Shown here: piece after piece, positions 1 through 64,000 of the stretch
Layout of the letters: each line of letters opens with the position of its first letter
How positions within the stretch are numbered: position 1 is the first letter of the stretch
DNA from: Hypanus sabinus
Taxonomy: Eukaryota
DNA: 64,000 nucleotides
Assembly: GCF_030144855.1 (NCBI RefSeq)
Contig: NW_026781003.1
Location: 496,001 to 560,000, forward strand
Direction: 5' to 3'
The notes under the pieces: generated by a model
The model's input: only the letters and a program-made list of their open reading frames with translations
Databases searched by the model: none
What the model was told of the DNA's origin: nothing
Made by a program: the position numbers and the translations under genes

Positions 1-150
1 AGAAAAGAGGGAGGTGAATCTGTGGAATTCTCTGCCACGGACACCAGGGAGTCCATTCAGGAGAGAGCTTGGAATGTTCTTGTTTTGCTGGGGTTCAAAG
101 GTAACCAGGAGTGGTCAGGAAGACGGGATTCATTGGGACAACACATCAGC
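1..150 (+). mobile_element. Degraded CR1-type LINE 3' fragment
   Basis: gaggtgaatctgtggaattctctgcca (NLWNSLP) resembles the conserved V-x-x-W-N-x-L-P terminus of CR1 ORF2. Recognised by eye only. Confidence 0.5.
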
Positions 151-151
151 C

Positions 152-240
152 AAAGCTCAAAGTAAATTTATTATCAAACGACATACATGTCACCAGGTAG
201 AACCCAGCGATTCAATTCCTCAAGGGTAATCACACTGAAC
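152..240 (-). mobile_element. Possible LINE 3' tail remnant (Rex/Babar-like)
   Basis: tcaaagtaaatttattatcaa reads as an AATAAA-containing tail on the minus strand and resembles a common elasmobranch interspersed repeat. Recognised from memory, not searched. Confidence 0.3.
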
Positions 241-287
241 ACATGAAAGAACAGTGTCTTTGAAGGATGAGTCGGACCACAGAGAGG

Positions 288-356
288 GGATACGACCCAG
301 TACCATGATCACTGAGCACATCTGCCATCGCATCATCGGGGACGCAGGACATGCTG
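288..356 (+). mobile_element. Degraded Rex/Babar-like LINE ORF2 segment directly upstream of the 70-bp array
   Basis: gatacgacccagt...actgagcacatctg...gcatcatcggggac...caggacatgc resembles the region preceding PSGRRYRSL in Rex1/Babar ORF2. Confidence 0.4.
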
Positions 357-2840
357 AAAGTACAGGAGCCTCAGGACCAACACCACCAGGTTCAGTGACA
401 GTTATCACCCCTCAACCATCAGGAAGGAGGTACAGGAGCCTCAGGACCCACACCACCAGGTTCAGGGACAGTTATCACCCCTCAACCATCAGGAAGGAGG
501 TACAGGAGCCTCAGGACCGACACCACCAGGTTCAGGGACAGTTATTACCCCTCAACCATCAGGAAGGAGGTACAGGAGCCTCAGGACCCACACCACCAGG
601 TTCAGGGACAGTTATCACCCCTCAACCATCAGGAAGGAGGTACAGGAGCCTCAGGACCCACACCACCAGGTTCAGGGACAGTTATTACCCCTCAACCATC
701 AGGAAGGAGGTACAGGAGCCTCAGGACCCACACCACCAGGTTCAGGGACAGTGAGCACCCCTCAACCATCAGGAAGGAGGTACAGGAGCCTCAGGACCCA
801 CACCACCAGGTTCAGGGACAGTTATCACCCCTCAACCATCTGGAAGGAGGTACAGGAGCCTCAGAACCCACACCACCAGGTTCAGGGACAGTTACCACCC
901 CTCAACCATCAGGAAGGAGGTACAGGAGCCGCAGGACCCACACCACCAAGTTCAGGGACAGTTATTACCCCTCAACCATCTGGAAGGAGGTACAGGAGCC
1001 TCAGCACCAGGTTCAGGGACAGTTATCACCCCTCAACCATCAGGAAGGAGGTACAGGAGCCTCAGGACCCACACCACCAGGTTCAGGGACAGTTATCACC
1101 CCTCAACCATCAGGAAGGAGGTACAGGAGCCTCAGGACCCACACCACCAGGTTCAGGGACAGTTATCACCCCTCAACCATCAGGAAGGAGGTACAGGAGC
1201 CTCAGGACCCACACCACCAGGTTCAGGGACAGTGATCACCCCTCAACCATCAGGAAGGAGGTACAGGAGCCTCAGGACCCACACCACCAGGTTCAGGGAC
1301 AGTTATTACCCCTCAACCATCAGGAAGGAGGTACAGGAGCCTCAGGACCCACACCATCAGGTTCAGGGACAGTTATCACCCCTCAACCATCAGGAAGGAG
1401 GTACAGGAGCCTCAGGACCCACACCACCAGGTTCAGGGACAGTTATTACCCCTCAACCATCAGGAAGGAGGTACAGGAGCCTCAGCACCCACACCACCAG
1501 GTTCAGGGACAGTGATCACCCCTCAACCATCAGGAAGGAGGTACAGGAGCCTCAGGACCCACACCACCAGGTTCAGGGACAGTTATTACCCCTCAACCAT
1601 CTGGAAGGAGGTACAGGAGCCTCAGGACCCACCCCACCAGGTTCAGGGACAGTTATCACCCCTCAACCATCAGGAAGGAGGTACAGGAGCCTCAGGACCC
1701 ACACCACCAGGTTCAGGGACAGTTATCACCCCTCAACCATCTGGAAGGAGGTACAGGAGCCTCAGGACCAGGTTCAGGGACAGTTATCACCCCTCAACCA
1801 TCAGGAAGGAGGTACAGGAGCCTCAGGACCCACACCACCAGGTTCAGGGACAGTTATCACCCCTCAACCATCAGGAAGGAGGTACAGGAGCCTCAGGACC
1901 CACACCACCAGGTTCAGGGACAGTTATCACCCCTCAACCATCAGGAAGGAGGTACAGGAGCCTCAGGACACACACCACCAGATTCAGGGACAGTTATCAC
2001 CCCTCAACCATCAGGAAGGAGGTACAGGAGCCTCAGGACCCACACCACCAGGTTCAGGGACAGTTATCACCCCTTAACCATCAGGAAGGAGGTAGAGGAG
2101 CCTCAGGACCCACACCACCAGGTTCAGGGACAGTTATCACCCCTCAACCATCAGGAAGGAGGTACAGGAGCCTCAGGACCCACACCACCAGGTTCAGGGA
2201 CAGTTATTACCCCTCAACCATCTGGAAGGAGGTACAGGAGCCTCAGCACCAGGTTCAGGGACAGGTATTACCCCTCAATCATCAGGAAGGAGGTACAGGA
2301 GCCTCAGGACCCACACCACCAGCTTCAGGGACAGTTATCACCCCTCAACCATCAGGAAGGATGTACAGGAGCCTCAGGACACACACCACCAGCTTCAGGG
2401 ACAGTTATTACCCCTCAACCATCAGGAAGGAGGTACAGGAGCCTCAGGACCCACACCACCAGCTTCAGGGACAGTTATCACCCCTCAACCATCAGGAAGG
2501 ATGTACAGGAGCCTCAGGACACACACCACCAGCTTCAGGGACAGTTATTACCCCTCAACCATCAGGAAAGAGGTACAGGAGCAACAGGACCCGCACCACC
2601 AGTTTCAGGGACAGTTATTACTCCTCAAACCATCAGAAAGGAGGTACAAGAGCCTCAGGACCCACACCACCAGCTTCAGGGACAGTTATTACCCCTCAAC
2701 CATCAGGAAAGAGGTACAGGAGCCTCAGGACCCACACCACCAGGTTCAGGGAGAGTTATTACCCCTCAACCATCAGGATGGAGGTACAAGAGCCTCAGGA
2801 CCAACACCACCAGGTTCAGGAACAGTTATTACCTATCAAC
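357..2840 (+). repeat. 70-bp tandem array, about 35 copies, derived from a Rex1/Babar-type LINE ORF2 C-terminus
   Basis: Unit cctcaaccatcaggaaggaggtacaggagcctcaggacccacaccaccaggttcagggacagttatcacc; aggaaggagg recurs at 421 and 491. One frame reads PSGRRYRSLRTHTTRFRDSYYPSTIR. Confidence 0.9.
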
Positions 2841-3774
2841 CTGGTGGTGTAGGTCCTGAGGCTCCTGTACCTCCTTCCCCATGGCTGAGGGGCGATAACT
2901 GTCCCAGAAAATAGTGGTGTGGTTTCTGAGGCTCCTGTACCTCCTTCCTGATGGTTGAGGGCTGATAACTGTCCCTGAACCTGGTGGTGTGTGTCCTTAG
3001 GCTCCTGTATCTCCTTCCTGATGATTGAGCGGTGATAACTGTCCCTGATCCTGTAGGTGTGGGTCCTGAGGCTCCTGCACCTCCTTCCTGATTATTAAGG
3101 GGTGTTAACTGTCCCTGGACCTAGTTGTTTTGGTCCTGAGGCTCCTGCACCACCTTCCTGATGGTTGAGGGGTGATAACTGTCCCTGAACCTGGTGGTGT
3201 GGGTCCTGAGGCTCCTGTACCTCCTTCCTGATGGTTGAGGGGTGATAACTGTCCCTGAACCTGGTGGTGTGGGTCCTGAGGCTCCTGTACCTCCTTCCTG
3301 ATGGTTGAGGGTGATAACTGTTCCTGAACCTGGTGGTGTGGGTCCTGAGGCTCCTGTACCTCCTTCCTGATGGTTGAGGGGTGATAACTGTCCCTGAACC
3401 TGGTGGTGTGGGTCCTGAGGCTCCTGTACCTCCTTCCTGATGGTTGAGGGGTGATAACTGTCCCTGCACCTGGTGGTGTGGGTCCTGAGGCTCCTGTACC
3501 TCCTTCCTGATGGTTGAGGGGTGGTAACTGTTCCTGAACCTGGTGGTGTGGCTCCTGGGGCTCCTGTACCTCCTTCCTGATGGGTGAGGGGTGGTAACTG
3601 TTCCTGAACCTGGTGGTGTGGCTCCTGGGGCTCCTGTACCTCCTTCCTGATGGTTGAGGGGTAATAACTGTCCCTGAACCTGGTGGTGTGGCTCCTGGGG
3701 CTCCTGTACCTCCTTCCTGATGGTTGAGGGGAGAACTGTCCCTGAATCTGGTGGTGTGGGTCCTGAGGCTCCTG
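2839..3774 (-). repeat. Inverted arm of the same 70-bp array, about 13 copies
   Basis: From acctggtggtgt at about 2839 the unit reads as the reverse complement (ctggtggtgtgggtcctgaggctcctgtacctccttcctgatggttgagggg). It ends about 70 bp before the AICDA acceptor. Confidence 0.92.
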
Positions 3775-3817
3775 CAGGGGGTCCACGGTGGGGAGGGTCT
3801 GGGCCGGGAATGCCAGG

Positions 3818-9479
<5,662 letters not shown>

Positions 9480-11518
9480 TGAATCTCCTCTGCACCCTCT
9501 CTAATCCAGACAGCGTCCCAGTGAATCTCCTCTGCACGCTCTCTAATCCAGACAGCGTCCCGGTGAATCTCCTCTGCACGCTCTCTAATCCAGACAGCAT
9601 CCTGGTGAATCTCCTCTGCACCCTCTCTAATCCAGGCAGCGTCCCGGTGAATCTCCTCTGTACCCTCTCTAATCCAGGCAGCGTCCCGGTGAATCTCCTC
9701 TGCACGCTCTCTAATCCAGGCAGCGTCCGGGTGAATCTCCTCTGCACCCTCTCTAATCCAGACAGCGTCCCGGTGAATCTCCTCTGCACCCTCTCTAATC
9801 CAGACAGCGTCCCGGTGAATCTCCTCTGCATGCTCTCTAATCCAGGCAGCGTCTGGGTGAATCTCCTCTGCACCCTCTCTAATCCAGACAGCGTCCCGGT
9901 GAATCTCCTCTCCACCCTCTCTAATCCAGGCAGCGTCCCGGTAAATCTCCTCTGCACGCTCTCTAATCCAGGCAGCGTCCGGGTGAATCTCCTCTGCACC
10001 CTCTCTAATCCAGACAGCGTCCCGGTGAATCTCCTCTGCACCCTCTCTAATCCAGACAGCGTCCCGGTGAATCTCCTCTGCACGCTCTCTAATCCAGGCA
10101 GCGTCTGGGTGAATCTCCTCTGCACCCTCTCTAATCCAGACAGCGTCCCGGTGAATCTCCTCTCCACCCTCTCTAATCCAGGCAGCATCCCGGTGAATCT
10201 CCTCCGCACCCTCTCTAATCCAGGCAGCATCCTGGTGAACCTCCTCTGCACCCTCTAATCCAGGCTGCGTCCCGCTGAATCTCCTCCGCACCCTCTCTAA
10301 TCCAGGCAGCGTCCAAGTGAATCTCCTCAGCACCCTCTCTAATCCAGGCAGCGTCCCGGTGAATCTCCTCTGCATCCTCTCTAATCCAGACAGCATCCTG
10401 GTGAATCTCCTCTGCACACTCTCTAATCCAGGCAGCGTCCCGGTGAATCTCCTCTGCACCCTCTCTAATCCAGGCAGCGTCTGGGTGAATCTCCTCCGCA
10501 CCCTCTCTAGTCCAGGCAGCGTCCGGGTGAATCTCCTCTGCACCCTCTCTAATCCAGGCAGCGTCCCGGTGAATCTCATCTGCACCCTCTCTAATCCAGG
10601 CAGCGTCCCGGTGAATCTCCTCTGCACCCTCTCTAATCCAGGCAGCGTCCCGGTGAATCTCCTCTGCACCCACTCTAATCCAGACAGCGTCCCGGTGAAT
10701 CTCCTCTGCACCCTCTCTAATCCAGGCAGCGTCCCGGTGAATCTCCTCTGCACCCTCTCTAATCCAGGCAGCGTCCCGGTGAATCTCCTCTGCACCCTCT
10801 CTAATCCAGACGGCGTCCCGGTGAATCTCCTCTGCACCCTCTCTAATCCAGACGGCGTCCCGGTGAATCTCTTCTGCACCCTCTGTAATCCAGGCAGTGT
10901 CCCGGTGAATCTCCTCTGCACCCTCTCTAATCCAGACAGCGTCCCGGTGAATCTCCTCCGCACCCTCTCTAATCCAGGCAGCGTTCCGGTGAATCTCCTC
11001 CGCACCCACTCTAATCCAGGCAGCGTCCCGGTGAATCTCCTCTGCACCCTCTCTAATCCAGGCAGCGTCCCAGTGAATCTCCTCTGCACCCTCTCTAATC
11101 CAGGCAGCGTCCCGGTGAATCTGCTCTGCACCCTCTCTAATCCAGGCAGCGTCCCGGTGAATCTCCTCTGCACCCTCTCTAATCCAGGCAGCGTCCTGGT
11201 GAATCTTCTCTGCACTCTCTCTAATCCAGACAGCGTCCCGGTGAATCTCCTCTTCACCCTCTCTGATCCAGGGAGCGTCCCGGTGAATCTCCTCTGCACC
11301 CTCTCTAATCCAGGCAACATCCCGGTGAATCTCCTCTGCACCCTCTTTAATCCAGACAGCGTCCTGGTGAATCTTCTCTGTACCCTCTCTAATCCAGGCG
11401 GGGTCCTGGTGAATTTCCTCTGCACCCTCGCTAATCCAGGCAGCGTCCCGGTGAATCTCCTCTCCACCCTCTCTAATCCAGGCGGCGTCCCGGTGAATCT
11501 CCTCTGCACCCTCTCTAA
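9480..11518 (-). repeat. 42-bp tandem array, about 48 copies, derived from CR1 ORF2 ([14 protein letters not shown])
   Basis: Plus-strand unit gtgaatctcctctgcaccctctctaatccaggcagcgtcccg. The minus strand translates as 14-aa repeats of the CR1 motif [15 protein letters not shown] short deletion near 10255 shifts the frame. Confidence 0.95.
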
Positions 11519-11585
11519 AGCTCCCATACCCTTCCTATAATGGGTCGACTAGAACTGATCACAATACCCCAAGCATGGTTCAGAC
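11519..11585 (-). mobile_element. CR1 ORF2 fragment contiguous with the 42-bp array (parent sequence)
   Basis: The minus strand reads QLYTPLSEPCLGYCDQF*STHYRKGMGA and runs straight into LERVQRRFT. This matches QLYRTLVRPHLEYCAQFWSPHYRKDVETIERV seen at 12967-13251. Confidence 0.8.
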
Positions 11586-11739
11586 AGGGGTGTATAGAGC
11601 TGACACATTCCCTTGTGGCTCATGACCTTAATCCCCTGACTAATGGAGACCAACACGCCTCGGGCCCCCCTTCACCACAGTTTGTCCCCTCGCCCAGCGT
11701 CTTGGCGTGTCTCCGAGACCCCCCCCCCCCCCGCACACC

Positions 11740-12610
11740 GAGTCCCTTTCCACACCGGTAAGAATCCCGCCACTCACTCTCTGAGTGCGACCTTCTGCAT
11801 CGAACTGCATCTGCCACTTCTCAGCCCAGCTCCGCTGCCTTGTCGGCGTCCCGTCCCATCTTCTGCTCCCCCTCCCCCCACCGCAGCCCCGCGTCCTCTG
11901 CCACCCGCTGCGATGGATGTTATCGACGCGGACGTTCCTGTTACGAGGCCCCTCCGGGGGCCCCATGGGCGTTGGCTCGCCTCCAGGGGGCAGGACGGGG
12001 GTCAGTGGGACCTGAGGGCCGTGACTCGTGGTGGCCGGCAGGGAGCTGGACTGCGACCGCAGCCGTTTGGAGCAGGGCCCACCACCACAGGCCCTTCGGC
12101 CCGCAATTCTGTGCCGACCACGTCGCCTACTCTGGAGACGGCGTCGAATTCCCCGCGCGCATTGCCCCCTACCTTTCTGAACCCCGTGTACCGTGTACCA
12201 AATGCTCCTCATTTGTTAACTCCCTCGTTCCCGGGAATCAATCCCCACGAACCCCCTCGCCAACGGCAACACAACCTCTCTGAGCCGCGGAGCCCCAGGA
12301 CTGCCGACAGGACTCCCAGTGCGGCCTGACCGGTTGTCTCACAAAGGCTCCCGCATTACCTCCCTGCTTTTATTTTCTGTCCCCCTTGAAATAAATGCCG
12401 ACAGCATGTGTGCCTTCTTCACCACAGACTCGACCTGCAAATTAACCTCCGGGGAGTCTCGCACGAGAGACCACACCCCCCCCCCCCCCAAGTCACTCTG
12501 AAGCCTGAACCCTCTCCCCATTTCCATAGCACTATTGTTATTGCACCATTGTTCCTCTTGCCGAGACGCATCGTCACGGCGTTTCCCAACTCTGCATCCC
12601 ATCTGGCAAG
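11740..12610 (-). mobile_element. Mosaic of short, GC-rich degraded CR1 fragments
   Basis: Minus-strand CR1-like pieces: WAEKWQMQFDAE (about 11790-11830); a 3' UTR-like ggtcggcacagaattgcgggccgaagggcctg (about 12085-12120); MIPG-like sequence (about 12200-12242); NLQVESVVKKAHMLSAFISRGTENKSREVM (about 12355-12445). Unassigned sequence lies between them. Confidence 0.65.
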
Positions 12611-12674
12611 TCAGGGTAAGGGAGGTGGGGGAGGGCAGGGGTTAGGCGAAACTGCGAGAGGAGGGAGGAAGCAT

Positions 12675-13425
12675 TGAAACACAGAGGACCTGCAGCAGAA
12701 TACAGGCCCTGCGGCCCACAAGGTCGTGCTGACAAGGTAACCTACCTTAGAAATGACCAGGCTTACCCACAGCCCTCTATTTTTCTCAGCTCCACGTACC
12801 TATCCAAAAGTCTCTTAAAAGACCCTATCGTATCCCCCCAAACCCACCGTCGCCGGCAGCCCATTCCACACACTCGCCACTCTCTGAGTGAAAAACTTAC
12901 CCCCTGACATCCCCTCTGTACCTGCTCCCCAGCACCTTAAACCTGTGTCCTCTTGTGGCAACCATTTCAGCCCTGGGGAAAAAGCCTCTGACTATCCACA
13001 CCATCAATGCCTCTCGTCATCTTGTACCCCTCTATCGGGTCACCTCTCACCTTCCGTCGCTCCGAGGAGAAAAGGCCGAGTTCACTCAACCTATTCTCAC
13101 AGGGCACGCTCCCCAATCCAGGCAACATCCTTGTAAATCTCCTCCGCACCCTTTCTATGGTTTCCACGTCCTTCCTGTAGTGAGGCGACCAGAACTGAGC
13201 ACAGTACTCCAAGTGGGGTCTGACCAGGGTCCTATAGAGCTGTAACATCACCTCTCGGCTCCTAAACTCAATCCAGGCAACATCCTTGTAAATCTCCTCC
13301 GCACCCTTTCTATGGTTTCCACGTCCTTCCTGTAGTGAGGCGACCAGAACTGAGCACAGTACTCCAAGTGGGGTCTGACCAGGGTCCTATATAGCTGTAA
13401 CATTACCTCTCGGCTCCTAAACTCC
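12675..13425 (-). mobile_element. 5'-truncated CR1 LINE (ORF2 C-terminus plus 3' UTR) with an internal 155-bp direct duplication
   Basis: ORF 12967-13251 reads MLQLYRTLVRPHLEYCAQFWSPHYRKDVETIERVRRRFTRMLPGL...LGLFS...RGDPIEGYK. The segment starting aatccaggcaacatcc occurs at both 13115 and 13270. Confidence 0.9.
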
Positions 13426-13732
13426 CTACCTTAGAAATTACTGTGATTACCCATACCCCTCTATTTTACTAAGCTCCATGTACCTGCCCAGGAGTCTCTT
13501 AAAAGACCCTCTCGTATCCCCCCAAACCCACCGTCGCCGGCAGCCCATTCCACACACTCACCACTCTCTGAGTGAAAAACTCACCCCTGACATCTCCTCT
13601 GTACCTGCTCCCCAGCACCTTAAACCTGTGTCCTCTTGTGGCAACCATTTCAGCCCCGGGGAAAAAGCCTCTGACTATCCACACCATCAATGCCTCTCGT
13701 CATCTTGTACCCCTCTATCGGGTCACCTCTCA
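13426..13732 (-). mobile_element. Second copy of the CR1 3' segment
   Basis: Near-identical to about 12744-13050 (cctaccttagaa...gtcacctctca). Encodes RGHRFKVLGSRYRGDVRGEFFTQRVVSVWNGLP. Confidence 0.88.
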
Positions 13733-13734
13733 TC

Positions 13735-14370
13735 CATGTTGGGATAGAGATGATGAGAGGCATTGATCATGTGGACAGTCAGAGGCTTTTTCCCCAGGGT
13801 GAAATGGTTAGTTAACATGAGGGAACATGTCTTTTGAAAACAGATTGAGGGATGATGTATAAGATGATGAGAGACATTTAAGAACCCATAGAAAGATTGC
13901 AGAGGAGATTTACAAGGATGTTGCCTGCACCGGGGAGCGTCCCCTGTGAGAATAGGTTGAGTGAACTCGGCCTTTTCTCCTTGGTGCGACGGAGGGTGAG
14001 AGGTGACCCGATAGAGGGGTACGAGATGATGAGAGGCATTGATGGTGTGGATAGTCAGAGGCTTTTTCCCCAGGGCTGAAATGGTTGCCACAAGAGGACA
14101 CAGGTTTAAGGTGCTGGGGAGTGTGTACGGAGGAGAAGTTTTTCACTCAGAGAGTGGTGAGTGTGTGGAATGGGCTGCCGGCGACGGTGGTTTTGGGGGG
14201 GATACCATAGGGTCTTCGAAGAGACTCCTGGACAGGTACATGGAGCTGTGAAAAAATAGAGGGCAGTGCGGTAGGGAAATACTGGCCAGTTTCTGGAGTA
14301 GGTAACAGGGTCAGCACCACATTACGGGCCGAAGGGCCTGCGGCGTGCCGTAGATTTCTACGCTCCTCCG
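13735..14370 (+). mobile_element. CR1 3' fragments in the opposite orientation (13735-13805 and about 13880-14370)
   Basis: ORF 13897-14079 reads QRRFTRMLPAPGSVPCENRLSELGLFSLVRRRVRGDPIEGYEMMRGIDGVDSQRLFP. It is followed by FHSESGECVEW-frame sequence and a 3' UTR ending gggccgaagggcctg...gtagatttcta. Confidence 0.88.
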
Positions 14371-14534
14371 GAGAGCCCGCACGATGTCCGGAACATCCCA
14401 CACAGCGCACAAGCCAAACCCTCGGCCACAGGGAGCACGTCAGAAAACGTAGGCCGTCAAGGGCAGCGGAGGTGAAGGGCGGACGGTTTCCCGGTGACGA
14501 GACCTCGGCGTCCGTCCACCTCACGGCCCGAGGG

Positions 14535-14632
14535 AAGGAGCCGTTACCCAGCCTGGCAGTCGCAGTTCCTGCACCTCCCTCCTGACGGCAGGGGAACAAA
14601 GAGATGGTGGGGTGGGCGGATCCGGGGATCCA
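14535..14632 (-). mobile_element. Degraded Rex/Babar-like LINE fragment
   Basis: The minus strand reads DPRIRPPHHLFVPLPSGGRCR, resembling the DPxHPxHxLFxLLPSGRRYR motif. It covers the same region as the 70-bp unit. Confidence 0.5.
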
Positions 14633-14639
14633 CGTCCCC

Positions 14640-15290
14640 CTCTTCACGTCCCGTTCTCCCACGTGCTGCTCTCAACATCCCATTCTGAATGTTCCCTCTC
14701 TCCACGTCCTGTTCTCCACGTCCCATTCTGAATGTCCCACTCTCCACGTCCTGTTCTCCATGTCCCACTCTTAACATCCCATTCTGAATGTTCCACTCTC
14801 AACTTCCCCCTCTCCACGTCCCATTCTGAATGTCTCACTCTCCACGTCCTGTTCTCCACATCCCCCTCTCCACGGCCTGTTCTCAATGTCCCCCTCTCCA
14901 CGTCCTGTTCTCCATGTCCCACTCTCAACATCCCATTCTGAATGTTCCCTCTCTCCACGTCCTGTTCTCAACATCCCCCTCTCCACGTCCCATTCTGAAT
15001 GTCCCACTCTCCACGTCCTGTTCTCAACATCCCCCTCTCCACGTCCCATTCTGAATGTCTCACTCTCCACGTCCTGTTCTCCATGTCCCACTCTTAACAT
15101 CCCATTCTGAATGTTCCCCTCTCAACTTCCCTCTCCCCATGTCCCGTTCTCCACGTCCCATTCTGAATGTCCCCCTCTCCACATCCTGTTCTCAATGTCC
15201 CCCTCTCCACATCCTGTTATCAAATTCCCACACCCCATATCCCCCTCTTCACGTCTTGTTCTCGCACATCCCATTCTGACTGTCCCCCTC
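14640..15290. repeat. Irregular pyrimidine-rich tandem repeat
   Basis: Shuffled modules ctctccacgtcc, tgttctc, catcccattctgaatgt and cccact. Confidence 0.85.
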
Positions 15291-17390
15291 TCCACGTGTC
15301 TCTCTCCACGTCCCCCTCTCCACGTCCCATTCTCCACGCCCCCCTCTCCACGTGTCTCTCTCTACATCCTCCTCTACACGTGTCTCTCTCCACATCCCCC
15401 TCTACACGCCCCCCTCTACACGTGTCTCTCTCCACATGTCTCTCTCCACGTGTCTCTCTCCACGTCACCCTCTCTACGTCCCCTCTCCACGTCCCCCTCT
15501 TCATGTGTCTCTCTCCACGTCCCCCTCTCCACGTGTCTCTCTCTATATCCCCCTCTCGTCTCTCTCTACATCCCCCTCTCCACGTCCCCCTCTCCACATC
15601 CCCCTCTCCACGTGTCTCTCTCTACATCCCCCTCTCCACATGTCAGTCTCTACATCCCCCTCTCCACGTGTCTCTCTCTACATCCCCCTCTCCACGTGTC
15701 TCTCTCTACATCCCCCTCTCCACGTGTCTCTCTCTACATCCCCCTCTCCACGTGTCTCTCTACATCCCCCTCTCCACGTCTCTCTCTACATCCCCCTCTC
15801 CACGTGTCTCTCTACATCCCCCTCTCCACGTCTCTCTCTACATCCCCCTCTCCACGTGTCTCTCTCTACATCCCCCTCTCCACGTGTCTCTCTCCACGTG
15901 TCTCTCTCTACATCCCCCTCTCCACATCTCTCTCTACATCCTCCTCTCCACGTGTCTCTCTCTACATCCCCCTCTCCACGTGTCTCTCTCCACGTGTCTC
16001 TCTCTACATCCCCCTCTCCACGTGTCTCTCTCTACATCCCCCTCTCCGTGTCTCTCCACGTGTCTCTCTCTACATCCCCCTCTCCACATGTCTCTCTCTA
16101 CATCCTCCTCTCCACATGTCTCTCTCTACATCCCCCTCTCCACGTGTCTCTCTCCACGTCCCCCTCTCCACGTCTCTCTCTACATCCCCTCTCCACGTGT
16201 CTCTCTCTACATCCCCCTCTCCACGTGTCTCTCTCTACGTCCCCCTCTCCACATCTCTCTCTACATCCCCCTCTCTACGTCTCTCTCTACATCCCCCTCT
16301 CCATGTGTCTCTCTCCACGTGTCTCTCTCTACATCCCCCTCTCCACGTGTCTCTCTCTACATCCCCCTCTCCACATGTCTTTCTCTACATCCCCCTCTCC
16401 ATGTGTCTCTCTCCACGTGTCTCTCTCTACATCCCCCTCTCCACGTGTCTCTCTCTACATCCCCCTCTCCATGTGTCTCTCTCCACGTGTCTCTCTACAT
16501 CCCCCTCTCCACGTGTCTCTCTCTACATCCCCCTCTCCATGTGTCTCTCTCCACGTGTCTCTCTCTACATCCCCCTCTCCACGTGTCTCTCTACATCCCC
16601 CTCTCCACATGTCTCTCTCTGCATCCCCCTCTCCACGTGTCTCTCTACATCCCCCTCTCCACGTGTCTCTCTCTACATCCCCCTCTCCACGTGTCTCTCT
16701 ACATCCCCCTCTCCACGTCTCTCTACATCCCCCTCTCCACGTGTCTCTCTCTACATCCCCCTCTCCACGTCTCTCTCTCTACATCCCCCTCTCCACGTGT
16801 CTCTCTCTACCCCTCTCCACGTGTCTCTCTCTACATCCTCCTCCCCACGTGTCTCTCTCTACATCCCCCTCTCCACGTGTCTCTCTCTACATCCCCCTCT
16901 CCACGTGTCTCTCTCCACGTGTCTCTCTCTACATCCCCCTCTCCATGTGTCTCTCTCCACGTGTCTCTCTCCACGTGTCTCTCTCCACGTGTCTCTCTCT
17001 ACATCCCCCTCTCCAAGTGTCTCTCTCTACATCCCCCTCTCCACATCTCTCTCTACATCCCCCTCTCCGTGTCTCTCTCCACGTGTCTCTCTCCACATGT
17101 CTCTCTCTACATCACCCTCTCCACTTGTCTCTCTCTACATCCCCCTCTCCACGTGTCTCTCTCCACGTGTCTCTCTCTACATCACCCTCTCCACTTGTCT
17201 CTCTACATCCCCCTCTCCACGTGTCTCTCTCTACATCCCCCTCTCCACGTGTCTCTCTCTACATCCCCCTCTCCACGTGTCTCTCTCCACGTGTCTCTCT
17301 CTACATCCCCCTCTCCACGTCTCTCTCTACATCCCCCTCTCCACGTGTCTCTCTCCACGTCTCCCTCTCCACGTCCCATTCTCCACGTCC
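15291..17390. repeat. Low-complexity C/T-rich minisatellite (about 26-28 bp, with 14-bp subunits) containing CACGTG
   Basis: Modules catccccctctccacgtgtctctctcta and ctctccacgtgt. About 50 CACGTG by hand count. G is almost absent on the + strand outside that motif. Confidence 0.92.
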
Positions 17391-17479
17391 GACGTCCCAC
17401 GCGTTAACGTCCCACCATCTTCAGCCTCCCCTTCTCCGCTCGCTGACGTGAAACTCTTTGCTGTGCTTTCCCCCGACAG

Positions 17480-17533
17480 CCGCTGGACGAGATCGATGAT
17501 TTCACCGAGGTCTTCCAGCTCCTGGGCCTGTGA
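17480..17533 (+). CDS. AICDA: AICDA terminal coding exon (PLDEIDDFTEVFQLLGL*), carrying the nuclear export signal
   Basis: Acceptor gctttcccccgacag ends at 17479, phase 0. It has 17 codons plus TGA (17531-17533). It aligns with human PLYEVDDLRDAFRTLGL*, keeping D187, D188, F193, L196, G197 and L198. It is too short to appear in the ORF track. Confidence 0.93.
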   Translation, partial: PLDEIDDFTEVFQLLGL

Positions 17534-17968
17534 GGATCCGCGGGTGCTCCGGGATGTCCCCCACCCCCCCACCACCCCTCCCCGGGACTGCTCAGGGCAC
17601 ACCAGAGACACGGAAACAACCGAGAAGGCCTCAGGCTTCAGTTTGGCCGTCACGATCAGGGATCGGAAGCGGGAAGCTGCAGCTGTTTCAAACCCCCCCC
17701 CACCTCTCCCCATCCCAGGGGTCGGCGGGACGGAGGTGGGGAGGGGGGAACGCTGGGACGATTCACCCCCTCCCTGCATCCCTCACCCAGGGGTCGGTGG
17801 GACAGGGACCCGGGGCTGATTCAACCCCCTCCTTCCAACACCACCACAACCACCCCCCTGTCTGTGGCATGGGAAGACAGGAAACCTCTGTATGTCAAAT
17901 AAAGCATTAACAAAGTTCTCATCGATCTCAAATCAAAGTATAATCAAAATAAATATGTTTAAAGCCCA
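17534..17968 (+). other. AICDA: AICDA 3' UTR (end approximate)
   Basis: Non-repetitive sequence from the stop codon to a candidate CA cleavage site (17967-17968). That site is about 14 nt after the second AATAAA and just before a GT-rich tract. Confidence 0.65.
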
Positions 17969-17990
17969 CGTTTTGCGTTGCTTGTGTCCC
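17898..17990 (+). terminator. Polyadenylation region: AATAAA at 17898-17903 and 17948-17953, with a GT-rich downstream element
   Basis: Two canonical hexamers. gttttgcgttgcttgtgt (about 17970-17987) lies where a downstream element for the second hexamer is expected. Confidence 0.7.
17903..17910 (+). promoter_or_regulatory. miR-155 8-mer target site AGCATTAA
   Basis: Exact complement of miR-155 nt 2-8 (UAAUGCU) plus the 3' A. miR-155 repression through the Aicda 3' UTR is established in mouse. Confidence 0.75.
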
Positions 17991-18040
17991 TAGGCTGCAA
18001 TCTAAATCAAGGCTTAAGAGAGGGAGGGGGAGGGTGGCAT

Positions 18041-21000
18041 CGAGGGGTTTATATATAGAATAACAGATCCCCGGGAGTGGGTTACAGACTATGATCTGAT
18101 CCAGGGGTTCGGGGGTATATATACAGAATAACAGATCCCCGGGAGTGGGTTATAGACTGGGATCTAATCCAGGGGTTCGGGGGGTTTATATATAGAAAAA
18201 CAGATCCCCGGGAGTGGGTTACAGACTGGGATCTAATCCAGGGGTTCAGTGTGTTTATATATAGAATAACAGATCCCCGGGAGTGGGTACAGACTGGGAT
18301 CTAATCCAGGGGTTCGGGGGGGGGGGGGGTTTATATATAGAATAACAGATCTCCGGGAGTGGGTTACAGACTGGGATCCAATCCAGGGTTTCGGGGGTTT
18401 ACATATAGAATAACAGATCCCCGGGAGTGGGTTACAGACTGGGATCTAATCGAGGGGTTCGGTGGGTGGGGGGGGGGTTATATATAGAATAACAGATCCC
18501 CGGGAATGGGTACAGACTGGGATCCAATCCAGGGGTTCGGGGGTTTATATATAGAATAACAGATCCCCGGGAGCAGGTTACAGACTGGGATCTAATCCAG
18601 GGGTTCGGGGGGGGTTTATATATAGAATAACAGATCCCCGGGAGTGGTTTACAGACTGAGATCTAATCCAGGGTTTCGGGGGGTTTATATATAGAATAAC
18701 AGATTCCCGGGAGTGGGTTACAGACTGAGATCTAATCCAGGCGTTCGTGGGGTTTATATATAGAATAACAGATCCCCAGGAGAGGGTTACAGACTGAGAT
18801 CTAATCCAGGGGTTCGGAGGATTTAGATATAGAATAACAGATCCCCGGGAGTGGGTTACAGACTGGGATCGAATCCAGGGGTTCAGTGTGTTTATATATA
18901 GAATAACAGATCCCCGGGAGTGGGTACAGACTGGGATCTAATCCAGGGGTTCGGGGGGTTTATATATAGAATAACAGATCCCCGGGAGTGGGTTACAGAC
19001 TGGGATCTAATCCAGGGTTTCGGAGGGTTTATATATAGAATAACAGATCCCCGGGAGTGGGTTACAGACTGAGATCTAATCCAGGCATTCGTGGGGTTTA
19101 TATATAGAATAACAGATCCCCGGGAGAGGGTTACAGACTGAGATCTAATCCAGGGGTTCGGGGGAGGGTGATATATAGAATAACAGATCCCCGGGAGTGG
19201 GTTACAGACTGGGATCGAATCCAGGGGTTCAGTCTGTTTATATATAGAATAACAGATCCCCGGGAGTGGGTACAGACTGGGATCTAATCCAGGGGTTCGG
19301 GGGGTTTATATATAGAATAACAGATCCCTGGGAGTGGGTTACAGACTGGGATCTAATCCAGGGTTTCGGAGGGTTTATATATAGAATAACAGATCCCCGG
19401 GAGTGGGTTACAGACTGGGATCTAATCCAGGGGTTTGGTGGGTTTATATATAGAACACCAGATCCCCGGGAGTGGGTTACAGACTGGGATCTAATCCAGG
19501 GGTTCGAAGGGTTTATATATAGAATAACAGATCCCCGGGACTGGGTTACAGACCGGTATCTAATCCAGGGGTTCAGGGGGTTTATATATAGAATACCAGA
19601 TCCCCGGGAGTGGGTTACAGACTGGGATCTAATCCAGGGGTTCGGGGGGTTTATATATAGAATAACAGATCCCCGGGAGTGGGTTACAGACTGGGATCAA
19701 ATCCAGGGGTTTGGGGGGTTTATATATAGAATAACAGATCCCCGGGAGTGGGTTACAGACTGGGATCTAATCCAGGGGTTCGGGGGGGGGGTTTATATAT
19801 AGAATAACAGATCCCCGGGAGTGGGTTACAGACTGGGATCTAATCCAGGTTTTCAGAGGGTTTATATATAGAATAACAGATCCCCGGGAGTGGGTTACAG
19901 ACTGGGATCTAATCCAGGGGTTTGGTGGGTTTATATATAGAACACCAGATCCCCGGGAGTGGGTTACAGACTGGGATCTAATCCGGGGGTTCGGAGGGTT
20001 TATATATAGAATAACAGATCCCCGGGACTGGGTTACAGACCGGTATCTAATCCAGGGGTTCGGGGGGTTTATATATAGAATAACAGATCCCCGGGAGTGG
20101 GTTACAGACTGGGATCTAATCCAGGGGTTCGCAGGGTTTATATATAGAATAACAGATCCCCGGGAGTGGGTTACAGACTGGGATCTAATCCAGGGGTTCG
20201 GAGGGTTTATATATAGAATAACAGATCCCCGGGAGTGGGTTACAGACTGGGATCGAATCCAGGGGTTCAGTGTGTTTATATATAGAATAACAGATCCCCG
20301 GGAGTGGGTTACAGACTGGGATCTAATCCAGGGGTTCGGGGGTTTATATACAGAATACCAGATCCCCGGGAGTTGGTTACAGACTGGGATCTAATCCAGG
20401 GGTTTGGTGGGTTTATATATAGAACACCAGATCCCCGGGAGTGGGTTACAGACTGGGATCTAATCCAGGGGTTCGGAGGGTTTATATATAGAATAACAGA
20501 TCCCCGGGACTGGGTTACAGACTGGGATCTAATCCAGGGGTTCGGGGGGTTTATATATAGAATAACAGATCCCCGGGAGTGGGTTACAGACTGGGATCTA
20601 ATCCAGGGGTTTGGTGGGTTTATATATAGAACACCAGATCCCCGGGAGTGGGTTACAGACTGGGATCTAATCCAGGGGTTCGGAGGGTTTATATATAGAA
20701 TAACAGATCCCTGGGAGTGGGTTACAGACTGGGATTTAATCCAGGGGTTAAGGGGGTTTATATATAGAATAACAGATCCCCGGGTGTGGGTTACAGACTG
20801 GGATCTAATCCAGGGGTTCGGGTAGTTTATATATAGAATACCAGATCCCCGGGAGTGGGTTACAGACTGGGATCTAATCCAGGGGTTCAGGGGGTTTATA
20901 TACAGAATAACAGATCCCCGGGAGTGGGTTTCAGACTGGGATCTAATCCAGGGGTTCGGAGGGTTTATATATAGAATAACAGATCCCCGGGAGTGGGTTA

Positions 21001-24000
21001 CAGACTGGGATCTAATCCAGGGGTTCGGAGGTTTTATATATAGAATAATAGATTCCCGGGAGTGGATTACAGACTGGGATCAAATCCAGGGGTTCGGGGG
21101 GTTCATATATAGTATAACAGATCCCCGGGAGTGGGTTACAGACTGAGATCTAATCCAGGGGTTCGGTGGGGGGGGGTTATATATAGAATAACAGATCCCC
21201 GGGGGTGGGTTACAGACTGGGATCCAATCCAGGGGTTCGGGGGTTTATATATAGAATAACAGATCCCCGGGAGTGGGTTACAGACTGGGATCTAATCCAG
21301 GGTTTCGGAGGGTTTATATATAGAATAACAGATCCCTGGGAGTGGGTTACAGACTGGGATCTAATCCAGGGGTTCGGTGGGTTTATATATAGAATAACAG
21401 ATCCCCGGGAGTGGGTTACAGACTGAGATCTAATCCAGGCATTCGTGGGGTTTATATATAGAATAACAGATCCCCGGTAGAGGGTTAGACTGAGATCTAA
21501 TCCAGGGGTTCGGGGGAGGGTGATATATAGAATAACAGATCCCCGGGAGTGGGTTACAGACTGGGATCGAATCCAGGGGTTCAGTCTGTTTATATATAGA
21601 ATAACAGATCCCCGGGAGTGGGTACAGACTGGGATCTAATCCAGGGGTTCGGGGGGTTTATATATAGAATAACAGATCCCCGGGAGTGGGTTACAGACTG
21701 GGATCTAATCCAGGGTTTCGGAGGGTTTATATATAGAATAACAGATCCCCGGGAGTGGGTTACAGACTGGGATCTAATCCAGGGGTTTGGTGGGTTTATA
21801 TATAGAACACCAGATCCCCGGGAGTGGGTTACAGACTGGGATCTAATCCAGGGGTTCGAAGGGTTTATATATAGAATAACAGATCCCCGGGACTGGGTTA
21901 CAGACCGGTATCTAATCCAGGGGTTCAGGGGGTTTATATATAGAATAACAGATCCCCGGGAGTGGGTTACAGACTGGGATCTAATCCAGGTTTTCAGAGG
22001 GTTTATATATAGAATAACAGATCCCCGGGAGTGGGTTACAGACTGGGATCTAATCCAGGGGTTCAGGGGGTTTATAGACAGAATAACAGATCCCCGGGAG
22101 TGGGTTACAGACTGGGATCTAATCCAGGGGTTCAGAGGGTTTATATATAGAATAACAGATCCCCGGGAGTGGGTTACAGACTGGGATCTAATCCAGGGGT
22201 TCAGGGGGTTTATATACAGAATAACAGATCCCCAGGAGTGGGTTACAGACTGGGATCTAATCCAGGGGTTCCGGGGGTTTATATACAGAATAACAGATCC
22301 CCGGGAGTGGGTTACAGACTGGGATCTTATCCAGGGGTTCGCAGGGTTTATATATAGAATAACAGATCCCCGGGAGTGGGTTACAGACTGGGATCTAATC
22401 CAGGGGTTCGGAGGGTTTATATATAGAATAACAGATCCCTGGGAGTGGGTTTTAGACTGGGATCTAATCCAGGGGTTCGGAGGGTTTATATATAGAATAA
22501 CAGATCCCCGGGAGTGGGTTACAGACTGGGATCTAATCCAGGGGTTCGGAGGGTTTATATATAGAATAATAGATTCCCGGGAGTGGATTACAGACTGGGA
22601 TCAAATCCAGGGGTTCGGGGGGTTCATATATAGTATAACAGATCCCCGGGAGTGGGTTACAGCCTGAGATCTAATCCAGGGGTTCGGTGGAGGGGGGTTA
22701 TATATAGAAAAACAGATCCCCGGGGGTGGGTTACAGACTGGGATCCAATCCAGGGGTTCGGTGGTTTATATATAGAATAACAGATCCCCGGGAGTGGGTT
22801 ACAGACTGGGATCTAATCCAGGGTTTCGGAGGGTTTATAAAGAAAATAACAGATCCCCTGGAGTGGGTTACAGACTGGGATCTAATCCAGGGGTTCGGTG
22901 GGTTTATATATACAACACCAGATCCCCGGTAGTGGGTTACAGACTGGGATCTAATCCAGGGGTTCGGTGGGTTTATATATAGAATAACAGATCCCCGGGA
23001 GTGGGTTACAGACTGGGATCTAATCCAGGGGTTCGGGGGGTTTATATACAGAATAACAGTACCCCGGGAGTGGGTTACAGACTGGGATCTAATCTAGGGG
23101 TTCGGGGGTTTATATACAGAATAACAGATCCCCGGGAGTGCGTTACAGACTGGTATCTAATCCAGGGGTTCGGGGGGTTTATATATAGAATACCAGATCC
23201 CTGGGAGTGGGTTCCAGACTGGGATCTAATCCAGGGGTTCAGGGGTTTATATACAGAATAACAGATCCCCGGGAGTGGGTTACAGACTGGGATCTAATCC
23301 TGCGGTTCGGGGGTTTATATACAGAATAACAGATCCCCGGGAGTGCGTTACAGACTGGGATATAATCCAGGGGTTCGGGGGGTTTATATATAGAATACCA
23401 GATCCCTGGGAGTGGGTTACAGACTGGGATCTAATCCAGTGGTTCGGGGAGTTTATTTACAGAATACCAGATCCCCGGGAGTGGGTATAGACTGGGATCT
23501 AATCCAGGGGTTCAGGGGTTTTTTATACAGAATAACAGATCCCCGGGAGTGGGTTACAGACTGGGATCTAATCCAGGGGTTTCGGTGGGTTTATATATAG
23601 AATAACAGATCCCCGGGAGTGGGTTACAGACTGGGATCTAATCCAGGGGTTCGGGGGGGTTTATATATAGAATAACATATCCCCGGGAGTGGGTTACAGA
23701 CTGGGATCTAATCCGGGGTTTCGGGGGGGTTTATATACAGAACAACAGATCCCCGGAAGCGGGTTACAGACTGGGATCTAATCCAGGGGTTCGGAGGGTT
23801 TATATACAGAATAACAGATCCCCGGGAGTGCGTTACAGACTGGGATCTAATCCAGGGGTTCGGGGGGTTTATATATAGAATACCAGATCCCTGGGAGTGG
23901 GTTACAGACTGGGATCTAATCCAGGGGTGCGGGGGGGGGGTTATATATAGAATAACAGATCCCTGGGAGTGGGTACAGACTGGGATCTAATCCAGGGGTT

Positions 24001-27000
24001 CGGTGGGTTTATATATAGAATAACAGATCCCCGGGAGAGGGTACAGACTGGGATCTAATCCAGGGGTTTGGTGGGTTTATATATAGAATAACAGATCCCC
24101 GGGAGTGGGTTACAGACTGGAAACTTATCCAGGGGTTCTGGGGGGTTTATATACAGAATAACAGATCCCCAGGAGTGGCTTACAGACTGGGATCTAATCT
24201 AGGGGTTCGAGGGGTTTATATATAGAATAACAGATCCCCGGGAGTGGGTTACATTCTGGGATCTAATCTAGGGGTTAGAGGGGTTTATATACAGAATAAC
24301 AGATCCCGGGAGTGGGTTACAGACTGGGATCTAATCCAGGGGTTCGGGGGGGTTTATATACAGAATAACAGATCCCCGGGAGTGGGTTACAGACAGGGAT
24401 CTAATCTAGCGGTTCGGGGGGTTTATATACAGAATAACAGATCCCGGGAGTGGGTTGCAGACTGGGATCTAATCCAGGGGTTCGGGGGGTTTATATACAG
24501 AATAACAGATCCCCGGGAGTGGGTTACAGACTGGGATCTAATCCAGGGGTTCGGGGGGTTTATATACAGAATAACAGTACCCCGGGAGTGGGTTACAGAC
24601 TGGGATCTAATCCAGGGGTTCAGGGGTTTATATACAGAATAACAGATCCCCGGGAGTGGGTTACAGACTGGGATCTAATCCTGCGGTTCGGGGGTTTATA
24701 TACAGAATAACAGATCCCCGGGAGTGCGTTACAGACTGGTATCTAATCCAGGGGTTCGGGGGGTTTATATATAGAATACCAGATCCCTGGGAGTGGGTTC
24801 CAGACTGGGATCTAATCCAGGGGTTCAGGGGTTTATATACAGAATAACAGATCCCCGGGAGTGGGTTACAGACTGGGATCTAATCCTGCGGTTCGGGGGT
24901 TTATATACAGAATAACAGATCCCCGGGAGTGCGTTACAGACTGGGATATAATCCAGGGGTTCGGGGGGTTTATATATAGAATACCAGATCCCTGGGAGTG
25001 GGTTACAGACTGGGATCTAATCCAGTGGTTCGGGGAGTTTATTTACAGAATACCAGATCCCCGGGAGTGGGTATAGACTGGGATCTAATCCAGGGGTTCA
25101 GGGGTTTTTTATACAGAATAACAGATCCCCGGGAGTGGGTTACAGACTGGGATCTAATCCAGGGGTTTCGGTGGGTTTATATATAGAATAACAGATCCCC
25201 GGGAGTGGGTTACAGACTGGGATCTAATCCAGGGGTTTCGGTGGGTTTATATATAGAATAACAGATCCCCGGGAGTGGGTTACAGACTGGGATCTAATCC
25301 AGGGGTTCGGGGGGGTTTATATATAGAATAACATATCCCCGGGAGTGGGTTACAGACTGGGATCTAATCCGGGGTTTCGGGGGGGTTTATATACAGAACA
25401 ACAGATCCCCGGAAGCGGGTTACAGACTGGGATCTAATCCAGGGGTTCGGAGGGTTTATATACAGAATAACAGATCCCCGGGAGTGCGTTACAGACTGGG
25501 ATCTAATCCAGGGGTTCGGGGGGTTTATATATAGAATACCAGATCCCTGGGAGTGGGTTACAGACTGGGATCTAATCCAGGGGTGCGGGGGGGGGTTATA
25601 TATAGAATAACAGATCCCTGGGAGTGGGTACAGACTGGGATCTAATCCAGGGGTTCAGGGGTTTATATACAGAATAACAGATCCCCGGGAGTGGGTTACA
25701 GACTGGGATCTAATCCTGCGGTTCGGGGGTTTATATACAGAATAACAGATCCCCGGGAGTGCGTTACAGACTGGTATCTAATCCAGGGGTTCGGGGGGTT
25801 TATATATAGAATACCAGATCCCTGGGAGTGGGTTCCAGACTGGGATCTAATCCAGGGGTTCAGGGGTTTATATACAGAATAACAGATCCCCGGGAGTGGG
25901 TTACAGACTGGGATCTAATCCTGCGGTTCGGGGGTTTATATACAGAATAACAGATCCCCGGGAGTGCGTTACAGACTGGGATATAATCCAGGGGTTCGGG
26001 GGGTTTATATATAGAATACCAGATCCCTGGGAGTGGGTTACAGACTGGGATCTAATCCAGTGGTTCGGGGAGTTTATTTACAGAATACCAGATCCCCGGG
26101 AGTGGGTATAGACTGGGATCTAATCCAGGGGTTCAGGGGTTTTTTATACAGAATAACAGATCCCCGGGAGTGGGTTACAGACTGGGATCTAATCCAGGGG
26201 TTTCGGTGGGTTTATATATAGAATAACAGATCCCCGGGAGTGGGTTACAGACTGGGATCTAATCCAGGGGTTTCGGTGGGTTTATATATAGAATAACAGA
26301 TCCCCGGGAGTGGGTTACAGACTGGGATCTAATCCAGGGGTTCGGGGGGGTTTATATATAGAATAACATATCCCCGGGAGTGGGTTACAGACTGGGATCT
26401 AATCCGGGGTTTCGGGGGGGTTTATATACAGAACAACAGATCCCCGGAAGCGGGTTACAGACTGGGATCTAATCCAGGGGTTCGGAGGGTTTATATACAG
26501 AATAACAGATCCCCGGGAGTGCGTTACAGACTGGGATCTAATCCAGGGGTTCGGGGGGTTTATATATAGAATACCAGATCCCTGGGAGTGGGTTACAGAC
26601 TGGGATCTAATCCAGGGGTGCGGGGGGGGGGTTATATATAGAATAACAGATCCCTGGGAGTGGGTACAGACTGGGATCTAATCCAGGGGTTCAGGGGTTT
26701 ATATACAGAATAACAGATCCCCGGGAGTGGGTTACAGACTGGGATCTAATCCTGCGGTTCGGGGGTTTATATACAGAATAACAGATCCCCGGGAGTGCGT
26801 TACAGACTGGGATATAATCCAGGGGTTCGGGGGGTTTATATATAGAATACCAGATCCCTGGGAGTGGGTTACAGACTGGGATCTAATCCAGTGGTTCGGG
26901 GAGTTTATTTACAGAATACCAGATCCCCGGGAGTGGGTATAGACTGGGATCTAATCCAGGGGTTCAGGGGTTTTTTATACAGAATAACAGATCCCCGGGA

Positions 27001-30000
27001 GTGGGTTACAGACTGGGATCTAATCCAGGGGTTTCGGTGGGTTTATATATAGAATAACAGATCCCCGGGAGTGGGTTACAGACTGGGATCTAATCCAGGG
27101 GTTTCGGTGGGTTTATATATAGAATAACAGATCCCCGGGAGTGGGTTACAGACTGGGATCTAATCCAGGGGTTCGGGGGGGTTTATATATAGAATAACAT
27201 ATCCCCGGGAGTGGGTTACAGACTGGGATCTAATCCGGGGTTTCGGGGGGGTTTATATACAGAACAACAGATCCCCGGAAGCGGGTTACAGACTGGGATC
27301 TAATCCAGGGGTTCGGAGGGTTTATATACAGAATAACAGATCCCCGGGAGTGCGTTACAGACTGGGATCTAATCCAGGGGTTCGGGGGGTTTATATATAG
27401 AATACCAGATCCCTGGGAGTGGGTTACAGACTGGGATCTAATCCAGTGGTTCGGGGAGTTTATTTACAGAATACCAGATCCCCGGGAGTGGGTATAGACT
27501 GGGATCTAATCCAGGGGTTCAGGGGTTTTTTATAAAGAATAACAGATCCCCGGGAGTGGGTTACAGACTGGGATCTAATCCAGGGGTTTCGGTGGGTTTA
27601 TATATAGAATAACAGATCCCCGGGAGTGGGTTACAGCCTGGGATCTAATCCAGGGGTTTCGGTGGGTTTATATATAGAATAACAGATCCCCGGGAGTGGG
27701 TTACAGACTGGGATCTAATCCAGGGGTTCGGGGGGGTTTATATATAGAATAACATATCCCCGGGAGTGGGTTACAGACTGGGATCTAATCCGGGGTTTCG
27801 GGGGGGTTTATATACAGAACAACAGATCCCCGGAAGCGGGTTACAGACTGGGATCTAATCCAGGGGTTCGGAGGGTTTGGTTTATATACAGAATAACAGA
27901 TCCCGGGAGTGCGTTACAGACTGGGAACTAATCCAGGGGTTCGGGGGGTTTATATATAGAATACCAGATCCCTGGGAGTGGGTTACAGACTGGGATCTAA
28001 TCCAGTGGTTCGGGAGTTTATTTACAGAATACCAGATCCCCGGGAGTGGGTATAGACTGGGATCTAATCCAGGGGTTCAGGGGTTTTTTATACAGAATAA
28101 CAGATCCCCGGGAGTGGGTTACAGACTGGGATCTAATCCAGGGGTTTCGGTGGGTTATATATAGAATAACAGATCCCCGGGAGTGGGTTACAGACTGGGA
28201 TCTAATACAGGGGTTTCGGTGGGTTTATATATAGAATAACAGATCCCCGGAGTGGGTTACAGACTGGGATCAAATCCAGGGGTTCGGGGGGGTTTATATA
28301 TAGAATAACATATCCCCGGGAGTGGGTTACAGACTGGGATCTAATCCAGGGGTTCGGGGGGGTTATATATAGAATAACATATCCCCGGGAGTGGGTTACA
28401 GACTGGGATCTAATCCGGGGTTTCGGGGGGGTTTATATACAGAACAACAGATCCCCGGAAGCGGGTTACAGACTGGGATCTAATCCAGGGGTTCGGAGGG
28501 TTTATATACAGAATAACAGATCCCCGGGAGTGCGTTACAGACTGGGATCTAATCCAGGGGTTCGGGGGGTTTATATATAGAATACCAGATCCCTGGGAGT
28601 GGGTTACAGACTGGGATCTAATCCAGGGGTGCGGGGGGGGGGGTTATATATAGAATAACAGATCCCTGGGAGTGGGTACAGACTGGGATCTAATCCAGGG
28701 GTTCGGTGGGTTTATATATAGAATAACAGATCCCGGGAGAGGGTACAGACTGGGATCTAATCCAGGGGTTTGGTGGGTTTATATATAGAATAACAGATCC
28801 CCGGAGTGGGTTACAGACTGGAAACTTATCCAGGGGTTCTGGGGGGGTTTATATACAGAATAACAGATCCCAGGAGTGGCTTACAGACTGGATATAATCT
28901 AGGGGTTCGAGGGGTTTATATATAGAATAACAGATCCCCGGGAGTGGGTTACATTCTGGGATCTAATCTAGGGGTTAGAGGGGTTTATATACAGAATAAC
29001 AGATCCCGGGAGTGGGTTACAGACTGGGATCTAATCCAGGGGTTCGGGGGGGTTTATATACAGAATAACAGATCCCCGGGAGTGGGTTACAGACAGGGAT
29101 CTAATCTAGCGGTTCGGGGGGTTTATATACAGAATAACAGATCCCGGGAGTGGTTGCAGACTGGGATCTAATCCAGGGGTTCGGGGGGTTTATATACAGA
29201 ATAACAGATCCCCGGGAGTGGGTTACAGACTGGGATCTAATCCAGGGGTTCGGGGGGTTTATATACAGAATAACAGTACCCCGGGAGTGGGTTACAGACT
29301 GGGATCTAATCCAGGGGTTCAGGGGTTTATATACAGAATAACAGATCCCCGGGAGTGGGTTACAGACTGGGATCTAATCCTGCGGTTCGGGGGTTTATAT
29401 ACAGAATAACAGATCCCCGGAGTGGGTTACAGACTGGGATCTAATCCTGCGGTTCGGGGGTTTATATACAGAATAACAGATCCCCGGGAGTGCGTTACAG
29501 ACTGGTATCTAATCCAGGGGTTCGGGGGGTTTATATATAGAATACCAGATCCCTGGGAGTGGGGTTCCAGACTGGGATCTAATCCAGGGGTTCAGGGGTT
29601 TATATACAGAATAACAGATCCCCGGGAGTGGGTTACAGACTGGGATCTAATCCTGCGGTTCGGGGGTTTATATACAGAATAACAGATCCCCGGAGTGCGT
29701 TACAGACTGGGATATAATCCAGGGGTTCGGGGGTGTTTATATATAGAATACCAGATCCCTGGGAGTGGGTTACAGACTGGGATCTAATCCAGTGGTTCGG
29801 GGAGTTTATTTACAGAATACCAGATCCCCGGGAGTGGGTATAGACTGGGATCTAATCCAGGGGTTCAGGGGTTTTTTATACAGAATAACAGATCCCCGGG
29901 AGTGGGTTACAGACTGGGATCTAATCCAGGGGTTTCGGTGGGTTTATATATAGAATAACAGATCCCCGGAGTGGGTTACAGACTGGGATCTAATCCAGGG

Positions 30001-33000
30001 GTTTCGGTGGGTTTATATATAGAATAACAGATCCCCGGGAGTGGTTACAGACTGGGATCTAATCCAGGGTTTCGGGGGGGTTTATATATAGAATAACATA
30101 TCCCCGGGAGTGGGTTACAGACTGGGATCTAATCCGGGGTTTCGGGGGGGTTTATATACAGAACAACAGATCCCCGGAAGCGGGTTACAGACTGGGATCT
30201 AATCCAGGGGTTCGGAGGGTTTATATACAGAATAACAGATCCCCGGAGTGCGTTACAGACTGGGATCTAATCCAGGGGTTCGGGGGGGTTTATATATAGA
30301 ATACCAGATCCCTGGGAGTGGTTTACAGACTGGGATCTAATCCAGTGGTTCGGGGAGTTTATTTACAGAATACCAGATCCCCGGGAGTGGGTATAGACTG
30401 GGATCTAATCCAGGGGTTCAGGGGTTTTTTATAAAGAATAACAGATCCCCGGGAGTGGGTTACAGACTGGGATCTAATCCAGGGGTTTCGGTGGGTTTAT
30501 ATATAGAATAACAGATCCCCGGGAGTGGGTTACAGACTGGGATCTAATCCAGGGGTTTCGGTGGGTTTATATATAGAATAACAGATCCCCGGGAGTGGGT
30601 TACAGACTGGGATCTAATCCAGGGGTTCGGGGGGTTTATATATAGAATAACATATCCCCGGGAGTGGGTTACAGACTGGGATCTAATCCGGGGGTTTCGG
30701 GGGGTTTATATACAGAACAACAGATCCCCGGAAGCGGGTTACAGACTGGGATCTAATCCAGGGGTTCGGAGGGTTTATATACAGAATAACAGATCCCCGG
30801 AGTGCGTTACAGACTGGGATCTAATCCAGGGGTTCGGGGGGTTTATATATAGAATACCAGATCCCTGGGAGTGGGTTACAGACTGGGATCTAATCCAGTG
30901 GTTCGGGGAGTTTATTTACAGAATACCAGATCCCCGGGAGTGGGTATAGACTTGGATCTAATCCAGGGGTTCAGGGGTTTTTTATACAGAATAACAGATC
31001 CCCGGGAGTGGGTTACAGACTGGGATCTAATCCAGGGGTTTCGGTGGGTTTATATATAGAATAACAGATCCCCGGGAGTGGGTTACAGACTGGGATCTAA
31101 TACAGGGGTTTCGGGTGGGTTTATATATAGAATAACAGATCCCCGGGAGTGGGTTACAGACTGGGATCAAATCCAGGGGGTTCGGGGGGGTTTATATATA
31201 GAATAACATATCCCCGGGAGTGGGTTACAGACTGGGATCTAATCCGGGGTTTCGGGGGGTTTATATACAGAACAACAGATCCCCGGAAGCGGGTTACAGA
31301 CTGGGATCTAATCCAGGGGTTCGGAGGGTTTATATACAGAATAACAGATCCCCGGGAGTGCGTTACAGACTGGGATCTAATCCAGGGTTCGGGGGGGTTT
31401 ATATATAGAATACCAGATCCCTGGGAGTGGGTTACAGGACTGGGATCTAATCCAGGGGTGCGGGGGGGGGGTATATATAGAATAACAGATCCCCGGGAGA
31501 GGGTACAGACTGGGATCTAATCCAGGGGTTTGGTGGGTTTATATATAGAATAACAGATCCCCGGGAGTGGGTTACAGACTGGAAACTTATGCCAGGGGTT
31601 CTGGGGGTTTATATACAGAATAACAGATCCCCAGGAGTGGCTTACAGACTGGGATCTAATCTAGGGGTTCGAGGGGTTTATATATAGAATAACAGATCCC
31701 GGGAGTGGGTTACATTCTGGGATCTAATCTAGGGGTTAGAGGGGTTTATATACAGAATAACAGATCCCGGGAGTGGGTTACAGACTGGGATCTAATCCAG
31801 GGGTTCGGGGGGGTTTATATACAGAATAACAGATCCCCGGGAGTGGGTTACAGACAGGATCTAATCTAGCGGTTCGGGGGGTTTATATACAGAATAACAG
31901 ATCCCGGGAGTGGGTTGCAGACTGGGATCTAATCCAGGGGTTCGGGGGGGTTTATATACAGAATAACAGATCCCCGGGAGTGGGTTACAGACTGGGATCT
32001 AATCCAGGGGTTCGGGGGGTTTATATACAGAATAACAGTACCCCGGGAGTGGGTTACAGACTGGGATCTAATCCAGGGGGTTCAGGGGTTTATATACAGA
32101 ATAACAGATCCCCGGGAGTGGGTTACAGACTGGGATCTAATCCTGCGGTTCGGGGGTTTATATACAGAATAACAGATCCCCGGAGTGCGTTACAGACTGG
32201 GATATAATCCAGGGGGTTCGGGGGGTTTATATATAGAATACCAGATCCCTGGGAGTGGGTTACAGACTGGGATCTAATCCAGTGGTTCGGGGAGTTTATT
32301 TACAGAATACCAGATCCCCGGGAGTGGGTATAGACTGGGATCTAATCCAGGGGTTCAGGGGTTTTTTATACAGAATAACAGATCCCCGGGAGTGGGTTAC
32401 AGACTGGGATCTAATCCAGGGGTTTGGTGGGTTTATATATAGAATAACAGATCCCCGGGAGTGGGGTTACAGACTGGAAACTTATCCAGGGGTTCTGGGG
32501 GGTTTATATACAGAATAACAGATCCCCAGGAGTGGCTTACAGACTGGGATCTAATCTAGGGGTTCGAGGGGTTTATATATAGAATAACAGATCCCCGGGA
32601 GTGGGGTTACATTCTGGGATCTAATCTAGGGGTTAGAGGGGTTTATATTACAGAATAACAGATCCCGGGAGTGGGTTACAGACTGGGATCTAATCCAGGG
32701 GTTCGGGGGGGGTTTATATACAGAATAACAGATCCCCGGGAGTGGGTTACAGACAGGGATCTAATCTAGCGGTTCGGGGGGTTTATATACAGAATAACAG
32801 ATCCCGGAGTGGGTTGCAGACTGGGATCTAATCCAGGGGTTCGGGGGGTTTATATACAGAATAACAGATCCCCGGGAGTGGGTTACAGACTGGGATCTAA
32901 TCCAGGGGTTCGGGGGGTTTATATACAGAATAACAGTACCCCGGGAGTGGGTTACAGACTGGGATCTAATCCAGGGGTTCAGGGGTTTATATACAGAATA

Positions 33001-36000
33001 ACAGATCCCCGGGAGTGGGTTACAGACTGGGATCTAATCCTGCGGTTCGGGGGGTTTATATACAGAATACCAGATCCCTGGGAGTGGGTTACAGACTGGG
33101 ATCTAATCCAGTGGTTCGGGGGAGTTTATTTACAGAATACCAGATCCCCGGGAGTGGGTATAGACTGGGATCTAATCCAGGGGTTCAGGGGTTTTTTATA
33201 CAGAATAACAGATCCCCGGGAGTGGGTTACAGACTGGGATCTAATCCAGGGGTTTCGGTGGGTTTATATATAGAATAACAGATCCCCGGGAGTGGGTTAC
33301 AGACTGGGATCTAATCCAGGGGTTCGGGGGGGTTTATATATAGAATAACATATCCCCGGGAGTGGGTTACAGACTGGGATCTAATCCGGGGTTTCGGGGG
33401 GGTTTATATACAGAACAACAGATCCCCGGAAGCGGGGTTACAGACTGGGATCTAATCCAGGGGTTCGGAGGGTTTATATACAGAATAACAGATCCCCGGG
33501 AGTGCGTTACAGACTGGGATCTAATCCAGGGGTTCGGGGGGTTTATATATAGAATACCAGATCCCTGGGAGTGGGTTACAGACTGGGATCTAATCCAGGG
33601 GTGCGGGGGGGGGGGGTTATATATAGAATAACAGATCCCTGGGTGTGGGTACAGACTGGGATCTAATCCAGGGGTTCGGTGGGTTTATATATAGAATAAC
33701 AGATCCCCAGGAGAGGGTACAGACTGGGATCTAATCCAGGGGTTTGGTGGGTTTATATATAGAATAACAGATCCCCGGGAGTGGGTTACAGATTGGAAAC
33801 TTATCCAGGGGTTCTGGGGGGTTTATATACAGAATAACAGATCCCCAGGAGTGGCTTACAGACTGGATCTAATCTAGGGGTTCGAGGGGTTTATATATAG
33901 AATAACAGATCCCCGGGAGTGGGTTACAGACTGGGATCTAATCTAGGGGTTCGAGGGGTTTATATACAGAATAACAGATCCAAGGAGTGGGTTACAGACT
34001 GGGATCTAATCCAGGGGTTCGGGGGGGTTTATATACAGAATAACAGATCCCCGGGAGTGGGTTACAGACAGGGATCTAATCTAGCGGTTCGGGGGGTTTA
34101 TATACAGAATAACAGATCCCGGGAGTGGGTTACAGACTGGGATCTAATCCAGGGGTTCGGGGGGGTTTATATACAGAATAACAGATCCCCAGGAGTGGGT
34201 TACAGACTGGGATCTAATCTAGGGGTTCGGGGGGGTTATATACAGAATAACAGATCCCCAGGAGTGGGTTACAGACTGGGATCTAATCTAGGGGGTCGGG
34301 GGGTTTATATACAGAATAACAGATCCCAGGCGGGGGTTACAGACTGGGATCTAATCCAGCGGTTCGGGGGGTTTATATATAGAATAACAGATTCCCGGGA
34401 GTGGGTTACAGACTGGGATCTAATCCAGGGGTTCGCGGGGTTTATATAAAGAATAACAGATCCCCGGGAGTGGGTTACAGACTGGGATCTAATCCAGGGG
34501 TTCTGAGGGTTTATATATAGAATAACAGATCCCTGGGAGTGGGTACAGACTGGGATCTAATCCAGGGGTTCGAGGGGGTTTATATACAGAATAACAGATG
34601 CCCAGGAGTGGGTTACAGACTGGGATCTAATCTAGGGGTTCGGGGGGTTACATATAGAATAACAGATCCCCGGGAGTGGTTACAGACTGGGATCTAATCT
34701 AGGGGTTCGGAGGGTTTATATATAGAATAATAGATTCCCGGGAGTGGATTACAGACTGGGATCAAATCCAGGGGTTTGGGGGGTTCATATATAGTATAAC
34801 AGATCCCCGGGAGAGGGTTACAGACTGAGATCTAATCCAGGGGTTCGGTGGGGGGGGGGGGTTATATATAGAATAACAGATCCCCGGGGGTGGGTTACAG
34901 ACTGGGATCCAATCCAGGGGTTCGGGGGTCTATATATAGAATAACAGATCCCCGGGAGTGGGTTACAGACTGGGATCTAATCCAGGGTTTCGGAGGGTTT
35001 ATATATAGAATAACAGATCCCCTGGAGCGGGTTACAGACTGGGATCTAATCCAGGGGTTCGGTGGGTTTATATATACAACACCAGATCCCCGGGAGTGGG
35101 TTACAGACTGGGATCTATTCCAGGGGTTCGGTGGGTTTATATATAGAATAACAGATCCCCGGGAGTGGGTTACAGACTGGGATCTAATCCAGGGGTTCGG
35201 GGGGTTTATATACAGAATAACAGATCCCCGGGAGTGGTTACAGACTGGGATCTAATCTAGGGGTTCGGGGGGTTTATATACAGAATAACAGTACCCCGGA
35301 GTGGGTTACAGACTGGGATCTAATCCAGGGGTTCGGGGGGTTTATATACAGAATAACAGTACCCCGGGAGTGGGTTACAGACTGGGATCTAATCCAGGGG
35401 TACGGAGTGTTTATATATAGAATAACAGATCCCCGGGAGTGGGTTACAGACTGGGATCTAATCCAGCGGTTCGGGGGTTTATATACAGAATAACAGATCC
35501 CCGGGAGTGCGTTACAGACTGGTATCTAATCCAGGGGTTCGGGGGGTTTATATATAGAATACCAGATCCCTGGGAGTGGGTTCCAGACTGGGATCTAATC
35601 CAGGGGTTCGGGGGTTTATATATAGAATAACAGATCCCCAGGAGTGGGTTACAGACTGGGATCTAATCCAGGGTTTCAGGGAGTTTATTTACAGAATACC
35701 AGATCCCCGGGAGTGGGTTACAGACTGGGATCTATTCCAGGGGTTCGCAGGGTTTATATATAGAATAACAGATCCCCGGGAGTGGGTTACAGACTGGGAT
35801 CTAATCCAGGGGTTCGGGGGGTTCATATATAGTATAACAGATCCCCGGGAGTGGGTTACAGCCTGAGATCTAATCCAGGGGTTCGGTGGAGGGGGGTTAT
35901 ATATAGAATAACAGATCCCCGGGGGTGGGTTACAGACTGGGATCCAATCCAGGGGTTCGGTGGTTTATATATAGAATAACAGATCCCCGGGAGTGGGTTA

Positions 36001-39000
36001 CAGACTGGGATCTAATCCAGGGTTTCGGAGGGTTCATAAAGAGAATAACAGATCCCCTGGAGTGGGTTACAGACTGGGATCTAATCCAGGGGTTCGGTGG
36101 GTTTATATATACAACACCAGATCCCCGGTAGTGGGTTACAGACTGGGATCTAATCCAGGGGTTCGGTGGGTTTATATATAGAATAACAGATCCCCGGGAG
36201 TGGGTTACAGACTGGGATCTAATCCAGGGGTTCGGGGGGTTTATATACAGAATAGCAGATCCCCGGGAGTGGGTTACAGACTGGGATCTAATCTAGGGGT
36301 TCGGGGGGTTTATATACAGAATAACAGTACCCCGGGAGTGGGTTACAGACTGGGATCTAATCCAGGGGTTCGGGGGGTTTATATACAGAATAACAGTACC
36401 CCGGGAGTGGGTTCCAGACTGGGATCTAATCCAGGGGTTCGGGGGTTTATATATAGAATAACAGATCCCCAGGAGTGGGTTACAGACTGGGATCTAATCC
36501 AGGGTTTCAGGGAGTTTATTTACAGAATACCAGATCCCCGGGAGTGGGTTACAGACTGGGATCTATTCCAGGGGTTCGCAGGGTTTATATATAGAATAAC
36601 AGATCCCCGGGAGTGGGTTACAGACTGGGATCTAATCCAGGGGTTCGGGGGGTTCATATATAGTATAACAGATCCCCGGGAGTGGGTTACAGCCTGAGAT
36701 CTAATCCAGGGGTTCGGTGGAGGGGGGTTATATATAGAATAACAGATCCCCGGGGGTGGGTTACAGACTGGGATCCAATCCAGGGGTTCGGTGGTTTATA
36801 TATAGAATAACAGATCCCCGGGAGTGGGTTACAGACTGGGATCTAATCCAGGGTTTCGGAGGGTTCATAAAGAGAATAACAGATCCCCTGGAGTGGGTTA
36901 CAGACTGGGATCTAATCCAGGGGTTCGGTGGGTTTATATATACAACACAAGATCCCCGGTAGTGGGTTACAGACTGGGATCTAATCCAGGGGTTCGGTGG
37001 GTTTATATATAGAATAACAGATCCCCGGGAGTGGGTTACAGACTGGGATCTAATCCAGGGGTTCGGGGGGTTTATATACAGAATAACAGATCCCCGGGAG
37101 TGGGTTACAGACTGGGATCTAATCTAGGGGTTCGGGGGGTTTATATACAGAATAACAGTACCCCGGGAGTGGGTTACAGACTGGGATCTAATCCAGGGGT
37201 TCGGGGGGTTTATATACAGAATAACAGTACCCCGGGAGTGGGTTACAGACTGGGATCTAATCCAGGGGTTCAGGGGTTTATATACAGAATAACAGATCCC
37301 CAGGAGTGGGTTACAGACTGGGATCTAATCCTGCGGTTCGGGGGTTTATATACAGAATAACAGATCCCCGGGAGTGCGTTACAGACTGGGATATAATCCA
37401 GGGGTTCGGGGGGTTTATATATAGAATACCAGATCCCTGGGAGTGGGTTACAGACTGGGATCTAATCCAGTGGTTCGGGGAGTTTATTTACAGAATACCA
37501 GATCCCCGGGAGTGGGTATAGACTGGGATCTAATCCAGGGGTTCAGGGGTTTTTTATACAGAATAACAGATCCCCGGGAGTGGGTTACAGACTGGGATCT
37601 AATCCAGGGGTTTCGGTGGGTTTATATATAGAATAACAGATCCCCGGGAGTGTGTTACAGACTGGGATCTAATCCAGGGGTTCGGGGGGGTTTATATATA
37701 GAATAACATATCCCCGGGAGTGGGTTACAGACTGGGATCTAATCCGGGGTTTCGGGGGGGTTTATATACAGAACAACAGATCCCCGGAAGCGGGTTACAG
37801 ACTGGGATCTAATCCAGGGGTTCGGAGGGTTTATATACAGAATAACAGATCCCCGGGAGTGCGTTACAGACTGGGATCTAATCCAGGGGTTCGGGGGGTT
37901 TATATATAGAATACCAGATCCCTGGGAGTGGGTTACAGACTGGGATCTAATCCAGGGGTGCGGGGGGGGGGTTATATATAGAATAACAGATCCCTGGGAG
38001 TGGGTACAGACTGGGATCTAATCCAGGGGTTCGGTGGGTTTATATATAGAATAACAGATCCCCGGGAGAGGGTACAGACTGGGATCTAATCCAGGGGTTT
38101 GGTGGGTTTATATATAGAATAACAGATCCCCGGGAGTGGGTTACAGACTGGAAACTTATCCAGGGGTTCTGGGGGGTTTATATACAGAATAACAGATCCC
38201 CAGGAGTGGCTTACAGACTGGGATCTAATCTAGGGGTTCGAGGGGTTTATATATAGAATAACAGATCCCCGGGAGTGGGTTACAGACTGGGATCTAATCT
38301 AGGGGTTCGAGGGGTTTATATACAGAATAACAGATCCCGGGAGTGGGTTACAGACTGGGATCTAATCCAGGGGTTCGGGGGGGTTTATATACAGAATAAC
38401 AGATCCCCGGGAGTGGGTTACAGACAGGGATCTAATCTAGCGGTTCGGGGGGTTTATATACAGAATAACAGATCCCGGGAGTGGGTTACAGACTGGGATC
38501 TAATCCAGGGGTTCGGGGGGGTTTATATACAGAATAACAGATCCCCAGGAGTGGGTTACAGACTGGGATCTAATCTAGGGGTTTTGGGGGGTTATATACA
38601 GAATAACAGATCCCCAGGAGTGGGTTACAGACTGGGATCTAATCTAGGGGGTCGGGGGGTTTATATACAGAATAACAGATCCCCAGGCGGGGGTTACAGA
38701 CTGGGATCTAATCCAGCGGTTCGGGGGGTTTATATATAGAATAACAGATTCCCGGGAGTGGGTTACAGACTGGGATCTAATCCAGGGGTTCGCGGGGTTT
38801 ATATAAAGAATAACAGATCCCCGGGAGTGGGTTACAGACTGGGATCTAATCCAGGGGTTCTGAGGGTTTATATATAGAATAACAGATCCCTGGGAGTGGG
38901 TACAGACTGGGATCTAATCCAGGGGTTCGGGGGGGGTTTATATACAGAATAACAGATCCCCAGGAGTGGGTTACAGACTGGGATCTAATCTAGGGGTTCG

Positions 39001-42000
39001 GGGGGTTACATATAGAATAACAGATCCCCGGGAGTGGGTTACAGACTGGGATCTAATCTAGGGGTTCGGAGGGTTTATATATAGAATAATAGATTCCCGG
39101 GAGTGGATTACAGACTGGGATCAAATCCAGGGGTTCGGGGGGTTCATATATAGTATAACAGATCCCCGGGAGAGGGTTACAGACTGAGATCTAATCCAGG
39201 GGTTCGGTGGGGGGGGGGTTATATATAGAATAACAGATCCCCGGGGGTGGGTTACAGACTGGGATCCAATCCAGGGGTTCGGGGGTCTATATATAGAATA
39301 ACAGATCCCCGGGAGTGGGTTACAGACTGGGATCTAATCCAGGGTTTCGGAGGATTTATATATAGAATAACAGATCCCCTGGAGTGGGTTACAGACTGGG
39401 ATCTAATCCAGGGGTTCGGTGGGTTTATATATACAACACCAGATCCCCGGGAGTGGGTTACAGACTGGGATCTATTCCAGGGGTTCGGTGGGTTTATATA
39501 TAGAATAACAGATCCCCGGGAGTGGGTTACAGACTGGGATCTAATCCAGGGGTTCGGGGGGTTTATATAAAGAATAACAGATCCCCGGGAGTGGGTTACA
39601 GACTGGGATCTAATCTAGGGGTTCGGTGGGTTTATATATAGAATAACAGATCCCCGGGAGAGGGTACAGACTGGGATCTAATCCAGGGGTTTGGTGGGTT
39701 TATATATAGAATAACAGATCCCCGGGAGTGGGTTACAGACTGGAAACTTATCCAGGGGTTCTGGGGGGTTTATATACAGAATAACAGATCCCCAGGAGTG
39801 GCTTACAGACTGGGATCTAATCTAGGGGTTCGAGGGGTTTATATATAGAATAACAGATCCCCGGGAGTGGGTTACAGACTGGGATCTAATCTAGGGGTTC
39901 GAGGGGTTTATATACAGAATAACAGATCCCGGGAGTGGGTTACAGACTGGGATCTAATCCAGGGGTTCGGGGGGGTTTATATACAGAATAACAGATCCCC
40001 GGGAGTGGGTTACAGACAGGGATCTAATCTAGCGGTTCGGGGGGTTTATATACAGAATAACAGATCCCGGGAGTGGGTTACAGACTGGGATCTAATCCAG
40101 GGGTTCGGGGGGGTTTATATACAGAATAACAGATCCCCAGGAGTGGGTTACAGACTGGGATCTAATCTAGGGGTTCGGGGGGGTTATATACAGAATAACA
40201 GATCCCCAGGAGTGGGTTACAGACTGGGATCTAATCTAGGGGGTCGGGGGGTTTATATACAGAATAACAGATCCCCAGGCGGGGGTTACAGACTGGGATC
40301 TAATCCAGCGGTTCGGGGGGTTTATATATAGAATAACAGATTCCCGGGAGTGGGTTACAGACTGGGATCTAATCCAGGGGTTCGCGGGGTTTATATAAAG
40401 AATAACAGATCCCCGGGAGTGGGTTACAGACTGGGATCTAATCCAGGGGTTCTGAGGGTTTATATATAGAATAACAGATCCCTGGGAGTGGGTACAGACT
40501 GGGATCTAATCCAGGGGTTCGGGGGGGTTTATATACAGAATAACAGATCCCCAGGAGTGGGTTACAGACTGGGATCTAATCTAGGGGTTCGGGGGGTTAC
40601 ATATAGAATAACAGATCCCCGGGAGTGGGTTACAGACTGGGATCTAATCTAGGGGTTCGGAGGGTTTATATATAGAATAATAGATTCCCGGGAGTGGATT
40701 ACAGACTGGGATCAAATCCAGGGGTTCGGGGGGTTCATATATAGTATAACAGATCCCCGGGAGAGGGTTACAGACTGAGATCTAATCCAGGGGTTCGGTG
40801 GGGGGGGGTTATATATAGAATAACAGATCCCCGGGGGTGGGTTACAGACTGGGATCCAATCCAGGGGTTCGGGGGTCTATATATAGAATAACAGATCCCC
40901 GGGAGTGGGTTACAGACTGGGATCTAATCCAGGGTTTCGGAGGATTTATATATAGAATAACAGATCCCCTGGAGTGGGTTACAGACTGGGATCTAATCCA
41001 GGGGTTCGGTGGGTTTATATATACAACACCAGATCCCCGGGAGTGGGTTACAGACTGGGATCTATTCCAGGGGTTCGGTGGGTTTATATATAGAATAACA
41101 GATCCCCGGGAGTGGGTTACAGACTGGGATCTAATCCAGGGGTTCGGGGGGTTTATATACAGAATAACAGATCCCCGGGAGTGGGTTACAGACTGGGATC
41201 TAATCTAGGGGTTCGGGGGGTTTATATACAGAATAACAGTACCCCGGGAGTGGGTTACAGACTGGGATCTAATCCAGGGGTTCGGGGGGTTTATATACAG
41301 AATAACAGTACCCCGGGAGTGGGTTACAGACTGGGATCTAATCCAGGGGTACGGAGTGTTTATATATAGAATAACAGATCCCCGGGAGTGGGTTACAGAC
41401 TGGGATCTAATCCAGCGGTTCGGGGGTTTATATACAGAATAACAGATCCCCGGGAGTGCGTTACAGACTGGTATCTAATCCAGGGGTTCGGGGGGTTTAT
41501 ATATAGAATACCAGATCCCTGGGAGTGGGTTCCAGACTGGGATCTAATCCAGGGGTTCGGGGGTTTATATATAGAATAACAGATCCCCAGGAGTGGGTTA
41601 CAGACTGGGATCTAATCCAGGGTTTCAGGGAGTTTATTTACAGAATACCAGATCCCCGGGAGTGGGTATAGACTGGGATCTAATCCAGGGGTTCAGGGGT
41701 TTTTTATACAGAATAACAGATCCCCGGGAGTGGGTTACAGACTGGGATCTAATCCAGGGGTTCGGTGGGATTATATATAGAATAACAGATCCCCGGGAGT
41801 GGGTTACAGACTGGGATCTAATCCAGGGGTGCGGGGGGGGGGTTTATATACAGAATAAAAGATCCCTGGGAGTGGGTACAGACTGGGATCCAATCCAGGG
41901 GCTCGGTGGGTTTATATATAGAATAACAGATCCCCGGGAGTGGGTACAGACTGGGATCTAATCCAGGGGTTTGGTGGATTTATATATAGAATAACAGATC

Positions 42001-45000
42001 CCCGGGAGTGGGTTACAGACTGGGATCTTATCCAGGGGTTCTGGGGGGTTTATATACAGAATAACAGATCCCCAGGAGTGGCTTACAGACTGGGATCTAA
42101 TCTAGGGGTTCGAGGGGTTTATATATAGAATAACAGATCCCCGGGAGTGGGTTACAGACTGGGATCTAATCTAGGGGTTCGAGGGGTTTATATACAGAAT
42201 AACAGATCCCGGGAGTGGGTTACAGACTAGGATCTAATCCAGGGGTTCGGGGGGGTTTATATACAGAATAACAGATCCCCGGGAGTGGGTTACAGACAGG
42301 GATCTAATCTAGCGGTTCGGGGGGTTTATATACAGAATAACAGATCCCGGGAGTGGGTTACAGACTGGGATCTAATCCAGGGGTTCGGGGGGGTTTATAT
42401 ACAGAATAACAGATCCCCAGGAGTGGGTTACAGACTGGGATCTAATCTAGGGGTTCGGGGGGGTTATATACAGAATAACAGATCCCCAGGAGTGGGTTAC
42501 AGACTGGGATCTAATCTAGGGGGTCGGGGGGTTTATATACAGAATAACAGATCCCCAGGCGGGGGTTACAGACTGGGATCTAATCCAGCGGTTCGGGGGG
42601 TTTATATATAGAATAACAGATTCCCGGGAGTGGGTTACAGACTGGGATCTAATCCAGGGGTTCGCGGGGTTTATATAAAGAATAACAGATCCCCGGGAGT
42701 GGGTTACAGACTGGGATCTAATCCAGGGGTTCTGAGGGTTTATATATAGAATAACAGATCCCTGGGAGTGGGTACAGACTGGGATCTAATCCAGGGGTTC
42801 GGGGGGGTTTATATAGAGAATAACAGATCCCCAGGAGTGGGTTACAGACTGGGATCTAATCTAGGGGTTCGGGGGGTTACATATAGAATAACAGATCCCC
42901 GGGAGTGGGTTACAGACTGGGATCTAATCTAGGGGTTCGGAGGGTTTATATATAGAATAATAGATTCCCGGGAGTGGATTACAGACTGGGATCAAATCCA
43001 GGGGTTCGGGGGGTTCATATATAGTATAACAGATCCCCGGGAGAGGGTTACAGACTGAGATCTAATCCAGGGGTTCGGTGGGGGGGGGGTTATATATAGA
43101 ATAACAGATCCCCGGGGGTGGGTTACAGACTGGGATCCAATCCAGGGGTTCGGGGGTCTATATATAGAATAACAGATCCCCGGGAGTGGGTTACAGACTG
43201 GGATCTAATCCAGGGTTTCGGAGGATTTATATATAGAATAACAGATCCCCTGGAGTGGGTTACAGACTGGGATCTAATCCAGGGGTTCGGTGGGTTTATA
43301 TATACAACACCAGATCCCCGGGAGTGGGTTACAGACTGGGATCTATTCCAGGGGTTCGGTGGGTTTATATATAGAATAACACATCCCCGGGAGTGGGTTA
43401 CAGACTGGGATCTAATCCAGGGGTTCGGGGGGTTTATATACAGAATAACAGATCCCCGGGAGTGGGTTACAGACTGGGATCTAATCTAGGGGTTCGGGGG
43501 GTTTATATACAGAATAACAGTACCCCGGGAGTGGGTTACAGACTGGGATCTAATCCAGGGGTTCGGGGGGTTTATATACAGAATAACAGTACCCCGGGAG
43601 TGGGTTACAGACTGGGATCTAATCCAGGGGTACGGAGTGTTTATATATAGAATAACAGATCCCCGGGAGTGGGTTACAGACTGGGATCTAATCCAGCGGT
43701 TCGGGGGTTTATATACAGAATAACAGATCCCCGGGAGTGCGTTACAGACTGGTATCTAATCCAGGGGTTCGGGGGGTTTATATATAGAATACCAGATCCC
43801 TGGGAGTGGGTTCCAGACTGGGATCTAATCCAGGGGTTCGGGGGTTTATATATAGAATAACAGATCCCCAGGAGTGGGTTACAGACTGGGATCTAATCCA
43901 GGGTTTCAGGGAGTTTATTTACAGAATACCAGATCCCCGGGAGTGGGTATAGACTGGGATCTAATCCAGGGGTTCAGGGGTTTTTTATACAGAATAACAG
44001 ATCCCCGGGAGTGGGTTACAGACTGGGATCTAATGCAGGGGTTCGGTGGGATTATATATAGAATAACAGATCCCCGGGAGTGGGTTACAGACTGGGATCT
44101 AATCCAGGGGTGCGGGGGGGGGGGTTTATATACAGAATAAAAGATCCCTGGGAGTGGGTACAGACTGGGATCCAATCCAGGGGCTCGGTGGGTTTATATA
44201 TAGAATAACAGATCCCTGGGAGTGCGTTACAGACTGGTATCTAATCCAGGGGTTCGGGGGGTTTATATATAGAATACCAGATCCCTGGGAGTGGGTTCCA
44301 GACTGGGATCTAATCCAGGGGTTCGGGGGTTTATATATAGAATAACAGATCCCCAGGAGTGGGTTACAGACTGGGATCTAATCCAGGGTTTCAGGGAGTT
44401 TATTTACAGAATACCAGATCCCCGGGAGTGGGTTACAGACTGGGATCTATTCCAGGGGTTCGCAGGGTTTATATATAGAATAACAGATCCCCGGGAGTGG
44501 GTTACAGACTGGGATCTAATCCAGGGGTTCGGGGGGTTCATATATAGTATAACAGATCCCCGGGAGTGGGTTACAGCCTGAGATCTAATCCAGGGGTTCG
44601 GTGGAGGGGGGTTATATATAGAATAACAGATCCCCGGGGGTGGGTTACAGACTGGGATCCAATCCAGGGGTTCGGTGGTTTATATATAGAATAACAGATC
44701 CCCGGGAGTGGGTTACAGACTGGGATCTAATCCAGGGTTTCGGAGGGTTTATAAAGAGAATAACAGATCCCCTGGAGTGGGTTACAGACTGGGATCTAAT
44801 CCAGGGGTTCGGTGGGTTTATATATACAACACCAGATCCCCGGTAGTGGGTTACAGACTGGGATCTAATCCAGGGGTTCGGTGGGTTTATATATAGAATA
44901 ACAGATCCCCGGGAGTGGGTTACAGACTGGGATCTAATCCAGGGGTTCGGGGGGTTTATATACAGAATAACAGATCCCCGGGAGTGGGTTACAGACTGGG

Positions 45001-48000
45001 ATCTAATCTAGGGGTTCGGGGGGTTTATATACAGAATAACAGTACCCCGGGAGTGGGTTACAGACTGGGATCTAATCCAGGGGTTCGGGGGGTTTATATA
45101 CAGAATAACAGTACCCCGGGAGTGGGTTACAGACTGGGATCTAATCCAGGGGTTCAGGGGTTTATATACAGAATAACAGATCCCCGGGAGTGGGTTACAG
45201 ACTGGGATCTAATCCTGCGGTTCGGGGGTTTATATACAGAATAACAGATCCCCGGGAGTGCGTTACAGACTGGGATATAATCCAGGGGTTCGGGGGGTTT
45301 ATATATAGAATACCAGATCCCTGGGAGTGGGTTACAGACTGGGATCTAATCCAGTGGTTAGGGGAGTTTATTTACAGAATACCAGATCCCCGGGAGTGGG
45401 TATAGACTGGGATCTAATCCAGGGGTTCAGGGGTTTTTTATACAGAATAACAGATCCCCGGGAGTGGGTTACAGACTGGGATCTAATCCAGGGGTTTTGG
45501 TGGGTTTATATATAGAATAACAGATCCCCGGGAGTGGGTTACAGACTGGGATCTAATCCAGGGGTTCGGGGGGGTTTATAAATAGAATAACATATCCCCG
45601 GGAGTGGGTTACAGACTGGGATCTAATCCGGGGTTTCGGGGGGGTTTATATACAGAACAACAGATCCCCGGAAGCGGGTTACAGACTGGGATCTAATCCA
45701 GGGGTTCGGAGGGTTTATATACAGAATAACAGATCCCCGGGAGTGCGTTACAGACTGGGATCTAATCCAGGGGTTCGGGGGGTTTATATATAGAATACCA
45801 GATCCCTGGGAGTGGGTTACAGACTGGGATCTAATCCAGGGGTGCGGGGGGGGGGTTATATATAGAATAACAGATCCCTGGGAGTGGGTACAGACTGGGA
45901 TCTAATCCAGGGGTTTGGTGGGTTTATATATAGAATAACAGATCCCCGGGAGTGGGTTACAGACTGGAAACTTATCCAGGGGTTCTGGGGGGTTTATATA
46001 CAGAATAACAGATCCCCAGGAGTGGCTTACAGACTGGGATCTAATCTAGGGGTTCGAGGGGTTTATATATAGAATAACAGATCCCCGGGAGTGGGTTACA
46101 GACTGGGATCTAATCTAGGGGTTCGAGGGGTTTATATACAGAATAACAGATCCCGGGAGTGGGTTACAGACTGGGATCTAATCCAGGGGTTCGGGGGGGT
46201 TTATATACAGAATAAAAGATCCCCGGGAGTGGGTTACAGACAGGGATCTAATCTAGCGGTTCGGGGGGTTTATATACAGAATAACAGATCCCGGGAGTGG
46301 GTTACAGACTGGGATCTAATCCAGGGGTTCGGGGGGGTTTATATACAGAATAACAGATCCCCAGGAGTGGGTTACAGACTGGGATCTAATCTAGGGGTTC
46401 GGGGGGGTTATATACAGAATAACAGATCCCCAGGAGTGGGTTACAGACTGGGATCTAATCTAGGGGGTCGGGGGGTTTATATACAGAATAACAGATCCCC
46501 AGGCGGGGGTTACAGACTGGGATCTAATCCAGCGGTTCGGGGGGTTTATATATAGAATAACAGATTCCCGGGAGTGGGTTACAGACTGGGATCTAATCCA
46601 GGGGTTCGCGGGGTTTATATAAAGCATAACAGATCCCCGGGAGTGGGTTACAGACTGGGATCTAATCCAGGGGTTCTGAGGGTTTATATATAGAATAACA
46701 GATCCCTGGGAGTGGGTACAGACTGGGATCTAATCCAGGGGTTCGGGGGGGTTTATATACAGAATAACAGATCCCCAGGAGTGGGTTACAGACTGGGATC
46801 TAATCTAGGGGTTCGGGGGGTTACATATAGAATAACAGATCCCCGGGAGTGGGTTACAGACTGGGATCTAATCTAGGGGTTCGGAGGGTTTATATATAGA
46901 ATAATAGATTCCCGGGAGTGGATTACAGACTGGGATCAAATCCAGGGGTTCGGGGGGTTCATATATAGTATAACAGATCCCCGGGAGAGGGTTACAGACT
47001 GAGATCTAATCCAGGGGTTCGGTGGGGGGGGGGTTATATATAGAATAACAGATCCCCAGGGGTGGGTTACAGACTGGGATCCAATCCAGGGGTTCGGGGG
47101 TCTATATATAGAATAACAGATCCCAGGGAGTGGGTTACAGACTGGGATCTAATCCAGGGTTTCGGAGGATTTATATATAGAATAACAGATCCCCTGGAGT
47201 GGGTTACAGACTGGGATCTAATCCAGGGGTTCGGGGGGTTTATATACAGAATAACAGTACCCCGGGAGTGGGTTACAGACTGGGATCTAATCCAGGGGTA
47301 CGGAGTGTTTATATATAGAATAACAGATCCCCGGGAGTGGGTTACAGACTGGGATCTAATCCAGCGGTTCGGGGGTTTATATACAGAATAACAGATCCCC
47401 GGGAGTGCGTTACAGACTGGTATCTAATCCAGGGGTTCGGGGGGTTTATATATAGAATACCAGATCCCTGGGAGTGGGTTCCAGACTGGGATCTAATCCA
47501 GGGGTTCGGGGGTTTATATATAGAATAACAGATCCCCAGGAGTGGGTTACAGACTGGGATCTAATCCAGGGTTTCAGGGAGTTTATTTACAGAATACCAG
47601 ATCCCCGGGAGTGGGTATAGACTGGGATCTAATCCAGGGGTTCAGGGGTTTTTTATACAGAATAACAGATCCCCGGGAGTGGGTTACAGACTGGGATCTA
47701 ATCCAGGGGTTCGGTGGGATTATATATAGAATAACAGATCCCCGGGAGTGGGTTACAGACTGGGATCTAATCCAGGGGTGCGGGGGGGGGGGTTTATATA
47801 CAGAATAAAAGATCCCTGGGAGTGGGTACAGACTGGGATCCAATCCAGGGGCTCGGTGGGTTTATATATAGAATAACAGATCCCCGGGAGTGGGTACAGA
47901 CTGGGATCTAATCCAGGGGTTTGGTGGGTTTATATATAGAATAACAGATCCCCGGGAGTGGGTTACAGACTGGAAACTTATCCAGGGGTTCTGGGGGGTT

Positions 48001-51000
48001 TATATACAGAATAACAGATCCCCAGGAGTGGCTTACAGACTGGGATCTAATCTAGGGGTTCGAGGGGTTTATATATAGAATAACAGATCCCCGGGAGTAG
48101 GTTACAGACTGGGATCTAATCTAGGGGTTCGAGGGGTTTATATACAGAATAACAGATCCCGGGAGTGGGTTACAGACTGGGATCTAATCCAGGGGTTCGG
48201 GGGGGTTTATATACAGAATAACAGATCCCCGGGAGTGGGTTACAGACAGGGATCTAATCTAGCGGTTCGGGGGGTTTATATACAGAATAACAGATCCCGG
48301 GAGTGGGTTACAGACTGGGATCTAATCCAGGGGTTCGGGGGGGGTTTATATACAGAATAACAGATCCCCAGGAGTGGGTTACAGACTGGGATCTAATCTA
48401 GGGGTTCGGGGGGGTTATATACAGAATAACAGATCCCCAGGAGTGGGTTACAGACTGGGATCTAATCTAGGGGGTCGGGGGGTTTATATACAGAATAACA
48501 GATCCCCAGGCGGGGGTTACAGACTGGGATCTAATCCAGCGGTTCGGGGGGTTTATATATAGAATAACAGATTCCCGGGAGTGGGTTACAGACTGGGATC
48601 TAATCCAGGGGTTCGCGGGGTTTATATAAAGAATAACAGATCCCTGGGAGTGGGTACAGACTGGGATCTAATCCAGGGGTTCGGGGGGGTTTATATACAG
48701 AATAACAGATCCCCAGGAGTGGGTTACAGACTGGGATCTAATCTAGGGGTTCGGGGGGTTACATATAGAATAACAGATCCCCGGGAGTGGGTTACAGACT
48801 GGGATCTAATCTAGGGGTTCGGAGGGTTTATATATAGAATAATAGATTCCCGGGAGTGGATTACAGACTGGGATCAAATCCAGGGGTTCGGGGGGTTCAT
48901 ATATAGTATAACAGATCCCCGGGAGAGGGTTACAGACTGAGATCTAATCCAGGGGTTCGGTGGGGGGGGGGGTTATATATAGAATAACAGATCCCCGGGG
49001 GTGGGTTACAGACTGGGATCCAATCCAGGGGTTCGGGGGTCTATATATAGAATAACAGATCCCCGGGAGTGGGTTACAGACTGGGATCTAATCCAGGGTT
49101 TCGGAGGATTTATATATAGAATAACAGATCCCCTGGAGTGGGTTACAAACTGGGATCTAATCCAGGGGTTCGGTGGGTTTATATATACAACACCAGATCC
49201 CCGGGAGTGGGTTACAGACTGGGATCTATTCCAGGGGTTCGGTGGGTTTATATATAGAATAACAGATCCCCGGGAGTGGGTTACAGACTGGGATCTAATC
49301 CAGGGGTTCGGGGGGTTTATATACAGAATAACAGATCCCCGGGAGTGGGTTACAGACTGGGATCTAATCTAGGGGTTCGGGGGGTTTATATACAGAATAA
49401 CAGTACCCCGGGAGTGGGTTACAGACAGGGATCTAATCCAGGGGTTCGGGGGGTTTATATACAGAATAACAGTACCCCGGGAGTGGGTTACAGACTGGGA
49501 TCTAATCCAGGGGTACGGAGTGTTTATATATAGAATAACAGATCCCCGGGAGTGGGTTACAGACTGGGATCTAATCCAGCGGTTCGGGGGTTTATATACA
49601 GAATAACAGATCCCCGGGAGTGCGTTACAGACTGGTATCTAATCCAGGGGTTCGGGGGGTTTATATATAGAATACCAGATCCCTGGGAGTGGGTTCCAGA
49701 CTGGGATCTAATCCAGGGGTTCGGGGGTTTATATATAGAATAACAGATCCCCAGGAGTGGGTTACAGACTGGGATCTAATCTAGGGGTTCGGGGGGTTTA
49801 TATACAGAATAACAGTACCCCGGGAGTGGGTTACAGACTGGGATCTAATCCAGGGGTTCGGGGGGTTTATATACAGAATAACAGTACCCCGGGAGTGGGT
49901 TACAGACTGGGATCTAATCCAGGGGTACGGAGTGTTTATATATAGAATAACAGATCCCCGGGAGTGGGTTACAGACTGGGATCTAATCCAGCGGTTCGGG
50001 GGTTTATATACAGAATAACAGATCCCCGGGAGTGCGTTACAGACTGGTATCTAATCCAGGGGTTCGGGGGGTTTATATATAGAATACCAGATCCCTGGGA
50101 GTGGGTTCCAGACTGGGATCTAATCCAGGGGTTCGGGGGTTTATATATAGAATAACAGATCCCCAGGAGTGGGTTACAGACTGGGATCTAATCCAGGGTT
50201 TCAGGGAGTTTATTTACAGAATACCAGATCCCCGGGAGTGGGTATAGACTGGGATCTAATCCAGGGGTTCAGGGGTTTTTTATACAGAATAAAAGATCCC
50301 CGGGAGTGGGTTACAGACTGGGATCTAATCCAGGGGTTCGGTGGGATTATATATAGAATAACAGATCCCCGGGAGTGGGTTACAGACTGGGATCTAATCC
50401 AGGGGTGCGGGGGGGGGGGGTTTATATACAGAATAAAAGATCCCTGGGAGTGGGTACAGACTGGGATCCAATCCAGGGGCTCGGTGGGTTTATATATAGA
50501 ATAACAGATCCCCGGGAGTGGGTACAGACTGGGATCTAATCCAGGGGTTTGGTGGATTTATATATAGAATAACAGATCCCCGGGAGTGGGTTACAGACTG
50601 GAAACTTATCCAGGGGTTCGAGGGGTTTATATACAGAATAACAGATCCCCAGGAGTGGCTTACAGACTGGGATCTAATCCAGGGGTTCGGGGGGGTTTAT
50701 ATACAGAATAACAGATCCCCGGGAGTGGGTTACAGACAGGGATCTAATCTAGCGGTTCGGGGGGTTTATATACAGAATAACAGATCCCGGGAGTGGGTTA
50801 CAGACTGGTATCTAATCCAGGGGTTCGGGGGGGTTTATATACAGAATAACAGATCCCCAGGAGTGGGTTACAGACTGGGATCTAATCTAGGGGTTCGGGG
50901 GGGTTATATACAGAATAACAGATCCCCAGGAGTGGGTTACAGACTGGGATCTAATCTAGGGGGTCGGGGGGTTTATATACAGAATAACAGATCCCCAGGC

Positions 51001-54000
51001 GGGGGTTACAGACTGGGATCTAATCCAGGGGTTCGGTGGGATTATATATAGAATAACAGATCCCCGGGAGTGGGTTACAGACTGGGATCTAATCCAGGGG
51101 TGCGGGGGGGGGGGGTTTATATACAGAATAAAAGATCCCTGGGAGTGGGTACAGACTGGGATCCAATCCAGGGGCTCGGTGGGTTTATATATAGAATAAC
51201 AGATCCCCGGGAGTGGGTACAGACTGGGATCTAATCCAGGGGTTTGGTGGATTTATATATAGAATAACAGATCCCCGGGAGTGGGTTACAGACTGGGATC
51301 TTATCCAGGGTTCTGGGGGGTTTATATACAGAATAACAGATCCCCAGGAGTGGCTTACAGACAGGGATCTAATCTAGGGGTTCGAGGGGTTTATATATAG
51401 AATAACAGATCCCGGGAGTGGGTTACAGTCTGGGATCTAATCCAGGGGTTCGGGGGGGTTTATATACAGAATAACAGATCCCCAGGAGTGGGTTACAGAC
51501 TGGGATCTAATCTAGGGGTTCGGGGGGGGGTTATATACAGAATAACAGATCCCCAGGAGTGGGTTACAGACTGGGATCTAATCTAGGGGTTCGGGGGGTT
51601 TATATACAGAATAACAGATCCCCAGGAGTGGGTTACAGACTGGGATCCAATCCAGGGGTTCGGGGGTCTATATATAGAATAACAGATCCCCGGGAGTGAG
51701 TTACAGACTGGGATCTAATCCAGGGTTTCGGAGGGTTTATATATAGAATAACAGATCCCCTGGAGTGGGTTACAGACTGGGATCTAATCCAGGGGTTCGG
51801 TGGGTTTATATATACAACACCAGATCCCCGGGAGTGGGTTACAGACTGGGATCTATTCCAGGGGTTCGGTGGGTTTATATATAGAATAACAGATCCCCGG
51901 GAGTGGGTTACAGACTGGGATCTAATCCAGGGGTTCGGGGGGTTTATATACAGAATAACAGATCCCCGGGAGTGGGTTACAGACTGGGATCTAATCTAGG
52001 GGTTCGGGGGGTTTATATACAGAATAACAGTACCCCGGGAGTGGGTTACAGACTGGGATCTAATCCAGGGGTTCGGGGGGTTTATATACAGAATAACAGT
52101 ACCCCGGGAGTGGGTTACAGACTGGGATCTAATCCAGGGTTACGGAGTGTTTATATATAGAATAACAGATCCCCGGGAGTGGGTTACAGACTGGGATCTA
52201 ATCCAGCGGTTCGGGGGTTTATATACAGAATAACAGATCCCCGGGAGTGCGTTACAGACTGGTATCTAATCCAGGGGTTCGGGGGGTTTATATATAGAAT
52301 ACCAGATCCCTGGGAGTGGGTTCCAGACTGGGATCTAATCCAGGGGTTCGGGGGTTTATATATAGAATGACAGATCCCCAGGAGTGGGTTACAGACTGGG
52401 ATCTAATCCAGGGTTTCAGGGAGTTTATTTACAGAATACCAGATCCCCGGGAGTGGGTATAGACTGGGATCTAATCCAGGGGTTCAGGGGTTTTTTATAC
52501 AGAATAACAGATCCCCGGGAGTGGGTTACAGACTGGGATCTAATCCAGGGGTTCGGTGGGATTATATATAGAATAACAGATCCCCGGGAGTGGGTTACAG
52601 ACTGGGATCTAATCTAGGGGTTCGAGGGGTTTATATACAGAATAACAGATCCCGGGAGTGGGTTACAGACTGGGATCTAATCCAGGGGTTTGGTGGGTTT
52701 AAATAGAGAATAACAGATCCCCAGGAGTGGGTACAGACTGGGATCTAATCCAGGGGTTTGGTGGGTTTATATATAGAATAACAGATCCCCGGGAGTGGGT
52801 TACAGACTGGGATCTAGTCCAGGGGTTCGGGGGGGGGGTATATACAGAATAACAGATCCCCAGGAGTGGGTTACAGACTGGGATCTAATCTAAGGGTTTG
52901 GGGGGTTTATATATAGAATAACAGATCCCGGGAGTGGGTTACAGACTGGGATCTAATCCAGGGGTTCGGGGGGTTTATATACAGAATAACAGATCCCGGG
53001 AGTGGGTTACAGACTGGGATCTAATCCAGGGGTTTCGGGGGGTTATATATAGAATAACAGATCCCCGGGAGTGGGTTACAGAGTGGGATCTAATCCAGGG
53101 GTTCGGGGGAGTTTATATACAGAATAACAGATCCCCAGGAGTGGGTTACAGACTGGGATCTAATCTAGGGGTTCGGGGGGGTTATATACAGAATAACAGA
53201 TCCCTAGGAGTGGGTTACAGACTGGGATCTAATCCAGGGGTGCGGGGGGGGGGTTATATATAGAATAACAGATCCCTGGGAGTGGGTACAGACTGGGATC
53301 TAATCTAGGGGTTCGGTGGGTTTATATACAGAATATCAGATCCCCGGGAGTGGATTACAGACTGGGATTTAATCCAGGGGTGCGGGGGGGGGGTTATATA
53401 TAGAATAACAGATCCCTGGGAGTGGGTACAGACTGGGATCTAATCCAGGGGCTCGGTGTGTTTATATATAGAAAACCAGATCCCCGGGAGTGGGTTACAG
53501 ACTGGGATCTAATCCAGGGGTTCAGGCGGTAGGGGTTTATATACAGAATAACAGATTCCCGGGAGTGGGGTACAGACTGGGATCTAATCCAGGGGTTCGG
53601 AGGGTTTACATATAGGGAGTGGGTTACAGACTGGGATCTAAACCATGGGTTCGGGGGGATTATATATAGACTAACAGATCCCCAGGAGTGGGTTACAGAC
53701 TGGGATCTGATCCAGGGGTTCGGGGGGTTTATATATAGAATAACAGATCCCCGGGAGTGGGTTACAGACTGGGATCTAATCCAGGGGTTCGGGGAGTTTA
53801 TATATAGAATACCAGATCCCCGGGAGTGGGTTACAGACTGGGATCTAATCCAGGGGTTCGGGGGGTTATATATAGAATAACAGATCCCCGGGAGTGGGGA
53901 CAGACTGGGATCTAATCCAGGGGTTCGGGGGTTTATATACAGAATAACAGATCCCCGGGAGTGGGTTACAGACTGGGATTTAATCCAGGGGTTCAGGGAC

Positions 54001-57000
54001 GTATATATACAGAATAACAGATCCCCAGGAGTGGGTTACATGCTGGGATCTAGTCCAGGGGTTCTGGGGATGTGGTGTTTATATATAGAATAACAGATCC
54101 CCGGGAGTGGGTTACAGACCGGGATCTAATCCAGGGGTTCGGGGGGTTTATATACAGAATAACAGATCCCGGGAGTGGGTTACAGACTGGGATCTAATCC
54201 AGGGGTTCGGGGGGGGTTATATATAGAATAACAGATCCCCGGGAGTGGGTTACAGACTGGGATCTAATCCAGGGGTTCGGGGGGGTTTATATATAGAATG
54301 ACAGATCCCTGGGAATGTGTACAGACTGGGATCTAATCCAGGGGCTCGGTGGTTTTATATATAGAATAACAGATCCCCGGGAGTGGGTACAGACTGGGAT
54401 CTAATCCAGGGGTTTGGTGGGTTTAAATAGAGAATAACAGATCCCCAGGAGTGGCTTACAGACTGGGATCTAATCTAGGGGTTCGAGGGGTTTATATATA
54501 GAATAACAGATCCCCGGGAGTGGGTTACAGACTGGGATCTAATCTAGGGGTTCGGGGGCTTTATATACAGAATAACAGATCCCGGGAGTGGGTTACAGAC
54601 TGGGATCTAATCCAGGGGTTCGGGGGGGTTATATACAGAATAACAAATCCACAGGAGTGGGTTACAGACTGGGATCTAATCTAGGGGTTCGGGGGGTTTA
54701 TATACAGAATAACAGATCCCCAGGAGTGGGTTACAGACTGGGATGTAATCCAGCGGTTCGGGGGGTTTATATATAGAATAACAGATTCCCGGGAGTGGGT
54801 TACAGACTGGGATCTAATCCAGGGGTTCTGAGGGTTTATATATAGAATAACAGATCCCTGGGAGTGGGTACAGACTGGGATCTAATCCAGGGGTTCGGGG
54901 GGTGTTTATATACAGAATAACAGGTCCCCGGGAGCAGCTTACAGACTGGGATCTAATCCAGGAGTCCGGGGGGGTTATATATAGAATAGCAGATCCCTGG
55001 GAGTGGGTTACAGACTGGGATCTAATCCAGGGGTTCGAAGGGTTTATATATAGAATGACAGATCCCCGGGAGCAGCTTACAGACTGGGATCTAATCCAGG
55101 GGTTCGGGGGGGTTTATATATAGAATAGCAGATCCCTGGGAGTGGGTTTCAGACTGGGATCTAATCCAGGGGTTCGGGGGGGGGGTTTATATATAGAATA
55201 GCAGATCCCCGGTAGTGGGTTACAGACTGGGATCTAATCTAGGGGTTCGGGGGGTTTATATACAGAATAACAGATCCCCAGGAGTGGGTTACAGACTGGG
55301 ATGTAATCCAGCGGTTCGGGGGGTTTATATATAGAATAACAGATTCCCGGGAGTGGGTTACAGACTGGGATCTAATCCAGGGGTTCTGAGGGTTTATATA
55401 TAGAATAACAGATCCCTGGGAGTGGGTACAGACTGGGATCTAATCCAGGGGTTCGGGGGGTGTTTATATACAGAATAACAGATCCCCAGGAGTGGGTTAC
55501 AGACTGGGATCTAATCTAGGTGTTCGGGGGGTTTACATATAGAATAACAGATCCCCGGGAGTGGGTTACAGACTGGGATCTAATCTAGGGGTTCGAGGGG
55601 TTTATATACAGAATAACAGATCCCGGGAGTGGGTTACAGACTGGGATCTAATCCAGGGGTTCGGGGGGGTTTATATACAGAATAACAGATCCCCGGGAGT
55701 GGGTTACAGACTGAGATCAAATCCAGGGGTTCGGGGGGGGGGTTATATATAGAATAAAAGATCCCCGGGAGTGGGTTACAGACTGGGATCGAATCCAGGG
55801 GTTCAGGGGGATTATATATAGAATAACAGATCCCTGGGAGTGGGTCCAGACTGGGATCTAATCCAGGGGTTCGGTGGGGTTTATATACAGAATAACAGAT
55901 CCCCAGGAGTGGGTTACAGACTGAGATCTAATCCAGGGGTTCACGGGTTTATATATAGAATGACAGATCCCCGGGAGCAGCTTACAGACTGGGATCTAAT
56001 CCAGGGGTCCGGGGGGGTTATATATAGAATAGCAGATCCCTGGGAGTGGGTTACAGACTGGGATCTAATCCAGGGGTTCGAAGGGTTTATATATAGAATG
56101 ACAGATCCCCGGGAGCAGCTTACAGACTGGGATCTAATCCAGGGGTTCGGGGGGGTTTATATATAGAATTGCAGATCCCTGGGAGTGGGTTTCAGACTGG
56201 GATCTAATCCAGGGGTTCGGGGGGGGGGGTTTATGTATAGAATAGCAGATCCCCGGGAGTGGGTTACAGACTGGGATCTTATCCAGGGTTCTGGGGGGTT
56301 TATATACAGAATAACAGATCCCCAGGAGTGGCTTACAGACAGGGATCTAATCTAGGGGTTCGAGGGGTTTATATATAGAATAACAGATCCCGGGAGTGGG
56401 TTACAGTCTGGGATCTAATCCAGGGGTTCGGGGGGGTTTATATACAGAATAACAGATCCCCAGGAGTGGGTTACAGACTGGGATCTAATCTAGGGGTTCG
56501 GGGGGGGTTATATACAGAATAACAGATCCCCAGGAGTGGGTTACAGACTGGGATCTAATCTAGGGGTTCGGGGGGTTTATATACAGAATAACAGATCCCC
56601 AGGAGTGGGTTACAGACTGGGATCCAATCCAGGGGTTCGGGGGTCTATATATAGAATAACAGATCCCCGGGAGTGAGTTACAGACTGGGATCTAATCCAG
56701 GGTTTCGGAGGGTTTATATATAGAATAACAGATCCCCTGGAGTGGGTTACAGACTGGGATCTAATCCAGGGGTTCGGTGGGTTTATATATACAACACCAG
56801 ATCCCCGGGAGTGGGTTACAGACTGGGATCTATTCCAGGGGTTCGGTGGGTTTATATATAGAATAACAGATCCCCGGGAGTGGGTTACAGACTGGGATCT
56901 AATCCAGGGGTTCGGGGGGTTTATATACAGAATAACAGATCCCCGGGAGTGGGTTACAGACTGGGATCTAATCTAGGGGTTCGGGGGGTTTATATACAGA

Positions 57001-60000
57001 ATAACAGTACCCCGGGAGTGGGTTACAGACTGGGATCTAATCCAGGGGTTCGGGGGGTTTATATACAGAATAACAGTACCCCGGGAGTGGGTTACAGACT
57101 GGGATCTAATCCAGGGTTACGGAGTGTTTATATATAGAATAACAGATCCCCGGGAGTGGGTTACAGACTGGGATCTAATCCAGCGGTTCGGGGGTTTATA
57201 TACAGAATAACAGATCCCCGGGAGTGCGTTACAGACTGGTATCTAATCCAGGGGTTCGGGGGGTTTATATATAGAATACCAGATCCCCGGGAGTGGGTTC
57301 CAGACTGGGATCTAATCCAGGGGTTCGGGGGTTTATTTATAGAATGACAGATCCCCAGGAGTGGGTTACAGACTGGGATCTAATCCAGGGTTTCAGGGAG
57401 TTTATTTACAGAATACCAGATCCCCGGGAGTGGGTATAGACTGGGATCTAATCCAGGGGTTCAGGGGTTTTTTATACAGAATAACAGATCCCCGGGAGTG
57501 GGTTACAGACTGGGATCTAATCCAGGGGTTCGGTGGGATTATATATAGAATAACAGATCCCCGGGAGTGGGTTACAGACTGGGATCTAATCTAGGGGTTC
57601 GAGGGGTTTATATACAGAATAACAGATCCCGGGAGTGGGTTACAGACTGGGATCTAATCCAGGGGTTTGGTGGGTTTAAATAGAGAATAACAGATCCCCA
57701 GGAGTGGGTACAGACTGGGATCTAATCCAGGGGTTTGGTGGGTTTATATATAGAATAACAGATCCCCGGGAGTGGGTTACAGACTGGGATCTAGTCCAGG
57801 GGTTCGGGGGGGGGGTATATACAGAATAACAGATCCCCAGGAGTGGGTTACAGACTGGGATCTAATCTAAGGGTTTGGGGGGTTTATATATAGAATAACA
57901 GATCCCGGGAGTGGGTTACAGACTGGGATCTAATCCAGGGGTTCGGGGGGTTTATATACAGAATAACAGATCCCGGGAGTGGGTTACAGACTGGGATCTA
58001 ATCCAGGGGTTTCGGGGGGTTATATATAGAATAACAGATCCCCGGGAGTGGGTTACAGACTGGGATCTAATCCAGGGGTTCGGGGGAGTTTATATACAGA
58101 ATAACAGATCCCCAGGAGTGGGTTACAGACTGGGATCTAATCTAGGGGTTCGGGGGGGTTATATACAGAATAACAGATCCCTAGGAGTGGGTTACAGACT
58201 GGGATCTAATCCAGGGGTTCGGTGGGTTTATATACAGAATATCAGATCCCCGGGAGTGGATTACAGACTGGGATTTAATCCAGGGGTGCGGGGGGGGGGG
58301 TTATATATAGAATAACAGATCCCTGGGAGTGGGTACAGACTGGGATCTAATCCAGGGGCTCGGTGTGTTTATATATAGAATACCAGATCCCCGGGAGTGG
58401 GTTACAGACTGGGATCTAATCCAGGGGTTCAGGCGGTAGGGGTTTATATACAGAATAACAGATTCCCGGGAGTGGGGTACAGACTGGGATCTAATCCAGG
58501 GGTTCGGAGGGTTTACATATAGGGAGTGGGTTACAGACTGGGATCTAAACCATGGGTTCGGGGGGATTATATATAGAATAACAGATCCCCAGGAGTGGGT
58601 TACAGACTGGGATCTGATCCAGGGGTTCGGGGGGTTTATATATAGAATAACAGATCCCCGGGAGTGGGTTACAGACTGGGATCTAATCCAGGGGTTCGGG
58701 GAGTTTATATATAGAATACCAGATCCCCGGGAGTGGGTTACAGACTGGGATCTAATCCAGGGGTTCGTGGGGTTATATATAGAATAACAGATCCCCGGGA
58801 GTGGGGACAGACTGGGATCTAATCCAGGGGTTCGGGGGTTTATATACAGAATAACAGATCCCCGGGAGTGGGTTACAGACTGGGATTTAATCCAGGGGTT
58901 CAGGGACGTATATATACAGAATAACAGATCCCCAGGAGTGGGTTACATGCTGGGATCTAGTCCAGGGGTTCTGGGGATGTGGTGTTTATATATAGAATAA
59001 CAGATCCCCGGGAGTGGGTTACAGACCGGGATCTAATCCAGGGGTTCGGGGGGTTTATATACAGAATAACAGATCCCGGGAGTGGGTTACAGACTGGGAT
59101 CTAATCCAGGGGTTCGGGGGGGGTTATATATAGAATAACAGATCCCCGGGAGTGGGTTACAGACTGGGATCTAATCCAGGGGTTCGGGGGGGTTTATATA
59201 TAGAATGACAGATCCCTGGGAATGTGTACAGACTGGGATCTAATCCAGGGGCTCGGTGGTTTTATATATAGAATAACAGATCCCCGGGAGTGGGTACAGA
59301 CTGGGATCTAATCCAGGGGTTTGGTGGGTTTAAATAGAGAATAACAGATCCCCAGGAGTGGCTTACAGACTGGGATCTAATCTAGGGGTTCGAGGGGTTT
59401 ATATATAGAATATCAGATCCCCGGGAGTGGGTTACAGACTGGGATCTAATCTAGGGGTTCGGGGGGTTTATATACAGAATAACAGATCCCGGGAGTGGGT
59501 TACAGACTGGGATCTAATCCAGGGGTTCGGGGGGGTTATATACAGAATAACAGATCCCCAGGAGTGGGTTACAGACTGGGATCTAATCTAGGGGTTCGGA
59601 GGGTTTATATACAGAATAACAGATCCCCAGGAGTGGGTTACAGACTGGGATGTAATCCAGCGGTTCGGGGGGTTTATATATAGAATAACAGATTCCCGGG
59701 AGTGGGTTACAGACTGGGATCTAATCCAGGGGTTCTGAGGGTTTATATATAGAATAACAGATCCCTGGGAGTGGGTACAGACTGGGATCTAATCCAGGGG
59801 TTCGGGGGGTATTTATATACAGAATAACAGATCCCCGGGAGCAGCTTACAGACTGGGATCTAATCCAGGAGTCCGGGGGGGTTATATATAGAATAGCAGA
59901 TCCCTGGGAGTGGGTTACAGACTGGGATCTAATCCAGGGGTTCGAAGGGTTTATATATAGAATGACAGATCCCCGGGAGCAGCTTACAGACTGGGATCTA

Positions 60001-63000
60001 ATCCAGGGGTTCGGGGGGGTTTATATATAGAATAGCAGATCCCTGGGAGTGGGTTTCAGACTGGGATCTAATCCAGGGGTTCGGGGGGGGGTTTATATAT
60101 AGAATAGCAGATCCCCGGGAGTGGGTTACAGACTGGGATCTAATCTAGGTGTTCGGGGGGTTTATATACAGAATAACAGATCCCCAGGAGTGGGTTACAG
60201 ACTGGGATGTAATCCAGCGGTTCGGGGGGTTTATATATAGAATAACAGATTCCCGGGAGTGGGTTACAGACTGGGATCTAATCCAGGGGTTCTGAGGGTT
60301 TATATATAGAATAACAGATCCCTGGGAGTGGGTACAGACTGGGATCTAATCCAGGGGTTCGGGGGGTGTTTATATACAGAATAACAGATCCCCAGGAGTG
60401 GGTTACAGACTGGGATCTAATCTAGGTGTTCGGGGGGTTTACATATAGAATAACAGATCCCCGGGAGTGGGTTACAGACTGGGATCTAATCTAGGGGTTC
60501 GAGGGGTTTATATACAGAATAACAGATCCCGGGAGTGGGTTACAGACTGGGATCTAATCCAGGGGTTCGGGGGGGTTTATATACAGAATAACAGATCCCC
60601 GGGAGTGGGTTACAGACTGAGATCAAATCCAGGGGTTCGGGGGGGGGGTTATATATAGAATAAAAGATCCCCGGGAGTGGGTTACAGACTGGGATCGAAT
60701 CCAGGGGTTCAGGGGGATTATATATAGAATAACAGATCCCTGGGAGTGGGTCCAGACTGGGATCTAATCCAGGGGTTCGGTGGGGTTTATATACAGAATA
60801 ACAGATCCCCAGGAGTGGGTTACAGACTGAGATCTAATCCAGGGGTTCGCGGGTTTATATATAGAATGACAGATCCCCGGGAGCAGCTTACAGACTGGGA
60901 TCTAATCCAGGGGTTCGGGGGGGTTTATATATAGAATTGCAGATCCCTGGGAGTGGGTTTCAGACTGGGATCTAATCCAGGGGTTCGGGGGGGGGGTTTA
61001 TGTATAGAATAGCAGATCCCCGGGAGTGGGTTACAGACTGGGATCTAATCCAGGGGTTCGGATGGATTATATACAGAATAATAGATTCCCGGGAGTGGAT
61101 TACAGACTGGGATCAAATCCAGGGGTTCGGGGGGTTTATATACAGAATAACAGATCCCCGGGAGTGCGTTACAGACTGGGATCTAATCCAGGGGTTCAGG
61201 GGGTTTATATATAGAATAACAGATCCCCGGGAGTGGGTCACAGATTGGGATCTAATCAAGGGGTTGGGGGGGGGGGTTATATATAGAATAACAGATCCCC
61301 GGGAGTGGGTTACAGACTGGGATCTAATCCAGGGGTTCGGTGGGTTTATATGTAGAATAACAGATCCCCGAGAGTGGGTTACAAACTGGGAGCTAATCTG
61401 GGGGTTCGGGGGGGTTTATATACAGAACAACAGATCCCCGGAAGCGGGTTACAGACTGGGATCTAATCCAGGGGTTCGGTGGGTTTAAATATAGAATAAC
61501 AGATCCCCGGGAGTGGGTTACAGACTGGGATCTAATCCAGGGGTGCGGGGGGGGTTTATATATAGAATAACAGATCCCTGGGAATGTGTACAGACTGGGA
61601 TCTAATCCAGGGGCTCGGTGGGTTTATATATAGAATAACAGATCCCCGGGAGTGGGTACAGACTGGGATCTAATCCAGGGGTTTGGTGGGTTTAAATAGA
61701 GAATAACAGATCCCCAGGAGTGGCTTACAGACTGGGATCTAATCTAGGGGTTCGAGGGGTTTATATATAGAATAACAGATCCCCGGGAGTGGGTTACAGA
61801 CTGGGATCTAATCTAGGGGTTCGGGGGGTTTATATACAGAATAACAGATCCCGGGAGTGGGTTACAGACTGGGATCTAATCCAGGGGTTCGTGGGGGTTA
61901 TATACAGAATAACAGATCCCCAGGAGTGGGTTACAGACTGGGATCTAATCTAGGGGTTCGGGGGGTTTATATACAGAATAACAGATCCCCAGGAGTGGGT
62001 TACAGACTGGGATGTAATCCAGCGGTTCGGGGGGTTTATATATAGAATAACAGATTCCCGGGAGTGGGTTACAGACTGAGATCTAATCCAGGGGTTCTGA
62101 GGGTTTATATATAGAATAACAGATCCCTGGGAGTGGGTACAGACTGGGATCTAATCCAGGGGTTCGGGGGGTGTTTATATACAGAATAACAGATCCCCAG
62201 GAGTGGGTTACAGACTGGGATCTAATCTAGGGGTTCGGGGGGTTTACATATAGAATAACAGATCCCCGGGAGTGGGTTACAGACTGGGATCTAATCTAGG
62301 GGTTCGAGGGGTTTATATACAGAATAACAGATCCCGGGAGTGGGTTACAGACTGGGATCTAATCCAGGGGTTCGGGGGGGTTTATATACAGAATAACAGA
62401 TCCCCGGGAGTGGGTTACAGACTGAGATCAAATCCAGGGGTTCGGGGGGGGGTTATATATAGAATAAAAGATCCCCGGGAGTGGGTTACAGACTGGGATC
62501 GAATCCAAGGGTTCAGGGGGTTTATATATAGAATAACAGATCCCTGGGAGTGGGTCCAGACTGGGATCTAATCCAGGGGTTCGGTGGGGTTTATATACAG
62601 AATAACAGATCCCCAGGAGTGGGTTACAGACTGAGATCTAATCCAGGGGTTCGCGGGTTTATATATAGAATGACAGATCCCCGGGAGCAGCTTACAGACT
62701 GGGATCTAATCCAGGGGTCCGGGGGGGTTATATATAGAATAGCAGATCCCTGGGAGTGGGTTACAGACTGGGATCTAATCCAGGGGTTCGAAGGGTTTAT
62801 ATATAGAATGACAGATCCCCGGGAGCAGCTTACAGACTGGGATCTAATCCAGGGGTTCGGGGGGGTTTATATATAGAATAGCAGATCCCTGGGAGTGGGT
62901 TTCAGACTGGGATCTAATCCAGGGGTTCAGGGGGTTTATATATAGAATAACAGATCCCCGGGAGTGGGTCACAGATTGGGATCTAATCCAGGGGTTGGGG

Positions 63001-64000
63001 GGGGTTATATATAGAATAACAGATCCCCGGGAGTGGGTTACAGACTGGGATCTAATCCAGGGGTGCGGGGGGGGGGTTTATATATAGAATAACAGATCCC
63101 TGGGAATGTGTACAGACTGGGATCTAATCCAGGGGCTCGGTGGGTTTATATATAGAATAACAGATCCCCGGGAGTGGGTACAGACTGGGATCTAATCCAG
63201 GGGTTTGGTGGGTTTAAATAGAGAATAACAGATCCCCAGGAGTGGCTTACAGACTGGGATCTAATCTAGGGGTTCGAGGGGTTTATATATAGAATAACAG
63301 ATCCCCGGGAGTGGGTTACAGACTGGGATCTAATCTAGGGGTTCGGGGGGTTTATATACAGAATAACAGATCCCGGGAGTGGGTTACAGACTGGGATCTA
63401 ATCCAGGGGTTCGGGGGGGTTTATATACAGAATAACAGATCCCCGGGAGTGGGTTACAGACAGGGATCTAATCTAGGGGTTCGGGGGGTTTATATACAGA
63501 ATAACAGATCCCGGGAGTGGGTTACAGACTGGGATCTAATCTAGGGGTTCGGGGGGGTTATATACAAAATAACAGATCCTCAGGAGTGGGTTACAGACTG
63601 GGATCTAATCTAGGGGTTCGGGGGGTTTATATACAGAATAACAGATCCCCAGGAGTGGGTTACAGACTGGGATCTAATCCAGCGGTTAGGGGGTTTATAT
63701 ATAGAATAACAGATCCCCAGGAGTGGGTTACAGACTGGGATCTAATCCAGGGGATCGGTGGGTAGGGGGGGTTATATATAGAATAACAGATCCCCGGGGG
63801 TGGGTACAGACTGGGATCCAATCCAGGGGTTCGGGGGTTTATATATAGAATGACAGATCCCCGGGAGCAGCTTACAGACTGGGATCTAATCCAGGGGTTC
63901 GGGGGGGTTTATATATAGAATAGCAGATCCCTGGGAGTGGGTTACAGACTGGGATCTAATCCAGGGGTTCGGATGGATTATATACAGAATAATAGATTCC
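18041..64000 (+). repeat. 69-bp G-rich satellite array, about 670 copies, running off the window end
   Basis: Consensus agaataacagatccccgggagtgggttacagactgggatctaatccaggggttcggggggtttatatat, which gives a 23-aa period in the ORF track. Unit length varies through G-run slippage. I saw no orientation change or inserted element. Confidence 0.98.

Follow-up and report, generated by a model that had tools for sequence, protein, structure and literature searches.

The DNA analyzed here (hereafter the window) is a 64-kb stretch of the genome of Hypanus sabinus (Atlantic stingray), a cartilaginous fish, and the gene it contains is AICDA, which encodes AID. Three coding exons with canonical splice sites were identified on the + strand. 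The first (3845–4263) corresponds to mammalian exons 2 and 3 fused into one, lies between an AG acceptor at 3843–3844 and a GTGAGT donor at 4264, and encodes the deaminase core (HAE...SWSPC); in its tblastn block it is 99% identical to the canonical isoform X3 (P0131). Exon 4 (9220–9335, 116 nt), with the acceptor ...cacag/AT and the donor CAG/GTGAGT, is translated as DYFYCWNTF...LLRRILQ. The last coding exon segment (17480–17533) comprises PLDEIDDFTEVFQLLGL and the TGA stop at 17531–17533, and is 100% identical to residues 181–198 of P0131. The MDS-encoding exon 1 was not located.

Over 90% of the query, the translation of the three exons showed 100% identity with the "single-stranded DNA cytosine deaminase" that NCBI lists for Hypanus sabinus; its identity with P0131 was 93–100% across the three tblastn blocks. 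The first-pass annotation, made from the letters of the window, had called this gene AICDA and had made its evolutionary argument conditional on a cartilaginous fish; the protein match bears out the gene, and the species is indeed a cartilaginous fish. Stingray AID is 75–76% identical to shark AID, and the last exon is missing from the Chiloscyllium and Carcharodon AID proteins.

The exon corresponding to mammalian exons 2 and 3 is single and uninterrupted not only in the stingray (3845–4263) but also in the skates Leucoraja (L001, 10001–10411) and Amblyraja (L002, 10001–10411) and in the coqui frog (L007, 23266–23688), while the parrot retains an intron between the mammalian-type exons 2 and 3. 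In two of the stingray isoform models, X1 and X2, read-through beyond exon 4 (9336–9482) replaces the export-signal tail of exon 5 with 48 unrelated residues; such transcripts would be without exon 5 and the 3′UTR that holds the miRNA sites described below. These read-through models may be gene-modelling artefacts in a repeat-filled locus.

The gene sits amid tandem arrays at 360–3774, 4286–9201, 9478–11518, 14629–17390 and 18040–63997, with periods of 70, 52, 42, 28/42 and 69 bp, and its introns are almost pure tandem repeats. Intron 3 (4264–9219) is nearly all 52-bp array, at ~94 copies, and the translation of the 42-bp array gives a repeated motif resembling the C-terminal part of the LINE ORF2 fragments at 12967–13403. 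The 69-bp satellite array (18040–63997, ~664 copies) abuts the 3′ end of the gene, outside the miRNA site, and these 46 kb of satellite are all that the window contains downstream of AICDA. In gar (L003, 17067–22392) and stickleback (L006, 12328–15938), AICDA is followed by a DUF1681-family gene on the same strand and then by a MAGP-family gene.

The inferred 3′UTR, its poly(A) signals and its seed matches

The inferred 3′UTR (17534–17970, + strand) extends from the stop codon to two AATAAA hexamers spaced 50 nt apart, giving a length of ~390 nt with the proximal signal or ~435 nt with the distal one. The proximal AATAAA (17898–17903) is a perfect hexamer with CA at +17 and +26, and its downstream GU fraction is only 0.43, a weak downstream element. 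The distal AATAAA (17948–17953) has a CA 14 nt downstream (17967–17968), a GU-rich stretch at 17970–17988 and a GU fraction of 0.62 at +10 to +30. Since both the CA and the GU-rich element accompany the distal hexamer and the element at the proximal one is weak, the distal AATAAA at 17948 is probably the main, dominant poly(A) signal.

The string AATAAAGCATTAA at 17898–17910 consists of the proximal AATAAA (17898–17903) and AGCATTAA (17903–17910, on the AICDA strand), with the A at 17903 common to both. AGCATTAA is the reverse complement of miR-155 nt 2–8 plus an A opposite nt 1, which makes it a canonical 8mer; the 5p arm of a stingray miR-155 with this seed would start UUAAUGCU. The first-pass annotation had described a perfect miR-155 8mer overlapping the proximal AATAAA, and its letters and coordinates are exact. 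The site lies 370 nt 3′ of the stop codon. If the distal signal is used, the UTR would be ~435 nt long and cleavage would occur ~58 nt beyond the site.

The chance expectation of the 8mer was evaluated on two scales. Over the 64-kb window and both strands, AGCATTAA occurs once, and dinucleotide shuffles of the whole window yielded a mean of 0.22 copies, with at least one copy in 21 of 100 shuffles. In the 437-nt stretch that follows the stop codon, the count expected from its own base composition is 0.0035. The earlier chance estimate of 0.7% had assumed uniform composition and is about twice this value. The AU content around the site is 63–67%, compared with 41% for the whole UTR, and the last ~100 nt are AU-rich; the local chance of the 8mer is therefore somewhat above 0.0035 but still below 1%.

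An 8mer match, a short UTR, a position near the UTR end, AU-rich flanks and accessibility make up the context that favours efficacy in mammals. All 8 nt of the stingray site are predicted to be unpaired with a probability of 0.34; the median over exon 5 and the UTR is ~0.03. As modelled, the context of the site is favourable, with a short UTR, a location near its end, AU-rich flanks and accessibility. Pairing of the miR-155 3′ supplementary region at the stingray site did not significantly exceed what shuffled flanks gave (p=0.07).

A second perfect 8mer, AGTTCTCA at 17914–17921 (+ strand), matches the miR-146 seed 3 nt downstream of the miR-155 site. When the UTR was searched with 78 broadly conserved vertebrate miRNA seeds, miR-155 and miR-146 provided its only two 8mers. 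The miR-146 seed is also present behind AICDA as a 7mer-A1 in parrot (+373) and frog (+435), so that three of six lineages carry it within 500 nt, a level reached by ~0.6% of 7-mers. Because miR-146 was picked out post hoc, among about ten seeds and then among 78, we treat this match only as a lead. Use of the proximal signal with cleavage near 17920 would remove the miR-146 site from the transcript and keep the miR-155 site.

Seed matches behind AICDA in other jawed vertebrates

The stingray was compared with the AICDA loci of Leucoraja erinacea (L001), Amblyraja radiata (L002), spotted gar (L003), a parrot (Amazona, L005), stickleback (L006) and coqui frog (L007). These species, all with smaller assemblies, were picked by availability before any site had been seen. 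For Mobula birostris, Scyliorhinus torazame, Heterodontus francisci, Mustelus asterias and Cetorhinus maximus, gene positions only were obtained, and these species stand outside the comparison set. The two skates were merged into one lineage, giving n=6, and the UTR ends of the species other than the stingray are guesses. A Logan transcript with an amniote-like AID (L004) has 614 nt of UTR with no miR-155 site; it was excluded from the lineage test because its species is unidentified and its UTR incomplete.

Matches of at least 7 nt to the miR-155 seed were found within 2 kb after the AID stop in five of the six jawed-vertebrate lineages. In the stingray, the 8mer at +370 overlaps one AATAAA and has another 38 nt downstream. 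Leucoraja has an 8mer at +420 and Amblyraja a 7mer-A1 at +428, and in both skates the site itself makes an ATTAAA. The gar has a 7mer-A1 at +436 with an ATTAAA 43 nt downstream. The stickleback match is a 7mer-m8 at +28 in a UTR of ~220 nt with an AATAAA at +202, and the parrot match is an 8mer at +1879, counted from the called gene end, with an AATAAA 54 nt downstream. The coqui frog has none within 2.7 kb and a 7mer-A1 at +2779.

The skate sites are located inside a shared, decayed, sense-oriented, reverse-transcriptase-like insertion (L001, 13840–15100; L002, 13829–15090) that scores against Pfam RVT_1 with E=5.6e-4, below Pfam's cutoff. The insertion starts ~190 nt after the AID stop and supplies both the seed match and the overlapping ATTAAA. 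The first 1.46 kb after the stop are 95.7% identical between Leucoraja and Amblyraja, and the two species differ exactly at the position-8 base of the miR-155 match. A transposon origin together with a position-8 difference between such close species indicates that the skate site is not tightly constrained.

Alignment of the stingray UTR with the skate downstream DNA gave low-complexity matches only, so positional conservation of the miR-155 site cannot be claimed. Alignment of the site flanks between lineages gave only one AT-rich block resembling a poly(A) signal, between stingray and gar (z=3.1 against mononucleotide shuffles), which is unconvincing.

The recurrence of the seed was measured by a rank test over all 16,384 7-mer seeds, in which each seed was scored by the number of lineages (out of six) with a 7mer-m8, 7mer-A1 or 8mer within a set distance of the stop. 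The miR-155 seed was present in four of six lineages within 500 nt, a count reached by 7 seeds, and in four within 1 kb, where 27 seeds were as good. It reached five lineages within 2 kb (38 seeds as good) and all six within 3 kb (6 seeds as good). The recurrence thus places miR-155 in the top 0.04–0.23% of all 7-mers over the four window sizes; these sizes were fixed after the first offsets had been seen, and the result holds at all four. One tying seed, TGCATTA, ties because it has the same 7mer-A1 string as miR-155 and is the same signal.

The result was similar against narrower sets of seeds. Among 420 composition-matched permutations, the miR-155 seed stood alone at the top at 500 and 3000 nt and came within the top three at 2 kb, and it ranked first among the 78 miRNA seeds at every window size. 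The background density elsewhere in the same loci, taken on both strands, corresponds to a chance of 0.03–0.11 that a given lineage has a site within 500 nt. The miR-155 seed matches behind AICDA recur without conservation of position. The first-pass annotation had suggested that a cartilaginous-fish site would date the circuit to the jawed-vertebrate ancestor; the seed matches do recur in five of six lineages, but positional conservation was not seen. The recurrence supports an ancient miR-155/AID interaction that would have been maintained by site turnover, and it fits a link that is either ancestral or under lasting selection.

Interpretation of the stingray site

AID mutates DNA deliberately, and its dose divides useful antibody diversification from genome damage. 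In the mouse, B-cell activation raises miR-155, which binds a single site in the Aicda 3′UTR that sets the AID dose, lowers AID protein and limits off-target damage. Two papers of 2008 in Immunity 28, by Teng et al. and by Dorsett et al., both among the references of PMC10810276, reportedly found this repression through one 3′UTR site. In sharks and rays, immunoglobulin genes and T-cell receptor genes undergo somatic hypermutation. MirGeneDB reportedly dates the Mir-155 family to the jawed vertebrates and has chondrichthyan entries for it. On the invertebrate side, miR-155 is absent from amphioxus (PMC2728532). An Rfam search of positions 1–20000 of the window gave no match. Our literature search found nothing direct on mir-155 in cartilaginous fishes or on whether the AID site is conserved beyond mammals and, within limited literature access, no published report of a miR-155/AICDA site in a cartilaginous fish. 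The interaction itself is well known in mammals; what is new here is the predicted stingray site and the recurrence statistics across jawed vertebrates.

We lean toward the explanation that the 8mer at 17903–17910 is a genuine miR-155 target in stingray AICDA mRNA and that the interaction, a long-standing and selected feature of jawed vertebrates, has been kept by turnover of sites; this is also the most economical account. If so, the mammalian miR-155 brake on AID is probably very old. We infer that the mRNA ends at ~17920–17970, that a stingray miR-155 with the same seed is present and expressed, and that repression occurs. By analogy with the mouse, B-cell activation would induce miR-155, which would be loaded into Argonaute, and its seed would pair with the site, which is predicted to be accessible and has AU-rich flanks close to the end of the short UTR. 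Deadenylation, decay and translational repression would then lower the output of AID protein, and the reduced AID would limit off-target mutation and translocation. The stingray site would be one lineage's version of an interaction that jawed vertebrates have kept by turnover rather than by position.

The most substantial competing explanation, to which we give clearly less credence, is that the match arose by chance and regulates nothing: next to a poly(A) hexamer, the AU-rich end of the UTR came to read AGCATTAA, and the sites of the other species are coincidental. Such coincidence would account for flanks and UTRs that cannot be aligned, for skate sites that are transposon-borne and vary between two close species, for the presence of only 7mers in Amblyraja, gar and stickleback, and for a frog locus without a site in the first 2.7 kb. 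Near poly(A) signals, A-rich 7-mers are frequent, the supplementary pairing is not significant, and mir-155 in the stingray lineage is an assumption. It is harder to reconcile with an expected count of 0.0035 for the 8mer in this UTR, with a five-in-six recurrence reached by so small a fraction of 7-mers, with the first place that the seed takes among the 78 miRNA seeds and, at two window sizes, among permutations of equal composition, and with a background of 0.03–0.11 sites per 500 nt in the same loci. In addition, mouse genetics made miR-155 the single a priori candidate, which also counts against chance.

Two further explanations accept the sequence features and give them a different weight, and both seem unlikely to us. 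According to one, the base shared by the 8mer and the AATAAA couples the two elements, so that poly(A) choice or the proximity of poly(A)-binding protein tunes repression, or Argonaute competes with the cleavage machinery. The one-base overlap is real, as are the two hexamers 50 nt apart; use of the proximal signal would put the site ~3–23 nt from the poly(A) tail and could cut off the miR-146 8mer (17914–17921), and the skate seed match itself forms an ATTAAA hexamer. That skate overlap, however, is built into the motif, since a miR-155 8mer followed by A always spells ATTAAA. Cleavage normally occurs 10–30 nt after a poly(A) hexamer, and the miR-155 8mer ends 7 nt after the proximal one; the isoforms predicted from either hexamer both retain the 8mer, and poly(A) choice therefore cannot switch miR-155 control off. 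With the distal signal (CA at +14, GU 0.62) probably dominant over the proximal one (GU 0.43), the suggestion in the first-pass annotation that poly(A) choice tunes repression is not supported for these two signals; an effect of closeness to the tail may exist but finds no support here. The other explanation, which we rate a shade lower still, is that AID output is regulated mainly outside this UTR and that read-through of the exon 4 donor makes the site marginal. Isoforms X2 (P0001) and X1 (P0130) continue past ...RRILQ and terminate within intron 4 at the stop codon 9480–9482, and the intron 4 end is found in five NCBI accessions, compared with one that has the canonical end. These are, however, automatic gene models in a repeat-filled locus, where the 8.1-kb intron 4 is difficult to bridge with spliced reads, and the canonical exon 5 is intact, conserved and provided with good splice sites.

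The preferred explanation, a genuine target kept by turnover, can be set beside known systems. The mouse and human sites are in the orthologous gene and offer the same seed match, as a single site in the 3′UTR (inferred in the stingray, where the match is of the strongest class, an 8mer). Against these, the stingray lineage is ~450 million years removed; its UTR is short (~0.4 kb), GC-rich and unalignable to those of other lineages, and its predicted site overlaps a poly(A) hexamer. In target-site turnover, the link between regulator and gene persists while individual sites are gained and lost, with no aligned site. The AICDA sites resemble this pattern in that their offsets differ, one set came with a transposon and none can be aligned. 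Dense sampling inside a clade is the usual way to show turnover, whereas the present comparison covers six deep lineages with inferred UTR boundaries.

If the stingray site works, miR-155 control of AID would date back as far as the AID-based adaptive immunity of jawed vertebrates itself, and the case would be a clear example of a miRNA-target link surviving site turnover in unalignable UTRs. The antiquity of AID dose control would thereby become directly testable by simple experiments. A more far-reaching version, which we offer tentatively and would not expect to hold in full, is that the brake was already present, together with AID-driven antibody diversification, in the last common jawed-vertebrate ancestor and has since passed through ~450 million years of site loss and regain near the 3′UTR end, with the skate site supplied by a transposon and the stingray miR-155 site forming, with that for miR-146, the other classical immune miRNA, a compact, undescribed two-miRNA module.

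The putative stingray site also resembles other known miRNA control in which the dosage of a mutagenic enzyme is set through 3′UTR seed sites; unlike that control, the stingray UTR has no 7mer for miR-181, miR-15/16 or miR-17/93. The miR-15/16 seed, with the stingray not among its carriers, is present behind AICDA within 2 kb in four of the six lineages.
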